From: Candidatus Latescibacterota bacterium
Lineage (GTDB): Bacteria > Latescibacterota > UBA2968 > UBA8231
Assembly: GCA_965215195.1 (NCBI GenBank)
Contig: CBDCDC010000002.1
Span: 2,208,001-2,272,000 of the forward strand
DNA length: 64,000 nucleotides
Direction of reading: 5' to 3'
Made by a program: the position numbers and the translations under genes. Position 1 is the first letter of the stretch, and each line of letters begins with the position of its first letter. The notes under the pieces were generated by a model, which saw only the letters and a list, made by a program, of their open reading frames with translations, did not search any database and was not told where the DNA came from. Positions 1 through 64,000 of this stretch are shown piece after piece.

Positions 1-1
1 C

Positions 2-631
2 GAAGGAAACTCCAAGGTTCTCGGCGGCACGAATAAGCAAAAGTGGATGGAGGGCATGTTGGCATGGGAACGGCCGCACTGCGAGCCCTTTCGCGACCTG
101 CTCGTCCACGCCCAGATCCAGCCCTATCTCAACGAATTGCTCGGCGGCGGCTACCGCCTAGATCACGGTCCCTTGCTCATTGCCATGGACAAAGGCGACG
201 GCGGCCACTTGCTGCACGGCGGCGGCGTTGAGCGCCAGGATTTCTCGCAGACCTACACCTTCAAATTCGGCCAGATGTTTTGCGGCTTGACCGCGGTCGA
301 ATTCCAGCTAGCCGACGAAGGCCCCGGCGACGGCGGCCTAGCGGTCATACCCGGGTCCCACAAAGCCAATTTTCCCCTGCCCGAGAAGCTGTCCTTGTAC
401 GAAGAACACTGCGAGTACGTCAAGGAGGTTCACAGCCAAGCCGGCGACGCCATTATCTTCACCGAAGCACTGACCCACGGCACGCTGGTATGGCAGGGCG
501 AACACCAGCGCCGCTCCCTGCTCTACAAGTACAGTCCATCTTTCCAAGCCCACGCGCCCGGCTACCATCGGACGCAAGCCCCGGATTACATCCTCGACAT
601 GAGCGACGAAGAACGCGCCATGCTCAGTTAG
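2..631 (+). CDS. Phytanoyl-CoA dioxygenase (PhyH) family 2OG/Fe(II) dioxygenase, 5' end outside window
   Basis: Frame is open from base 2; motifs LHGG, GGLAVIPGSHK, GDAIIFTEALTHGT and RR typical of the PhyH family. Confidence 0.85.
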   Translation, partial: EGNSKVLGGTNKQKWMEGMLAWERPHCEPFRDLLVHAQIQPYLNELLGGGYRLDHGPLLIAMDKGDGGHLLHGGGVERQDFSQTYTFKFGQMFCGLTAVEFQLADEGPGDGGLAVIPGSHKANFPLPEKLSLYEEHCEYVKEVHSQAGDAIIFTEALTHGTLVWQGEHQRRSLLYKYSPSFQAHAPGYHRTQAPDYILDMSDEERAMLS

Positions 632-716
632 GGGCCGGTGCGCCCGAAGTGCGCGTCGTCCTCGACCGGCACGTCAGCCGCCAAGCTCACGGCTCTGCGC
701 CCGGACCTGAGTCGAG

Positions 717-1601
717 CTACTCCGGCTCCTCACCAATACTCGCCAGCCTAGCCTTTGCTTCCGCGTAGAAATCCGCGGGCAGTGGCCCCTCCAAAGCCGC
801 AGCGACATTGGACTGCATGTGCTCTAAGTTCGTCGTGCCGACAATCGTCGTGTGGCACGCTGGATGCGCGAGGGTGAAGCGCAGGACAAACTCGTGGCGA
901 CTCATCCCGCCTATGAGTCCGTCGAGACCAGACCGCTCCCACTTCGACTGGCGCTCCTCATTGGCTCGGTGTCCGAGGCTAATGCCGCCGCGAATGAGAA
1001 TGCCGGCTCCGGCGTCGGCCGCTTGCTGAATAATCCTTTCGTGCTGGCGCTCAAGGGCGGAGTAGGGAATCTGAAACGCATCAAACGCACCCGACTCCAC
1101 GAACGCGGCTAAGTGCGGCAGCGTGGAAGACACGCCGATAAAACGGGTCTTTCCCGCCCGTCGAATATCCTCAAGCACTTCGATCAGTCCTCCCAGTTCA
1201 ACCTCTTCCACAGTGGGATTGTGCATCTGTAGCAGATCTACGCAGTCGGTCTTCAGGCGGCGCAGGCTCTGGTCGATGTTGGTGTGCAGACGCTCGGCCG
1301 TCCACAGGTGGCCCGGATCCAGCCTGTTGCCCTCCTCGTCGATGTTGCAGCCACATTTGGTAGCCAAGTAGAACTCGTCGCGGCGATGGCTGAGGTACTT
1401 GCCGATCCGCTCCTCGCTCGCGCCGTAATCCGGGGCCGTATCCACGAGGTTGATCCCCGCATCGAGGGCCGCATTCAACACGCGGCCCGCCTGAGCGTCG
1501 TACTCGGCTTCGTCCGGCAGGCCGCGCTCGGCCGCTCCAAAGCCGAGTTGTGTGACTTCGAGCCCGGTGCGACCGAGGGTGCGTTTAGTCAAATTTTCCA
1601 T
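717..1601 (-). CDS. Aldo/keto reductase
   Basis: RTLGRTGLEVTQLGFG, GINLVDTAPDYG, ATK, DLLQMH; ATG at 1601 preceded by GGAGGA RBS (ORF track starts at 1670). Confidence 0.92.
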   Translation of the reverse strand: MENLTKRTLGRTGLEVTQLGFGAAERGLPDEAEYDAQAGRVLNAALDAGINLVDTAPDYGASEERIGKYLSHRRDEFYLATKCGCNIDEEGNRLDPGHLWTAERLHTNIDQSLRRLKTDCVDLLQMHNPTVEEVELGGLIEVLEDIRRAGKTRFIGVSSTLPHLAAFVESGAFDAFQIPYSALERQHERIIQQAADAGAGILIRGGISLGHRANEERQSKWERSGLDGLIGGMSRHEFVLRFTLAHPACHTTIVGTTNLEHMQSNVAAALEGPLPADFYAEAKARLASIGEEPE

Positions 1602-1716
1602 GGTTCCTCCTCGGAATGATTTGAATGTGGCGATGGCCGTCTCAAGGAGATCTGCTTGGAGACAGGCCAAGAATAATCTAAGTTATATGTCACAAGGGAG
1701 AGAGGGGAGGACCTAC

Positions 1717-2013
1717 TTGTCGCCGAGCCTCATAGAGCGCATAAGAGACAAGATTCGGGCGCACCAATACGATATGTCCGCTCACGCTATGGAGGAGATG
1801 GCCGAGGATTTACTGGATATTGTCGATGTCGAGACAGCGGTATGGAATGGACAAATCGTCCGTACGGAAAGGGACGATCCGAGAGGAACAAAGTACATCA
1901 TAGAAGGCACGGCTGTCGATCAGAAGACGCCAGTCGGTGTTGTCGGGCGTTTTACTGGAAACGACCGCTTCCTGATTATTACGGTTTACGAAGTCACCGA
2001 AATCAAGAAATAA
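1717..2013 (+). CDS. DUF4258-family putative toxin (RelE-like)
   Basis: SAHAMEEM...DDPRGTKYIIEG...LIITVYE; TTG start after GGAGG; directly upstream of a zinc-finger partner. Confidence 0.75.
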   Translation: MSPSLIERIRDKIRAHQYDMSAHAMEEMAEDLLDIVDVETAVWNGQIVRTERDDPRGTKYIIEGTAVDQKTPVGVVGRFTGNDRFLIITVYEVTEIKK

Positions 2014-2017
2014 GGCC

Positions 2018-2254
2018 ATGTACGGATACAATTGCGAATACTGCGACGGAACGGTTAAACCACGTCTTGTCGCGCATGAGGCGTTCAAGCACAAAAATAG
2101 GTTTGTGATTCTGGAAGATGTCGCGATAGGCGTCTGCGATTCGTGCGGCAATCGGTATTATTCCGCCGATATCCTTCACATAGTGCATGAAATAGCCACG
2201 GGCAAGAAAGCAGCTAAACGCAATGAGGTAATTCCAGTAGGGCATTTATTTTGA
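2018..2254 (+). CDS. YgiT/MqsA-type zinc finger protein (putative antitoxin)
   Basis: CEYC...VCDSCGNRYY in a 78-aa protein; usual partner of DUF4258. Confidence 0.8.
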   Translation: MYGYNCEYCDGTVKPRLVAHEAFKHKNRFVILEDVAIGVCDSCGNRYYSADILHIVHEIATGKKAAKRNEVIPVGHLF

Positions 2255-2332
2255 TCCGCAGTAAGGGGTCGGTGCCCGCATACTTCGCTGTCCTTGAATT
2301 TTAGCCGCCCGAAGTCGGAACGATCTGGGGCA

Positions 2333-4291
2333 TCAGGACCGGCCAAGATCCCGCTCCCGCACCATTTCGTGTCCCTCAAACAAATCCCGCGCCACCGTCC
2401 CCTGCGCTTGGCGAGGCGGCTCGGCCCCCAGCATCTGGCAGAAGGTGGGCACTACATCGGCCGCGTGGATGTACCCCAACTTCTCCACCGGCCGCTCGTA
2501 TCCCCGCTTCACGCCCGGCCCGGCCAGCAACCACGAACCAAAGCTGGACGAGACCTCACTTTGGGTCGGCAGAAAGCCCCCGTGGTGCGCTCCGTACACA
2601 TTGGGTGCTCCAACACAGCCGCCGCCGGCAATGCCGCGCCACTGCCCGTAGTACCCGCTGACGTACCCGTGATCCCAAGCAAAGACCACATCGCCGCACT
2701 GGTCGCCCCACTGGCCGAGGAGGTACGCGTCGCGCCGCGGCAGGGCCACGGCCACTGGATTGCGCCCCACTTCTCGGTCGACCCACGTGCGCAGGGCCAA
2801 CAGCAACTCGGCCTCAATGCGGTCGAATTCCGCTCCCGGCTCGGCGTTGATGAAAATGTCGAATCCCTTGTCGTCCTTCATGTAGGCCCGGGTGCGCTCC
2901 CAGTCGATGTCCTCCTCGCGCACCTGATCGCGCACCAGTGCCTCTTCCTCGCCCTTGAGCACCAGAAAGCCTTGCTCGTGCAAGAACTGGCGGATATTGG
3001 CCACCCGCACATCGGGCGAGCACCCGTGGTCGGACACCACGCCCACGTATGTATGCTCATCCGCGTCTTCCCACAGCCGCCCCAAAATGCGGTCCCCCAC
3101 CTGATAGGCCCGCCGAAAGTAGTCCCAGTACTGTTCGGCGCGCTCGGCTGCGTACCCCGGGCACACAGGATCCACGTCCCCGAGGTGGATGTGGTTGAGA
3201 TAGTCGTACAGATGCCAGTGGCAAATAAAAAAGGAACAGCCTCGCTCCCGCAGCATGTAGCGTGCGACCTCGGCAAACCACATCCCCTGGTACTCGCATT
3301 CCTCCAAGGCCGTGTCAAAGTCGGCCATCCCTGCGGTATAGGGCAACATGGAGGCGTGTTCCTGATACGGGCCAAAGCGCTCCACTAACGCTCCGGCCAA
3401 CTCGTCGGGCAGGGTAAAGCCACCGGTATAGGTCACCTGAGTGCGGTAGAGCTTGAGCCGGCTGCCGTCCGCGGCCAGTTCCATCAGCTTGAAGCGCAGC
3501 GCAGCCGTCCGCTGACCGCCGTCGATGGCAAAATCCTCCACCGCCCACTCGCTCCATTCCCCCACCCCAGCAGCAGCCACGCAACGGGCCCCGTCCCGGT
3601 CGCGGCACACCAGCACCCGGTCGTAGCCCCGCCCCGAGCGGTCCACCGTTAGCAGATGGAACCCAGTGCGATCCCCACCCAACCGAGCTACTACCTCAAT
3701 GCGGCTCTCCAGCGGCGGGGCCTTGCTTGCGGGCAAGTTTCGCCACCCTTGGGCCGGGGTTAGCAGCGGAATCGGCTCGACGCTGCGCTGCGCTTGCCGC
3801 ACGGCCGTGCCATCGTGGTCCATGGCGATGGCCTCCTCTAGCGCGGCATCCGTGGTATAGGCCTGACAGGTGGCCACTTCAAAATCCGTACTGCGGTGCC
3901 CGGGGTGGCCAAAGCCATCAACCACAAAGCCGGTCTCCACCCCAGAGGGATGGGCCGCTGGATAGTGCATGGCCACGCTCTGCAGGCCTGCCCGCTCCAA
4001 GGCGTTCCAGATGCGCTCGGCATTGTTGGCCCGCCCGTCGAAGCTGTCGATCCGCTGGCCCGGCGCGATCTCCACCCGCCAGCGCGTCACTCCGTGCGTA
4101 CCCGTGTGCGCCCCGGTCGAAAGGGTGGCCCAGTTGGTCGGGGTCCACACTGGGAAAGAGGGCAGCGTCTGGTTGACCGCGCCCTCGCGCAGCAAGCGCT
4201 CGAAGTGGAGCAAAGCCCCTTCCGCGGCGAACCGCTTCATCATCGGGACGATAAAACCGTCCATGCCAAAGGCGTAAACTTTGCGCTCCAT
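2333..4291 (-). CDS. Alkaline phosphatase superfamily, type I phosphodiesterase/nucleotide pyrophosphatase-like
   Basis: FGMDG, PVWTPTNWATLSTG (Thr nucleophile), DYLNH, VVSDHG, HHG, DVVPT. Confidence 0.85.
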   Translation of the reverse strand: MERKVYAFGMDGFIVPMMKRFAAEGALLHFERLLREGAVNQTLPSFPVWTPTNWATLSTGAHTGTHGVTRWRVEIAPGQRIDSFDGRANNAERIWNALERAGLQSVAMHYPAAHPSGVETGFVVDGFGHPGHRSTDFEVATCQAYTTDAALEEAIAMDHDGTAVRQAQRSVEPIPLLTPAQGWRNLPASKAPPLESRIEVVARLGGDRTGFHLLTVDRSGRGYDRVLVCRDRDGARCVAAAGVGEWSEWAVEDFAIDGGQRTAALRFKLMELAADGSRLKLYRTQVTYTGGFTLPDELAGALVERFGPYQEHASMLPYTAGMADFDTALEECEYQGMWFAEVARYMLRERGCSFFICHWHLYDYLNHIHLGDVDPVCPGYAAERAEQYWDYFRRAYQVGDRILGRLWEDADEHTYVGVVSDHGCSPDVRVANIRQFLHEQGFLVLKGEEEALVRDQVREEDIDWERTRAYMKDDKGFDIFINAEPGAEFDRIEAELLLALRTWVDREVGRNPVAVALPRRDAYLLGQWGDQCGDVVFAWDHGYVSGYYGQWRGIAGGGCVGAPNVYGAHHGGFLPTQSEVSSSFGSWLLAGPGVKRGYERPVEKLGYIHAADVVPTFCQMLGAEPPRQAQGTVARDLFEGHEMVRERDLGRS

Positions 4292-4353
4292 AGGTCCTCA
4301 TTTAGTCGGTGGTTAGTGGCCAATAGTTAGCGGCTTTTTCTCGGAGACAGCAA

Positions 4354-5391
4354 CTACCGCCGCCGCAGCAATACCGTCACTTCGAGGCGGTTGTGGAACA
4401 AGTGCTTGACCCGTTCAATTTCGTAGGCCGGTGCGAGGGCCGCGGCTGTGCGGGCCAGCAGCCGGTGCGGGCGACGCACCACTAGTTTCACCGTAAGCAC
4501 GGCCCGGCAGCCCGCTTTGAGCCACGGGGCCATAGCCACCATCAATTTGGCCGACTCCTCGGGCTCGACGTTCATATCGTCGACCAACAAATCGAATTCG
4601 CCCGCTCCTTGGTACTCCTCGGCCTTGCTCTGCACGTAGGTCACCCCGGGCAGGGCCGCCACGGCCGGGGCCAAGGGGGCCGGATCAATGGCTACGACCT
4701 CCATGCCCCTATCCACCAGCACCTTGGTCCAGCCGCCAGGAGCTGCGCCCAGATCCAAGGCGCGTCCCCCGGCCACCTCGAGGCGGAATTTGCGCAGGGC
4801 CTCCACAAGCTTGAACTCGGCGCGGCTGACTGTGCGGGCGTGGCGCGAGAAAATGCGGTATTCGTCGCAGTGCTCGTTGAGGTTGTCGCCCGCTGGCGAA
4901 CAGCCCACATAGCCCCACCGGCCCAAGAGAAACACCGAAACTACTTGCTGTCGCTCGTCGATTGCCGCGGTCCAGTCGGAGAAGCGCGGCACCCCGCCCA
5001 AGGCCTCCAAGCGCGTGCCGATCCATACTTCGACGTCCTTGGCCCGGTAGTCGGTGTTCGGGCCGATCCGCCGGCATTGGACGGAAAAGGGATCGCCCGC
5101 GCCTAGGGGATCCAGCTCCAATACCGCGGCCTCCAAGATCGCCAGATCCCGGTCCATCACCTCGGTCAGTTCCACTTCCGCCTGCACCGGCATAATGTGC
5201 TTGACAAAGACGGGATCGGCCTCCACGACAGCGGCGATGAAATCTGCGGCCGCGCGCTCTGTCTCGACGAGGAACACCCCATCTTTGAACAGACACCTGC
5301 GGCGCAGGCGAGGATCGATTTCGACCAACTCGGCCCAAGCGGTCTTGTGCAGTTTTGGCGCGGCCGTGGCAATGAATCGAGCCGCCATCAA
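4354..5391 (-). CDS. THUMP + FtsJ-type 2'-O-ribose RNA methyltransferase (RlmM-like)
   Basis: SRAEFKLVEA, ALDLGAAPGGWT, LVDDM, LTVK, HNRLEVT (K-D-K-E tetrad); N-terminal THUMP-like FSVQCRR. Confidence 0.85.
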   Translation of the reverse strand: MMAARFIATAAPKLHKTAWAELVEIDPRLRRRCLFKDGVFLVETERAAADFIAAVVEADPVFVKHIMPVQAEVELTEVMDRDLAILEAAVLELDPLGAGDPFSVQCRRIGPNTDYRAKDVEVWIGTRLEALGGVPRFSDWTAAIDERQQVVSVFLLGRWGYVGCSPAGDNLNEHCDEYRIFSRHARTVSRAEFKLVEALRKFRLEVAGGRALDLGAAPGGWTKVLVDRGMEVVAIDPAPLAPAVAALPGVTYVQSKAEEYQGAGEFDLLVDDMNVEPEESAKLMVAMAPWLKAGCRAVLTVKLVVRRPHRLLARTAAALAPAYEIERVKHLFHNRLEVTVLLRRR

Positions 5392-5495
5392 AGCTCCCTT
5401 TAGCTGCTAAAGAATGCGTGGAATTTGTTACAGTATCATTCGCTAAGGCGGCAACTGCGTGCGTCCTACCATCCAGTGCGAATGCGCCCCCAGGA

Positions 5496-5511
5496 GGTGT
5501 CGTGTACTTAG
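5496..5511. repeat. Solo copy of the terminal inverted repeat GGTGTCGTGTACTTAG of the MITE-like element
   Basis: 16-bp exact reverse complement of 54444-54459; no partner end seen nearby. Confidence 0.6.
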
Positions 5512-5655
5512 CGTTTACTTTATCGAGTGTCAACGGGCTGCGGCATCCCAACGCGCCATCTACTGGCCAGCTCGAGCAGCCTTTTGTTGACCGGTAGCGG
5601 CGGATTTGGCTACGTTTGCCCATTCGCCACACTACTCCATGCTCTAACCCACCCC

Positions 5656-7602
5656 ATGCCCCCAGCCCCCCAGCCCCCCCCCGCAATTCGCCTGCCGGCG
5701 ATGCTGACTGGCTTGGTGCTCTGCGCCCTGATCGCCGTCGGCCTGCCCTATGGGGAATTCGTCATCAAGGGCACTCGGCTGGGCTTGAGTTCATCGACGC
5801 CGGCCGCCTTTTTCTTGCTCTTCTCGCTGCTCGCGTTGGTGCAACCGCTGCTGAGGCTAGGGCAGCGGCAGTGGGCCTTCAACCGCGCCGAGCTGCTGCT
5901 GATTACCGCGATGATGATGCTGGCAACGGCGATCCCGTCGCGGGGCTTTACCGGTGCCACAATCCCCGCCATTTCGAGTGTGCTCTACTACGCGACCCCA
6001 GAAAATAGCTGGGCCGAGCTGCTAGTGCCCCACATCCCCACTTGGATGATCGTCCAAGACGAGGTGGCGATCAAGCAGTTTTACGAGGGGCTACCCCGCG
6101 GCGAATCCATCCCCTATGGCGCTTGGGTCGAGCCGCTTTTCTGGTGGTTGCTCTTTATGGCCGCCTTCTACCTCGTGCTCATCTGCGCGATGGTGATTAT
6201 GCGGCGGCAGTGGATGGACCACGAGCGGTTGCTCTACCCGCTGGTGCAAGTGCCGTTGAGGATGATTGAGGACGGCCCGCAACCAGCGCGCCTAAAGCCC
6301 TTTTTGCGCAATCCAATAATGTGGGCTGGCTTTGCAGTACCGGCGATCCTCAATACGATCAACTCCTTTAGCCACTACTACGAATTCGCGCCGCGCGTCG
6401 ATCTCAACCTGCCGCTCGCTTTGGGGCACGACGCGGTCGTCTTGCGCGTCCGGCTCAACTACCTGATGATGGGCTTGGCCTATTTTATTAATACGGGAAT
6501 TTCCGGCAGTTTGTGGTTCTTCTATCTGGTAGCCAAAGCCCAAGAATGGGCCTGCTCGACCCTCGGCATCTTCACCACCGAAGAGCTCGACGCTTACAGC
6601 CACGCCGGCCCCACCACGGGCATGTTGAGCCATCAGAGCATGGGCGCGATGATTGCGCTGGTCGTCTTGGGGCTGTGGACGGCGCGCGGGCATCTAAGGG
6701 CCGTGTGGCAGCAAGCCCGAGCCGGCCGCAGCGCAGCCGGGGAGTTGCTGTCCTATCGGACGGCCTTGGTGGGCTTGGCCGTAGGCTCAGCCGTCATGGG
6801 CTTGTGGCTGTGGCAGACGGGATTGCCTTGGTGGGCGGTGGTGCTTTTCCTCGGCGCGGCATTTGCCATCTTCCTCGCCCTCACGCGCGTGATTGTCGAA
6901 GCCGGGCTCTCGTCGGCCGTGGAGGGGCTTTCGGGCGCGGGCTTTGTGGTCTCGGGCGTCGGCTCAACCGCGCTGGGGGCGACCGGGATGATGGCGCTGG
7001 GCTTTACGCTCGCTTGGGCGGGCGACCTGCTGGTCTTTATGATGGCCCCCTGCGCCAACGGCATCCGCATGTTGCACGGCCTAAAGGTAGAGCGCCGGCG
7101 CGTCTTGGCGATGCTAACGGCGGCCTTGGCCATCGGCCTTTTGGGCTCGATCTATGCGACCCTGAACCTGGGCTACCAGTACGGGGCGCTCAACCTGCAC
7201 CGCCAGTATTTCTCCGGACTTTTTGCCTTGGAGCCGTTTCGCTTTGCCGCCCGCTTCATTGAGACGCCGACCGGACCCTATTGGCTGGGGTGGCTCTGGA
7301 ACGGGGTGGGAGCCGCGGTCATGGCGCTCTTGCTGTGGGCGCGCCACCACTTGTTGTGGTGGCCCCTGCATCCCATAGGCTACGTGGCCAGCGGCACTTG
7401 GATTCTCGGCAATATATGGTTCAGCATCTTTCTCGCTTGGCTGATTAAGTCCGTCGTTTTGAAGTACATGGGGCCGAGCGGCTACCGCTCGACGCGCTGG
7501 TTCTTTTTGGGAGTGATCCTCGGGCAATTCGCTTCGGGCGGGGCTTGGTTGGTCGTGGATGGCTTCACCGGCATGACGGGCAACGTGATCCGCATGTACT
7601 GA
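5656..7602 (+). CDS. Polytopic membrane protein, DUF6785/DUF6784-like putative transporter
   Basis: About 650 aa with many TM segments; RRQWMDHERLLYPL, WWPLHPIGY and FFLGVILG motifs typical of this family; ATG 5656 preferred to GTG 5527. Confidence 0.7.
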   Translation: MPPAPQPPPAIRLPAMLTGLVLCALIAVGLPYGEFVIKGTRLGLSSSTPAAFFLLFSLLALVQPLLRLGQRQWAFNRAELLLITAMMMLATAIPSRGFTGATIPAISSVLYYATPENSWAELLVPHIPTWMIVQDEVAIKQFYEGLPRGESIPYGAWVEPLFWWLLFMAAFYLVLICAMVIMRRQWMDHERLLYPLVQVPLRMIEDGPQPARLKPFLRNPIMWAGFAVPAILNTINSFSHYYEFAPRVDLNLPLALGHDAVVLRVRLNYLMMGLAYFINTGISGSLWFFYLVAKAQEWACSTLGIFTTEELDAYSHAGPTTGMLSHQSMGAMIALVVLGLWTARGHLRAVWQQARAGRSAAGELLSYRTALVGLAVGSAVMGLWLWQTGLPWWAVVLFLGAAFAIFLALTRVIVEAGLSSAVEGLSGAGFVVSGVGSTALGATGMMALGFTLAWAGDLLVFMMAPCANGIRMLHGLKVERRRVLAMLTAALAIGLLGSIYATLNLGYQYGALNLHRQYFSGLFALEPFRFAARFIETPTGPYWLGWLWNGVGAAVMALLLWARHHLLWWPLHPIGYVASGTWILGNIWFSIFLAWLIKSVVLKYMGPSGYRSTRWFFLGVILGQFASGGAWLVVDGFTGMTGNVIRMY

Positions 7603-7647
7603 CCCTGAATGCGTCATTCGCAGGGACGACCCTGTTGTTTGGACTGC

Positions 7648-7693
7648 TTGACAGGTAAAGTGCCTATAGATTATAGCTATTTTTATAGCTATT
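7648..7693 (+). promoter_or_regulatory. Sigma70-like promoter with tandem palindromic operator for the TA operon
   Basis: TTGACA at 7648-7653; TTATAGCTATT repeated at 7671-7681 and 7683-7693 (palindromic core ATAGCTAT). Confidence 0.55.
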
Positions 7694-7722
7694 CTGTTGA
7701 ACTCAATGTCGGAGATCGAGAT

Positions 7723-7953
7723 ATGAGAACAGTCCAAATGACCCTCGACGAGGAACTGATTGAGGCGGTTGATAAGGTCGTAAAAAAAACAGGTACAACG
7801 CGATCGGCTTTTGCGCGGGAGGCTCTATACGCAGCTCTCAGGCATGAAGAAAAAAAAGAAAAGGAGCAAAAACACCGGGAGGGATATGCCCGCAAGCCGG
7901 TTCAATCAGGCGAATTTAGCCAGTGGGAAGACGAGCAAGTGTGGGCTGAGTGA
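7723..7953 (+). CDS. CopG/ribbon-helix-helix antitoxin
   Basis: MRTVQMTLDEELIEAVD...TRSAFAREAL; overlaps the toxin start (GTGA). Confidence 0.88.
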   Translation: MRTVQMTLDEELIEAVDKVVKKTGTTRSAFAREALYAALRHEEKKEKEQKHREGYARKPVQSGEFSQWEDEQVWAE

Positions 7954-8270
7954 TGCGGCGTGGTGAGGTTCGTTGGTACCGATTCGCCCAGCCGGACAAA
8001 AAGAGACCCGTCGTTATTCTCACTAGGGATTCGGCGATTAAATATCTGGGCGAAATCACCGTAGCGCCGGTGACGTCGACCATTCGGGACATTCCCTCAG
8101 AAGTGCTGCTGTCTCAACGAGATGGAATGCCCAAAGCGTGTGCGATCAACCTCGATCACGTCCAGACCGTGTCCAAGGGTAAAATAGGTCCCTTGATTGC
8201 ATCTCTCTCACTGGCGAAGCTGGAGGAATTGCGCGGGGCGCTGCTTTTCGCATTGGGATTTGACGGCTAG
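7950..8270 (+). CDS. mazF: PemK/MazF family endoribonuclease toxin
   Basis: RRGEVRW...[10 protein letters not shown]...VAPVTSTIR...NLDHVQTV. Confidence 0.9.
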
Positions 8271-8277
8271 TTCTACG

Positions 8278-8532
8278 ATGTCGTCGAACCAGTCGGGCGA
8301 AGGGGAGATACGCAAGCGCCTCATTGAGGCGGACTTGGCGGACTGCATGGTGGCGCTGCCGGGCCAGCTCTTCTACTCGACCCAGATCCCCGTCTGCCTG
8401 TGGTTCCTCGCCCGGAACCGGCGCACCGCGCAATGGCGCGAGCAGCAGGCCGCGGCCCGCAGGTTGGACGCGGCGATTGCGAATAATTTGAAGAGCTTGG
8501 GGTTTCTTGCGAACACGGAGGACATACCATGA
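8278..8532 (+). pseudogene. hsdM: Type I R-M methyltransferase remnant, 5'-truncated and internally deleted
   Basis: [13 protein letters not shown]...[24 protein letters not shown] joined directly to the HsdM C-terminal helix QWREQQ...[14 protein letters not shown]. Confidence 0.85.
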
Positions 8533-8603
8533 TTCCGATAGTTGCCGAGCACGGCGCTGAACTGGAGGTGCTCTGCCAACGCTACAGCGTGGCGCGACTT
8601 GAA
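8529..8603 (+). pseudogene. N-terminal stub of a minimal nucleotidyltransferase (MNT) antitoxin
   Basis: [25 protein letters not shown] resembles MNT N-termini and stops before the FGS motif. Confidence 0.55.
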
Positions 8604-8626
8604 CGGGATGAAACCTATGAGGAAAT

Positions 8627-8911
8627 ATGGTTCGGCCAACTGAGGTAGAACCGAGAGCGGGATACCGCATCTGGCTCCGGTATTCGGACGGCGCGGCTGG
8701 GGAGATTGATCTGTCCCACTTGGCAGGGCAGGGCGTGTTTGCAGCTTGGAACGAGCCGGACTATTTCAAGAAGCTGCATATCGCTCCCCACAGAGCGATC
8801 ACTTGGGACGACGAGCTTGAGCTTTGTCCGGATGCGCTCTATATGGAACTTACTAGCAAATCGTTCGACGAATTGCCGGCCGACATTGACGTGATGGTCC
8901 CTGATGCCTGA
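8627..8911 (+). CDS. DUF2442-domain protein
   Basis: [10 protein letters not shown]...IDLS...GVF...[15 protein letters not shown]. Confidence 0.85.
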
Positions 8912-9122
8912 ACGCTGCCGCTTCTACTACATCGTCATTCGCATGAGTGGCTATGAAGCATTGGTCGCGATTGACAACTTCACCGAAAGGCGAGGTCGCC
9001 TCCCTGCACGGGCGAGGAGGCTCGTAATCGAATGGGCATCGCTCCATCAAGCGGAACTAAGAGAAGCTTGGGACCGTGCTAGGAACTTGGCGCCACCGGG
9101 CAGGATCGCCCCGTTGGAGTAA
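8904..9122 (+). pseudogene. DUF4160-domain protein with internal deletion
   Basis: MPE.CRFY.IVIRM...GRLPARARRLVIEWASLHQAEL...IAPLE, but lacking the conserved DHxPPHFH segment. Confidence 0.7.
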
Positions 9123-9128
9123 AGTCTT

Positions 9129-9367
9129 ATGAACAGCGACTGGCGCGAGATTCCGGTGTCTGAGGTTGCTAATAGTTTGAGGCACTACCGACACTGGAAC
9201 CGCTGGCAGAAGTAATTTGCGCCTATGACAAACTTGCGCTAAATTTTAATGAACAGATATAGCTGAATACCGACGAAAACCGCACCCTCGATGCCCTGCG
9301 TGATACATCGCTGCCAAAGCTGCTATCGGGCGAACTGAAGGTGGACAATGTGAGAGTGCCTACTTAA
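9129..9367 (+). pseudogene. hsdS: Type I R-M specificity subunit remnant (both ends only)
   Basis: N-terminus MNSDWREIPVSEVA and C-terminus ENRTLDALRDTSLPKLLSGELKV separated by stops and a large deletion. Confidence 0.8.
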
Positions 9368-9497
9368 AACCTGTAGGTCATATCAGGTCAACTAGATTGA
9401 CATAGCACTAGCATTTTTCTTTGCGCCATACAAGGTGAAGGTGCTACTAAAGTAGCATTGAACAGATTGAGCAACACTTACTAGCAAGAGGTGGGAA

Positions 9498-11060
9498 ATG
9501 CTTAAAATCTGGGTAAAGGACTTCGGCCCTATCATTGAGGGTTCGGTAAGCCTGAGACCCCTAACCATATTCGTTGGTCCTAGCAATGCCGGCAAGTCTT
9601 ATCTGGCGATGTTGGTTTACTCCCGGATGCAGTCTCTTGAGGCGTTCTCCAGTACCCCCTATGGTGGATTCTCGGGTCGCGATCACTTTATGCCTAGAAG
9701 GCTGACTAGACGTAGAGTAGTCCCAGACCTGGACGAGCTAGAAATTAGCGAAGAAGTTCGCAAAGCCATCAGCGACTGGGTCCAGAAGCTCAAAACTAGT
9801 CCTCGTGAGACACTTGAGATTTCATTCGGAGATCTCCCTGAACAAGTGCGACGTCTGGTAGATGGCGGTGTCAAAAGATACCTGCAATCAACGGAACAGT
9901 TATTTAGCAGAGAACTGCAGAGGTGTCATGGAGACATTTCTGATATACGAAGTCGCAGAACGGGTGGTACTCACCTCCAGATCGGTCTTGAGCAGAGTCA
10001 GCCACTACTGAGGCTGAACTTTGAAGAAGAGAAAGACTCCCTTCGGACTTTGCCTAGCGAAGAATGGGATATATCCCAACAGAAGTTCAAGACTCCTGGA
10101 AGTCTGGTAAGTTCATTGCAAGCCGAGACGTCAAGACAAGACAAGGTATCAAGGCGCAATCGCCGGTCAAGAGAAACCTTGGAGATGCAATATATCGACT
10201 TTCTAGATCTGCTGATAGAGCATGCTTTAACCGCACTTTTTGAGGGGTTCCCAAGAAGTTGTTATTACCTTCCGGCAGCACGATCCGGGATTGCTCAGGG
10301 CCATAAGGCCATAGCGAGCATCCTAGTGCGGCAATCTTCTTTCGCCGCGATAAGTCCCTTGGAGATACCCACACTCTCCGGCATCATTACCGACTTCATG
10401 GGACATATACTTACCATGGAACAGGCAGGAGGCCGACATCACAGGTCAGGCATGAATAAAATGGGAGAGGTGGTAGATTTTATGGAGCGCGAAGTAGTGC
10501 GCGGAAAAGTCGACATCGAACGCAGCGGAGAAGTAACCTATCCAGAAATTTCATATGCCCCTATTACAGCTCAACCTATTGTGGGCAAATTCCCTTTCCA
10601 CAAAACGTCTTCCATGGTCTCAGAGTTAGCTCCGGTTATACTATTCTTGAAGTATTTAGTTCGCCCGGAGGATCTAGTTATCCTAGAAGAGCCAGAGTCG
10701 CACTTGCACCCTGCGAGCCAACGACAGATGGCTAGAGGTATCGCACGGTTGGTAAAAGCTGGCGTAAAAGTCATCATCACTACCCATAGTGACTACTTCA
10801 TCGGACAAATCAACAACCTGCTGAAACTCAGCCACGCCAGCAAGGAAAAGCGCACAAAGAGAGGCTACGCCTCCACGGATTGCTTGAAGTCGGATGACGT
10901 AGGTGCATACCACTTCCTGTTGGACGATAACTTGGGGGGAAGTTTAGTTAAAGAACTACCGATTATCCCTGATTTTGGCATTGATGAGCAGGAACTTGCT
11001 GCTGTTTCTGAAGCACTTTACGAAGAGACCATTTCGCTCCAAAGGGTTCGAGCCAAATAA
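9498..11060 (+). CDS. ABC-class ATPase (AAA_15/AAA_21, AbiEii/OLD/AriA-like), defence-associated
   Basis: VKDFGPI, GPSNAGKS Walker A, YLPAARSG, SSMVSEL, ILEEPESHLHP, TTHSDY; lower GC than flanks by eye. Confidence 0.88.
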   Translation: MLKIWVKDFGPIIEGSVSLRPLTIFVGPSNAGKSYLAMLVYSRMQSLEAFSSTPYGGFSGRDHFMPRRLTRRRVVPDLDELEISEEVRKAISDWVQKLKTSPRETLEISFGDLPEQVRRLVDGGVKRYLQSTEQLFSRELQRCHGDISDIRSRRTGGTHLQIGLEQSQPLLRLNFEEEKDSLRTLPSEEWDISQQKFKTPGSLVSSLQAETSRQDKVSRRNRRSRETLEMQYIDFLDLLIEHALTALFEGFPRSCYYLPAARSGIAQGHKAIASILVRQSSFAAISPLEIPTLSGIITDFMGHILTMEQAGGRHHRSGMNKMGEVVDFMEREVVRGKVDIERSGEVTYPEISYAPITAQPIVGKFPFHKTSSMVSELAPVILFLKYLVRPEDLVILEEPESHLHPASQRQMARGIARLVKAGVKVIITTHSDYFIGQINNLLKLSHASKEKRTKRGYASTDCLKSDDVGAYHFLLDDNLGGSLVKELPIIPDFGIDEQELAAVSEALYEETISLQRVRAK

Positions 11061-11487
11061 GTCATGCAAAATCCCATCGGATACGTTCGCCGGAACCATC
11101 CAATTGGATGGCGTGAGTCCTAAGTCGTTGGCAATTATTCACGGTACCAAGTATCAGAAAATCAATAACTTCACTGAGAAGTTATGCGACCGGATATTAT
11201 TCTATGAGGAACACGGTTTTATCCTAGCAGCCGTCGAACTGAAGGGTGGTAGAAATGTCCATATATCTGAAGCTATCGCGCAGATTCAGAATGGATTGAG
11301 AGTTGCGAGCGACATCCTGAGCAATCGTCCCGTTGCAGAGTGGTTTCCCCTCTTGCTATATAAAGGTAGAATGAAACCCTATGAAACTAGACTCTTACGA
11401 AACAAGTCAGTGAAATTCCGAGGCGAACGGAAGAACATTATCAAGCGCGACTGTGACACTCAGTTAAGCACAATTCTATCAGACTAA
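10984..11487 (+). CDS. Hypothetical protein, possible PD-(D/E)XK nuclease partner of the ATPase (start uncertain)
   Basis: KLCDRILF...AVELKGG...AIAQIQ resembles a restriction-endonuclease fold; overlaps the ATPase stop. Confidence 0.55.
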   Translation: MSRNLLLFLKHFTKRPFRSKGFEPNKSCKIPSDTFAGTIQLDGVSPKSLAIIHGTKYQKINNFTEKLCDRILFYEEHGFILAAVELKGGRNVHISEAIAQIQNGLRVASDILSNRPVAEWFPLLLYKGRMKPYETRLLRNKSVKFRGERKNIIKRDCDTQLSTILSD

Positions 11488-11564
11488 CTAGACTGAAAAA
11501 GCCCCCTTAAGTCCCTAAATCTGTTCCTATATCTGAATACCAACCCTAACTCCGTGTGACTGTC

Positions 11565-11609
11565 ATAACCACCTTCACCGAAGCCGCTGTCGAGCAGGCC
11601 GCCCTCACT
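11565..11609 (+). pseudogene. hsdR: N-terminal stub of type I restriction subunit
   Basis: Reads ITTFTEAAVEQAALT, matching the typical HsdR start FTExxVEQAAL; lies where hsdR is expected after hsdM-hsdS-cargo. Confidence 0.6.
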
Positions 11610-11691
11610 TCTGAGGAGCACACTGTGATAATACCCTAGCCTCGCAGAAAGGGGGTTAGGGGATAGGTCCACCCATGAAAAGAGGCCCACT

Positions 11692-13332
11692 ATGACACAG
11701 CAATCGCGAACCGACCAGACACCGGGGCACCCTACCCGGCCCCAGCGCTTCTTCAACACGGCCGGCCCCATCGTCCCGGCGGATCACTACCATATCCCGC
11801 CATTGGAGCGGCTTGACCTCGACGACGTGTTGGCTCTGATCGAGCAAAAAAAATACTTCGTGCTGCACGCGCCCCGGCAGACCGGCAAGACCTCGGCTTT
11901 ACTGGCGCTGATGGAGGAACTGAACGGCAGCGGCTGGTATCGCTGCGTGTACGTCAACGTGGAGATCGGCCAGTCTGCCCGCGAGGACGTAGGCGCGGCC
12001 ATGCAGGCCATACTCAGTGAGCTGGCGTCGAGGGCGGAACGCCTCTTGGGCGAGCAGGTCGTGAAGGAGGTCTGGCGCGAAGTGCGCGATGAGGCCGGCC
12101 CCCACGGCGTGTTGCAGGCGGTGCTGAGTCGCTGGGCGGCGGCCGATGAGAGGCCGCTAGTGCTGCTGATCGACGAGATCGACGCCCTGATCGGCGACAC
12201 CCTCTTGGCCGTGCTGCGGCAACTGCGCGCCGGCTATCCCGACCGGCCGCAGCACTACCCGCAGAGCGTGATCCTATGCGGGGTGCGCGACGTGCGCGAC
12301 TATCGCATCCACTCCACGGCCGAGAACGCCCTCATCGCTGGCGGCAGTGCGTTCAACATTCGCGCCGAGTCCCTGCGCTTGGGTGATTTCTCGGCGGCCG
12401 ACGTGCAGGCACTGCTGGCGCAACACACTGCGGCGACCGGCCAAGCGTTCACGGAGGATGCCCTAAACGAGGTCTGGCAACTGACGCAGGGCCAGCCGTG
12501 GCTGGTCAATGCCTTGGCGTATGAAGCCTGCTTCAAGAACAAGGCCGGCCGGGACCGCAGCCAGCCCATCCCGGCTGCGGCGATATGCGCCGCCCGCGAG
12601 CAACTCATCTTGCGCCGCGAGACGCATCTCGACCAACTCACCGACAAGCTCCAAGAAGAACGCGTCCGCCGCGTCATCGAACCGCTGCTGAGCGGGGCCG
12701 AAGACGACGAGGCGATTCCCGAAGACGACGTGGACTACGTCCGCGATCTGGGCTTGGTGCGCCTATCCCCTTTCGCCATTGCCAATCCGATCTATCAGGA
12801 GGTCATCCCCCGCGCCTTGACCTATACCACCCAGCTCCGGTTCCGACACGACCCGGCTTGGTATGTGGATGCCGACGGGCGTCTGCGCGTCGCCGATCTG
12901 CTGGCCGCCTTCCAAGCGTTCTTCCGCGAGCATTCCGAGCACTGGGTTGAGCGGTTCCAATACAAGGAAGCCGGTCCGCAGTTGCTGCTGCAAGCGTTCT
13001 TGCAGCGCATCGTCAACAGCGGGGGTCGGATCGAGCGGGAGTATGGCTTGGGGCGGCGGCGCACCGACCTGCTGCTCATCTGGCCGGTGCCCGGGGCGGC
13101 TCGGCCGGGTCAAGCGGTGCAGAAGGTGGTAGTCGAATGCAAGGTGCTGTACAAGAGCTTGGAGGCGACGGTGCGCGCGGGCGTGGAGCAGACCCGTGCG
13201 TACATGGATCGGTGCGCCGCCGCGGAGGGGCATCTGGTGGTCTTTGACCGCACCGTCGGCAAGTCGTGGGACGAGAAGATATTCCGCGAGAAGGGCACGG
13301 GCGAGGCGAACATCACTGTGTGGGGGATGTAG
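11692..13332 (+). CDS. AAA-like P-loop ATPase with C-terminal PD-(D/E)XK domain
   Basis: RFFNTAGP, HAPRQTGKTS, LLIDEID, TQGQPWL, EREYGLGRRRTDL...VVECK. Confidence 0.85.
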   Translation: MTQQSRTDQTPGHPTRPQRFFNTAGPIVPADHYHIPPLERLDLDDVLALIEQKKYFVLHAPRQTGKTSALLALMEELNGSGWYRCVYVNVEIGQSAREDVGAAMQAILSELASRAERLLGEQVVKEVWREVRDEAGPHGVLQAVLSRWAAADERPLVLLIDEIDALIGDTLLAVLRQLRAGYPDRPQHYPQSVILCGVRDVRDYRIHSTAENALIAGGSAFNIRAESLRLGDFSAADVQALLAQHTAATGQAFTEDALNEVWQLTQGQPWLVNALAYEACFKNKAGRDRSQPIPAAAICAAREQLILRRETHLDQLTDKLQEERVRRVIEPLLSGAEDDEAIPEDDVDYVRDLGLVRLSPFAIANPIYQEVIPRALTYTTQLRFRHDPAWYVDADGRLRVADLLAAFQAFFREHSEHWVERFQYKEAGPQLLLQAFLQRIVNSGGRIEREYGLGRRRTDLLLIWPVPGAARPGQAVQKVVVECKVLYKSLEATVRAGVEQTRAYMDRCAAAEGHLVVFDRTVGKSWDEKIFREKGTGEANITVWGM

Positions 13333-13598
13333 GAGACTGGCTGGATTCCCTTCCTCGTAAAAAGAGGCCATCTATGCTTTCACCAGTTGCTGCTTCGCGC
13401 AGTGCCCGATAGCGGCGCGATTAAAGGGGGCTGGCCCCCGGTTTTAGTCCCTAAACCCCGGAATAGGGAGTCGCCCTATCCCCCCAAGACCCTCCCTTCA
13501 CGGCGCATCAGATAGCTTATAAACAACAAGAATTACATACAGTTAGTCATATCGGCAAAAACTTGACACCCGCCTAGCCGTTGATTAAATCAAACAGC

Positions 13599-15203
13599 AT
13601 GTCCATCGCCAATCCCCGCTTCCTGTGGCGCACTATCGCCCTGTTGGCCCTGTTTGGCTGCGCATCTGACGACACCGTCGTGGCCCAAGTCGGCGACGTG
13701 GCCCTCACGAAAGCCGCGTACTTGCGCTTTGTCGAGCGCTTGCCGCCCGGGTTGCAGAGCGAGAACGCACGCGACCACCTACAATCCCTCGTCGATCAGG
13801 AACTGCTGCTGCAAGAGGCCCGCGCTAGGGGAATTGAGCAAAGCGACGCGGTCCGCTACGAGCTAAACGCCCTCGTGCGCAAGCGGCTCTCCCAGCGCTA
13901 CCAAGCTCAAGTGCTCGCGCCCCAAGTCGAGGTGACGCCCGAGGAAGTCGAGCGCACCTTTGTCGACATGGGCTTCGACCGCGAGCGGCTGTTTGCGCGG
14001 ATTCTGGTGCGGCAGCAGCAAGATGTGGAGCGCGTATTGCAGGCACTGCACGCAGGCGAGCCTTTCGCCGAACTAGCGCAGCGCTTTGCGGCCAACGACC
14101 TTTTCGCCCAACAGGGCGACGGAGTCGTGGGCTGGATTGGGCGCACCCAAGCGCAGCGCTTTGCCATTCCGCCGCAGACCTTCCTCTCCCTGCCGGTCGG
14201 CCAAATCGCCGAGCCATTGCGGTTGGCGGGCGGCTGGCAAATCTACCGCTTTGTCGAAGACCGAGTAGCCGATAAGGCCGACTACGCGGAAGAAGCCGCC
14301 CGCGCAGCGCAGCGCGAAAAGTGGCAGAGTCGCCTGCAAATCGAAGTAGAAACCCTGAGCCGCTCCTTGAATCTCCAGTTGGACCGCGAAGGCCTCCAAG
14401 CCTTGCTGGCCGAGCCGAATCCCCCCGACTCGCTCGCCGCGCGGCCGCTCTATACCTTTGACGGCGGGGCGATTTCCTTGGGCGAATACCTCCACGATCT
14501 GCGCTCGGTCGGCTTCCGAGGCGCGTTGCAAGACAGCGCACAGGTCGTATCGTTGGCCCGCGCCGCGCTCCTGCCAGCCTATCTGATGACCGCGGCAGCC
14601 CAGCGGCGCGGATGGGATCGAGAAGCCGAATTCGTCGAGTGGCGCGAGCGCAAGCGCAAGGCCCTCGTTTTGCAGCAGCTCACCAAGGTAGAAACAGCGA
14701 CAAAGGCCGTCCCCAGCGAGGAAGAGGTCGCCGCGTACTACGAGGCGAACAAGACGCGCTTCCGCACGGCCGAATCCGTCCATATCAACCAGCTACTCGC
14801 ACCCACCCACGAGCAGGCCCAACAGTTGCGCGAAGCCCTCGCAAACGGCAGCACTGTCGCCGAGCTATTGGCCCGGCCGGGCGTGGAAACGCACGGCGAT
14901 CCGCACGACGACGGTGCGCTGCACCTGCGCAAGGTGGTACGAGCGCGCTATCCCCAACTCGTAGACGCGGCCTTTGCCGCAGAGGTCGGCGAATGGGATG
15001 GACCAGTAGAGGTGCTAGACCAATTTGCCGTGTTCCGGGTGCGCCACAAAGAGGGCGGCGACATCCAACCCTTCGCCCAAGCGCGGACGCAAGCGCGGGC
15101 CATCTTGGAAGCAAGGCGTCAGAACGAGCTCATGGATGCACTCATCCAACGCCTGCGCGCCGAGCGCGCAAGCCAAGTCACCTTATTCGCCGAGCACCTA
15201 TAA
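13599..15203 (+). CDS. PpiC/SurA-PrsA-like peptidyl-prolyl isomerase lipoprotein (two parvulin-like domains)
   Basis: Lipobox LALFGC; VVAQVG; LLLQEARARG; GEPFAELAQRF; VAAYYEANK; AAFAAEVGEWDGPV. Confidence 0.85.
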   Translation: MSIANPRFLWRTIALLALFGCASDDTVVAQVGDVALTKAAYLRFVERLPPGLQSENARDHLQSLVDQELLLQEARARGIEQSDAVRYELNALVRKRLSQRYQAQVLAPQVEVTPEEVERTFVDMGFDRERLFARILVRQQQDVERVLQALHAGEPFAELAQRFAANDLFAQQGDGVVGWIGRTQAQRFAIPPQTFLSLPVGQIAEPLRLAGGWQIYRFVEDRVADKADYAEEAARAAQREKWQSRLQIEVETLSRSLNLQLDREGLQALLAEPNPPDSLAARPLYTFDGGAISLGEYLHDLRSVGFRGALQDSAQVVSLARAALLPAYLMTAAAQRRGWDREAEFVEWRERKRKALVLQQLTKVETATKAVPSEEEVAAYYEANKTRFRTAESVHINQLLAPTHEQAQQLREALANGSTVAELLARPGVETHGDPHDDGALHLRKVVRARYPQLVDAAFAAEVGEWDGPVEVLDQFAVFRVRHKEGGDIQPFAQARTQARAILEARRQNELMDALIQRLRAERASQVTLFAEHL

Positions 15204-15215
15204 GGAGGTGCCATC

Positions 15216-18200
15216 GTGGTAAGAATAAAATGGTGCACACTCGCATATTGCCTGTTATGGGCATGGCTGCCGGCCAGCGCCCAGCGAGGGTACGACATCG
15301 TCGATGACCGCATTGTCGTATCCGGGCGCAGCCACTGGGAGCACTGGAAAAAACCCGAACACCTGACCACCATCGACAACTTGGGAGCGGTGCGTCCGCG
15401 GCACCTACGCTCGATCTACAACGTCCTCGCCGATCCCAGCATCACCCGTCTGGTCGTGATTACCAACAAAGACCGGCGCATCCTCAATGTAGATAGCACC
15501 CTGAAAGTGGATGTACTCGGCCGACCTGTTCAAGACACGCAGAAAAATTTCGTGTACGACTATCTGGTGCGGGCCGGGGTCAGCCGCGCAGGCTCCAACA
15601 TCGAGATGGCGGCCCACATCGTCGATGGCGATCCGACCACCTTCTGGGAGCCCGATCCGCGCGACCCCATCGAGCAGTGGTGGGTCGAGGTCGATCTGGG
15701 CCGCGCCGTGCCAGTAGAGGGCATTTCCGTGCGCTTCGTCGAAGAGGGGCTGGGCGATCCGTTCTTCAAGTACCTCCTCCTATTAGCACCGAATCAAACG
15801 CTATCGTTCGCCGACGACGGCAGGGTCAGTTTCGAGCTGTTTGTCCCCCACGAAGGGCCCAACACCCAGCAGCGCACCTTTTTCTTTGAAAGTGCAGTCG
15901 CAACTGGGGGAGTGTCCCTTGCGAACCCGGTCAACCCCGGGCTCGTAGATCCTACTGGCGGGATCAGCAGTGTCAAAAAACTGCGACAAAGCAGCGCCGA
16001 CCCGGCTTGGACCGGCAAGATCATCGAAACCATTCGCATCGTAATCACGGATACGCGCGGCGGGCGGGCCGAGCGAATAGACCAAGCCGCGTGGGAAGCA
16101 CTGCCGGCGCAGGAACGCGGCGACATCGTCCACTTCGTGCGCGACTTCGCCGGCCGCGAAGAGCCGGTGGACGCCGAGACCTACGAGTCCCTGGAGGAGG
16201 AGCGCCGTGGGCGGCGGGAATTCTACCGCCGAGAATTGCCGCGCCTAGCCGAGGTCGAAGCCTATGGCTGGGGAGACAACATCAGCCTCGGCCTAGTCGA
16301 AGGGGGCGGCACTTTGGATTTGACCTCGGCCGGTAAAACGCCGGGACCGGCCTTCGACGGGGATATCGGTAGTAGTTATCAGCAACCTACCCGAGACTTC
16401 CTCAACCCGGGTGCCAATGTGCTGACCATCGACATTGGCGGCACCGTGTGGCTGGACCAAATCCGCTTCGCCGGCGGCAATATCCGCGGTTACCAGATGC
16501 GGTCGTCCACCGGGGAACGCGATGCCCAAGGCAAGCTGCGCTGGCGCGCGATCACCCCACCAGAGCGGATAAAAAACGTCGATAACGGGTTCTTTGGCTA
16601 CCTCAACGATGTGCAGGATCCCGTGCGTAAGGTGCGCTTTCTCGATCTGTTGACCTTGGCCAATTTCATCGGCGACGATCAAAACCGCAGAGACCGCTTC
16701 TGGTCCCGCTTCAACGAACTGATGCTGTTTGCCGAAGGCGTACCCGCGGAAGTCGAACTGCAATCCAATCTCATTGAACTGCCTAAGCTGGTGACCTTGG
16801 GCAGTATCCACTGGGAGGCCGCCGCGCCCCCGGGCACCAAGGTTGAGCTGCGCACCCGCACCGGCGACCAGCTCATCCAGCAGGTGCGCTTCTACGACAG
16901 CAATGGCATCGAAAAAACCGCAGCCGAGCACAAAAAGCTCCTCGCCTTCCTCAAAGGGCCAATTGACACGTCCTTTGCAATAGGCCCGGGTTGGAGCCCT
17001 TGGAGCCAGCAATACCAGCAGTCCGGCGACCCGGTGACGTCGCCCAGTCTGCGCAAGTTCATGCAAATCGAGGCCCGTCTGCTCAGCGAGGACCGCGAGC
17101 TTAGCCCAGCGCTACAGAGCATCTCCGTAGAGTTGCACACTCCGGTCGCCCTCGGGCTGCAAGCCGAAGTCTGGCCGCCCGAGGCCCAAGTGGGGGTTCT
17201 GGACACTTTCGAGGTCTTCGTGCAACCCCAGTTCCTAGAGCGGCCCATCTCGGTCCGCAGCCTCGGATTCGACGAGATGCTCATCAGCGCCGATCCGGGC
17301 CTCGATATGCAGCTTATTGATGTGGCAATAGGCTCCGAGGAGCAGTTTGCATCTGGAGCACCGCAATCGCTTTTGGACCTCGCGAGCACTGACGGCCAGA
17401 TACTGCAAGGCGACTCGCTCCTAGTGCGCCTCCCGGAGGTTGCCCACAGCGCCACCGACGCGCTGCCGCAGCTATACTTCCGCACGACGGACGATGGCGA
17501 GGAAGTACCCACCAGTATCGACGGCCAGCTCCTGACGGCGACCTCGCACGCCCTGCTGCCAGACGCCGAGCGCGGCGCAGTGCGCTACTTCAGCAGGGCT
17601 GGTGAGGAAGTGGAGCAGGCCGCTTACGACGCGCTGCCGCCCGCGTCCCAAGGGCCGGTGCGCTACTTCCGCAAGGTAGTAGGTTTGGGCAGCCAGACGC
17701 TTTTCGACGAGGCCGGCGACACGCTCAGCGCGGCCCAGTACAACCGACTGGGCCGCGCCCGAGGGTGGGTCGTCGGGCGCGGCCTACTCGTGCGCCTGCG
17801 CTTTGCGGCCGCAGTCTTCCTGCACGGCACCAAGCTGAAGGTGGCCGTGCGCAACCAAGCGGCCAGCACGCCCTATCAGCCGGCCGACGCCGGCGACGCC
17901 ACTGCGCTGCGGCCATCGCAAACCTTGTCGATCGCCGCACTCGGTGCCGTGCAGGTCGTCGCAAACCTCTCGGTCGCACCCAATCCCTTCACGCCCAACG
18001 GCGACCTCGTAAACGACGTCGCTCAAATTGAGTTTTCGCTGTTCAAGGTCTATGCCGAGCGGCCGACCGCCGTCCGCATTTGGGCACTCGACGGCCGGCC
18101 CATGCGCCGGCTAGAGGGCACGGCCCAAGGCGGGCACCAGCACTTTACCTGGGACGGCAAGGACGACCAAGGCCGCGTCGTGCCGCCCGGTCTTTACATC

Positions 18201-18278
18201 TGCCAGATCGACGTCGAAATCGACGTCGAAGAGCGCGCCGGACAACGGCGCTCCCACCTCATCGCGGTAGCCTATTAG
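15216..18278 (+). CDS. Secreted protein with discoidin/F5-8C-like regions and C-terminal FlgD-Ig/CHU_C-like domain
   Basis: Signal peptide; DGDPTTFW...WVEVDLGR; GTKVELRTRTG...WSPWS; PNPFTPNGDLVND...WDGKDDQGRVVPPGLY; ends IAVAY. Confidence 0.75.
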   Translation: MVRIKWCTLAYCLLWAWLPASAQRGYDIVDDRIVVSGRSHWEHWKKPEHLTTIDNLGAVRPRHLRSIYNVLADPSITRLVVITNKDRRILNVDSTLKVDVLGRPVQDTQKNFVYDYLVRAGVSRAGSNIEMAAHIVDGDPTTFWEPDPRDPIEQWWVEVDLGRAVPVEGISVRFVEEGLGDPFFKYLLLLAPNQTLSFADDGRVSFELFVPHEGPNTQQRTFFFESAVATGGVSLANPVNPGLVDPTGGISSVKKLRQSSADPAWTGKIIETIRIVITDTRGGRAERIDQAAWEALPAQERGDIVHFVRDFAGREEPVDAETYESLEEERRGRREFYRRELPRLAEVEAYGWGDNISLGLVEGGGTLDLTSAGKTPGPAFDGDIGSSYQQPTRDFLNPGANVLTIDIGGTVWLDQIRFAGGNIRGYQMRSSTGERDAQGKLRWRAITPPERIKNVDNGFFGYLNDVQDPVRKVRFLDLLTLANFIGDDQNRRDRFWSRFNELMLFAEGVPAEVELQSNLIELPKLVTLGSIHWEAAAPPGTKVELRTRTGDQLIQQVRFYDSNGIEKTAAEHKKLLAFLKGPIDTSFAIGPGWSPWSQQYQQSGDPVTSPSLRKFMQIEARLLSEDRELSPALQSISVELHTPVALGLQAEVWPPEAQVGVLDTFEVFVQPQFLERPISVRSLGFDEMLISADPGLDMQLIDVAIGSEEQFASGAPQSLLDLASTDGQILQGDSLLVRLPEVAHSATDALPQLYFRTTDDGEEVPTSIDGQLLTATSHALLPDAERGAVRYFSRAGEEVEQAAYDALPPASQGPVRYFRKVVGLGSQTLFDEAGDTLSAAQYNRLGRARGWVVGRGLLVRLRFAAAVFLHGTKLKVAVRNQAASTPYQPADAGDATALRPSQTLSIAALGAVQVVANLSVAPNPFTPNGDLVNDVAQIEFSLFKVYAERPTAVRIWALDGRPMRRLEGTAQGGHQHFTWDGKDDQGRVVPPGLYICQIDVEIDVEERAGQRRSHLIAVAY

Positions 18279-18296
18279 GGGCCAAAAGAGAGCGCC

Positions 18297-20960
18297 ATGC
18301 ACACTATTAGAATAAGCCTCGTTTTTCTACTCGTCGCGGCCGGAACAGCCCAAGAAGCAGCCGGCCAAGTCGATTACAGCGCGCGCCTAGGGCTGCAACA
18401 GGGCGACGAGACCTCCTTTGCGCCCCAAGGGCCGGACGTCATGCTCGGCGTCCTCGACCCAGCGGTGCGCCGCTGGTACGTGCCGCAGGAGCTCTACAAA
18501 GAGTACCACTGGCGCCAGTGGCAGTACACCAACTACGCCCGCAACCCCTACCAGCGCTATGTCGATATCAGCCTCGAAGGCAACTACTTTTACGACCTGT
18601 ACGGCAATTTTCTCACCCGTGGCTGGCTGATCTTCAACAACTCCCAGAGCAAGCCCCAGCAGTTCGGCAACTCGCTCCTCAAGTCCAACCGCTTCCAACA
18701 GTGGTTTTCCGACGTGGTCATCGCCTCCGACGCCAAGGGCCAATACTTCTACACCTTGACGACGAGCGCACAGATGCGCTCGGTGATCTCGCCGATGGTC
18801 TTTTCCAAGCCGCGCATGGACGGCGTACAGTTCGACCTCGCCACCGACCGCTACGAAGGGACGCTCATCTATTCGCGCTTGAGCAATCCAGGCGGCTCTA
18901 CCACCGAAGACCAAGAAGTGCTCCGCACCAACAACACCACGCTCTTCGGCGGGCGCTTCGCCTATCAGCTCAGCGATGCCTTGCAGTTGGGCCTACACGC
19001 GGTCAACGCCCACCAGTCGAACACGCTGTCGGACCGCTTGGTGGGCAACCCGTTTTCCGGTGCTTTGACCGTGGCGCAAAACAAGACCGTGGCCCTGATT
19101 CAGATCGTCCTGCGCGACGATTCCCCGGGCGACGACGCGGGTGGAGCCGCTTTCTTCGAGGCCGGCTCGGACGTGCTGATTACCTACGAGGACGGCACCG
19201 TTGATGCCGGCAAAGACATCCAATTCGAGCCAGTCATCGAGGGCGGCTTTGTCCAGCAGGGCTATATCGCCGCCAATGGCCCGGAGGAAATACGCCTGAG
19301 CTACAACTTCGACAGCCCGGCCTTTGTCGATCGGGCCTCGTTCCCCAAAGAGGACATCGTCAAAGTCGAGTTCCGGCTCGTGCTGGGCAACGACTATCAG
19401 GTCTGGATGACGTCCGACCGCCAAGTCAACCGCGACGGAGAGGCCGTGCTGCTGCTCGTGGCCCAAGCCGAGGGCAACGTGCAAGACATCACCAATTTGC
19501 AGACCGTCCGCTTCGAGTACGGCCTGCCCACGGCGACCCACATCTTCGGCGGCAACATCGAACTGCGCGACTACAAGGGCTTTGACCTGTACGCCGAATA
19601 CGACCTGAGCGTGAGCTACCGCAAGTACCCCAATGTCTTGCGCGACGAGCACCGCACTGCATCCGGCATCGGCGGTCGCCGCCGGGCACCGGCGTGGATG
19701 GTGAACGCGTCCAAAAAGGCCGCCCCCTTCTTTGCCTTTGGCGAGGCGTACAGCATGGATCCGCTCTACAACACGCGGACCTTTGTCACCACGGGCACGG
19801 GCGAAATCAACTACGACAGCGAGCGCGAGGGCATCGTCGAGCTCGTCGAAGACAACGACGACCAAGACCGCTTCCCGGACACGGTGCGCTTCGACTGGCT
19901 CCAGGGCGATTCCCAAGTCTTCCCGGGCTGGGACCAAAACAACGACTTCGTGCCCGACATCAACCAAAACGACAACTTCGTGCGCTCCAACGCCGTGCCC
20001 GACTACGAAGAACCTTTCCTCCGCTTCCATTCCGACCGCCCGGAATTCCTCTTCGGGATGGACATGAACAACAACTTCTGGATCGACCAATACGAAAACG
20101 ACGAAGAGCCAGATTACCCCTACCGCCGCGACCACCGCGGTTACAATGTGTACGGCGGTGCGGACCTGACGCCGCAGCTCAAGGTGATGGTCGGCGCACT
20201 GCGCGAGGAGCTCATCTCGTCGGATCAGCAAAACAAGAGCACCTACGCCCTCGTGACGTACGACAGCAATTCCCCGCGCTTGGGGCGCTTGCGCTTCTTT
20301 GAAATGAGCAAATTGGTGCAAGACGACATCCCCAATCCCCTCTTGCAGTGGGCGCCGGACAACACCCTGCGCGGCGGCGAGTTGACCAAGGTCGAAGACC
20401 CCCTGTTGGCCCGCGACACTTGGGTCAACCAGCTCTTTGTGGGCCACAACTTGCAGTCGGCCTCCTATAAAGTGCAGACCAAGATCAACTACGTGCGCTT
20501 CCGCCAGCTAATGAGCGCGGCCCGCCGGCAGGCCCTAGAGCTAGACGAGCAGGACTTCTTCTTTGGGGTGATCAACAAGGCCAGCTACCGCTATGCCTTG
20601 GGCCGGCTGAGCTTGGAGCCGCGCTGGAAAAGCGAATTCCGCAAGCAGTCGCGCAGCCTCTTCGCCTTGGAGCATTCCACCAGCCTGTACGAGCTGTTTT
20701 CGGCCGTCGTCGAAACCCGCGTCCTGCGAGCCACCCGACTGCAAGCGGGCGTCGAGTACCTGATTTTTAACGATTTCGACATCGATGCCAACGACTTCAA
20801 CTCCATCACCGGCGCGTTTCAGTTTACCAACCAGTCTCAGTACTTGGGCTACAGCCTCCACGCCCTAGCCGGGCTGCGCATCGAGCGCCAGGATTTCAAA
20901 GAGAAAGAGGCGCGGTACACGAGTCAGACCTTTATAACGATCTACGCAGGATTGGAATAG
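18297..20960 (+). CDS. Putative outer-membrane beta-barrel-like protein with acidic Ca-binding-like repeats (paralog of 27056-29662)
   Basis: Signal peptide; alternating beta-strand pattern in the C-terminal third ending FITIYAGLE; EDNDDQDRFPD, DQNNDFVPD, DMNNNFWID. Confidence 0.6.
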   Translation: MHTIRISLVFLLVAAGTAQEAAGQVDYSARLGLQQGDETSFAPQGPDVMLGVLDPAVRRWYVPQELYKEYHWRQWQYTNYARNPYQRYVDISLEGNYFYDLYGNFLTRGWLIFNNSQSKPQQFGNSLLKSNRFQQWFSDVVIASDAKGQYFYTLTTSAQMRSVISPMVFSKPRMDGVQFDLATDRYEGTLIYSRLSNPGGSTTEDQEVLRTNNTTLFGGRFAYQLSDALQLGLHAVNAHQSNTLSDRLVGNPFSGALTVAQNKTVALIQIVLRDDSPGDDAGGAAFFEAGSDVLITYEDGTVDAGKDIQFEPVIEGGFVQQGYIAANGPEEIRLSYNFDSPAFVDRASFPKEDIVKVEFRLVLGNDYQVWMTSDRQVNRDGEAVLLLVAQAEGNVQDITNLQTVRFEYGLPTATHIFGGNIELRDYKGFDLYAEYDLSVSYRKYPNVLRDEHRTASGIGGRRRAPAWMVNASKKAAPFFAFGEAYSMDPLYNTRTFVTTGTGEINYDSEREGIVELVEDNDDQDRFPDTVRFDWLQGDSQVFPGWDQNNDFVPDINQNDNFVRSNAVPDYEEPFLRFHSDRPEFLFGMDMNNNFWIDQYENDEEPDYPYRRDHRGYNVYGGADLTPQLKVMVGALREELISSDQQNKSTYALVTYDSNSPRLGRLRFFEMSKLVQDDIPNPLLQWAPDNTLRGGELTKVEDPLLARDTWVNQLFVGHNLQSASYKVQTKINYVRFRQLMSAARRQALELDEQDFFFGVINKASYRYALGRLSLEPRWKSEFRKQSRSLFALEHSTSLYELFSAVVETRVLRATRLQAGVEYLIFNDFDIDANDFNSITGAFQFTNQSQYLGYSLHALAGLRIERQDFKEKEARYTSQTFITIYAGLE

Positions 20961-20963
20961 CGC

Positions 20964-22907
20964 GTGATTTGGCGCAGCGACAATTTCGGCGCAGCCGTCA
21001 TCGGCATCGCACTCGTGGCCCTTTGGCCGCGCCTGACGTATCTCGCAGATACCGAGCAAAGCCCCTTCTTGGAGGTGCCCACAGCGGCGAGCCAGCCCTA
21101 CGTCGAGGTCGCTAGCGGGCAGAGTAACGCAGCGGTTGCCAGCCCCTTGTACCCGCTCTTTTTGCGCGGCCTCGTCGCGGCCGGGCTAGCGCCTCGCTAC
21201 GTCCAAGTCCTGCTGGGCGCGGTCAGTTGTGCGCTGGTGGCCCTAATCGGCCGCGCGCTTTGGGGGCCGAGCACGGGACTCGTCGCGGCCCTGTGCGCGG
21301 CCCTGTACGGGCCGGCCCTCTATTTCACCGGCTCCTTGCTGCCCCCGGTCCTCGCGGTATTTCTGGTGCTCTCGCTGTTGGCGGCGCTCTTATGGGCCGA
21401 TCGGCAGAGTAATGAGCGGGCGTTTTTAGGGGTCGGGCTTTTGCTGGCACTTTGCTTGCTGGCCGCGCCGCAAGTCGCACTTTTCGCGCCGGCCGTGCTG
21501 TGGTGGCTGTGGATAGAGGGGAAGCAGCGGGCGTGTGGGGCCTGTGCGCTGGGGACAGCTGGTGCGCTCGCGCTGTGGTATCTTTTGGGGATTGCTACAA
21601 GTGCGGGCGGCTCGCCCGATCTCCTCGTGCGCGGCGGGGAGCACTTGCCCGCGCTGGATATGTACCACGCGCGCGGCGATTCAGCCGTCCTAGCGGCCCT
21701 GTTGTGGAAATGGGGGCTCGCGTTTCCCTTCGGCTTGGTCGCGCCGCTGGCGCTATTGGGCGTGGGGTTTGCCGTGGCGGCGCGGGAGCGGGGTGCTTTG
21801 CTCGCGCTGCTGTTTGTCGCAACCGGCGCAGTCGGAATCGCGCTCTACGGTGCCCATGCCGAGACGCGCATGGTGCTGGTGCCCGTGCTCTTGCTCTTTG
21901 CGGTGAGTGGGGCCGGGCAACTGGCGCAAATGTCTTGGACGTGGAAGGGGGCCGCCGTGGCGGGATTGGTCCTAGTCGCGGCATTAGTCAATGCCAGTAC
22001 GCCCGCCATGGACCGGGCGGCGCAAGCCTCGCAGCACCGCTACTTGGGTCGCGCCTATGCGGAGTTGGGCATGACGGCCACGGCGATCGCCGCGTACGAA
22101 AAGGCCGTGGCCGCGGACAGTTCCGCCAAGGACGTGTATTGGGCCTTGGCGGCACTCTACGACGCGAGCGGCAAACCCGAGCGAGCACTGGGGGTTAGTC
22201 GGGTATTCGTCGCGCACTGGCCCGCCGACGAGCGCGGGCAGCGGGCACTCGGCGATCGCTACATGGCGGTGGGCCGTCCCCAACAAGCGCGCACCATCTA
22301 CCAACAGCTCGTCGCAAGCGGTGGGCACTGGGCACTGCTCGGGCACTTGGGGGACGCGCAACTGACGAGCGGCGCGCTCGACGAGGCCGTACAATCCTAT
22401 GAGCAACTGCTAACTTTGCGCCCGGATAGCAGTCGGGTGCGCTACCAACTGGCGCGCGCCTACGCTGCGGCCGGGCGAATGCAAGACGCCGAGCGATCCT
22501 ACCGCCAGCTCCTAGACAGTCCAGCCTATGGCGTGCAGGCGCGCGTGGAAGCGGCCGCACTCTTGCGGCGCAACGGCCAGCTAGCCGCCGCCCAACCGCT
22601 GCTCTCGCAAGTCCTAACGCTAGCGCCAGACCACCGCAAGGGACTGCTCCTATTAGGTGAAGTACTGTTAGAGCAGGGACAGCCCGGCGAAGCCCTAGCC
22701 CATTGGTTGCGCCTCGCCGCACTAGAGCCTCACAACTGGCGGGTCCAAGGGCACTTGAGCCAAGCGTACAGCGAATTGGGACAAGACGCCGAGGCACGGG
22801 ACGCCGAGGCGCGCTATCAGCGGGGAAAGCAGCGCGTCCAACTTCAGCAGCGCATCGAGGCTGAGCAGAAGGCATTGGCGAAAAAAATTCTCGGGGAAAA
22901 CTTATGA
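20964..22907 (+). CDS. GT-C fold (PMT/ArnT-like) membrane glycosyltransferase-like domain fused to TPR repeats
   Basis: PLYPLFL...VQVLLG...GLVAALCAALYGPALYF multi-TM N-terminus; multiple TPR-pattern repeats (LGRAY..LG...AIAAYEKA). Confidence 0.7.
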   Translation: MIWRSDNFGAAVIGIALVALWPRLTYLADTEQSPFLEVPTAASQPYVEVASGQSNAAVASPLYPLFLRGLVAAGLAPRYVQVLLGAVSCALVALIGRALWGPSTGLVAALCAALYGPALYFTGSLLPPVLAVFLVLSLLAALLWADRQSNERAFLGVGLLLALCLLAAPQVALFAPAVLWWLWIEGKQRACGACALGTAGALALWYLLGIATSAGGSPDLLVRGGEHLPALDMYHARGDSAVLAALLWKWGLAFPFGLVAPLALLGVGFAVAARERGALLALLFVATGAVGIALYGAHAETRMVLVPVLLLFAVSGAGQLAQMSWTWKGAAVAGLVLVAALVNASTPAMDRAAQASQHRYLGRAYAELGMTATAIAAYEKAVAADSSAKDVYWALAALYDASGKPERALGVSRVFVAHWPADERGQRALGDRYMAVGRPQQARTIYQQLVASGGHWALLGHLGDAQLTSGALDEAVQSYEQLLTLRPDSSRVRYQLARAYAAAGRMQDAERSYRQLLDSPAYGVQARVEAAALLRRNGQLAAAQPLLSQVLTLAPDHRKGLLLLGEVLLEQGQPGEALAHWLRLAALEPHNWRVQGHLSQAYSELGQDAEARDAEARYQRGKQRVQLQQRIEAEQKALAKKILGENL

Positions 22908-24973
22908 AGCACTTGCTTGTCATAGGTGCATTGGTGCTTTTGCACAGTAGCGATTCGCAGGGGCGTCAAGTATTGCTCGTCGGCCAAGACGGCCAGATTA
23001 GCTGGGAGGGGGACGTGGAAGCCGGGGGCGCGGTGCAAACCATTGAGCCGGAGTATCGCTCCACTTTGGATCCCAACATCACCGAAATCGGCGTCGCGCC
23101 GGTCAATCTCGTCGATTTTGCCAGTGCGGATTTTCCCGCGAGCATCCTGCCGCGCCGAGTGCAGAAGGGGCAAAACCTCGCCGCTGAAATCGCCGAGCGC
23201 GGCGGCAGCATCCGCGCCCCGACCGTGTTCGACCTCGCCGAGTCCCAGCTACAAAACATCCTCGCGCAGATCGTATCGCCCGACCCCACTGGCGGGGCCT
23301 TTGAGCGCAAGGGACGGGACGTGTTGGGTACCTTGCTCGTGCTCGATTTGGGCGCGCGCTTTGGCGTCAACCAAATTCGCTTCTTCCCGCGCAATACGGT
23401 CTTTCCGTCGCTATCGACGCCCTTTCAGGAGGATTTCCTCAAAAACTTCGAGGTACACGTCAACGACGGCCAAGTGTTGACCGAGGCCGGCAACCCGATC
23501 TGGGAGACCTTTGCGGTGCGCACCAACAGCGCCGATCCGGTCGCCGTCATCGAGATCAACCCGCCGCGCTTTTTGCGCTTCATCCGCCTGCGCGCCACCT
23601 CATCCATCCCCTTTGAAGTGGAGAAATTCCAAGTCTTTGGCGAGGGCTTCTTTCCCACCGTGCAGTACATTTCCCCGATCATCGACATGGGCACCCCGGC
23701 CAATTGGGGGCGCTTGCGCTGGCTGGAGGAGACCGTCGGGCAGGCGAGTGCCGTGCAGATGCACATCCGCACCCGCAGCGGCAGGGACCCGTCGCCCTTT
23801 GCCTATACGCGCAAGCGAGTGGGGCGGCAAGACGCCGAGGAAATCGCGTTCTCAGTCGATGATCTCGACCAGCCGCTCTTGCGCGACGAGTACCTCGACT
23901 TGCCGGCCAAGGGAGGCCCCGCCGATGTGTGGGAGCGCGGCCCGGTGCGCGACGATTTGGCCAATTGGAGCCCGTGGACTTCGCCCTACGATCCGGTCGC
24001 CGGCACCAGCAGCGAGGGCGCGTTGGTCCTCTCGCCCGGGCCGCGCCGCTACTTCCAGTTCCGGGTTGACTTCCAGTCCGACGACCTAGAGTCGGCCAAA
24101 ATCCTGCGGCAGTTTTCCTTTGACTTCACAACGCCGCCGTTGGCCGATGTCCTCGTCGGCGAGGTCTTTCCGCGCGAGGTGCCGGCGGCCGCAGACATTC
24201 CCTTTGTCTATGCCGTGCGCGCCGAGATGGAGAGCGGGGATTTGCAGGGCTTCGACGGATTCGAGTTGGTCACCGGCAGCCGCATAGATCGCATCGAGCG
24301 CATTGAAATCATCGACGCGCAAGGCGAGTTCCTCTTAGCGCACGACTTTGCGGTGCAAGACGCAGTCGCCGACGAGGGCGACGTGGCCATCACTGCGATC
24401 TCGGAGCGCAGCTTTGCGGTGCGCTTCCCGCGAGTGGCAGCGCACAATAGCGTGTTGAAGATCCACTTTGTCAGCCGCATCCTCTCGTACAGCACGGCCT
24501 TTGAGGGCCGGGGATTGCTGTTGCAGGAAGACGCCTTCCAAAGCGTCCAAGCCGGCGACGCCACTGCGCTGGACGAAGGCGACATCTCGTTTAAGTCGGG
24601 CACTACCGTCTTGAGCCCGACTGTCAACAGCGGCAGCCTCGTGGGCAGCTTTGACCTCGCCGCGTCCGTTATTACGCCCAATGGCGACGGCATCAACGAC
24701 GTCTTGGCTATGGAATGCGAGGTTCTCGCAGTCGGCGGCGGGGCCCAGATTGCGGTCGATATATACGATTTAAGGGGACGCCGGGTGCGCCGCCTCTTCA
24801 ACATCGAAGGGCAGAGCGGCGTGTACAGCTCGGAGAACCTCACCCAACTGCGGTGGAACGGGACCGACGATCAGGGTGAGAACGTGGCCCCGGGCCTCTA
24901 TCTAATCCAACTCAATATCGAGGGCGATGCGCGCGCCAGTGCCAGTACGCGCACCATTGGGGTAGCGTACTAG
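22904..24973 (+). CDS. Secreted protein with discoidin-like region and C-terminal FlgD-Ig/CHU_C-like domain
   Basis: Signal peptide; LDLGARFGVNQIRFFPR; RTRSG...WSPW...SPGPRRYFQ; VITPNGDGIND...WNGTDDQGENVAPGLY; ends GVAY. Confidence 0.75.
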   Translation: MKHLLVIGALVLLHSSDSQGRQVLLVGQDGQISWEGDVEAGGAVQTIEPEYRSTLDPNITEIGVAPVNLVDFASADFPASILPRRVQKGQNLAAEIAERGGSIRAPTVFDLAESQLQNILAQIVSPDPTGGAFERKGRDVLGTLLVLDLGARFGVNQIRFFPRNTVFPSLSTPFQEDFLKNFEVHVNDGQVLTEAGNPIWETFAVRTNSADPVAVIEINPPRFLRFIRLRATSSIPFEVEKFQVFGEGFFPTVQYISPIIDMGTPANWGRLRWLEETVGQASAVQMHIRTRSGRDPSPFAYTRKRVGRQDAEEIAFSVDDLDQPLLRDEYLDLPAKGGPADVWERGPVRDDLANWSPWTSPYDPVAGTSSEGALVLSPGPRRYFQFRVDFQSDDLESAKILRQFSFDFTTPPLADVLVGEVFPREVPAAADIPFVYAVRAEMESGDLQGFDGFELVTGSRIDRIERIEIIDAQGEFLLAHDFAVQDAVADEGDVAITAISERSFAVRFPRVAAHNSVLKIHFVSRILSYSTAFEGRGLLLQEDAFQSVQAGDATALDEGDISFKSGTTVLSPTVNSGSLVGSFDLAASVITPNGDGINDVLAMECEVLAVGGGAQIAVDIYDLRGRRVRRLFNIEGQSGVYSSENLTQLRWNGTDDQGENVAPGLYLIQLNIEGDARASASTRTIGVAY

Positions 24974-25026
24974 GCTTTATGCGATTCCACCTCACTGCGT
25001 GGGGGTTCAAAAAAGGAATGAGGATC

Positions 25027-27048
25027 ATGCTAAGGCGAAATCTATTGCGGGGGCTAAGTATCGCGGCTTGTTGCGCCAGTGCGGCTTGGGGCCGGGCCGA
25101 GTTTCACATCGGCGGGGCGACGGGTGCTTCTTGGCAGGGGCTGATCACCGACGAGCAGACCGAGTACACCATCGTCGATGACCAAGGCGCGGTCTTGGGC
25201 ACACTTCCCATTGCCATTGGCGCGGAGGAAGCGGGCGTCGATACCATGATCGCCTACTCCGACAACGCCATCCAGCCGATATGGGTCGATCCGTCGGTCA
25301 ATCTCGCGCTAGACGCGAACTTGGCCGCGCGCGGCGGCAACCTCTTCACGAGCGTCTCCACCGGCTACACCCGCGAGGCGGCCAAAGAGGTCCAAGTGAT
25401 GATCGACGGCGACCCGGAAACGGCGACCTTGCGCCAAGTCGATATCTCGCCGCGCCTAGCCGGCCTTAATATCGGCTACGTAAAAAACACGGTCGTCAAC
25501 CTCGGGGCCGAGATGCCGGTCAACCGCATCCGCTTCTATCCGCGCCCGGGCTTTGAGGAAAACTACTTGGCTTGGTACGAAATCGGCGTGGCTGACAACT
25601 CCGCGCCTTTTATGTCCTCGCCCCAAGAGCGCGCCCCGGGCAAGCGCTGGTATCACGACATCAGCCGCTCCCTCACCTCGACCAACGACCCGGAGTTCGA
25701 CATCCTAGAGCGCAACGTTGAAAACCTCGACCACGTCGTGGATTTGCGCTTTCTCACGCGCGACTTGCGCTGGGTAGGCATTCGCCCGATCAACCCCGAG
25801 CGCACTTGGGAGATCGCCGAAATGGAGGTGTACGGCGAAGGCTTCGTCACCAAGACCTCCTATCGCACGGGCGTGTTGGACTTTGGCCGCCCGGTGGCTT
25901 GGAGCAAAATCCGCTGGCAGGGCGAGGTGCCCGAGGGCACTCGGCTCGTGTTGCGCACGCGCACCGGCACCACGCCGCAGCCCAATCTGTTTTGGAAAAT
26001 CGGCAGCACCGGCAACTTTGAGCGGGTGTCCAAAGACGAGTACACCACGACCTACCAAGTGGGCCGCTTCAACCAGATCCAAGCGACGTACGATGTAGAA
26101 AACTGGAGCTTCTGGTCGACGCCCTACGACTTTGCGGCCGGGCGGCGCAACCCCGAGGCCACGGGCTGGGCGGACGGAACGCCCCTCCTCTCGCCCGGAC
26201 CCAGCCGCTACTTGCAGCTAGAGGTGGTCATGTTTTCGGACGGGAACAAAGCACCGCGCATCGACGAGATATCCCTGCTGTTTGCCGAAGATCCCGCGGC
26301 CCAAAGCGTAATCGCCGAAATCTGGCCGATTGAGACCGATAACTTCGAGCCGCAGACCTTCACCTATGTGGTGCGGCCCGTACTCGAAGACGGCGACCGG
26401 GGCTTCGACCGGCTGGAGATCTTCACCCAAGTCCCGGCCGCAGCCGTGCATTCGGTCGCAATAGATGGCCGGGAAATCATCGACAGCTTCCCGCCCAAGC
26501 TAGAGGAAGACCGGATCGTCATTAGCTTTGAGCCGTTTACTGCGCCGCGCGACAACGAGCGCCGCATTGAGGTCGTCTTCGACGCCAAGGTCCTGCGCTT
26601 TGGCGCGGAATTTACCGGTTGGGTGTACGACAGCACCGCGCCCGAGCTCAAGCAGCAAGTCCGGCCCGGCAACGCGACCTTCCGCTTTGCCGGCGACGCC
26701 CTATCGGTGCGCACACCCGTCGGCGGCGAACTCGTGCGGAAAGTCAGCGCACATCCCGCAATCCTGACGCCCAATGGCGACGGGATCAACGATCAGACCG
26801 TGATTTCGTACGATCTGCGCAACATCGGTACGCCGCGCCAGATCGCTTTGCGGATTTTTGACCTGTCCGGCCGGCTAGTGCGCGAGATAATCTCCACGCC
26901 AGCCGTCAGCGGCAGCTTTGCGGCGGCTTGGGATGGCCGCCACACCGAGGGAGACTTAGTCGCCCCGGGCGCGTACCTCTACCAAGTTGATCTAACCACC
27001 GACAAGGGCCTTTCAGCCGCTGCGGGCACCGTAGCTGTGGCCTATTGA
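25027..27048 (+). CDS. Secreted protein with discoidin-like region and C-terminal FlgD-Ig/CHU_C-like domain (start may be 24979 or 25018)
   Basis: NLGAEMPVNRIRFYPR; RTRTG...WSFWS...SPGPSRYLQ; ILTPNGDGIND...WDGRHTEGDLVAPGAY; ends AVAY. Confidence 0.75.
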   Translation: MLRRNLLRGLSIAACCASAAWGRAEFHIGGATGASWQGLITDEQTEYTIVDDQGAVLGTLPIAIGAEEAGVDTMIAYSDNAIQPIWVDPSVNLALDANLAARGGNLFTSVSTGYTREAAKEVQVMIDGDPETATLRQVDISPRLAGLNIGYVKNTVVNLGAEMPVNRIRFYPRPGFEENYLAWYEIGVADNSAPFMSSPQERAPGKRWYHDISRSLTSTNDPEFDILERNVENLDHVVDLRFLTRDLRWVGIRPINPERTWEIAEMEVYGEGFVTKTSYRTGVLDFGRPVAWSKIRWQGEVPEGTRLVLRTRTGTTPQPNLFWKIGSTGNFERVSKDEYTTTYQVGRFNQIQATYDVENWSFWSTPYDFAAGRRNPEATGWADGTPLLSPGPSRYLQLEVVMFSDGNKAPRIDEISLLFAEDPAAQSVIAEIWPIETDNFEPQTFTYVVRPVLEDGDRGFDRLEIFTQVPAAAVHSVAIDGREIIDSFPPKLEEDRIVISFEPFTAPRDNERRIEVVFDAKVLRFGAEFTGWVYDSTAPELKQQVRPGNATFRFAGDALSVRTPVGGELVRKVSAHPAILTPNGDGINDQTVISYDLRNIGTPRQIALRIFDLSGRLVREIISTPAVSGSFAAAWDGRHTEGDLVAPGAYLYQVDLTTDKGLSAAAGTVAVAY

Positions 27049-27055
27049 GCGAGCA

Positions 27056-29662
27056 ATGGCGGGAACTGCGAAACGCATCTGCAAGATCGCCCTACTCTTA
27101 TGGGCTATCAACGGCGGCTCGGCCGCGGCCCAAATCGGGCTACTAGCCTCCCCAGGCACGGCGGCCCTCAACCCGGCGGTGCGCCGCTGGTACGTGCCCC
27201 AAGAGCTGGTCGCCGAACACCACTGGCGGCAGTGGAGCGCGACCAACTACGCACGCGCTCCCTATCAGCGGTACGTCAGTACCAACATCGAGGGGGATTA
27301 CTTCTACGACGCCTTTGGCAACTTCCTCAATCAAGGCTGGCTGATCTACAACGTATCCCAGTCCAACCCCGAGGAATTCGGCACCGTATTGTTCGAGGCC
27401 GAGCACTTCCGCAACTGGTTTTCCGAGGTCGCCGTGGCCTCCGAGCACAAGGGGCAATACGCGTACGCCCTGACCATCAGCAGCGACCTACGCACCACCC
27501 TAACGCCCATGGTGCTGTCCAAACCGCGCCTCGACGGCGTACAGTTCGACTTTGCCATGGATAAGTACCGGGGCACGTTCCTCTACGCACAGGCCAGTGC
27601 TCCGCGCGGCATCACCAATCAGGAGCTGCGCCGCACCAATTCCACCACCCTGATCGGGGGACGCCTTGAGGTGCAAATCGGGGATTTCGTCGAGCTCGGC
27701 GTCCACAGCGCCAACGCCCACCAAGCCAATTCCCTCTCGGAAGAGGCCCTGTTGAGCAATTGGGTGACCGGGTCGCTGACCCAAGGCCAAAACCGCACCA
27801 TCTCCCGCATCGAAATCGCGCTGCGGGACGACTCGCCCGACGACGGCGTGGGCGGCGCAGCGTATTTCCCGGCCGGCTCGGACATCTTCATCACCTATCG
27901 GGATGGCCGCGTGGATTCGGGCCGCGAGATCCGCTTTGAACCCGTGGTGGAGGGCGGCGCACCCAAGCCGGGCTATATTGAGGCCAACGGCAACGACGAA
28001 ATACGCCTGCGCTACGACTTTGACAGCGCGAGTTTCATCAACCGGGCTGCGGCCGACAAGACTGAGATCGTCAAAGTGGAATTCCGGCTGGTGGTAGCCA
28101 ACGACTATCAGGTCTGGATGACTTCCGACCAGCAGACCAGCGGTGGCGAGCCCGTGTTCCTGCTGGTGACGCAAGCACCGGGCAACATTGAGGACTTGTC
28201 CAATTTGCGCGTCATCAGCTTTGAGGCCGGGCTGCCGACAGCCACCCACCTCCTCGGCGGTACGGTGACGGCCACCGACGTGCTGGGCTTCGACCTGTAC
28301 GGCGAGTACGATCTCAATTGGAACTACCGCAAATATCCCAACATCCTCGTCGAAGAACACCAGACCTCAGCCGGCATTGTCGGCGCGCGCAGCGCACCAG
28401 CCTATATGCTCAATCTGTCGCGCCAGTGGTCCCGCTTCTTCCTCTACGGCGAAGCCTATCACATGGACCCGCGCTACAACACCCAAACTTTCGTCACCCG
28501 CGACGACGGCAGCATCGACTACCAAAACGACCGCAGCCTCCTAGATCTCGTGGAAGACAACGACGATCAAGACCGGGTGCCAGACGCCTTTCGCGCCGAC
28601 TGGGCCTTTCCCGACCGCCAAGTCTTTCCGGGCTGGGATCAGAACAACGACTTCGTGCCCGACATCAACCAAAACGACAGCCGAGAGCGCTCCAACTCGA
28701 TCCCGGACTACGAAGAGCCTTTCCTGCGCTTTGCGGCCGATCGGCCCGAATTCCTCTTCGGCGTCGACATGAACAACAACTTCTGGACCGACCAATACGA
28801 AAACGACCAAGAGCCGGATTACCCCTACAAGCGCGACCACCAAGGCTACAACGCATACGTCGGCACGTACTTGACTCCGCAGCTAAAGATAATCGCCGGC
28901 CTCCTGCGCGAGGACCGCATCTCTTCCAATGAGAAAAACCACAGCGCGTACGCACTCCTGCGCTACGACCGGAGCTGGCCGCGCTACGGCGATCTGCGCC
29001 TCTTCGGCATGACCAAGCGCGTGGAGGACGACATCGCCGACCCGCTCTTGCAGTGGGCACCCGACAACACCCTGCGCCTCGGCACCTTGACCGAGATCGA
29101 CGATCCGCTGCTGGCCCGCGATACTTGGATCAACCAGCTCTTCCTCGGCCACAAGGTGCGCGCCTTTGCCCTGCACCTCCAGAGCAAGGTCAACTACGCG
29201 GTCTTTCACCAGCTCATGGACGCCGAGCGCCGGCAGCGCTGGGGTTTAGCCGAGACGGATTTTTTCTTCGGGATGATCAACAAGGCCCACTATCGCCATG
29301 CGCTCGGCCCCCTCTATTTAGAGCCGCGCTGGAAGAGCGAATTCATCAAGCAGAGCCGCGACCTGTTCACGGACGAGCGCCGCACGACCCTCGCGGAACT
29401 CTTCTCGCTGTTGGCCGGCACTGATGTCCTAGAGATCACCAAACTACAAGCGGGCCTAGAGTACCTGATCTTCGACGATTTCGCCGCGGACGCCAACGAC
29501 TTCACGGCCCTGACCGGCGGCATTCAGTTCAAGAACGAATCGGCCTACCAAGGCTACAAGCTGCAGACCGTGATCGGGCTGGTGCTAGAGCGCAAGAACT
29601 TTAAGGACGCTCCATCGCGCACCGAGACCCAATCTTTCATCGCCATTTACGCAGGGATTTAA
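27056..29662 (+). CDS. Putative outer-membrane beta-barrel-like protein with acidic repeats (paralog of 18297-20960)
   Basis: Collinear with the 887-aa protein (PAVRRWYVPQEL, FPGWDQNNDFVPDINQND, LEPRWKSEF); ends FIAIYAGI. Confidence 0.6.
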   Translation: MAGTAKRICKIALLLWAINGGSAAAQIGLLASPGTAALNPAVRRWYVPQELVAEHHWRQWSATNYARAPYQRYVSTNIEGDYFYDAFGNFLNQGWLIYNVSQSNPEEFGTVLFEAEHFRNWFSEVAVASEHKGQYAYALTISSDLRTTLTPMVLSKPRLDGVQFDFAMDKYRGTFLYAQASAPRGITNQELRRTNSTTLIGGRLEVQIGDFVELGVHSANAHQANSLSEEALLSNWVTGSLTQGQNRTISRIEIALRDDSPDDGVGGAAYFPAGSDIFITYRDGRVDSGREIRFEPVVEGGAPKPGYIEANGNDEIRLRYDFDSASFINRAAADKTEIVKVEFRLVVANDYQVWMTSDQQTSGGEPVFLLVTQAPGNIEDLSNLRVISFEAGLPTATHLLGGTVTATDVLGFDLYGEYDLNWNYRKYPNILVEEHQTSAGIVGARSAPAYMLNLSRQWSRFFLYGEAYHMDPRYNTQTFVTRDDGSIDYQNDRSLLDLVEDNDDQDRVPDAFRADWAFPDRQVFPGWDQNNDFVPDINQNDSRERSNSIPDYEEPFLRFAADRPEFLFGVDMNNNFWTDQYENDQEPDYPYKRDHQGYNAYVGTYLTPQLKIIAGLLREDRISSNEKNHSAYALLRYDRSWPRYGDLRLFGMTKRVEDDIADPLLQWAPDNTLRLGTLTEIDDPLLARDTWINQLFLGHKVRAFALHLQSKVNYAVFHQLMDAERRQRWGLAETDFFFGMINKAHYRHALGPLYLEPRWKSEFIKQSRDLFTDERRTTLAELFSLLAGTDVLEITKLQAGLEYLIFDDFAADANDFTALTGGIQFKNESAYQGYKLQTVIGLVLERKNFKDAPSRTETQSFIAIYAGI

Positions 29663-29665
29663 GCC

Positions 29666-29695
29666 TTGACGTACGCTTTTTTAGGCGCGTATATT
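29666..29695 (+). promoter_or_regulatory. Sigma70-like promoter (second copy at 30877-30905)
   Basis: TTGACG-18 bp-TATATT; duplicate has TTGACA-17 bp-GATATT. Confidence 0.6.
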
Positions 29696-29791
29696 GAATT
29701 TTTATTTTGTTGCGGAACCGCAGAAGACAGCCGAGTTGCCGCATCTTCTCTCTTCTTTATTTCACCCCTATCTCGTGGAGGTAGCTTCACC

Positions 29792-30685
29792 ATGAAAAAG
29801 TCTCTCACCATCGCCTTGGCCTCGTTGGGCCTTGTGGTCGCGGCCCAAGCCCACGAGCCCCCTGGCGATCTGTTAGTCGCTGTGAATTTCCCCGATGCCA
29901 ACGTACCCGTCATCGACGGCAACGCCGACGAGTGGGCACCCGTGCCCCTCGACGCGTACGGGATTTTCAGCGAGTCCTTGTTCTCGATCCACGGCTTTGC
30001 CGGCGAGAACGTCGACCGCGGCGGGCTGGACGCCAGTTCCATGCAGATCCGCCACATCGTCGGGTGGAATGACGCGACCAACAACGTGTACATCACCAGC
30101 CGCGTCTTCGACGACATTCACATCACTCAGCGTCAAGATCCGGGCAAGTTCTTCTGGGATGACAGCGTCGAGTACGAGCTCAACGCTGCACACCAAGCTC
30201 GCGACGACCTCAATCCCGGCGACGATGCCACCAGCTTCAGCTACAAGTTTGCCTTCCCGGTCTATCAGGAGACCTTTGAGTGGTATCGCCCGATCCTCAA
30301 CCTGCCGTGGATGACCAGTGGCTCGCAGTATATCGAGATCGCCCACAGCTTCACGGGCGACGAGTTCGGCGAGAGCACGTACGACTACGAGCTGCGCATC
30401 CTGCCGATCGAGCGAATGCCGCGCTCGGATGAGGCCACCGAGGACCAGGTCGAAATCCACGACCTGACCGAAGGCGGCGTCATCCACATCACCCTGACGG
30501 TCAACGATGTCGATGGCGGCGATGGCGATGGCGACAACCGCATCGGCATGTGGAGCACCAATCCCATTTCGTGCTGCCACGCTGCCCAAGACTTGCTGCT
30601 AACCCCGGCCGATCCCAACATCGACTGGGGCACGGCCACGTCTGTCGAGGCCAGTAGCTGGGGCCGGATCAAGTCCCAGTTCTAG
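29792..30685 (+). CDS. Secreted CBM9/DOMON-like acidic protein, copy A, with C-terminal xVEASSWGRIK motif
   Basis: GGAGGT RBS; signal peptide MKKSLTIALASLGLVVAAQA; PVIDGNADEW, VGWND...YITSRVFDD, WDDSVE. Confidence 0.7.
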   Translation: MKKSLTIALASLGLVVAAQAHEPPGDLLVAVNFPDANVPVIDGNADEWAPVPLDAYGIFSESLFSIHGFAGENVDRGGLDASSMQIRHIVGWNDATNNVYITSRVFDDIHITQRQDPGKFFWDDSVEYELNAAHQARDDLNPGDDATSFSYKFAFPVYQETFEWYRPILNLPWMTSGSQYIEIAHSFTGDEFGESTYDYELRILPIERMPRSDEATEDQVEIHDLTEGGVIHITLTVNDVDGGDGDGDNRIGMWSTNPISCCHAAQDLLLTPADPNIDWGTATSVEASSWGRIKSQF

Positions 30686-30713
30686 GCTGTTTCAGCTCAA
30701 TCGCAGTACCATT

Positions 30714-30756
30714 CCGGGCAGGTCTCGCCTCAGTGCGGGGCCTGCCCGAATTTTTA
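30714..30756 (+). terminator. Intrinsic terminator
   Basis: CGGGCAGG...CCTGCCCG stem followed by AA and a T run. Confidence 0.8.
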
Positions 30757-30996
30757 GAAGGCTATATGCTCACCTAGAAACAGGTCAATTTCTGCCGATA
30801 AAATGGCTTTCTCGTCGTCCAGAACGAGGACGCCCATCCGCACCGAGCCATCGCCATGTACGCGGGGATTTAAGCCTTGACATACGCTTTTTCAGGTGTG
30901 ATATTAGCCGCCTTCATTTCGTTGCGGAACCGAGAAGATACCGGGTCGCCGCATCTTTTTTCTTCCCTAACCCTATTTCGTGGAGGTAGCTTTACT

Positions 30997-31890
30997 ATGA
31001 AAAAGTTCCTCACCACTGTCCTTGCCTCCTTGGGCCTTGTAGTTGCCGCTCAGGCCCATGAGCCGCCTGGTGAGTTGTTAGTCGCCGTGAACTTTCCCGA
31101 TGCCAACGTGCCCGTCATCGACGGCAACCCCAGCGAGTGGGGGCCCGTGCCTTTGGATCAGTACGGGATTTTTAGCGAGAGTCTGTTTTCGCTTGAAGGT
31201 TTTGCCGGCGATAACGTTGATCGCGGCGCCCTTGACGCCAGTTCACTCCAAGTTCGCCACATCGTCGGTTGGAACGATGGGACCAACAACCTCTATGCCA
31301 CCACCCGCATCTTCGACGACAGACACGTCACCCAGCGTCAGGACCCCGGCAAGTTCTTCTGGGATGACAGCGTCGAGTACGAAGTCAACGCTCAGCATCA
31401 GGCCTCCGAGGACCAAAACCAAGGCGACGATGCCACCAACTTTAGCTATAAGTTCGCCTTCCCGGTTTATCAGGAGACCTTCGAGTGGTATCGCCCCAAC
31501 CGCAACCTGACCTGGCTGACCAGCGGCTCGCAGTGGATCGAGATCGCCCACAGCTTCACGGGCGACGAGTTCGGTGAGAGCACGTACGACTACGAGATCC
31601 GCATCCTGCCGATCGAGCGGATGCCAAAATCGGAGGAGGCCACTGAGGACCAAGTTGAGATCCACGACTTGGTCGAAGGCAGCGTCATTCACTTCACGTT
31701 GACGATCAACGAAGTCGATGGCGGCGAAGGCGAAGGCGATAACCGCATCGGCCAGTGGAGCACCCAATCGATCGGGTGCTGCCGCGCGCTCAACGACCTG
31801 CTGCTAACCCCGGCTGACCCCAACATCGACTGGGGCACGGCCACGGCCGTCGAGGCGAGTAGCTGGGGCCGGATCAAGTCCCAGTTCTAA
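30997..31890 (+). CDS. Secreted CBM9/DOMON-like acidic protein, copy B
   Basis: Same length as and closely similar to 29792-30685; ends TAVEASSWGRIKSQF. Confidence 0.7.
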   Translation: MKKFLTTVLASLGLVVAAQAHEPPGELLVAVNFPDANVPVIDGNPSEWGPVPLDQYGIFSESLFSLEGFAGDNVDRGALDASSLQVRHIVGWNDGTNNLYATTRIFDDRHVTQRQDPGKFFWDDSVEYEVNAQHQASEDQNQGDDATNFSYKFAFPVYQETFEWYRPNRNLTWLTSGSQWIEIAHSFTGDEFGESTYDYEIRILPIERMPKSEEATEDQVEIHDLVEGSVIHFTLTINEVDGGEGEGDNRIGQWSTQSIGCCRALNDLLLTPADPNIDWGTATAVEASSWGRIKSQF

Positions 31891-31917
31891 GATTCTCTCT
31901 TTTTTAGTTGTCGCTAT

Positions 31918-31953
31918 TCGGGCAGGCTTTGCTACGTGCGAGGCCTGCCCAAA
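31918..31953 (+). terminator. Degenerate terminator-like hairpin (duplicate of 30714-30756, T tract lost)
   Basis: GGGCAGGC...GCCTGCCC stem. Confidence 0.5.
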
Positions 31954-31971
31954 TGCTACGTAGGAGATTGT

Positions 31972-32838
31972 ATGATCACCCAAGAACAGATTGATTTCTA
32001 CCGCGCAAATGGCTATCTCGTGGTTGAGGACGTGTTGCGCCCAGACGAGTTGGAGGAGGCGTACGCCATTGTCGATGACTTCATCGAGCAGGCGCGGCAC
32101 GTCTCCGAGCAGAGCGGGCACTTCGACCTAGAGCCGGACCACACCCCGGAAAACCCCAAAGTGCGCCGCTTGAGTGCGCCGGCGAGTTATCACCCCTTCT
32201 TCGACAGCTTGATGCGCGACAGCCGCATCCTAGACCTCTTGACCCCCCTGATCGGCCCGGCCATCCGCGCCCAAGGCGACAAGCTCAACATGAAGCCGGC
32301 CGACGGCGGCAGCCCGGTCGAGTGGCACCAAGACTTTGCCCATTATCCGCACACCAACGACGATTTGTGCGCCGTGGGCATTGCCCTAGACGACGCCACG
32401 CGAGAAAACGGCTGCATGATGGTAGTGCCCGGCTCCCACAAAGGCCCGATCCTCGACCACCACCAAGACGGCTACTTCATCGGGGCCATCAGTCCCGGCC
32501 GCGACTACATCGACCTCACGTCGGCCGTACCCCTAGAAATGAAGGCCGGTTCGCTCTCCATCCACCACGCCCGCACCTTGCACGGCTCGGCACTCAACCG
32601 CTCGGGTAGGTCCCGGCGACTCTTGCTGTATCAGTACGCGGCCGTGGATGCTTGGCCTCTCAGCGGAGTGAGCAATTGGGATGCTTTTAACGCCAACATT
32701 CTGCGCGGCGCACCCACCTTTGATTTTCGCCTCGCGTCGCTGACGGCTCGCACGCGCCTGCCAGCCGGGGCGCGCAGCGGCGGCGGCATCTACGAGCTGC
32801 AAAAGCCGCTGCAAGAAAAAGTATTCGCCACCGGCTAG
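31972..32838 (+). CDS. Phytanoyl-CoA dioxygenase (PhyH) family protein
   Basis: FYRANGYLVV, KLNMK, EWHQD, ENGCMMVVPGSHK, HHARTLHGS, RR. Confidence 0.92.
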   Translation: MITQEQIDFYRANGYLVVEDVLRPDELEEAYAIVDDFIEQARHVSEQSGHFDLEPDHTPENPKVRRLSAPASYHPFFDSLMRDSRILDLLTPLIGPAIRAQGDKLNMKPADGGSPVEWHQDFAHYPHTNDDLCAVGIALDDATRENGCMMVVPGSHKGPILDHHQDGYFIGAISPGRDYIDLTSAVPLEMKAGSLSIHHARTLHGSALNRSGRSRRLLLYQYAAVDAWPLSGVSNWDAFNANILRGAPTFDFRLASLTARTRLPAGARSGGGIYELQKPLQEKVFATG

Positions 32839-32846
32839 GAGCTGCA

Positions 32847-34133
32847 TTGCCCGTACTCCGCATCGGGATCATTGCCGCGCTAGCCGTTGGGGCACTCTGG
32901 GGCGTCCTCTCCATTCACTGGTACCCGGCCGAAGAAGTGCTGACCATGTGGGTATATGGCTCGCCGCAAGAGGCCGAGCTGTACCGCCATGTCGCCGCCG
33001 AGTATCGCCAACAGCACCCGGAAGTTCGCCTGCGTTTAGAGGTCGTGCCCGGCCGCAGCGTCGTGCAAAAGCTGCTGACGGGCATGGACGCCGGGCACGC
33101 CCCAGACATCTGCGTATTGCACTGGCGGCAGATGCCCCAAGTAGCTAGCACTGGGCAGCTTTTGCCGCTCGACGACTTGGTGCGGCGCGACCAGCTCGAC
33201 ACCAGCGACTACTATCCAGTGGGCCTGCAAGGGTACACCTACCACGGCACCCTCTACGGCCTCCCCGTCAAAGGCAGCACCATCACCTGCTTTTACAACA
33301 AGAACCTCTTCGACCGCTACGGCATCAGCTATCCCACCGACGACTGGACGCTCGACGACTTCCTAGCCAAGGCCAAGGCCCTGACCATCGACGCAGACCA
33401 AGACGGCCTGCCGGACATCTACGGCTGCACCCCGTACGACATTGCCAGCTACGTGTGGAGCATGGGCGGCGACTTCCTCCGGCTGGAAAACGGGCGCTAC
33501 GTCTCCAACCTCGACGATCCGCGAGTGGCCCAAGCGGTGCAGTTCTACGTTGATCTCTACTTTAAGCACAAGGTCAGCCCCCCCCGGCCCGGGGTGCGCA
33601 GCGACAATGCCATGAGCACCTTCACCTTTGAGGCCGGGCGCATCGCCATCGGCATCATGGGCCCGTGGATGCTGCCGACTTTTCAGCTCTTGGACCGCTT
33701 CGAGTGGGACGCGGCGCTCTTTCCCGAGGGGCCGGCCGGTCGGCAGACGCGCTACGCCAGCGTCGGTTTTACCATCTGGCAGGGTACGCGCGAGCCAGAA
33801 GTGGCCTGGGACGTACTCAAGCACATGGTCTCGGCCGAGGCCACGACCAAGATGGCCAAGTTGGGCAGCGACCTGCCGCCGCAGCGCTCGGTGGCCCGCA
33901 AGACCTATCCCCGGGCGTCAACTCCCTACGAGGAAGAGGTCTTCGTGCGCTCAATGGACTACGAGGTCCGGCTCTTCCCGCAAGAATTGTGGTGGGAGGA
34001 TCTCTACCGCCGGATGCTCGACGAGCTCGACGCCGCCCTCACCGGCCGCGAGAGCGTGGCCGAAGCCCTCGCCGAAGCCCACCAAGTGACCAATGCCTAT
34101 CTCCAGCGCATGTACGCCGAAGAAACTCCCTGA
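32847..34133 (+). CDS. Carbohydrate ABC transporter substrate-binding protein
   Basis: GHAPDI, LLPLDD, YGLP...FYNKNLFD..GISYP..DWT, FEAGRIA, GPW. Confidence 0.9.
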   Translation: MPVLRIGIIAALAVGALWGVLSIHWYPAEEVLTMWVYGSPQEAELYRHVAAEYRQQHPEVRLRLEVVPGRSVVQKLLTGMDAGHAPDICVLHWRQMPQVASTGQLLPLDDLVRRDQLDTSDYYPVGLQGYTYHGTLYGLPVKGSTITCFYNKNLFDRYGISYPTDDWTLDDFLAKAKALTIDADQDGLPDIYGCTPYDIASYVWSMGGDFLRLENGRYVSNLDDPRVAQAVQFYVDLYFKHKVSPPRPGVRSDNAMSTFTFEAGRIAIGIMGPWMLPTFQLLDRFEWDAALFPEGPAGRQTRYASVGFTIWQGTREPEVAWDVLKHMVSAEATTKMAKLGSDLPPQRSVARKTYPRASTPYEEEVFVRSMDYEVRLFPQELWWEDLYRRMLDELDAALTGRESVAEALAEAHQVTNAYLQRMYAEETP

Positions 34134-35077
34134 TGAAGAAGCAAAACAAAGCCGCGTTCTTCTTTCTGCTGCCCAATTTCGTCGGCTTTCTCATCTTCGC
34201 GCTCGGGCCGGTCGTAGTGGCTGCGGGCATGGGCTTTTACCGCTATCAGCTCGCCTCGGGCGCACCCGTCTTCATCGGCCTGGACAACTTTGCGGATCTC
34301 GTGCTCTTCAAAAAGATCGACGGCGAGTGGGTGGCGCACGACCCGTACTTCTGGAAGTACCTCGGCAACACGCTCTTTTTGATGCTCAACATCCCGCTCG
34401 CCATGGTCGGCTCCCTGCTGTTGGCCGTGCTGTTAAACAAAGAACTGCCCGGCCGCATCTTCTTCCGCACCCTGTTCTTTATTCCACACCTGTGTACGGG
34501 CATCGCCATCTACATGGTCTGGAAGATGCTCCTGACCTACGAACCCAACGTCGGCATCGTCAACGGGCTGTTGTGGCAAGTCTTTGGCGTTTTGGGCATC
34601 GCGCCCGAGCGGGCGGCCGCGCTCCTGCCGGGATGGCTAATTGACGCGGCTTGGGCCAAGCCCGCGTTGATCATCATGTTCATCTGGGCCAGCGTCGGCG
34701 GCTACAACATGGTTCTCTACTTGGCCGGCTTGCAAAACATTCCGCTCGAGCTCTACGAGGCCGCTGAAATGGACGGGGCCGGCTGGTGGTCGCAGCTCGT
34801 CCACATCACCGTGCCCCAGCTAGCACCCACGACCTTTTTCATCCTCGTCACCAGCGTAATCGGCGGCCTGCAAGGCGGCTTTGAGGCCGCTTATGTAATG
34901 ACCGGGGGCGGCCCCGAGGGCTCGACGACCACCATGAGTTACTACATCTACACCCAAGCTTACGAGCAGCTAGAAGTAGGGTACGCAGCCGCGATTTCCA
35001 TGGTGCTCTTCGCGCTGATTTTCGCGGCGACCTTGCTCAACTGGCGCTACGGCGGCAAGCGGCTGGAGGCCGTCTAA
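34133..35077 (+). CDS. Carbohydrate ABC transporter permease (MalF/UgpA-like)
   Basis: FIGLDNF, LAGLQNIPLELYEAAEMDGA (EAA loop), MTGGGP; start overlaps the SBP stop (TGATG). Confidence 0.92.
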   Translation: MKKQNKAAFFFLLPNFVGFLIFALGPVVVAAGMGFYRYQLASGAPVFIGLDNFADLVLFKKIDGEWVAHDPYFWKYLGNTLFLMLNIPLAMVGSLLLAVLLNKELPGRIFFRTLFFIPHLCTGIAIYMVWKMLLTYEPNVGIVNGLLWQVFGVLGIAPERAAALLPGWLIDAAWAKPALIIMFIWASVGGYNMVLYLAGLQNIPLELYEAAEMDGAGWWSQLVHITVPQLAPTTFFILVTSVIGGLQGGFEAAYVMTGGGPEGSTTTMSYYIYTQAYEQLEVGYAAAISMVLFALIFAATLLNWRYGGKRLEAV

Positions 35078-35979
35078 TGGCGCGCTGGCGTCAGTACCAA
35101 TCAACCGCCTTGATCTATGCGATCTTGCTACTCGTGCTCAGCGGCATGGTGGTGCCGCTGGTGTGGACCCTGCTCACCTCCTTCAAGTACAACGTCGATG
35201 TGACGCTCGGGTGGATTCCGCCGCGCTGGACCACGGACAATTACGCCGGCGTGTTCCGCGCCTTTTCCTTCCTCCGCTACTACGCCAACTCCCTGCTCAT
35301 CGCCACCGCGGTCACCGCGGTCCAAGTTGCCACTAGTGCGCTGGCGGCGTACGCCTTTGCCCGCTTGCAGTTCCGGGGCCGCGACGTGCTCTTTTTAGGC
35401 TACTTATCGACGATGATGATTCCGGCCGATGTGCTGATGATCCCGCAATTCGTGCTGATGAAGAAAATTCCCGAATGGCTAAACGCGGTGTTAGCAACGG
35501 ATTTTTTCAGCGGTTTCCTCTACTTAGGGGGGCACTATATCGGCCATCCAGTGGGGCTAGACAGCTTTTTCGCGCTCATCGCACCGGGATGTTTCAGTGC
35601 CTATGGGACATTCATGCTGCGGCAGTTTTTGCTGGGCATTTCGCACGAGATCGAGGAGGCTGCCCTCATCGACGGATGCTCGGCGTGGGGCGTATTTTGG
35701 CACGTGGTGGTGCCGCTGGCCAAGCCGGCGCTGGGGGCCTTGGCGATTTTTACCTTCCTCGGGCGTTGGCGGGCCTTTCTTTGGCCGCTGATTATGACGG
35801 ATTCGGATTCCATGATGGTGCTGCCGGTGGGGTTGGCCAAGCTATCGGACCTGTACGTCAACGACTACGGGCTGATTTGCGCGGGGTCGGTGTTGATGCT
35901 CGTGCCGATGATCGCGGTTTTCGTCTTTTTTCAGCGCTGGTTTATCAGCGGGATTCAGCTAGGGGCGGTGAAGGGGTGA
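35077..35979 (+). CDS. Carbohydrate ABC transporter permease (MalG/UgpE-like)
   Basis: AAYAFARLQFRG, EIEEAALIDGCS, FLWPLI, ends GAVKG. Confidence 0.92.
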   Translation: MARWRQYQSTALIYAILLLVLSGMVVPLVWTLLTSFKYNVDVTLGWIPPRWTTDNYAGVFRAFSFLRYYANSLLIATAVTAVQVATSALAAYAFARLQFRGRDVLFLGYLSTMMIPADVLMIPQFVLMKKIPEWLNAVLATDFFSGFLYLGGHYIGHPVGLDSFFALIAPGCFSAYGTFMLRQFLLGISHEIEEAALIDGCSAWGVFWHVVVPLAKPALGALAIFTFLGRWRAFLWPLIMTDSDSMMVLPVGLAKLSDLYVNDYGLICAGSVLMLVPMIAVFVFFQRWFISGIQLGAVKG

Positions 35980-36007
35980 CTACGCGGTAAAACGCCCTGA
36001 TTTGTAG

Positions 36008-36090
36008 CTTTCCGACCTCCTAGCCGGGTGAAGAAGGATAACCTGCACGGGGAAATCGACACCGGGGCCGCGGAGGGCAAAGAAATGTAG
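36008..36090 (+). pseudogene. mazE: C-terminal stub of an AbrB/MazE antitoxin, frameshifted
   Basis: LSDLLAG / KKDNLHGEIDTGAAEGKEM* matches the MazE C-terminal pattern LxxLLxxxTxENxHxExDxGxxxGxE. Confidence 0.65.
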
Positions 36091-36110
36091 TGCGGTCGGC
36101 CGAGTACGTC

Positions 36111-36266
36111 TCAAAACGCGGCGAGGCAAAATGGTTGATCTTCAATCCTCAAGCCGGTCACGAGCTCAGGAAGATATGAACGAAACTTCTCAGACTCGTT
36201 GCGATACTTCGAGTACAGCATTTTGATCAGTTCGTCTTTTGAATTAGGCACTTTTTTCGCAGACAT
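36111..36266 (-). CDS. Small 51-aa ORF divergent from the island, possibly a truncated gene
   Basis: Hand translation MSAKKVPNSKDELIKMLYSKYRNESEKFRSYLPELVTGLRIEDQPFCLAAF*; below the ORF-track cutoff. Confidence 0.35.
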   Translation of the reverse strand: MSAKKVPNSKDELIKMLYSKYRNESEKFRSYLPELVTGLRIEDQPFCLAAF

Positions 36267-36454
36267 GGCACACTCTGTGTTCTCAATCTTTCGTTGTCAG
36301 GCAACCAGTACTGGAATGTTAAATAAAGTTATAAAATTATAGCGTTCCGTTCAGAAAATAGCGTATATTGGAGGGCAGTTGAGTCAGGTTCATCATTCTA
36401 CCTGTGGTTTTCAAATAGTTAGTACAGTTTACTTATCCTATACATCGCAACTGA

Positions 36455-37342
36455 ATGAAGGAGGTTTCCGAAATAGTCGTGAAGACGAGTACCGTAACGT
36501 ATCGCGCCCTAAGCCTAGGAGCGGGAGCGCAGAGTTCAGTCCTAGCGCTTCTCTTATCGCGGTCCGACCCTCACTTGGTCAAACTTGGTTATCCCAAGCC
36601 GGACGTCGCTGTCTTCGCCGACACCGGGTGGGAGCCGGATTATGTGTACCGTCACTTGGACTGGCTTGAGGAGCAACTTGAGTATCCGCTGCTCCGAGTG
36701 TCAGACGGCGATCTGAAGACCAACTTAAAAAAAGGACGCACGGTGTCGAACCATCGCTTTGTCGATGTCCCTTTGTTCATGGTCAATGAGGATGGCAAGA
36801 AGGGCATGCTGCGACGGCAATGCACCAACCACTACAAAATCAGACCCATCTATCGACGGATCAGGGCACTCGCTGGTGGACAGCGTGGCCGGCCATTCCC
36901 GAAGGGTACACATGCCGAAATGTGGCTCGGGATTTCACTGGACGAGGTGGGCCGCATGAAACCGAGCAGGGAACCTTGGGTTGAGCATCGCTGGCCTCTA
37001 GTGGACCTCGGCATGTCGCGCCGCGATTGCGTCGAGTGGTTTTCTGCTGAGTATCCAGGCCGCCACTTGCCTCGATCGGCTTGTGTCATATGTCCGTATC
37101 GGTCAGATGAACACTGGCTGGAACTGAAACGGTCTGAACCGACTAGCTTTGACGAGGCCGTAGAGTTCGACCGCTGGCTCCGCAGAAGCACTGAGACGCC
37201 AGTACGCAAGCTACTGAACGGTCGTCCATATCTGCACTCCGCCCGCCGCCCCCTCGCCAGTGTCATAAAAGAACGGGAGACGGAAAGCGCGAACAGTATC
37301 AACAACTTCAATAATGAGTGCGAAGGCCTCTGCGGTGTCTGA
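36455..37342 (+). CDS. PP-loop (PAPS reductase/DndC-superfamily-like) protein with Cys motifs
   Basis: LSLGAGAQSS PP-loop, FADTGWE, RQCT..YKI.PI, GISLDE, SACVICP, C-terminal ECEGLCG. Confidence 0.8.
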   Translation: MKEVSEIVVKTSTVTYRALSLGAGAQSSVLALLLSRSDPHLVKLGYPKPDVAVFADTGWEPDYVYRHLDWLEEQLEYPLLRVSDGDLKTNLKKGRTVSNHRFVDVPLFMVNEDGKKGMLRRQCTNHYKIRPIYRRIRALAGGQRGRPFPKGTHAEMWLGISLDEVGRMKPSREPWVEHRWPLVDLGMSRRDCVEWFSAEYPGRHLPRSACVICPYRSDEHWLELKRSEPTSFDEAVEFDRWLRRSTETPVRKLLNGRPYLHSARRPLASVIKERETESANSINNFNNECEGLCGV

Positions 37343-38582
37343 AACAGAGGCGGAGAAGGTCAGTCCCAAGTACCCGCTATATCCCTACCAGCGGCAGGTG
37401 CTGGCCGACATCGTCCGTGCCCTATCATTGCCTGAGCGTCGAGCCGTCGCTCATCTTCCTACCGGTGCCGGAAAGACCAGAATCGCAGCCCACACGGCCT
37501 GTCACCTGCTCAACGAGAAAGATACCGATGACTCCCTTGTCATTTGGTTGGCGGCTACAGAGGAACTTTGCGAACAGGCGGCAGACCAACTCTCAGACGC
37601 TTGGACTTATCTGGGACGGCGAGATGCCTGCATTCACCGACACTGGGGTAATCGGTCGCTAGAACTAAGGCGTCTCCCATCCGGGTTCCTAGTGACAGGT
37701 CTTGCCAAACTGCGCTCCGCTGCGTTCCAAGACAACACCCTCCTTGCACACCTTGCACACTGTGCCGCGGCTGTCATCTTCGACGAGGCTCATCAGGCAG
37801 TTGCGGAAACCTACTCCTTCATAACTGAGCAGCTATGTAGTGTAAGGCCGCCACTTCTCGGCCTTACGGCCACGCCAGGGCGCACTACCAATCTCACGGA
37901 CGCAGATTATCGACTTGCCAACATGTTCAATCACAAAAAGGTTTCAATAGACCCAAAGGGACACGATAGCCCCGTTACTTATCTGATCCAGAACCGCTAC
38001 CTCGCCGATCCACGTTTTGTACCAATCAGCTTCGACTCCGATGCTCCAATCTCCGACCCTCAACCCGGTATGGATTACAGCACGGATGACCTCGACAGTC
38101 TAGGCCGCGACCGCGACCGCACACTCAAGATCGTCGAACTCGCCGAGGCTGCGGCTACACGTCATCCTCGTACAATCGTATTCTGTCCCTCCGTGGAAGG
38201 TGCTATGGATTGCAACTGTCTCCTTCGAGCCAAAGGAGTTCTAGCTTACGTGGTTACTGCCAATACCCCCGGTGAAGACCGTCGGGCGATCATCGACGTT
38301 TTCAGAGGCGACAGTAGGAAGCATATCGTGTTGCTCAACTATGGCGTACTCACCGCCGGCTTCGATGCACCCCGTACCCGATGCGTCATAATCGCTCGCC
38401 CCACCACATCGCTGGTGCTCTACTCACAAATGGCGGGACGAGCACTGCGCGGCCCTAGGGCTGGTGGAAATTCAAAAGCTGAGATACTCACCGTTGCCGA
38501 TACGAACCTTCCGGGGTTTGGATCTGTAACTGATGCATTCACAAACTGGGAGGAACTATGGTCGACCAACTCGCCGAACTAA
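37314..38582 (+). CDS. SF2 DEAH-box helicase (ResIII-like + helicase C)
   Basis: YPYQ Q-motif, LPTGAGKT, FDEAH, GLTATP, LTAGFDAP, QMAGRALR. Confidence 0.92.
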   Translation: MSAKASAVSETEAEKVSPKYPLYPYQRQVLADIVRALSLPERRAVAHLPTGAGKTRIAAHTACHLLNEKDTDDSLVIWLAATEELCEQAADQLSDAWTYLGRRDACIHRHWGNRSLELRRLPSGFLVTGLAKLRSAAFQDNTLLAHLAHCAAAVIFDEAHQAVAETYSFITEQLCSVRPPLLGLTATPGRTTNLTDADYRLANMFNHKKVSIDPKGHDSPVTYLIQNRYLADPRFVPISFDSDAPISDPQPGMDYSTDDLDSLGRDRDRTLKIVELAEAAATRHPRTIVFCPSVEGAMDCNCLLRAKGVLAYVVTANTPGEDRRAIIDVFRGDSRKHIVLLNYGVLTAGFDAPRTRCVIIARPTTSLVLYSQMAGRALRGPRAGGNSKAEILTVADTNLPGFGSVTDAFTNWEELWSTNSPN

Positions 38583-40414
38583 AAGATGAAGATCGCAGCT
38601 TATTTCCGGGCAATTTCACCATACGGGCTCTTCGAGACAGTAGGTATCACAACACCGCGTATGCCGTTGCCGAACTCATCGACAACTCAATAGACGCAAA
38701 TGCCCTACGGGTTGACCTCCTCTGTATGGAAGAGTTTCAGAGAGTAGGGTCGCGGAATCAGCGACGAGTTTCCGAAGTGGCGGTCCTTGACAACGGCGAC
38801 GGGATGGACGTGAAGACTCTCTTTGATGCCCTCAAATTTGGCGGAGGAACCCGTCATGATTCGGATAGAGGAGTAGGGAAATACGGGATGGGCCTCCCAA
38901 CCTCGTCAATGTCACAATGCAAAAGGGTGGATGTATGGACTTGGCAGGACGGCTTGGATTCTTCGGTATGGCACTCCAGCATCGACGCTGACGACATTGA
39001 GCGAGGGAACCATGAGGTTCCCATTCCTGATCAAGAGACGCCTATACCTGAGGTATGGATGTCCGCTGGCAGCGACGAGATCTATGAGAACCGCTCAGGT
39101 ACTCTCGTCGTCTGGACCAAACTGGACAAGATTCAGTGGAGAACCGGCAGCACTATCCTCAAACATACAGCACGGGAAGTCGGCCGGATCCATCGGCACT
39201 GGATTGATGCGGAGATGACAAGAATACGAGTCGGCTTTTTTCTTAATAACCGCCCTACCATAATTGAGGGCGAGGACTATATCGTCGCAAACGATCCTCT
39301 CTACTTGATGAAGCCTTCGTCTACTCCTGAGCCTTGGAATAACGAACCGATGTTTAGAGAATGGACCAAGAAAGAGTATACACCTATCGTGGACGGTAAA
39401 GAGGTCTCTATTGAGGTGAAGTACTCAATCGTTAAGCCTGAAGCCTTGCAGACGAACATGGTCACGCAGAATCCCGGTGCTGAAAAGCATGGTACACACG
39501 CTAGGCACAACATCGGCGTATCGGTTGTTCGAGAGGATAGGGAGATTGTGCTCGAAGACGCCTTCCTCAGAGAAGGTGGCAGTGCTGAGAACCCACAAAA
39601 CCGCTGGTGGGGTTGTGAGGTGCATTTCCGTCGCAGTTGCGATGAGTTGTTTGGCGTAGATCACAACAAGCAGATGGCTGCGAACTTCACACATGCTGCG
39701 AAAACGCTCGCCCGGGACGACCGTCCCAATCAGGTAATACTAGATGAGATGGGAGTCGACGACGACATAATCTACACCATAGTGGGAGATATCCGGGACC
39801 AAACGCGTACTATGATGCAAGCAATCAGGCAGATGTTTGCACAGCGACGCGATCCACAGAATGGAGGTGGTAGAAGAAGCCCGGAAAATAAGGCTGTGAA
39901 GACTGCCACCGACGCAGATCGAGACGCTATAGATGCAGGTATTGAGACGCCAACCAAGACTGATAGAGATCGTGAGCAAATTCCATCCCAAGAGCGGGAA
40001 GCGCGCCTTACGCAACAATTTATTGAAGCTGGTCAGGCCGATCAAGACGCCCAACGACTCGCGGAGCTGTTGGTAGAGGAAGATCTCTCATACCAGTTCA
40101 ACTCGGCTCAGCTTGACGGATTCCAGATTTTTAACGTGCGCTCGAACCAAGGAGTCCTGCACATCAATCTCAATACCGATCATCCGATCTATGACCTCCT
40201 CAAACACATTGAAGATGACCTTCCAGATGATGTCGACGAGAGCAACCCTGCGTTCCAAGCCAGTGTTGCGATCAGATTATTGCTGTCGTCGTGGGCTCGG
40301 ATGGAGGACCAGACCGAATCGCGAGAAGAGCGAACTCGCATTCAGGACATTGCCATGAACTGGGGGCGTCAGGTAGATAAGGCCATCAATCAACTGCGTG
40401 ATAGAGACGGATAG
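38558..40414 (+). CDS. MORC/GHKL (HATPase_c_3) ATPase
   Basis: AVAELIDNSIDA, DNGDGM, GKYGMGL, GTLV; S5-like region and C-terminal INLNTDHP. Confidence 0.88.
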   Translation: MVDQLAELKDEDRSLFPGNFTIRALRDSRYHNTAYAVAELIDNSIDANALRVDLLCMEEFQRVGSRNQRRVSEVAVLDNGDGMDVKTLFDALKFGGGTRHDSDRGVGKYGMGLPTSSMSQCKRVDVWTWQDGLDSSVWHSSIDADDIERGNHEVPIPDQETPIPEVWMSAGSDEIYENRSGTLVVWTKLDKIQWRTGSTILKHTAREVGRIHRHWIDAEMTRIRVGFFLNNRPTIIEGEDYIVANDPLYLMKPSSTPEPWNNEPMFREWTKKEYTPIVDGKEVSIEVKYSIVKPEALQTNMVTQNPGAEKHGTHARHNIGVSVVREDREIVLEDAFLREGGSAENPQNRWWGCEVHFRRSCDELFGVDHNKQMAANFTHAAKTLARDDRPNQVILDEMGVDDDIIYTIVGDIRDQTRTMMQAIRQMFAQRRDPQNGGGRRSPENKAVKTATDADRDAIDAGIETPTKTDRDREQIPSQEREARLTQQFIEAGQADQDAQRLAELLVEEDLSYQFNSAQLDGFQIFNVRSNQGVLHINLNTDHPIYDLLKHIEDDLPDDVDESNPAFQASVAIRLLLSSWARMEDQTESREERTRIQDIAMNWGRQVDKAINQLRDRDG

Positions 40415-40416
40415 GA

Positions 40417-41256
40417 ATGTACGGGCGGCCAGGAGACATATTGAGCAGTATTTGTTCAGGTGCTCAGCAGCTCATCATCGCGGCACCGTACGTCAAGGCT
40501 GATGCTCTTACTAAAGTTCTGGCCGACGTTAGTCCGGCAGCATCCCTCATCTGTATCACGAGGTGGAATTTACACGACTTCGCAGCAGGTGTGTCCGACA
40601 CCGAATGCCGCACTATTATAACTGAGCGTGGAGGCTCATTCAGGCTCCACCCGTCACTTCACGCCAAGTACTATCGAATCGATGATGTGATCCTCGTTGG
40701 GTCTGCGAACCTCACATCTTCCGCAATGGGCTGGTCACCCCATCCTAATTTGGAGATTCTCTGTCGTCCAAGAGACGACTTCGACGCGGATACCTTTCAG
40801 CAGTTCCTATTTGAAGGAGCGAGAGAGATTGGCGATAAGGAATTCGCACATTGGGAATCCATAGCTAAAATTGGCGCTCAAGACACGAGAAACGCAACTG
40901 GCGGCCAACCCCGGCTTGACACTTGGCGACCAGCGACTCGTGACTTTAGGAACTTAGAACTCTCCTATCAAGGCAGAGAAGACGAGATAGCTTCATTCGA
41001 TGAGCAGCGAGCGGCGCAGCGCGACATCCAAGCACTCCTAATCCCGTCGGGCTTGACCGATGAGCAGGTCCGAACGTGGGCATCGGCTTGTCTTCTCGCG
41101 GCACCTTTCACTAACGCCGTGATACGGCTACATGAGATGGAGGCACCAAGTGCTTCCCGCTCGCTCGCTGAGACCTATAGCCTCAGTTCTACCGAGGCAA
41201 GAAGAGACATGGAAACAGTACAGAATTGGCTCGCATCCCTCGTCCCTGAGACTTGA
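40417..41256 (+). CDS. Phospholipase D-like (single HKD) putative nuclease
   Basis: IAAPYVK, LHAKYY..DD...VGSANLT...NLE. Confidence 0.85.
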   Translation: MYGRPGDILSSICSGAQQLIIAAPYVKADALTKVLADVSPAASLICITRWNLHDFAAGVSDTECRTIITERGGSFRLHPSLHAKYYRIDDVILVGSANLTSSAMGWSPHPNLEILCRPRDDFDADTFQQFLFEGAREIGDKEFAHWESIAKIGAQDTRNATGGQPRLDTWRPATRDFRNLELSYQGREDEIASFDEQRAAQRDIQALLIPSGLTDEQVRTWASACLLAAPFTNAVIRLHEMEAPSASRSLAETYSLSSTEARRDMETVQNWLASLVPET

Positions 41257-41447
41257 AGTTTTGCCAAACGAAAGAGAGAAATTTGATCCTGCCTGCGTAG
41301 CCGGGGCCGGTCGGCTTATCCCACCAAGCGTACACCGCTTCGGTATCGACGGAGATATAAAAGGACCTAGAGCGACTCCTCCAGACCAGCCCGCCTATAC
41401 GTTCACAGTCGTCTCTTGCGTCCCAGTACTCGCGCATCGGCGGAAAC

Positions 41448-41554
41448 TACACGACACCAGCCCTCAGCCTGCCAAGGATCGAGGGCGTCCCGCCCTCGAT
41501 CCCGGACCCATCGGAAACAGCAGAAAATGCGTACTCTAAAGTAAGTGTCGTGTA
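41448..41554. mobile_element. MITE-like element: TACACGACAC...GTGTCGTGTA ends enclosing a REP hairpin
   Basis: 10-bp terminal inverted repeats; internal perfect stem GGATCGAGGGC-GTCCC-GCCCTCGATCC (41476-41502); related to 54444-54546 in opposite orientation. Confidence 0.65.
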
Positions 41555-41572
41555 CTAAGCTATCGGGTTACG

Positions 41573-41914
41573 CTAGCCCCAGCTCCCGTCCTTCCGCTTG
41601 TGGATGAAAATTGGATTTCCTCCAGGATCGCTGATCATGGCCACATGGCAGGCAGAGAGCTCATTCGGACCCCACTCAACCTCCACGCCTTTTCTACGCA
41701 ATTCTGCAATCGCCTCGTCAAAATCGCTCACGGCTAAGGAAAGACCGCTACCTCCTTTACCGTTTGCCAAAGGCGAGCCTTCATAAGTGCCAAACAGCAC
41801 TAATGTTATTGGAGGCACTGAAAATTCCGCCCAATTCCACTGCGGATTGTGCAGTTCCAGCTTGAGCTCAAGAGTATCCCGATAGAAGGAAACCGCTTCC
41901 TCCAAGTTATGCAC
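41573..41914 (-). CDS. VOC/glyoxalase family protein (true start probably about 12 codons upstream)
   Basis: AVSFYRDTLEL, WAEF, LRRKGV, SDPGGN; frame continues upstream (INIRGVDFVVHY) towards a GGAGGT RBS. Confidence 0.85.
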   Translation of the reverse strand: MHNLEEAVSFYRDTLELKLELHNPQWNWAEFSVPPITLVLFGTYEGSPLANGKGGSGLSLAVSDFDEAIAELRRKGVEVEWGPNELSACHVAMISDPGGNPIFIHKRKDGSWG

Positions 41915-42005
41915 ATAATGTACTACGAAATCTACTCCGCGAATGTTTATATTGACGACCTCCTTGAATGCACCTCAGAAGTTGAACTAGTCTGGGTCTC
42001 CCTTG

Positions 42006-42686
42006 TCATGCACCAGCGTCCCTCGGCACCTGAATCTTGATCCCCCAAGACAGAGTAGAGAACCTGATCGTCTCTACGGAAAAACCCAAACCGCGCAGAT
42101 AGCCGACGGACGCATCAACGTGCCAAAAAAACTCTTCTTCAATAGCGTCTGCTGTAGCGTCGTCGCCAATGGAACGATAGCGATCAATCAAAATCCGCTC
42201 CTCCTCTGCGCTCTCCAACATTAGATCCCCAAACAAAGCACACCCCCCAGGCAATAGCCGCTGCACAAGCTGATTAAATAGAAGTTCTTTCTCCTGCTGA
42301 GTAAGATGATGTGCGGCGTATGTACTAATCGCGACATCGAATGGAGGAATATCGGCGTCGAAGTACTCCAGTATATCTGCTTGCACATACGAGATATGGG
42401 ATGCTCCACGGAGCTTTTGTTGCGCAATTTTATTCATTTCAGCAGAGACATCTACACACACAAGAGACCGGCACGGCGGCAAGCGAGCGGTCAAATTTCC
42501 AGTCCCAGAGCCAAGTTCCACAACGGCCGAATCCTCGGTGATACCGGCGTTCTGCGCGCTCCAGTCAAGGACCTCGGCGTAGCCCTCTCGAATGGGATCC
42601 TCAGATCTAAGCACATCCTGATCATACGTGGCAGCATCCTCGTCGTGATTGTAGAGATCTACGTTTCTACTTCTCACCTCCGTCAT
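42006..42686 (-). CDS. Class I SAM-dependent methyltransferase
   Basis: VVELGSGTGNL, VDVS, FDVAISTYAAHHL, LLPGG. Confidence 0.88.
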   Translation of the reverse strand: MTEVRSRNVDLYNHDEDAATYDQDVLRSEDPIREGYAEVLDWSAQNAGITEDSAVVELGSGTGNLTARLPPCRSLVCVDVSAEMNKIAQQKLRGASHISYVQADILEYFDADIPPFDVAISTYAAHHLTQQEKELLFNQLVQRLLPGGCALFGDLMLESAEEERILIDRYRSIGDDATADAIEEEFFWHVDASVGYLRGLGFSVETIRFSTLSWGIKIQVPRDAGA

Positions 42687-42712
42687 CCTTTCACAGCGTT
42701 TTTGAATAACCA

Positions 42713-42981
42713 TCAAAGAAGCCCCTCCTCGCCGGGCGTCTCGTTTTCTACCGAAGAAGGGGACAACGCCCGGTGCTGTGCGCGGTTGATCGCCGCAAGA
42801 AGACGTTGGGCGTTTTTGGGCGATCTGAGGAGATGAGCCGTCGCGAGGAGGCTGGCTAATTCGTCGGCTGAAACCAGCGCGACGTCTTCGGCATTGCGCC
42901 GCCGTATAATCACCGGCTCGCGGGTGGAGGCGACTTTGTCGCAGAGGGATGCGAGTTTGGATCTGGCCTGAGTGTGGTCAT
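42713..42981 (-). pseudogene. yefM: Phd/YefM antitoxin, frameshifted near the start, toxin absent
   Basis: QARSKLASLCDKV...EPVIIRRR..EDVALVS...HLLRSPKNAQRL; the ATG at 42981 after GGAG is out of frame. Confidence 0.75.
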
Positions 42982-42995
42982 TTGGTTCTCCTTAT

Positions 42996-43022
42996 AACAT
43001 GTACCTATTTAGCGTACATGTT
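42996..43022. promoter_or_regulatory. Palindromic operator upstream of the yefM remnant
   Basis: AACATGTAC-N9-GTACATGTT perfect inverted repeat containing the TGTAC core typical of YefM operators. Confidence 0.6.
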
Positions 43023-43171
43023 GTGAAAATCTGATCAACCCCTCGGCATCGAAGAGCTCAACGACCCGCCTACAAGAGGCCGGGGCGACAGCGGACCACG
43101 CCCGCTTACTTTGACACGGTTTGCGAACATGTATAGTCTAAGTAGGGCCTTAGCGGCCCACCAAACAGCGC

Positions 43172-44905
43172 ATGAGCTTCAATCCCTTCAAACCGTTCGC
43201 CTCGTACCTCCGCCCCTATCGCTGGGCCTTGGCCATCGGCCTAACCTTTTTGCTGGGCGAACAGCTCATCTCCGTCTCCATCCCCCTCGTCCTCGAACGC
43301 GCCATTGACCAAGCCCATCAAGCCGCCCCGGACTTGGGCTTTCTCGCGCACTACGCCGCCCTCATCGTCGGCTTAGGTCTGGCGCAGTGGGGCATGGCCT
43401 TTGGCATGCGCTGGCACTTGGCCGCCACCTCGTACCGCGTTGAGCGCGACATCCGCCAGCGCTATTTCGCTCACCTGCTCACCTTGCCCTTGGGCTACTT
43501 CCAACAGGCCCGCACCGGCGATTTGATGGCCCGGGCGACCAACGATGTGGAAGCTGTACAGCGCTACCTCAGCCACGGCTTCCGCATGTTCCTAAGCGCC
43601 CTGCTCGGCTTCAGCTTGAGCATGGTGGCCATGTGCCTGTACGACTGGCAACTGACCCTCTACGCCCTGTTGCCCATGCCCATTATGACCGCAATTTTGC
43701 GCGTGGTGGGCGGCAAAGTGCGCCGGCGCTATCGCTTGGTCCAAGAGCAGTTTGCCGCCATTAGCACCTGCTTGCAGGAAAACCTCGCGGGCGTGCGCGT
43801 GGTCAAGGCATTTGCCCGCCGCCTCGGCGAGATCGACCGCTTCACCCGCCTCAACCACGAGTACGTTGAGCGCAACCGCCGCCTGATCTACATGTACAGC
43901 ACGTTTTTCCCCTTCACCTTCCTCATCAGCGGCCTGTCTATGGTGCTCATTCTGTGGCTGGGCGGCATCCGCGTCGTCGAAGGGACGCTTACCTTAGGGG
44001 CCTTTGTCGCTTTCAACGCCTACTTGATCCGCATGAGCCGACCCATGATGATGATGGGCCGCATTGTCGATGAATACCAGCGCGCCATGGCTTCCACGCT
44101 GCGCATTGAGTCCGTGCTCAAAGAAAAGCCTCAGACCGACCAGCACCGAGACGACGACTTGGCGATCAAAGGCGAAATCGAATTCCGCCGCGCCTCCTTT
44201 GCGTACAACGGCCAAGCCGTGCTGCGCGACATAGACGTCCACATTCCGGCCGGCAGCACCCTCGCCATCGTCGGCCGAGTCGGAGCGGGCAAGAGCACAC
44301 TGGCCCGACTCATCCCCCGGCTCATCCAAGCCGGCGAGGGCCAAATTCTCATCGACGGCAAACCCATTGAACAAATGCCCCTGCGCACCTTCCGCAACGC
44401 CATCGGCTACGTGCCGCAGGACACCTTCCTGTTCTCCGAAAGCATCCGCGACAACATCGCCCTCGACTTGGCCACCCCGGACGACGTCGCCCGCGCCATT
44501 GAGGTGGCCCAACTAGCCGCAGACCTCAAGACCTTTCCCCAAGGGCTGGAGACCATCGTCGGCGAGCGCGGCGTCACCCTGTCGGGCGGCCAGAAGCAGC
44601 GCACGGCCTTGGCCCGTTCGGTCGTGCGACAACCGAAAATCCTCATCCTCGACGATTCCTTAGCCAGCGTCGATACCCGCACCGAAGAGCAAATCCTCAA
44701 GCGCCTGCGCCAGATTATGGCCGAGCGCACCACCATTCTCATCGCCCATCGCATCTCCACGGTCATGGCCGCAGACCGCATCATTGTGCTCGACGAAGGG
44801 CGCATTGTCGAAGAGGGCACCCACGACCAATTGCTCAACCGCGATGGCCTGTACGCCGAGATGTACCGCCGCCAGCACCTCAGCGAGGAATTGAGCGACC
44901 TCTAA
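43172..44905 (+). CDS. ABC exporter, fused permease/ATPase (MdlA-like)
   Basis: TM domain, TGDLMAR, GRVGAGKS, LSGGQKQR, ILDDS, IAHR. Confidence 0.93.
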   Translation: MSFNPFKPFASYLRPYRWALAIGLTFLLGEQLISVSIPLVLERAIDQAHQAAPDLGFLAHYAALIVGLGLAQWGMAFGMRWHLAATSYRVERDIRQRYFAHLLTLPLGYFQQARTGDLMARATNDVEAVQRYLSHGFRMFLSALLGFSLSMVAMCLYDWQLTLYALLPMPIMTAILRVVGGKVRRRYRLVQEQFAAISTCLQENLAGVRVVKAFARRLGEIDRFTRLNHEYVERNRRLIYMYSTFFPFTFLISGLSMVLILWLGGIRVVEGTLTLGAFVAFNAYLIRMSRPMMMMGRIVDEYQRAMASTLRIESVLKEKPQTDQHRDDDLAIKGEIEFRRASFAYNGQAVLRDIDVHIPAGSTLAIVGRVGAGKSTLARLIPRLIQAGEGQILIDGKPIEQMPLRTFRNAIGYVPQDTFLFSESIRDNIALDLATPDDVARAIEVAQLAADLKTFPQGLETIVGERGVTLSGGQKQRTALARSVVRQPKILILDDSLASVDTRTEEQILKRLRQIMAERTTILIAHRISTVMAADRIIVLDEGRIVEEGTHDQLLNRDGLYAEMYRRQHLSEELSDL

Positions 44906-46683
44906 TGCCGCCGACCATCCGCGACGAGCGGGAAATCGACAAAAAGTCCATTGACTTGCGCTTAGTGGCTAGGCTGTTGGGTTTTTTGCGGCCCTATTGG
45001 CCTTGGGCGGTCTCGACGTTGTTGCTCATCCTCGCGGCCTCGCTGGCCCGCCAGGCCGGTCCCGTGCTGACCAAAATAGCCGTTGACGAGCATATCGTGC
45101 CCGGCGATCTGGACGGCCTGAGTACCCTCGTCCTGCTCTTCGCCGCCCTGTTAGTGGCTCAATTCGCCGTCGGCTACGCCCAGAGCTGGATTACCAGCAT
45201 GGTGGGCCAGTGGACCATGCGCGACGTGCGCTTGAACATTTTCACCTGCCTACAGCGCCTGCCGCTCAAATTCTTCGACCGCACCCCCATCGGCCGGCTC
45301 ATGGCGCGCAATACCAGCGATGTCGATGCGCTCAACGAATTCTTCACCTACGGGGCCGTCTCCCTAGTGACCGAGGCCGTCACCATCGCCTCTATCCTGT
45401 TTTACATTTTCTACTACCTCGACGTCGAGCTAGGTTTGCTCACCTGCGCCTTTTTGCCGGTGGCCTTTGCCGCCACCCTGTGGCTGCAAAACCGCACCTA
45501 CCAAGCCTTCCGCCAAGCCCGCACCCGCTTTGCCCGCTTCAGCGCGGATTTGCAGGAAACCCTGTCGGGTATAGAAGTAGTAAAACTGTTCAACTGCGAG
45601 CCGCGCAGCACCCGCCGCTTTAATCAAGGCACGGACGAATACCTCGACGCTCGCTTGGTGCGCACCTTGTACCACTCGGCGTACTTCCCCTTTATGGAAT
45701 TGTGTGGTGCGGCCTTGATGGCGTTGGTGCTGTGGTACGGCGTGGGCCAAGTGCTGCGTGCGGAAATCGCTTGGGGCGTTTTGGTGGCCATGCTGCAATA
45801 CGTACCCCGCTTCTTCATGCCCATCCGCAACCTCGCCGAGGAATACGCCACCGTGCAGGTGGCCATGGCCTCTTCCGAGCGCATCTTTGAACTGATTGAC
45901 GCCGAGCCAGAGCCGATCGGCGGTCCCGTGCGCCGGGAGCGCATCGCCGGGGCCATTGAATTCCGCCGCGTGTGGTTTGCCTATGAAGGGAAAGAATGGG
46001 TCCTGCGCGACGTCTCCTTCTGCGCCGCCCCGGGCCAGAGCCTCGCGCTAGTTGGGGCCACCGGCTCGGGCAAGACCACTATCGTCAGCTTGCTGTGCCG
46101 CTTTTACGAGATTCAACGGGGGCAGATCTTGGTTGACGGCATCGACATCCGCGAGTGGGATGTGGAAGCCCTGCGGCAGCGCTTCGGCTTGGTGCAGCAG
46201 GACGTCTTTCTCTTTGCCGGCGACATTGCCAGCAACATCCGCCTCGGTGCCCCCGAGCTGTCGGACGACGCTGTCGCACAGGCGGCTCGCTATGTCAACG
46301 CCGATCGCTTTATCGACCGCCTGCCCAACACCTACCAGCACGATGTGCAGGAACGCGGCGCGTCCCTGTCGGCCGGTCAGCGCCAGCTCTTGTCCTTTGC
46401 CCGCGCCCTAGCTGCGGACCCGGACATTCTGGTGCTGGACGAAGCCACCGCCCACATCGACACTGAGACCGAAGGCTGGATCCAAGAGGCCGTGGAAAAA
46501 CTCATGCGCGACCGCACTTCCATCGTCATTGCCCACCGCCTGTCCACCATCCGCAGCGCCGACAAAATCCTCGTGCTGCACCGGGGCCAGTTGCGCGAAG
46601 AAGGCCGCCACGAAGAGCTTCTGGCCCGAGACGGCATCTACGCCCGCCTGCATCAATTGCAATACGACGAGGCCCTCGCCTAG
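44905..46683 (+). CDS. ABC exporter, fused permease/ATPase (MdlB-like)
   Basis: GATGSGKT, LSAGQRQL, VLDEAT, IAHRLST; coupled to the previous gene. Confidence 0.93.
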   Translation: MPPTIRDEREIDKKSIDLRLVARLLGFLRPYWPWAVSTLLLILAASLARQAGPVLTKIAVDEHIVPGDLDGLSTLVLLFAALLVAQFAVGYAQSWITSMVGQWTMRDVRLNIFTCLQRLPLKFFDRTPIGRLMARNTSDVDALNEFFTYGAVSLVTEAVTIASILFYIFYYLDVELGLLTCAFLPVAFAATLWLQNRTYQAFRQARTRFARFSADLQETLSGIEVVKLFNCEPRSTRRFNQGTDEYLDARLVRTLYHSAYFPFMELCGAALMALVLWYGVGQVLRAEIAWGVLVAMLQYVPRFFMPIRNLAEEYATVQVAMASSERIFELIDAEPEPIGGPVRRERIAGAIEFRRVWFAYEGKEWVLRDVSFCAAPGQSLALVGATGSGKTTIVSLLCRFYEIQRGQILVDGIDIREWDVEALRQRFGLVQQDVFLFAGDIASNIRLGAPELSDDAVAQAARYVNADRFIDRLPNTYQHDVQERGASLSAGQRQLLSFARALAADPDILVLDEATAHIDTETEGWIQEAVEKLMRDRTSIVIAHRLSTIRSADKILVLHRGQLREEGRHEELLARDGIYARLHQLQYDEALA

Positions 46684-46708
46684 CGGGCACAACCCCTCGG
46701 CTTTACTG

Positions 46709-46945
46709 CTATAATCGATCATACACTTCCGGCTCTACGTCCGGCACGTTTGCCAAAACAGCTTCAAACTTCTGGCGGCTCCCTCGTTTAGCACGTTCTT
46801 CGAGATACTCAACCGTTATCAGAGCCGACACTTTCTCCGCGACTGCCAAGGTGATGAACTGATTCATTGAAACCCCCTCCCCCTCCGCCATTTGCTTAAT
46901 CCGCTTATGCAGCGAGTCGGGCAATCGAACGCTCAGCGTACTCAT
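46709..46945 (-). CDS. Orphan RHH/HicB-like antitoxin (paralog of 54717-54962)
   Basis: MSTLSVRLPDSLH...EGVSMNQFI..AVAEK; upstream 46946-46992 holds only a possible PIN-toxin tail stub (DYTGAEHY). Confidence 0.85.
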   Translation of the reverse strand: MSTLSVRLPDSLHKRIKQMAEGEGVSMNQFITLAVAEKVSALITVEYLEERAKRGSRQKFEAVLANVPDVEPEVYDRL

Positions 46946-46992
46946 GATATCGCAAAAAGTAAACCGATAGTGTTCAGCTCCAGTATAGTCCC

Positions 46993-47793
46993 TTAGTCCA
47001 AGACCATGCCGCCGCTGACGTTTATCGTCTGGCCGGTGACGTTGCGCGCCTCCTCGGAAGCGAGGAAGGCGACCATGTTGCCGATGTCCTCAGGCGACTG
47101 TTCCCGCTGCATCGGCGTTGAGTTGGCGATGAACAGGTCGAACACCTCGCGGGCACTTTTGCCGGCATAGGCGGGATCGACCTCGGCGAGCTTGGGCGCT
47201 AGCGTGTGCCAGAAGTTGGTCCACACGAACCCGGGGCATACGGCGTTTACGGTGATGTTGTGCGGCCCCAAGTCCTTGGCGGTCAGCCGCGTTAGGCTGA
47301 GCATCGCGTTCTTGGCGGCCGCGTAGGTCGGCAGGAAGGTCGGGTCGCGCTTGGCGGCCGCGGAAGAGATGTTGATAATTTTGCCGTAGCGGCGCTCGAT
47401 CATGTGCGGGGCGATCGCCTTGCAGAGGAAGAAGGGCCCCTTGACGTGTATGTCGTAGTTGCTGTCCCACTCCTCTCCGGTGAAATTGGTGAACGGGGCC
47501 CCGACGATGGTGCCGAAGTGGCCGGCGTTGTTGACGAGGATATCGATGGCACCGAAGCGCCCAAGCACCTGCGCGACGAGGTCCGCGCAGGCGGATTCAT
47601 CCGTTATGTCGGCGGTGATGGCGATCGCGGTGGCCCCTTCGCGCTCGAGCTGGTCGGCGGTAGCCTGCGCCCGGTCGCCATCGATGTCGGTCGCCACGAT
47701 GGCCGCCCCTTCGCGCGTCAGGCATTTCGATATGCCGAAGCCCATGCCGCCCCCGGCACCGGTGACGATGGCTGTCCTGTCTTTGAGTCGCAT
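46993..47793 (-). CDS. Short-chain dehydrogenase/reductase
   Basis: TGAGGGMG, NNAG, YAAAK, NAVCPG, TGQTINVSGG. Confidence 0.93.
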   Translation of the reverse strand: MRLKDRTAIVTGAGGGMGFGISKCLTREGAAIVATDIDGDRAQATADQLEREGATAIAITADITDESACADLVAQVLGRFGAIDILVNNAGHFGTIVGAPFTNFTGEEWDSNYDIHVKGPFFLCKAIAPHMIERRYGKIINISSAAAKRDPTFLPTYAAAKNAMLSLTRLTAKDLGPHNITVNAVCPGFVWTNFWHTLAPKLAEVDPAYAGKSAREVFDLFIANSTPMQREQSPEDIGNMVAFLASEEARNVTGQTINVSGGMVLD

Positions 47794-47972
47794 GCTGGTC
47801 TCCCCTCGGTTTTTGGAACGCATAAAAAAACCTTGCTATATGTAGAAATTGCCGAAGCCATCTCCGTTTCGGCCGGAGAGCACAGGACGATCTCGTTGGC
47901 GGAAATTTCAGGCCGCAACACTCCGGCACTACGGTCATATCCCGCCAATGAACTGACGCGGCTAGAAAAGCC

Positions 47973-48785
47973 CTAGGGAGAGAGCATTGCGGCAATTTCA
48001 TCGAGATACATTTTAAGGGACAATCCGTGGCTTTTTGCCAAAATCGCTAGCGTATCAACCTTTGTTCGTTCCCCCTTTTCGATTCTCCGCACATGGCGTT
48101 CAGAAAGCCCTTGTATCTCGGCTTGCTTAAGCCCGTACTGCTTGCGCAATGCGGCAACGGCCTCTCCGAAACGGAGGTCGTACATTAGTCTTTCCCGATC
48201 CTTTTTTTCTCGCCATCTGTCGTCTTTTAGGCAGCGAACAGCATCTAGGTCAATATGTACATCAACCTCAGGCCAGTGCATATAACTGCCTTCACTCGAA
48301 ATGGTAAATGAAGAACGCTGTTGGGCTGGAATGCGCCCAAGGGCGGGCATTTCTGCAAAATCTACTCTGAACAAGGTGTGATCACAGGCCATGACAAAGA
48401 GTTCCTCAGCTACGACCTGTGCAGCGGCAATGAGTTGCTCGGGACATCCAAGACTCCAAGCCGTTAGCACGCGCTTGGGCACATCCTTAGTCGAATGCAC
48501 GAGAATATGTCGGCTGCTTTTGAGTTTTGCCTCGTAAAGCATTTGCGGCAAAAACTGAGCGTTGTCGTCTTCGCGGACGAAAAGGGTTCGAAGATGATTT
48601 CGATGATTGGCAGCACGGACAAACTCACTTACAGCAGGAAGGTCGGCAACAGAAGTTAATACGAAAACATCCCGCGCGTTTACCCTGCTCACATCTGGTT
48701 TCCGAAAAACAGTGAAAGAGGGCGGAATGATGTCATAGCTAAATGGGTCTTGGGCCCAGATGGCCATTTCAGCAGTCTTTGACAT
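47973..48785 (-). CDS. Protein with unknown N-terminal domain + DUF2442-like region + C-terminal XRE HTH
   Basis: GSYMHWPEVDVHIDL (DUF2442-like); FGEAVAALRKQYGLKQ...LSERHVRRIEKGE. Confidence 0.7.
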   Translation of the reverse strand: MSKTAEMAIWAQDPFSYDIIPPSFTVFRKPDVSRVNARDVFVLTSVADLPAVSEFVRAANHRNHLRTLFVREDDNAQFLPQMLYEAKLKSSRHILVHSTKDVPKRVLTAWSLGCPEQLIAAAQVVAEELFVMACDHTLFRVDFAEMPALGRIPAQQRSSFTISSEGSYMHWPEVDVHIDLDAVRCLKDDRWREKKDRERLMYDLRFGEAVAALRKQYGLKQAEIQGLSERHVRRIEKGERTKVDTLAILAKSHGLSLKMYLDEIAAMLSP

Positions 48786-48787
48786 TT

Positions 48788-49066
48788 TTAGCTCCTTATA
48801 TCCACTTTGGCTTCCCACTCGGCATAAAGTGTGGCTCTATGCTGAAGCACCAGACCTAACAGTGTCCGCTGCTCTTTGCCCGAAGGGCCTGATCTCGAAG
48901 GGGGAAACTTCACATTAAAAACTAGATTGCCGCGTTTACATGTACTAAAAAAGACGCGTATCTCCCATTTGTCCGGTTTGCGAGCGTGAAAATGAGGTGG
49001 TTCGTGATCTGAGGAATTGAACCATAATTCCAAGCCCGCCAATTGAAAGCATTCCAACTTTCCCAA
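48788..49066 (-). CDS. DUF4160-family protein
   Basis: FNSSDHEPPHFHA; LYAEWE; TTG start after AGGAG. Confidence 0.75.
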   Translation of the reverse strand: MGKLECFQLAGLELWFNSSDHEPPHFHARKPDKWEIRVFFSTCKRGNLVFNVKFPPSRSGPSGKEQRTLLGLVLQHRATLYAEWEAKVDIRS

Positions 49067-49103
49067 AAGATGGCTCCTCGCTTTCCACCAGAGAAAATGG
49101 CTA

Positions 49104-49150
49104 AAATCGGACAATAAATCAATTATATATAAATTAAAAATGTCCGGTTT
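49104..49150. promoter_or_regulatory. Inverted repeat around an AT-rich promoter region of the DUF4160/HTH pair
   Basis: AAATCGGACA (49104-49113) and TGTCCGGTTT (49141-49150), one mismatch. Confidence 0.45.
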
Positions 49151-49222
49151 GCGAACGCCTGCTCTTGTTGAGGACAGTGAGCATATTGCGGTGCGCTCTG
49201 CAATACCGCCCTCCGAAGATCT

Positions 49223-49933
49223 TCAACGCGGCCCAGCGCACCCCAAGCCCAGCAATGACAAGCACCTTTGCGTCAGCTCATCCACGCTAGCTGCACTTAC
49301 GTCCACACTGACCAGCCCATGCTGCCTAACTGCATCCATCATTTGCGCGTTGTAGAGCAGGCTGCGCTTCAGAAACTTATCCACCATCCTTCTTTCGCGC
49401 TGGGACTTCGTTCGATACTGACTTGCCGCGCAAATTCTCTGCTCAAAAACGGCGTCACTCGCTGTGAGCCAAATGGCAGCGAGGTTGGCAACCTCTAGGG
49501 TCGCTGCAAACTCTGGCCACAGAGCGGATCCCTCCACTATTATCCGCTCCTTAGAAGCGGTCTGAAAGCGGTCCTCTGCGGCCCCTAGATGGCTTGGCTT
49601 GCCCTCGCATGGGGGAGGGCGAGACGCCCTCCATCCTGCGGTCGCGGTCGCCGCGACGATCGCCTCAACTTGCGGCCATACATTGACCTTGTAGTGATGA
49701 AGCACGTCCTCAAGCAATGCGCACACCGACAGCGAGAGATAGTGATCGGCCACGTGGTCGGGCACCTGCTGCTGCGCCGGTTGCCACGGACGACCGGGAT
49801 GGCGGGCGAGTTTGTCCGTGGAGATTTGGGCCCACCCCAGTTTTGCTGCCAGCGCGGCGGCCAGTGTCGATTTGCCAACGTGGGACGAACCGCCGATGAG
49901 GATCACTCGCAAGTCAGCAGGTGCTTGGCGCAT
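49223..49933 (-). CDS. P-loop kinase (2-phosphoglycerate-kinase-like) with in-frame REP-derived insert
   Basis: ILIGGSSHVGKST, ISTD, IVEGSALWP; REP hairpin at 49614-49632 inside the ORF. Confidence 0.75.
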   Translation of the reverse strand: MRQAPADLRVILIGGSSHVGKSTLAAALAAKLGWAQISTDKLARHPGRPWQPAQQQVPDHVADHYLSLSVCALLEDVLHHYKVNVWPQVEAIVAATATAGWRASRPPPCEGKPSHLGAAEDRFQTASKERIIVEGSALWPEFAATLEVANLAAIWLTASDAVFEQRICAASQYRTKSQRERRMVDKFLKRSLLYNAQMMDAVRQHGLVSVDVSAASVDELTQRCLSLLGLGCAGPR

Positions 49934-49957
49934 TCTCGTTGAGCAGTAGGGAATCCC

Positions 49958-52399
49958 CTACTCATTGCGCAGGGCATTGACGGGATTTTCACGTGCGGCG
50001 CGGACGCCTGTGTACGCCACCGTGCCCAGTGCAATCGCAAAGGCGACCGTCCCGCAGAGGAGGTAGGTCGTCAGTCCCAACCCGAACTGATACGCGTATT
50101 GCGACAGCCATTGGCCTACCGCGAAGTGGGCCAGCGGAAACGCCAGCAGGCAGGCTAAGGCGACCATTTTCGCCAAGTCGCGCGACAAGAGCGCGAGGAT
50201 CTCTGCCACCGTAGCGCCGAGCACTTTGCGGACGCCGATCTCCTTGGTGCGCCGCTGCAAGACGATGGTCGCATGGCCAAACAAGCCCATGCCGGCGATG
50301 AGAACGGCGACGACGGATGCGAGGGTAACGGTGCGGCTGATCTCTTGGTCGCTCTCGTACTGACGGGCAAAAGCCCGGTCGAGGAACTCGTACTCAAAGG
50401 GTTGTTCGGGGGCCACCTTTTCCCATAGCTGCTCCAAGCCGGCGAGGGCATCGTTCACCGTGCGCACGTTCAGCCGCACCAGGGCCCGCTCAAAGGGCAC
50501 TTCCGGCCCATAGTGGAACACCGCGGGCTTGATCGGCTCCCTAAGAGAGCGGAAGTGAAAGTCCGGGGTGACGCCGATGACGGTAGGCGTTTTGCTCACG
50601 CCGTAGGCCCCGTACTCCGGTAGGAATTCGCCAACGGCATGTTCCCCCCAGCCGAAGACTTCCGCAAGGCGCTGATTGACGACGACACTTTCCGTCCGAT
50701 CCGCCAGCCGGCCGGCCGCAAACGAGCGACCAGATGCGAGGTCAATGCCGAGGGTGGTGAAGAAGTCCGGGTCAACGGCATACACGTACACGCTCACGCG
50801 CTCCCCGTCCGGCCGTTTGATGTAATTGGTGCTAGTGGAGAGCGAAAACTCGCGATCGGCCAAGGCCACACTAACCACCCCTGGCCGGGAAAGGGCTGCC
50901 TCCTTGAAGCGTTCGCCCAGCCGCGTGGGGTCCGCACCGCGCAGCTTGACGACGACGACCTGCTCAGCCGCGTATCCCAGGTCGCGCGACTGAGCAAAGT
51001 CCAACTGCTGGCGAATCGCGATGGTGCAGAAAATTAGGAAAACCGCCATGCCGTACTGCAAGATCAAGAGCGCACTCGTCACCTTACTTTTTCGCCACGA
51101 TCCTACCCCGCGGACGACAGACGAGGGCTGCATACGCGCCACGATTAGGGCCGGATAGGTTCCCGCCGCGACGCCGATCAGCACCGCCAACAAGACGCCT
51201 CCGCCGACGATAATTGGCAGACCCAGATCCCCGAGCGACAGCCCGGACCAGTGGTCAATGCCATAATGCGCGTTAAAGGCGGGCAGCCCCAACGGCACCA
51301 AAACCAGTCCGGCGATCAGGCAGAAGAAGGCCAGCAGGACCCCCTCTCCCAAAAACTGCAGGGCGATTTGTGCCTTGTTAGCGCCGAGCGCCTTGCGGAC
51401 GCCTACTTCCGCGCTCCGGCCCATGGAACCCGCTACGGCGAGGGTCGTGAAGTTGAGGCAGGCCACGGTCAAAATGACGCCAATCAGGGCGACGAGGGCG
51501 AGGATTGAGTCGATGTCAACGGAGTTTTCATAGCCGTAATAGGTCTGGACCTGCGGGTTGAGGTAGATCGTCCGCGCGTCTTGGAGTTCGAGTTGGAAGG
51601 CATTTGGATCGTCCTTCCAGCGAACGCCCTTGTAGCGTTCCCAGAGCGGGGCGATGAACTCGCGAGAAAACTCCGGGAGCTTCGCTTCGAGTGCCTTCCG
51701 CTCGGCAAGGGGCTGAAGCGCGATGTACGTACAAGCCGTAGCGCCCCAGTAACTGGCCATGAAATACTTGTTTCGGTTCTCAAAGCGGATCGCCGCATCA
51801 AAGTCCAAGCTCCGCTTTTTCGGCAGATCGGCGAAGACGCCAGAGATGGTGTAGGCCTCGGGGCCCTCGTTGCCGTGCAAGACGATCTGTTGGCCCACGA
51901 GCGCCGGGTAAGACTCGAATTCATCTCCGAACATCCGCTCGGCCAGTCGCTTGGAAATGACGACCTGATCGAGGCCATCTAGCGCCGTGGCCGGATTGCC
52001 GGCCGCGAGGGGGTAGTGGAACATCTGCAGAAACGGGGAATCAACCTCAACCACCCCGTGTTCGAGATGGCGCTCGCCGACCGTCATCAGGATACTCGTT
52101 TTGATGACGCGCGTGGTGCTGGCGATTTCCGGGAACGTCTCCGCGAGCGCGGCTGCGAGATCCTCACGCTGGTACGCCGGGCGCTGTACGTGACCCGCAG
52201 CGCTAATCTCGCGCGTCACCACGCGGAAGAGGCGGTCATCCTCGCGGAGGTTCCAATCCGCGGTCAGAGCGCCGTGTACGCCAAGACCGAGGATGACGCT
52301 GACTGCGATGGCGACGGACAAGCCCACGATGTTGATGCTGGCTATCACTTTGTCGCGCATCAGGTTGCGGAGTGCGATTACGACGTAGTTGCGAAGCAT
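49958..52399 (-). CDS. MacB/FtsX-type ABC permease (duplicated architecture)
   Basis: MLRNY..IALRNL, ACLNF...RSAEVGVRKALGA, RRTKEIGVRKVLGA, NPVNALRNE. Confidence 0.92.
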   Translation of the reverse strand: MLRNYVVIALRNLMRDKVIASINIVGLSVAIAVSVILGLGVHGALTADWNLREDDRLFRVVTREISAAGHVQRPAYQREDLAAALAETFPEIASTTRVIKTSILMTVGERHLEHGVVEVDSPFLQMFHYPLAAGNPATALDGLDQVVISKRLAERMFGDEFESYPALVGQQIVLHGNEGPEAYTISGVFADLPKKRSLDFDAAIRFENRNKYFMASYWGATACTYIALQPLAERKALEAKLPEFSREFIAPLWERYKGVRWKDDPNAFQLELQDARTIYLNPQVQTYYGYENSVDIDSILALVALIGVILTVACLNFTTLAVAGSMGRSAEVGVRKALGANKAQIALQFLGEGVLLAFFCLIAGLVLVPLGLPAFNAHYGIDHWSGLSLGDLGLPIIVGGGVLLAVLIGVAAGTYPALIVARMQPSSVVRGVGSWRKSKVTSALLILQYGMAVFLIFCTIAIRQQLDFAQSRDLGYAAEQVVVVKLRGADPTRLGERFKEAALSRPGVVSVALADREFSLSTSTNYIKRPDGERVSVYVYAVDPDFFTTLGIDLASGRSFAAGRLADRTESVVVNQRLAEVFGWGEHAVGEFLPEYGAYGVSKTPTVIGVTPDFHFRSLREPIKPAVFHYGPEVPFERALVRLNVRTVNDALAGLEQLWEKVAPEQPFEYEFLDRAFARQYESDQEISRTVTLASVVAVLIAGMGLFGHATIVLQRRTKEIGVRKVLGATVAEILALLSRDLAKMVALACLLAFPLAHFAVGQWLSQYAYQFGLGLTTYLLCGTVAFAIALGTVAYTGVRAARENPVNALRNE

Positions 52400-52425
52400 C
52401 TTGAATCTCCTTCATACCTATGCCC

Positions 52426-54261
52426 CTATCTCACTTTCTCGATAACGATCTCGCCCGCCTCGCTTTTGAGCATAAAATCCGCCGTTAGTGCCTCCGGGCC
52501 GCTATGCGCATTCGATAGCACCATTACCTCGGAGTTGTTCGCTATGAGGAGAGGCTTTTCCGCATCCTTACCTTTGAAGGCAGTAGCCTGGATCCGTCCG
52601 CACAGCGTGAACGCCGTCAGGTGTACCTTGTCCAGCAATGCCTCTTTGAGCGAGAGGCGGATATCGCCAGCGCACGACTCCAGTTCGATGCGGCTGTCCG
52701 CGGTGAGTTGATCCTGATGTAGCTGCGTTTGGCCAAAGCGGTTGTAGATCCGCACCCGGCCCGCCAGCCGCGTAGCCTCGATATCCACGCCACCCACCTC
52801 AATATCCACGCCGCCACGAATATCCTCCAGACGACAATCTTCAGCCGCATGCCGCATGCCGCTCTCCCAGTTCACGCCGAGGTATCGGTAGTAGCGCTGG
52901 TAGAGTTTGCCGCGGACATTGCGTACTGTCTCCAGCATGCTGTCAAAGAGTTCTACATCGCCCTCGATATCGGCCACCTCCTCGCAGGTCGATTCGATAA
53001 AATCGATGGAGCCCTGCAAATCGTAAGCGCGAACCTGCTTCCCTTTGATGACGGTCACGCGTTTGCCGCTGGGCACCAGCAACACCAAGTTGGCGGAGCC
53101 CACCGGTCCATGGACACTTTCGGACGTCGACCTGTTGGGGCGAAAGACCTTTTGGACTTCCGCAGTAAGGGTCGAGGGCGGCAGGAATATGTCTTCGAGT
53201 TTTTCGCGATAGACCGTTATCCGTGTGGCCCGTCTCAGCTCCGTACGCATAGCAGTCGGCATATTGCCGACGTAGGCCTGCATCTGGGGAAAGGCATCCG
53301 TCGTCTTAACGCCGTTTGTCACGCCCCACGGATGAGGGCCTTCCTCCACGTAGGCTCGCCACACTTGTTCGCTACCCAGCGACACGGCCTCGGTTTGGCC
53401 GTTCTGTTCGTAGGTTCCCATAAACACCTCGCCCTCATGCGGACCGCTCTCGAGGAAATTGTCCACTTGGTCAGCCCCAATCTCGATCCCTTCGACGCTC
53501 TGACGGGCGTTTTCCAGCGTCAACCCGATCGCGCTGAGCGTCCCTTCGAGCACGGCGGCGGCGCCCGTGGCCGGGCGAATCTCGAGCTCCACGTCAAGGG
53601 CGCAGTAGAAGACGATATGCTCGGTGTCCTCCAGCGGGATCGTCTCCCGCACCTGTCGGGTGGCGATCTGGCACACCACCTCCTGAACCTGTTCAGTCAC
53701 GTTGATTGGCTTCATGGCAATCTCCTCGTGTTCGTCCAATAGCTGGCGCAGGCGGATGCGCCCTTGTTGCAGGCGGCCACACACCGTACTAAGGGGGATT
53801 TCCATCAACTCGGCGATTTCCCGATAGGACATGCCGCTCAGGTAGTACATCAGCACGGCCGAGCGGTAATGGTCGGGCAACTGATCAATGGCCTCCTGCA
53901 AATCTAGCCGCCGCATCTGGTCGGCGTGCTCTACCATCGCCACATTCTCCATAGCCGTCTCCGCTGACTCCAACGGCTGCGTCTGTGTCCGACTGCGATC
54001 GCGCAGCCAGTCCTTGCAGTGATTGGCTACGATGCGCATCAACCATCTCCCGAAGTGCTCCCTATCGCGCAGTTGCCCCAAGCGGCAATACGCCGCCACA
54101 AAGGCATCCTGCACGATGTCCTGAGCATCAAACCGTGAGCGCACGTAGCCCAGTGCCGTGGCAAAGGCCGCGTTCTGGTAGTGTCGGACGAGCGGCTCAA
54201 AGGCTTGCGCGTTTCCCGCCAAGCAGTGCTCGACGAAGTTTTCGGAATGGAAGTCGTCCAT
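52426..54261 (-). CDS. ECF sigma-70 factor with about 430-aa C-terminal extension
   Basis: DAQDIVQDAF, FGRWL, MSYREIAELMEIPLSTV; beta-rich DUF4097-like C-terminus (LESCAGDI, TLCGRI, SEAGEI). Confidence 0.85.
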   Translation of the reverse strand: MDDFHSENFVEHCLAGNAQAFEPLVRHYQNAAFATALGYVRSRFDAQDIVQDAFVAAYCRLGQLRDREHFGRWLMRIVANHCKDWLRDRSRTQTQPLESAETAMENVAMVEHADQMRRLDLQEAIDQLPDHYRSAVLMYYLSGMSYREIAELMEIPLSTVCGRLQQGRIRLRQLLDEHEEIAMKPINVTEQVQEVVCQIATRQVRETIPLEDTEHIVFYCALDVELEIRPATGAAAVLEGTLSAIGLTLENARQSVEGIEIGADQVDNFLESGPHEGEVFMGTYEQNGQTEAVSLGSEQVWRAYVEEGPHPWGVTNGVKTTDAFPQMQAYVGNMPTAMRTELRRATRITVYREKLEDIFLPPSTLTAEVQKVFRPNRSTSESVHGPVGSANLVLLVPSGKRVTVIKGKQVRAYDLQGSIDFIESTCEEVADIEGDVELFDSMLETVRNVRGKLYQRYYRYLGVNWESGMRHAAEDCRLEDIRGGVDIEVGGVDIEATRLAGRVRIYNRFGQTQLHQDQLTADSRIELESCAGDIRLSLKEALLDKVHLTAFTLCGRIQATAFKGKDAEKPLLIANNSEVMVLSNAHSGPEALTADFMLKSEAGEIVIEKVR

Positions 54262-54443
54262 AGGTATTCAACCCTTCTATAAATAAAGACGTCCAGCGGA
54301 GGCAAAATTAAAAAAGCCCAGACACTTTTTTTAACGCGAGTTAGGGATAAACCATCTCTCCGGGCCCCGACCTGAGACTTCGGCGAGGCTTCGACGTTGA
54401 ACTCAGCCGAAGGGCGGGAATCCAAACGGAGGCGGTTGCCGAT

Positions 54444-54546
54444 CTAAGTACACGACACCCATAACTTGTCGTTGATGGCGATGAGTCCGGGAGCGAGGGC
54501 AAGATGCCCTCGATCCGAAGGTAAAGCCCTACTGTCGTGTACTTAG
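54444..54546. mobile_element. MITE-like element with 14-bp perfect TIRs enclosing a REP hairpin
   Basis: CTAAGTACACGACA (54444-54457) / TGTCGTGTACTTAG (54533-54546); internal CGAGGGC-AAGAT-GCCCTCG (54494-54512). Confidence 0.7.
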
Positions 54547-54570
54547 GTTGCTGATTAAATTTATTCATTG

Positions 54571-54720
54571 CGGCCCTGCTTATCGGACCCAAAGGACGAT
54601 CCTATTTTGGAGCTGGCGGTAGCTTCTGAGAAGGCCATTATCGCAACGCACAATGTCAAAGCGACCGCGTTTGGTGTCCGCGTCCTCACCCCGAGTCAGT
54701 TGTTGGAGGAAATAAGATGA
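54571..54720 (+). pseudogene. C-terminal stub of a PIN-domain toxin
   Basis: RPCLSDPKDDPILELAVAS...THNVK...FGVRVLTPSQLL; stop overlaps the antitoxin ATG. Confidence 0.8.
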
Positions 54721-54962
54721 GCGCCTTAAACTTGCGTTTACCAGACTCAATTCATCGTCACATCAAAGAGATCGCTAAACGCGAAGGGGTATCTATCAAC
54801 CAGTTCATATCCACGGCGGTTTCTGAGAAAGTCTCGGCTATTTTGACTGAAGAGTATTTGTTGGGTAGAGCGCGTAGAGCAAAGAAAGGGGCCTTGAGAA
54901 GCATACTGGATAAAGTCCCGGACCGGGCTCCCCTGCCAGAAGATACACTCATAGCTGCATGA
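54717..54962 (+). CDS. RHH/HicB-like antitoxin
   Basis: MSALNLRLPDSIH...EGVSINQFI..AVSEK. Confidence 0.85.
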   Translation: MSALNLRLPDSIHRHIKEIAKREGVSINQFISTAVSEKVSAILTEEYLLGRARRAKKGALRSILDKVPDRAPLPEDTLIAA

Positions 54963-54972
54963 CGACTGCCTT

Positions 54973-55179
54973 CTAAGGCCCGCACCGGCGCGATCCGGGC
55001 GAGGCAAAAGGCGGCTCGCCGTGCTTGTGAAAGCGGTCGGTCTCCAGTTGGCCGAGAACCCAGATGGCCATGAGCATACAGCCCGCCAGCCCAACCGCTA
55101 GGCCGCCGACGTTGATCAGCGCGTAGAGCCGGTGGCGGGTTAGATGGCGGGCGGCGATGTGCAGATAGCTCTTGAACAT
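54973..55179 (-). pseudogene. N-terminal fragment of a MacB-type ABC permease
   Basis: MFKSYLHIAARHL...INVGGLAVGLA...DRFHKHG, then similarity is lost. Confidence 0.85.
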
Positions 55180-55218
55180 GGTTAGTACCTTCCTTCTTGC
55201 GCTAAATCGGTGCGATTT

Positions 55219-55336
55219 GTAGGGGATAACGATCGTTATTCCCTACTCGCTGTGCAGCGAGTGGAGCGTTTTTCGAGGGCGAGACGCCCTCGTTCCAAGC
55301 TAACGATCGTTATCCCCTACTCGCTGTGCAGCGAGT
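55219..55336. repeat. REP cluster with 36-bp direct repeat
   Basis: GTAGGGGATAACGATCGTTATTCCCTAC palindrome (55219-55246); CGAGGGC-GAGAC-GCCCTCG (55274-55292); 55227-55262 repeated at 55301-55336 with one mismatch. Confidence 0.8.
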
Positions 55337-57668
55337 CCACTGGATTCGCCCGCGCCGCTCGAATCGCGTGGTATCCCGACACCAGCCAAGTCAGGCCCAA
55401 GGCGATCAGGCCGCCGGCCGAGTAGCTGAGCAAATCGAGTTCAATGCGGTTCACTTCGCTGCGGAGTAACAGTTCCGAGAGCCGGTAGGTGAGGGGCATG
55501 GCGATGACCACGGCGATCAGTACAAGCCGCGTGGACTGGGACGACAGCAGCACGGCCACACTCGCCGTCGAGGCCCCGAGGATCTTGCGCACGGCCACCT
55601 CCTTGGTGCGTCGGCTGATGGCGAGGGAGGCCATGCCGAAGACGCCGAGACAGGCGATCAGGGCCATGAACCCAGCCAGCCAGCGCAGCAGACTAGTGAG
55701 CCTAGAGTGAAAAAAGAAGCGCTCGGCAATATGGTCGTCGAGAAAGCGATAGCTGAAGGGCACCCCGGGCGACAGCCGGTCCCAAGCCGCGCGCAGTTCG
55801 GCGAGGGTCTCGGACACCCCCTCGGGCCGCACCCGCACCAGCACCGTCTCAATGGCACGATCCGGTCGGACACTGAGCACGAGTTCCGGTACGAAGTCGT
55901 TGGGATCATCGTGCTGGAAATCGGAGACCACGCCAATAATCCGCGGGCGGTGCATGCCTTCGAGGTGGGTGCCGACGACCGGTCCCTCCAGCTTGGCCGC
56001 TAGCTGCTGGTTGATGAGTGCTACGCGACCGCTGGCCAGCAGGTCCGGGGGGAAGTCCCCACCCGCGACCAGCTTTAGGCCGAGAGTGTGCAGGAAGTAC
56101 GGAGCCACCTCGATCTCCGCGGCATCTGGTCGCTTCCGGTGGTCGAAGCGAAAGTCACTGGATCTATGGGGGAACTGACTGGAGCCGGACACGGCGAGCA
56201 CACCCGAAAGTGGGAGCACCTCCCGGCGGAAAATCTCGAGAAAGTGCTGCGACTCATGTACGCCGTCTTTGGGCGAGTAGCCCGCAAACGTCGGGATGCA
56301 GACCACGAGCCGCGGGTCGTAGCCTTGGTCCAGAGACGCCCAGTGATCGACCTGCCGGCCCACGACGAGGGCCGTGGTCAAAAACACCGTGGCGGCCACA
56401 AACTGCACAACAACTAAGATGCGGCCGGCACGGCCTCGCACCTCAAGCCTGTCCTGCATAATCTCGACCGGCTGCATCCGCGACTGCACCAGCGCTGGGT
56501 ACGCACCCGCCACGAGCCCCATGACCACGCCGAACCCAGCTAGGGCCATCACCGTCCACGGGGTGTACTGTAGGTCGAGGCGCAGTTCAAACTCTCCGGG
56601 CACCGTCAGCAGACGGTTCAGACCCGGCAGCAAGGTCTCCGTCAGCAGCACGGCAAGCGCCAAGGCGGAGAAGCTGAGCAGAAGGGACTCGGCGAAGTAC
56701 TGGCGCATTAGCTGTCCCCGTCCGGCACCGACCACCTTGCGCACACCCACTTCGTACGCCCTAGTCAGCGACATGCCCGCGGCCAAGTTGGCGTAGTTTA
56801 TGCACGCCAGCAGCAGCACGAGGAAGGCGATGAATCCGACATTGTAGAGCATCGACCTCGCCCCCCTCCCCCCGCTGAGTTGGGGGTGCAGCCGCTTGTC
56901 GAACAGCGGCACGATAACGAGCCTATTGCCCTCCGGCACCTCCATGTACCGGGCCAGATCAAAGGCCAAGGCCGACTCCACGCCCGCGGCATCGGCGATC
57001 TGTAGGTAGGTCTCGCCTGGGCCGGCCCTGAAGTCGCTGGCATCCGCAGTCTGGATTTCCCGGTGGACGAAGGGAATCACCCAGTCGAACCCTAGGCTGG
57101 ACTCGTACGGCGCGTTCTCGGCGACCCCGGTGACGACGAAGTCCCCGCTGATAGCGCGGCCCCCCAGCAGCAAGGTCTGGCCCATGGGGTCGTCCGAGCC
57201 GAACAGCCGCTGCGCCAGCCGCCTCGATAGCACGATCGAGTTCGGCTCGTCGAGGGCCGTGCCCGGATCGCCCGCGATCAGCGGGAAGCTGAACAGCTCG
57301 AAAAATCCGGGGTCGGCGGACAGTCCTGTCGCCGCGGTCTCTTGCCCCCCGTAGCTCAGCAGTCCAGACTCATCTTCCGTACGCACCGAGTGCAGCACAG
57401 CGGGGAGTGTGGCCACCATCGCCGGGCCGAGGCCTCCCGGCACACTCGTCTGGGCCCTTTCCCCCCATTCGGCCGACCATATCATGCAGACTTGATAGAT
57501 CTGCTCGCCCTTGGCGTGGAAGCGGTCCCACGTCAGCAGGCTATGTACGTACAGGCCGACGAAGATGGTCACCGCGAAGGCTGCGGCCAGCCCACACACG
57601 TTGATGGCGGTGTACATCCGGTAGCGGCGCAGATTGCGCCAAGCGATGATCAGGTTGTTGCGAAGCAT
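55317..57668 (-). CDS. MacB/FtsX-type ABC permease
   Basis: ACINYANL...EVGVRKVVGA, RRTKEVAVRKILGA, ANPVDSL. Confidence 0.92.
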   Translation of the reverse strand: MLRNNLIIAWRNLRRYRMYTAINVCGLAAAFAVTIFVGLYVHSLLTWDRFHAKGEQIYQVCMIWSAEWGERAQTSVPGGLGPAMVATLPAVLHSVRTEDESGLLSYGGQETAATGLSADPGFFELFSFPLIAGDPGTALDEPNSIVLSRRLAQRLFGSDDPMGQTLLLGGRAISGDFVVTGVAENAPYESSLGFDWVIPFVHREIQTADASDFRAGPGETYLQIADAAGVESALAFDLARYMEVPEGNRLVIVPLFDKRLHPQLSGGRGARSMLYNVGFIAFLVLLLACINYANLAAGMSLTRAYEVGVRKVVGAGRGQLMRQYFAESLLLSFSALALAVLLTETLLPGLNRLLTVPGEFELRLDLQYTPWTVMALAGFGVVMGLVAGAYPALVQSRMQPVEIMQDRLEVRGRAGRILVVVQFVAATVFLTTALVVGRQVDHWASLDQGYDPRLVVCIPTFAGYSPKDGVHESQHFLEIFRREVLPLSGVLAVSGSSQFPHRSSDFRFDHRKRPDAAEIEVAPYFLHTLGLKLVAGGDFPPDLLASGRVALINQQLAAKLEGPVVGTHLEGMHRPRIIGVVSDFQHDDPNDFVPELVLSVRPDRAIETVLVRVRPEGVSETLAELRAAWDRLSPGVPFSYRFLDDHIAERFFFHSRLTSLLRWLAGFMALIACLGVFGMASLAISRRTKEVAVRKILGASTASVAVLLSSQSTRLVLIAVVIAMPLTYRLSELLLRSEVNRIELDLLSYSAGGLIALGLTWLVSGYHAIRAARANPVDSLHSE

Positions 57669-57670
57669 GG

Positions 57671-58345
57671 TTAGTACCTCCGTTCCTGCTCTATCTTGCC
57701 GTCCAACAGATGCACCACTCGGCTGCCGTAGCCAGCGTTCTTCTCCGAGTGCGTCACCTGCACAATCGTCGTGCCCTCGTCGTTTAGCTCTCGCAGCATG
57801 GCCATCACCTCTTCCCCCTGCTTGGAGTTGAGGTTGCCCGTAGGCTCGTCGGCGAGAATGAGCGTTGGCTGGCCGATTAGGGCGCGCGCCACGCCCACGC
57901 GCTGCTGCTCGCCGCCGGAAAGCTGGTGCGGGAACAGGTCCTTTTTGGCCACCATCTGGAAGCGGTCGAGCAACTCGCTCACCCGCCCCTTGCGCTCGGC
58001 ACCTTTTACCTTTTGGTAGAGCAGTGGCATCTCCAGGTTTTCGTACACCGTCTGCTCGTCGATCAGGTGATAGGCTTGAAAGACGAAACCAATGTGCTGC
58101 CGATGCACTTCCGTGCGCTCCTTCTCCCCCATCCCGCTGACCTCTTCGCCGAGAAACCGATACGAGCCGGCCGTCGGCTCATCGAGCATCCCCATGATGT
58201 GCAGCAGCGTCGATTTGCCCGCGCCGCTCGGCCCCATAATCGACACGAACTCGCCCTCGGCGACGTTCAGGCTTACGTACCGCAGCACGTAGGTCTTGCG
58301 GGGACCGGATTGATAGTACCTCTCGATGTCGTGCATTTCGATCAT
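57671..58345 (-). CDS. ABC transporter ATP-binding protein (LolD/MacB-like)
   Basis: [27 protein letters not shown]. Confidence 0.95.
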
Positions 58346-58365
58346 GATGTGCCTCCGCGTCTTGG

Positions 58366-60711
58366 TTATTGGGTGTGCAGCGTTTCTATCGGATTGGTCA
58401 GGGCCGCCCGCATCGCTTGGTGACCCACCGTCAGCCCGGCGATCAGGAAGGACAGAGCACCCGACACCAAGAACAGGCCCACGCCGATTTCCACGCGATA
58501 GGCAAACTCCTGTAGCCAGTAGGTGGCCAAGCCGTAGGCAATCGGCACACTGAAGAGGAAGGCGACGGCAACGGGTTTGGCAAAGTCGCGCACCAACATG
58601 GCGGTGAGGCCGCCGGGAGAAGCACCGAACACCTTGCGGATGCCGATTTCCTTGGTGCGCTCTTGGGCAGCGTGTGCCGCCATGCCTAAGAGCCCCACCG
58701 AAGCGACGGCGATAGCTAAAAAGAGGAAGACCGTGAGCGCACGCCCCATCATCAACTCCTCGGAGTAGAGGCTGGCGGCGATCTCTTCAAGGGAATGGCA
58801 CTGGATGGGGCGGTAGGGCGCGATAGCGGCCCACTTGTCGTCAATTACCTCGAGGGCTTCGTCGAGGTGCCCGGGGCGCACCCGTGCGATAATGACGCCC
58901 ACCCATTCAGCGACCTGTTCTATAACGAGGGGCTCTACCTTACTTCGCGGACCGTCGAAGTGGAAGTCCTCGATCACGCCCACAACGTGCGATTCTCCTT
59001 TAGAGGCGGCGATTATCTCGCCCAGCGGCTCCTTCAACCCCAGTATCCTCGCTGCGGTCTCGTTGATGACGACCGCTTGGGCATCGGCTGGTTCGTCGGT
59101 CAGGGCGCGTCCTTGAGCCATGCGCAAGCCCATGATTGCGACGAAGTCGCCATCTACTTGATACGTTCTTATCGTTTGTCCTTCCGCTGTATTATACGCC
59201 ATTTTCGTACCCTCACCTGGTACTGTCATAGAGAGGCTCACCCCAGCGATGCGGCTGTCCTGAAGCAACTCCGTCTTGAAGGACCAAGCCTGATCCACGG
59301 TCAGACCGCGGTTATTGATCACCACAACCTGTTCTGGCGCCGACCTCAAGATGGAGTCCTCGCGGAGGAGGTTCTGGATGTAATCAAGCTGATGCCATAT
59401 CAGCAGCGTCATCGTCAGCAACGCCGTGGTGGCCGTCAACTGCGTCACCACCAAACCCCGACGCAGGCGCACACCGCCCACGCGGCCTCCCCGCACTACG
59501 GTCGCCGGTTGAAAGCGCGCCACGACCCACGCCGGGTACGCACCCGCGACCAGTCCGACCCCCACCGCCAGCACCGCAGCCCCGGCGTAAGTCGAAATCG
59601 TCCAGTGCAAGTAAGGCAACTCAAAATCGGACCCTGTAATGACGGGCAGAAGCAGGCTTATGACCTCTGCCATGGCAACGCCCAGCACCGTCGCCGCAGT
59701 ACTCAACAGCACCGACTCACTCAGGAGTTGGCGCATGAGTTGGCCGCGATGAGCACCGAGAGCTTTGCGTACGCCGATTTCATGAATCCGTCGCCCGGCC
59801 CGCGCTGTCGCCAAGTTCACATAGTTGACGCCGGCGATCGTTAGGACCACCACCGCCAAGATGGCACACAGAGCGAGGTACATGAGGTTGCCCTTTGGGC
59901 CGATGGTGCTGGGCACCTCCGTGTCGAAGTAGATCGATTTCAGGGGTTGCAGCGCGTAGGAATCGGTCGCTTCGGGCAACTCCCTAACCTCCTTGACGAT
60001 GCCGGAAATGCGTGCAGCTACCGCAGCCGCGTCGGCACCGGGCGTTAGCTGCACAAAGGTCTTGAAGGCAGAAGCGTTCCAGCCCATCATTTCCCGGTTT
60101 TCCTTGTAGTTCGTGGCAAAGGAGAGCAGCGCTGAGAACTGGAGCAATGAGTTGGCGGGCGGCTGGCCGACGATGCCGGTGACCTCGCAATCGAATTCCT
60201 CGCCGACGTGGACGACCTGTCCGATGGGATCGCTCTCGCCGAAGAGCCTGTGGGCCAACGGTTCGGTCAGTACCATGGTGTAGGGACGCGACAGGGCCGT
60301 CTTGGGGTCGCCGCGCAGCAGCGGCAAGCTAAACATGTCGAAAACGCCCGTCTCCACCCCACTAACCTTTTCATATATTCCTTCCTTGTCCCTGACCCGA
60401 AGCAGACGCGGCCAAACCGAGCTAAAGCGGATCGCCTCCTCGACTTCGGGCAATTGCTCCTCGAGGGTCGGCCCCAGCGGTCCCGGCAGTGATCCTGTGT
60501 ACTGGGCCCCACCCCAGAAGTCAGGTCCCAGCACGCGGTAAACCCGGTCTTTTTTCTCGTGGAAGTCGCCCACCGCGAGCTGATAGGCGGCGAGCTGGAT
60601 GACCAGTAGGCACAGGCAAAAGCCAATGGCCAAGCCGAAGATGTTGATCGCCGCGTACCCGCGCTCTCGCCACAGGAGGCGCAGCACTGTCGTCAGATAG
60701 TTGCCCAGCAT
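58366..60711 (-). CDS. MacB/FtsX-type ABC permease
   Basis: NYVNLATAR...EIGVRKALGA, RTKEIGIRKVFGA, NPIETL. Confidence 0.92.
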   Translation of the reverse strand: MLGNYLTTVLRLLWRERGYAAINIFGLAIGFCLCLLVIQLAAYQLAVGDFHEKKDRVYRVLGPDFWGGAQYTGSLPGPLGPTLEEQLPEVEEAIRFSSVWPRLLRVRDKEGIYEKVSGVETGVFDMFSLPLLRGDPKTALSRPYTMVLTEPLAHRLFGESDPIGQVVHVGEEFDCEVTGIVGQPPANSLLQFSALLSFATNYKENREMMGWNASAFKTFVQLTPGADAAAVAARISGIVKEVRELPEATDSYALQPLKSIYFDTEVPSTIGPKGNLMYLALCAILAVVVLTIAGVNYVNLATARAGRRIHEIGVRKALGAHRGQLMRQLLSESVLLSTAATVLGVAMAEVISLLLPVITGSDFELPYLHWTISTYAGAAVLAVGVGLVAGAYPAWVVARFQPATVVRGGRVGGVRLRRGLVVTQLTATTALLTMTLLIWHQLDYIQNLLREDSILRSAPEQVVVINNRGLTVDQAWSFKTELLQDSRIAGVSLSMTVPGEGTKMAYNTAEGQTIRTYQVDGDFVAIMGLRMAQGRALTDEPADAQAVVINETAARILGLKEPLGEIIAASKGESHVVGVIEDFHFDGPRSKVEPLVIEQVAEWVGVIIARVRPGHLDEALEVIDDKWAAIAPYRPIQCHSLEEIAASLYSEELMMGRALTVFLFLAIAVASVGLLGMAAHAAQERTKEIGIRKVFGASPGGLTAMLVRDFAKPVAVAFLFSVPIAYGLATYWLQEFAYRVEIGVGLFLVSGALSFLIAGLTVGHQAMRAALTNPIETLHTQ

Positions 60712-60729
60712 GATAATTCCTTTCGCTTC

Positions 60730-60755
60730 GTAGGAGCGGTTCGCGAACCGCCCCT
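60730..60755 (+). repeat. GTAG-family REP
   Basis: GTAGGAGCGGTTCGCGAACCGCCCCT intergenic palindrome; related GTAG copies at 61546-61570 and 49946-49961. Confidence 0.65.
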
Positions 60756-60778
60756 CGCTGCAACGCGGGATTCGCCGC

Positions 60779-61504
60779 TTACGACGCTTCCTGCTCCCGC
60801 TCGATGTTTTCGCTCACGATCCTGCCGTCGAACAGGTGGATGATCCGGTGGGCAAAGTCGGCGTAGGCCGGCGAGTGCGTCACCATCACCACGGTCGTGC
60901 CGTTGCGGTTCATCTCGGTGAGCATCTCCATGACCTCGTCGCCGTGGCGCGAGTCGAGGTTGCCGGTCGGCTCATCCGCCAGCACCAGCTTAGGTTCCGC
61001 AACCAAGGCCCGGGCCACGGCCACGCGCTGCTGCTGGCCGCCGGAAAGCTGGAGCGGAAAGTGCTTCTCGCGGTGGGTGATCTGCATGTGGTCGAGGATC
61101 GACCGCACCCGCTGCTTGCGCTCTTTGACCGGCAGGCCCATGTAGAGCAGAGGCAACTCCACGTTTTCGTGGACGGTCAACTCGTTGATTAGGTTGAACG
61201 ACTGAAAGACAAAGCCGATCGTCCCCTTGCGCAGGTTCGCCCGCATGCGCTCCGAATAGGTGGCCACCTCCTCGTCGAGCAGGTAGTATTCCCCCTCGGT
61301 CGGGTTGTCGAGCAGGCCGAGCAGATTGAGCAGCGTTGACTTGCCGCAGCCCGACGGCCCCATGATGGCGGCAAATTCGCCTTCGGCGATCTCGAGATTG
61401 ACGTTGTCCAAGGCGGTCGTCTCCACCTCCTCGGTCGTGTACAGCTTGCGCAGCCCGACCGTGCGGATCAGGGGCGCGTGGCCGTTTTCAGTGTGCTCAG
61501 TCAT
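60779..61504 (-). CDS. ABC transporter ATP-binding protein
   Basis: [29 protein letters not shown]. Confidence 0.95.
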
Positions 61505-61580
61505 GATTTTCGCTCCTTGTTAAGCTGTCCGGTTGAATGGGCCGCGTAGGGGCAACCCTCGTGGCGGCCACGGATCTTTG

Positions 61581-62921
61581 CTAGCGCAACACCAACACGT
61601 CCATGTTTTCGCCAAAGGTCTCGTAGCTCGAAGTAATGACCTGCTCCCCCGGCTCAAGCCCCTCCAGCACTTCGTACACGCGGGGATTCTGGCGTCCGAG
61701 GGCGATAGAGCGGCGCGTGGCCCGGTCGCCAGCAGGGTTGAGCACATAGGCCCAGTGGCCCCCGGTCGCCTGATAGAATCCGCCCCGCGCCACTTGCACG
61801 GTTTCCTCCAGATCGCCCAATTCGAGGCGGATGTGCAAGGTTTGGCCGCGCCGGATGCCCTCGGGTGCCGCCCCCTCAAATACCAGATCCACCTCAAACC
61901 GGCCCTCCTTTACCTCGGGATAGACCTTGCCGATTACCAAGCTGTACGACTCGTCGTCGTTCTGGCCGCGCTGGCCCTGGCCCACGCGGTCGATGTAGTG
62001 CTCGTCAATGGTGGCGCGCACCTTGAAGCCGTCGATCATGTCGATCTGGCCGAGGCGTCCGCCCGCCCCCTTGCTCTCGCCGACCTCGGCTTTGAGCATG
62101 GTTAGCTGCCCGGACACCGGGGCCCGCACCGTCAGGTTGTCGAGCCGGCGGCCGACGATTTCCAAGTTGCGTTCCATGCGCTCCACAGCCGAGACGAGCT
62201 GCACCACTTTGCTCGCCGCCAGCAGCGAGTCTTGGGTCTGGGTCTCCTCGGTCAGGGCCATGCGGCGGACGCTGTACTGGTATTCGTCGCGCAGCCGCTC
62301 GTACTCCTGCCGCGACAGGATGGCCGTCAAGTCTTCCGCCGACAGGCTCTCGTAGCGCTCGAAGTTGCGCTTGTTGACGGCGAGCTGGTACTCGATCTCC
62401 ATCAGTGCCTTGCGCGAGCGCAGCAGGTCCTGCTCCATGGTTAGCTGGCCATCGCGCAACGCCTCCCGGCTGCGCTCCAGTTCGGCTTCTTGTTGCAGGA
62501 CGGTCAGTTCCAGATCCGGGTTGGCAAGCCGCAGCAGGGGATCGCCCGCGGCCACCGAGGCCCCCTCTTCGACAAACACCTGCTCCACTTGGCCGCTCTC
62601 CAAAGCGTCGAGGTACACCGTGTGCAGCGGCAGCACGGTGCCGCGCACCGGGATGTACTCCTGAAACGGACCGGACTCGACCGTTGAGATCGTCAGCCGG
62701 TCGCGCTCGACATTCAGCTTGCGCACCCCTAAATCCGCGAGCAGGGCGTATCCAACGAGCGCACCCAACAGCAACACAGCCGCGCCTAGCCCGATGCGCT
62801 TGGGCGTGAACCGCGGCTTTTCGATTTTGCGGTCCATGCCCGCGCCGCCGCCGGGACGGGTGCTACCGGGGTTGGATTCGGGGGGGTGGTCTTTGGAGAG
62901 CACTTGGACATTTGTGGTCAT
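61581..62921 (-). CDS. Efflux periplasmic adaptor (membrane fusion protein, MacA/HlyD-like)
   Basis: N-terminal TM, GQVEQVFVEEGASV..GDPL, coiled coil, VRAPVSGQL, EVLEGLEPGEQVI. Confidence 0.92.
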   Translation of the reverse strand: MTTNVQVLSKDHPPESNPGSTRPGGGAGMDRKIEKPRFTPKRIGLGAAVLLLGALVGYALLADLGVRKLNVERDRLTISTVESGPFQEYIPVRGTVLPLHTVYLDALESGQVEQVFVEEGASVAAGDPLLRLANPDLELTVLQQEAELERSREALRDGQLTMEQDLLRSRKALMEIEYQLAVNKRNFERYESLSAEDLTAILSRQEYERLRDEYQYSVRRMALTEETQTQDSLLAASKVVQLVSAVERMERNLEIVGRRLDNLTVRAPVSGQLTMLKAEVGESKGAGGRLGQIDMIDGFKVRATIDEHYIDRVGQGQRGQNDDESYSLVIGKVYPEVKEGRFEVDLVFEGAAPEGIRRGQTLHIRLELGDLEETVQVARGGFYQATGGHWAYVLNPAGDRATRRSIALGRQNPRVYEVLEGLEPGEQVITSSYETFGENMDVLVLR

Positions 62922-62964
62922 GGCTAGTTGCGTCCTTGTCTTGTTATGGCCTTATCTCCGAGAT

Positions 62965-62980
62965 AGCAAGATGTATGCCA
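62965..62980 (-). promoter_or_regulatory. Sigma54 (-24/-12) promoter of the efflux operon
   Basis: Minus strand reads TGGCATACATCTTGCT, matching TGGCAC-N5-TTGCW, 43 bp upstream of the adaptor ATG. Confidence 0.75.
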
Positions 62981-63046
62981 TATTCTATATGCTATTGAAA
63001 AACAATGAGATACGTTGAATCGGCCTCTTGGCCGACTCAAGATAGG

Positions 63047-63084
63047 TGTCCGCTGGCGGTACAGGGGTGTCCGCTGGTGATACA
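63047..63084. promoter_or_regulatory. Tandem upstream activator sites for an NtrC-family enhancer-binding protein
   Basis: TGTCCGCTGGCGGTACA and TGTCCGCTGGTGATACA (TGT-N11-ACA), 21 bp apart. Confidence 0.65.
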
Positions 63085-63439
63085 CTTGGGAGAGGCTTCC
63101 CATTGCTGGGGGGCATCGAATACGCGCTTACCGGGCATAATGACGGAGCACCAATAGCCGCCGAATAGGTTGCCAGAACGATTTAGGAGCAGTGTGGATC
63201 GGCTTTATTAGGCTCCGCCGGGGGTATTGGCCCTATTTGATTGGCAAACTGCGGCACCACTCGTCTAGGCCGAACTAGGCTCTCAGGACCTCGGTCTCTG
63301 TCGTCCTCGCCCATCCGTCGCCCTGTAATTCCAAACACCAATTGAACGCAGGTAAGGCCGACAGCCTCTAACCGATGCGCTAGGTGGTCGCGACTCCCCT
63401 GCATGATCGGTATTCCGCGACGCCACCTGCACAGCGAAA

Positions 63440-64000
63440 CTAGCAGCATATCGCTTCTAGGTTTTTTTTGCTATCGTCGCCCGACATGCCAGCGAGCTCG
63501 TGCCTGTCTCTTATCAAAGGATGGAGATCAAGCATTAACGAACGCTCGATCATCTCGCCGCTCGAAATGGTCTGATGGGTTTCGTGAAACGCCATCAGGC
63601 TATGGAGACGCATCTCCTCCGGTATTAAGGGATCCGGCCATATAGAGGCGAGCCAAAATTCGATTAGACACAGTCGGGGATCCTCGTTCTTTTTTACCAT
63701 GTGGGATATAGCCCTATGCCGTTTTTGCGATTCTGCAAACAGATTTTTTGGGTTAAAAAAGTCGTGGTGGTGATACAGGTGATAGCTCTGCGCCTCGGCG
63801 GCAAAGCGCATCTTATACCCATTCCGCATGAGGCGATAGGCCAAATCCCATCCTTCAGAATGGGGCATCTCTTCGTCAAATCCACCGACCTCCTCAAGGG
63901 CGACACGCGGGGCCGACGCATTGTGCGGAGAAAAACTGGTCCAACCGATCGGCGAATCGGGCACTTGGTCAAAGAGCACTTGTACTTGGTCTTGTATCAA
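63440..64000 (-). CDS. Glycosyltransferase family 2, C-terminal part (5' end outside window)
   Basis: NASAPR..LEEVGGFDE....EGWDLAYRL...YHLYH. Confidence 0.8.
   Translation of the reverse strand: MIQDQVQVLFDQVPDSPIGWTSFSPHNASAPRVALEEVGGFDEEMPHSEGWDLAYRLMRNGYKMRFAAEAQSYHLYHHHDFFNPKNLFAESQKRHRAISHMVKKNEDPRLCLIEFWLASIWPDPLIPEEMRLHSLMAFHETHQTISSGEMIERSLMLDLHPLIRDRHELAGMSGDDSKKNLEAICC

Follow-up and report, generated by a model that had tools for sequence, protein, structure and literature searches.

A four-gene cassette of Latescibacterota that looks like an unnamed variant of sulfur-based restriction–modification

What might a compact enzyme of the sulfur-transfer type be doing at the head of an operon that otherwise resembles a restriction module? 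The question is raised by four genes in a 64,000-nucleotide stretch of the genome of a Candidatus Latescibacterota bacterium (GenBank assembly GCA_965215195.1, contig CBDCDC010000002.1, positions 2,208,001 to 2,272,000), hereafter the window, in whose coordinates all features are given. A preliminary description, made from the sequence letters, had read these genes as a single-enzyme writer of a DNA mark paired with three restriction components, and this reading is supported by the finding that relatives of the last three genes (the trio) stand beside canonical sspBCD in many genomes. On comparative evidence, we consider it rather probable that the four genes form a restriction–modification-like defence cassette, in which a one-gene writer, probably of phosphorothioate, is combined with a helicase–MORC–PLD restriction module. 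The proposed target of this cassette is phage and plasmid DNA.

Layout and recurrence of the cassette

All four genes lie on the plus strand. Gene 1 (36455–37342) encodes a 295-aa enzyme of the PP-loop/PAPS-reductase superfamily, of the phage/plasmid type; gene 2 (37314–38582) a 422-aa SF2 helicase/translocase with ResIII and Helicase_C domains; gene 3 (38558–40414) a 618-aa GHKL ATPase that resembles MORC/SMCHD1 and whose C-terminal region is helical; and gene 4 (40417–41256) a 279-aa nuclease of the phospholipase D (PLD) family with a single HKD motif and a conserved C-terminal domain without a recognized fold. The tight coupling and the domain assignments proposed earlier (PP-loop enzyme, SF2 helicase, MORC ATPase, HKD nuclease) are both borne out, the former by overlaps of 29 and 25 nt and a 2-nt gap before gene 4, the latter by profile searches.

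The cassette is indeed lower in GC (0.50–0.58) than its flanks (0.58–0.65), and the value falls to 0.45 at 36000–36499, upstream of gene 1. On the downstream side, the MITE-like element noticed before corresponds to a unit of ~110 bp at about 41446–41556, for which a search of the same genome returned 64 matches, 40 of them covering most of its length. The “mazE stub” thought to bound the cassette upstream was not confirmed: for the small ORF on the minus strand at 36111–36266, Pfam gives nothing even when matches up to E ≤ 10 are admitted. The AT-rich intergenic stretch that precedes gene 1 on the plus strand (36267–36454) presumably serves as the promoter region; a consensus promoter scan found no site within it, promoter and terminator scans of the entire region gave no more sites than chance would, and nucleotide comparison showed that the stretch is not kept in related loci. 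No direct or inverted repeats were found at the cassette ends. The closest loci show 84–87% nucleotide similarity, which is confined to 36458–about 41250, ending at the start codon of gene 1 and the stop codon of gene 4. We take the cassette to be horizontally mobile.

The arrangement is real, and the recurrence of all four genes in the same order in other phyla puts it far beyond chance. Among 28 loci found through gene 1, the cassette is intact and in order at 21, damaged only in genes 2, 3, or 4 at five, and cut by a contig end at two, and it spans at least five phyla, being present in metagenome-assembled genomes of Latescibacterota, Chloroflexota, Rhodothermaceae, Binatia, and Spirochaetia. 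Conversely, gene 1 is located directly upstream at all 11 loci found through gene 3 at ≥76% identity. There is no conserved fifth gene, other ORF families outside the cassette being common to at most six of the 28 loci. The cassette copies of gene 1 constitute a tight subgroup, mutually 69–91% identical, with the nearest gene 1 cluster (at 50% identity) outside this subgroup standing at 60%, and gene 1 is the best-conserved gene in 17 of the 21 intact loci. In all seven damaged cassettes, the lesion falls in gene 2 or gene 3 while gene 1 keeps its full length, though this sample is biased, five of the seven having been found through gene 1; some of them have also lost genes downstream of the lesion. 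Decay should take this course if a cell dies on losing the writer before the other genes. Apparent helicase–MORC fusions at two loci (L113 and L067) were dismissed, as the genes are separate ORFs in both and tblastn had aligned through a stop codon.

Gene 1 and its relation to SspD

The remark that gene 1 looks like a compact phage-type enzyme proved apt, since its best family match is phrog_424, the “PAPS reductase” family of phages and plasmids (E 3.7e-39; residues 16–295, a full-length match). The Pfam PAPS_reduct model gives a weak score (E 1.7e-3; 18.8 bits against a gathering cut-off of 22.5), and gene 1 is below the threshold of every NCBIfam model. It was also considered as a CysH and rejected as such, given this sub-threshold score, the presence of a separate 117-bit CysH in the genome, and the defence-cassette context. 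Among the PADLOC models, gene 1 has no DndC or BrxP match at E ≤ 0.01, whereas true SspD proteins do match BrxP, and it is recognized by the SspD model with E 1.5e-13 and 49 bits, compared with 303–448 bits for SspD proteins linked to the trio. An hhalign comparison of gene 1 with the trio-linked SspD proteins yields 99.5% probability and E 2.4e-22. By these sequence measures, gene 1 is a distant homologue of SspD.

The motifs SLGAGAQSS, RQCT, CVICP, and CEGLC reported for gene 1 are all found in its translation. Within the family, residues G22, G24, Q26, S27, D56, R121, C123, C210, C213, C289, and C293 are invariant in 48 members. Every cysteine conserved in SspD is kept, namely that of RxCT, the CxxC pair, and the C-terminal pair. 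The PP-loop, in contrast, reads SLGAGxQSS in all 48 members, while SspD has SGGKDS, so that the Lys-Asp is lacking; because of this alteration, ATP-dependent adenylation as in SspD, DndC, and TdpC is not assured. The ECEGxCG tail and the C…CxxC pattern resemble those of the APS-reductase-type CysH of the same genome (HCCQ, GCIIC, KECGLH). The AF2 model of gene 1 has a pLDDT of 92.6, and its nearest solved folds are TtuA, CysH, and the [4Fe-4S] enzyme LarE, with TM of about 0.35–0.40. When compared with PDB sequences, gene 1 as a single sequence produced chance matches to NOTUM only, and its family profile a sole match to “PptA” (21fy_C, E 0.0037).

Outside the cassette, 48 phage and 191 plasmid records contain solitary homologues of 28–45% identity, in neighbourhoods of replication, leading-region, and methyltransferase genes, and this solitary occurrence fits a self-sufficient DNA modifier. 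A recognizable DNA-binding domain is absent from gene 1 itself; within the family, a winged-helix fusion is seen (P0232), and the match to one homologue falls inside the C-terminal portion of a coding sequence that carries the annotation of DNA cytosine methyltransferase. For a further fusion protein, carrying DUF6339 (P0125), the plasmid collection contains no full-length counterpart.

The trio and canonical sspBCD

Gene 2 matches ResIII (8e-19), DEAD (6e-14), and Helicase_C (7e-14) in Pfam and, among the PADLOC models, best matches PbeA (1.9e-18); the motifs PTGAGKT, DEAH, TATPGR, and QMAGRALRG are present in its translation. Gene 3 is recognized by HATPase_c_3 (2.3e-21), its family profile finds human MORC2 as the best PDB match (1.5e-9), along with MORC4 and MORC3, and its AF2 model (pLDDT 85.6) is best superimposed on the ATPase modules of SMCHD1 and MORC2/3/4 over 395–476 aligned columns; residues E39, N43, D78, G82, G107, G110, and G112 are invariant. 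Gene 4 matches PLDc_2 (Pfam, 7e-5) and DrmC (PADLOC, 8e-10) and bears a complete HxK..GSxN motif, with H82, K84, S96, N98, and E113 invariant in 33 sequences and W170, P172, D203, and W271 conserved in the C-terminal part.

One metagenome scan found 542 relatives of this trio, and such a relative is present in 24 of 168 genomes of the phylum; a scan of viral contigs gave distant trios only, none with ≥45% identity to gene 3. On three plasmids, the trio homologues adjoin a bona fide SspD (PADLOC 6e-91 to 3e-131); compared with the cassette, these sspBCD-linked plasmid proteins are 40–44% (gene 2), 35–38% (gene 3), and 31–39% (gene 4) identical. At one further locus (L145), the trio comes after SspB (5e-103), SspC (E 0), and SspD (3e-135). 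Among metagenome loci with a gene 3 less than 45% identical, SspD is on the same contig in 40 of 77; where at least 4.5 kb is available on both sides, the ratio rises to 11 of 14, the other three having no SspD nearby. The same division is seen within Latescibacterota, where gene 1 precedes all 11 high-identity trios and SspD lies no more than about 5 kb from eight of the nine low-identity ones; at L142, a trio of the sspBCD type has no SspD nearby. Trios linked to sspBCD occur on plasmids, on metagenome contigs, and in genomes of the same phylum, and no writer but SspBCD was seen to accompany the sister trio.

In terms of gene order, the compact gene 1 takes the place of sspBCD in the cassette, and we regard the linkage of the trio to sspBCD as the decisive finding, one that lends new support to the putative split into a writer and a restriction arm. 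According to the accessible text of PMC8092258, 2,211 of 2,678 sspBCD cases lack both SspE and SspFGH, and further restriction partners were expected by its authors for this reason. As a frequent neighbour of sspBCD, the trio is a candidate restrictor for these loci, which make up roughly 84% (PMC8092258).

The cassette itself is not a fragment of a dnd or ssp cluster. Its genome (95% complete) has no SspB or SspC at 1e-5, the SspC model finding its gene in a positive-control genome (G052), and DndD is absent above the cut-off, the best match scoring 25.6 bits against 245.85. SspC was likewise not found in three of four other cassette genomes tested. The only other PAPS_reduct gene in the genome is that of CysH (117 bits), and there are nine Aminotran_5 genes that could supply sulfur in trans.

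A putative one-gene writer with a restriction module

In the mechanism that we propose, gene 1 would mark the host's own DNA unaided, most probably by exchanging a backbone oxygen for sulfur (phosphorothioate). Its probable Fe-S site would involve C123, C210, and C213, plus the C289/C293 pair on a flexible C-terminal tail, and a cysteine desulfurase with a housekeeping role would act as the sulfur donor. Genes 2–4 would constitute the restriction arm, in which the SF2 translocase, together with an ATP-driven clamp of the MORC-like kind, would be loaded onto DNA and scan it. Gene 4, having a single HKD motif, must dimerize to build its active site and would cut DNA devoid of the mark. We infer that DNA is the substrate of gene 1 and that the mark has the chemical nature given above; likewise, the mark is presumed to inhibit rather than activate the trio, and the three trio proteins are supposed to form a complex. 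In related systems, phosphorothioate marking needs the nickase SspB, the ATPase SspC, and SspD together.

None of the four proteins is given a name by PADLOC (2023) or NCBIfam (June 2026) models, in agreement with the initial failure to match the locus to a named system, and the openly accessible article texts searched describe neither the cassette nor an ssp-linked helicase–GHKL–PLD module. The cassette looks like an unnamed variant of sulfur-based restriction–modification. Ssp is similar in that gene 1 is homologous to SspD with the same conserved cysteines, a writer is combined with a separate restriction module, and close relatives of genes 2–4 are encoded directly beside canonical sspBCD. 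Unlike Ssp, however, the cassette and its genome are without SspB (the DUF4007 nickase) and SspC (a large ATPase), the PP-loop is not SGGKDS, and the restriction arm consists of a helicase, a GHKL ATPase, and a PLD nuclease, with no match to SspE (DUF262-type) in PADLOC. Identity of genes 2–4 with SspFGH was rejected from the published description, which, in the accessible text, assigns a Walker A motif to SspF and an FtsK-like C-terminus to SspH (PMC8092258).

Of the Tdp restriction proteins, TdpA is a ring ATPase and TdpB is a nuclease, and neither is known to be a helicase, a MORC ATPase, or a PLD nuclease. TdpABC, the phosphorothioate system of thermophiles (An et al. 2025), is nevertheless comparable in its economy, as one protein, TdpC, is sufficient for phosphorothioate synthesis and works with a separate restriction pair, according to the accessible text of PMC12914056. 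Dnd and Pbe share a writer of the PAPS-reductase superfamily, and in PbeA an HKD nuclease and an SF2 helicase are joined in one protein (PMC10853773); the cassette differs in lacking DndE/PbeD and the CxC ABC ATPase, in keeping the nuclease and helicase separate, and in adding a MORC-like ATPase, and membership in Dnd was rejected since there is no DndC match at E ≤ 0.01 and no DndD above the cut-off in the genome. The MORC/paraMORC operons, as far as the accessible text of Iyer, Abhiman, and Aravind (2008) describes them, place a GHKL-S5 ATPase beside an SF2 helicase and a nuclease, HKD being among the nuclease types, but their writer, where present, is a DNA methylase; PP-loop, DndC, and phosphoadenosine are terms that this paper never uses. 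The cassette encodes a MORC-type GHKL ATPase, assigned by profile and fold rather than by residue comparison of the S5 motif, with an adjacent SF2 helicase and nuclease. DISARM is echoed in the weak resemblance of gene 4 to the PLD protein DrmC (8e-10), and membership was rejected, as genes 2 and 3 match no DrmA or DrmB (DUF1998) model and there is no methylase. BREX type 4 has a PAPS-reductase-type writer in place of a methylase; this assignment was also rejected, with no BrxP match at E ≤ 0.01 and PglZ, BrxC, and BrxL absent from the cassette, and so was Mza, from PADLOC, NCBIfam, and profile searches.

It is unlikely, though worth weighing, that the architecture is as proposed but that gene 1 writes something other than phosphorothioate, for instance a base that has been thiolated or aminated, or some different product of a PAPS/APS-reductase-like reaction, which a diverged trio has adapted to read. 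The missing Lys-Asp of the PP-loop in 48 of 48 family members speaks for it, as do the CysH-like tail and cysteine pattern and the presence of the base-thiolating TtuA, with LarE, among the closest solved folds; moreover, the cassette trio could read a different mark because it is only ~35% identical to the sspBCD-linked one. Against this stand SspD as the most specific homologue among the defence models, the fact that the sister trio was seen with no writer other than the phosphorothioate machinery SspBCD, and the phosphorothioate made by the published one-gene writers of the superfamily (accessible text of PMC12914056). A different arrangement, which we find distinctly unlikely, would have gene 1 write the mark and the trio sense it, so that host marks activate the trio against invaders and genes 2–4 are harmless without gene 1. 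SspE acts in this way with the same SspBCD writers, and phosphorothioate marking is only partial in known systems, both according to the accessible text of PMC8092258; yet gene 1 survives with gene 2 or 3 broken in seven of seven decayed cassettes (the biased sample mentioned above), and modules of a PLD nuclease and an SF2 helicase are described as classical cutters of unmodified DNA in the accessible texts of Iyer 2008 and PMC10853773.

Highly improbable, finally, is a gene 1 that does not modify DNA at all and instead acts as a regulator or in the manner of an antitoxin, consumes nucleotides as an effector, or works as a tRNA or cofactor sulfurtransferase, the cassette then serving abortive infection or non-defence DNA metabolism. 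Many PP-loop enzymes are indeed tRNA and cofactor sulfurtransferases, gene 1 has no recognizable DNA-binding domain, and a preprint, in its accessible part, names a PAPS reductase among candidate effectors, with a nucleoid protein as its partner. However, gene 1 stands precisely where the DNA writer SspBCD is otherwise encoded, its catalytic-type residues are all invariant, and its family includes the winged-helix fusion and the match within a cytosine methyltransferase CDS, with phage and plasmid homologues lying in replication, leading-region, and methyltransferase neighbourhoods.

Returning to the proposed phosphorothioate writer, gene 1 is here chromosomal and translationally coupled to the trio, whereas the phrog_424 homologues are solitary genes of mobile elements, which they presumably protect. 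According to the accessible text of PMC13551039, citing Piel 2022, a PAPS reductase of a phage helps it to escape from Dnd. Here, a member of this ubiquitous “PAPS reductase” family of phages and plasmids holds a fixed place in the writer slot of a restriction–modification-like cassette, and the function of the whole family becomes addressable. A bolder extension, which we hold to be rather doubtful, is that these proteins are self-sufficient DNA sulfur writers using an APS/PAPS-reductase-like site (altered PP-loop, Fe-S cysteines, and a catalytic cysteine in the flexible tail) without ATP-adenylation or Dnd/Ssp helpers, and that they would represent a third, mechanistically distinct route to backbone (or base) sulfur, with the trio as a previously unrecognized general restriction partner for both sspBCD and the one-gene writer. 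The cassette also bears on how a bacterial MORC-type ATPase works with a translocase and an HKD nuclease, and all of it fits a 4.8-kb construct; a one-gene sulfur writer, if true, would be a compact DNA-marking tool. The phage and plasmid “PAPS reductase” family comprises 4151 clusters at 50% identity, and the ESM-Atlas clusters nearest to gene 1 are 50–67% viral.

The cassette and its surroundings

The cassette consists of four ORFs on one strand, whose proteins were characterised by Pfam, PADLOC, and NCBIfam model searches: gene 1 (36455-37342), which has a weak match to PAPS_reduct and a match to SspD; gene 2 (37314-38582), an SF2 helicase with ResIII, DEAD, and Helicase_C matches; gene 3 (38558-40414), a GHKL ATPase (HATPase_c_3, 2.3e-21); and gene 4 (40417-41256), a member of the PLD family (PLDc_2, 7e-5; DrmC, 8e-10). 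The preliminary description, made from the sequence by a model, had presented them as tightly coupled and poorer in GC than the flanks, and both points are borne out: the ORF listing gives overlaps of 29 nt (genes 1 and 2) and 25 nt (genes 2 and 3) and a gap of 2 nt before gene 4, and the GC content is 0.50-0.58 vs. 0.58-0.65 in the flanks, which carry ordinary ABC-transporter genes. The MITE-like element proposed downstream is indeed a true dispersed repeat. The mazE stub proposed upstream finds no support: the 51-aa ORF directly preceding the cassette (36111-36266, minus strand) has no Pfam match even at E<=10.

The repeat, a unit of about 110 bp at 41446-41556 (inside 41257-41572), has 64 matches on both contigs of its own genome, 40 of which, at 77-95% identity, cover most of its length. 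It contains an internal palindrome (both-strand matches at query positions 219-252) and resembles a MITE/REP-type element belonging to this genome. Three minus-strand genes separate the cassette from the next ABC-transporter operon: one of the glyoxalase family (41573-41914), one for a SAM methyltransferase of the small-molecule type (42006-42716), and one for a truncated Phd/YefM antitoxin (42713-42913). Because of these genes and a GC content that stays at 0.49-0.50 until about 42500, the cassette is taken to lie within a larger variable island.

The helicase encoded by gene 2 keeps Walker A, DEAH, TAT, and QxxGRxxR. The gene 3 family profile, when compared with PDB sequences, retrieves MORC2 (1.5e-9), MORC4, MORC3, and SMCHD1; the structural model of gene 3 (pLDDT 85.6) aligns with the ATPase modules of SMCHD1 and MORC2/3/4 over 395-476 columns, and the GHKL N-box and G-boxes do not vary within the family. 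Gene 4 contains a single, complete HKD motif, in which H82, K84, S96, and N98 are invariant, and a conserved C-terminal domain for which the model searches gave no family match. In Nuc and PLD nucleases, one HKD motif makes half an active site, so gene 4 should act as a dimer. Domain, profile, and motif evidence agrees with the helicase, MORC-type ATPase, and HKD nuclease proposed at the outset. Iyer et al. (2008) assigned the theme of MORC, SF2 helicase, and nuclease to restriction-modification systems; a PP-loop or PAPS-reductase partner is not mentioned in their paper.

Conservation of the four genes as a unit

Among 4125 scored candidates, 2176 relatives of gene 1 were found at E<=1e-3; the best 120 of these all reach 75% identity or more, and a single one among them bears a name ("hypothetical protein"). 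Taking one genome per species, the survey via gene 1 yielded 28 loci from Latescibacterota, Chloroflexota/Dehalococcoidia, one Rhodothermaceae MAG, Binatia, and Spirochaetia. The four-gene synteny to be looked for elsewhere was found: in 21 of the 28 loci, the genes stand in order and none is matched over less than 90% of its length. The other seven comprise frameshifts in gene 3 (L007) and gene 2 (L019), an insertion of about 2 kb within gene 3 (L017), truncations past gene 3 residue 141 (L013) and gene 2 residue 136 (L021), and two cassettes that reach the contig end (L009 and L028).

The four genes are conserved as a self-contained unit. When all ORFs of at least 90 aa were clustered, no fifth family outside the cassette recurred in more than six of the 28 loci, the larger clusters being opposite-strand shadow ORFs within it. 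Nucleotide similarity to the closest loci (84-87%) extends from 36458 to about 41250, that is, from the first start codon to the last stop codon, and no terminal repeats were found at the cassette ends. Over the 21 intact loci, median identity falls from 80% (gene 1) through 78% (gene 2) and 72% (gene 3) to 66% (gene 4), gene 1 being the most conserved in 17 loci and gene 4 the least in 18. The distribution is patchy: a gene 3 homologue (E<=1e-20) occurs in 24 of 168 genomes of the phylum and, the window's own genome excluded, in nine of 30 of the genus.

Some genomes carry more than one copy. In G085, fragments of a second gene 1/gene 2 pair (L131, 9652-10006) lie about 1.6 kb from an intact cassette; G084 has two cassettes (L133 and L135), in one of which gene 3 is interrupted by a stop codon; and G134 has a cassette with gene 1 as well as a trio (genes 2-4) of the type found near sspBCD (L128 and L142), the latter without SspD in the fetched 13 kb.

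The gene 1 family

Gene 1 scores 18.8 bits against Pfam PAPS_reduct, below the cut-off of 22.5, and has no match in NCBIfam; its sole match to a defence model is PADLOC SspD (1.5e-13). Its best family is phrog_424, a phage "phosphoadenosine phosphosulfate reductase" (E 3.7e-39), in keeping with the earlier comparison to compact phage-associated enzymes. An exhaustive search (E<=1e-3) gave homologues in 4151 clusters at 50% identity, most of them stand-alone and 260-300 aa long. At 28-45% identity, homologues are present in 48 phage records, which include Pelagibacter, Geobacillus, Thermus P23-77, Salisaeta SSIP-1, and Mycobacterium abscessus prophages, and in 191 plasmid records, mostly from Agrobacterium and Rhizobium. 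The three contexts inspected were a phage-plasmid region in which a primase and two annotated DNA methyltransferases occur, a conjugative plasmid where the homologue adjoins a long ParB-family gene, and a phage replication module. The ESM-Atlas clusters nearest gene 1 are 50-67% viral.

Domain fusions were seen in a Pfam scan of 22 homologues (20 length variants and the two best short ones). Thirteen, of about 540 aa, carry an N-terminal DUF6339 before a domain 43-50% identical to gene 1 (P0124-P0127, P0131, P0132, P0134-P0136, P0138, P0149, P0164, and P0214), and one (P0232) has a winged helix-turn-helix; the plasmid collection contains no full-length copy of the DUF6339 fusion P0125. On the Mesorhizobium plasmid NZ_AP023261.1 (L030, 5485-6804), within a phage-plasmid region that also encodes a primase and another DNA methyltransferase, a 439-aa CDS annotated "DNA cytosine methyltransferase" contains a gene-1-like match (45% identity) in its C-terminal part (6001-6801).

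In 48 aligned family members, the PP-loop residues G22, G24, Q26, and S27 are invariant, as are D56, R121, C123, C210, C213, C289, and C293. The AlphaFold model of gene 1 is confident but for the last six residues (pLDDT 92.6). Among solved structures, the folds nearest to it are those of TtuA, CysH, and [4Fe-4S] LarE, at a TM of only about 0.35-0.40; among viral models, phage "PAPS reductases" come closest (TM 0.54). A profile of 19 trio-linked SspD proteins matches the gene 1 family with 99.5% probability (E 2.4e-22), pairing RWCT with RQC(123)T and CxFC with C210xxC213, and a cysteine pair ends both families; the PP-loop reads SLGAGxQSS in gene 1 vs. SGGKDS in SspD. The cysteine layout of gene 1 also resembles the APS-reductase pattern of the genome's own CysH (251 aa; HCCQ, GCIIC, KECGLH). 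The only solved chain matched by the family profile is PDB 21fy chain C ("PptA", 270 aa; E 0.0037), over the CxxC-containing half.

Proposed alternative writers and mode of action

When plasmids were searched with genes 3 and 4, homologues of genes 2-4, arranged co-linearly, turned up on those of Hymenobacter, Trichormus variabilis ATCC 29413, Roseobacter litoralis, and others, at 40-44%, 35-38%, and 31-39% identity, respectively. In all three loci inspected, the trio adjoins a "PAPS reductase family" gene that PADLOC identifies as a true SspD (6e-91 to 3e-131), next to a gene whose product of about 1100 aa is annotated "ATP-binding protein" in one locus and is hypothetical in two; some of these loci also have a DndB-like DGQHR protein and a cysteine desulfurase. 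Scanning metagenomes with the gene 3 alignment yielded 542 relatives, from which 80 loci were retained. In 77 of them, gene 3 is less than 45% identical to that of the window, and in 40 of the 77 the contig also carries SspD; of the remaining 37, 22 are contigs shorter than 6 kb, and where at least 4.5 kb is available on both sides, SspD is present in 11 of 14. The usual order is (cysteine desulfurase)-SspB-SspC-SspD-helicase-GHKL-PLD.

In the window's phylum, gene 3 is matched at 26 places (27 rows, one G136 gene being split into two fragments), of which 20 were examined, leaving out the window's own copy and five on short contigs. Where gene 3 is at least 76% identical, gene 1 lies immediately upstream of the helicase (11 of 11); where it is 32-35% identical, SspD lies within about 5 kb in eight of nine, the exception being L142, with no SspD nearby. 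In L145, the three genes upstream of the trio are SspB (5e-103), SspC (E 0), and SspD (3e-135). Therefore, two alternative writers appear to serve one homologous trio: the three-gene SspBCD or the single gene 1.

The cassette is rather likely to be restriction-modification-like, such that gene 1 would mark host DNA and genes 2-4 would cut DNA without the mark. The scheme takes the mark to be probably phosphorothioate, a specific point on which the chances are about even. In support, tdpC is reported to be sufficient by itself for making phosphorothioate (PMC12914056), and a PAPS reductase of a phage is reported to help it evade Dnd (PMC13551039, citing Piel 2022). SspE and SspFGH are missing from 83.9% of sspBCD loci, and the authors of that count anticipated further restriction partners (PMC8092258). 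Gene 1 is intact in all seven damaged cassettes, a sample biased by five having been found through gene 1; with this bias, the decay pattern fits a writer whose loss is not tolerated. Sulfur could be supplied in trans by the Aminotran_5 genes, of which the window's genome has nine.

Against phosphorothioate as the exact chemistry stand the altered PP-loop, which may leave ATP adenylation unused, and the identity of only about 35% between the cassette trio and the ssp-linked one; gene 1 might then write a mark other than phosphorothioate. Alternatively, the trio might sense the mark, following an SspE-like logic, or gene 1 might have a role that is not on DNA.

In this marking-and-cutting scheme, the cassette would operate in the manner of the Ssp or Tdp phosphorothioate systems. 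It does not belong to Ssp, since it lacks SspB, SspC, SspE, and SspFGH. Neither SspB nor SspC was found at 1e-5 in the window's genome (95% complete), where CysH is the only other PAPS_reduct gene; the SspC model, which recovered its target in the positive control G052, found none in three further cassette genomes and one in a fourth (G085), but distant from the cassette. Membership of DISARM (notwithstanding the weak DrmC match of gene 4) and of BREX type 4 likewise failed, as did that of Dnd: the window's genome has no DndD above the cut-off, so the locus is not a fragment of a dnd cluster. PADLOC 2.0 and NCBIfam 20.0 hold no model specific to any of the four proteins, consistent with the initial failure to match a named system. 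No description of the cassette or of the ssp-linked helicase-GHKL-PLD module was found in a literature search that covered main texts outside the subscription journals.

On a viral contig (L151), a PAPS-reductase-like gene (9667-10440) follows a trio of the distant type; it aligns with residues 17-293 of gene 1 at 28% identity, its alignment with SspD is weaker, and it may represent a third writer type. The helicases of sspBCD-linked trios (L051-L146) have about 530-545 aa vs. 409-456 aa in the cassettes with gene 1 (422 aa in the window), the difference being an N-terminal extension of about 110 aa.
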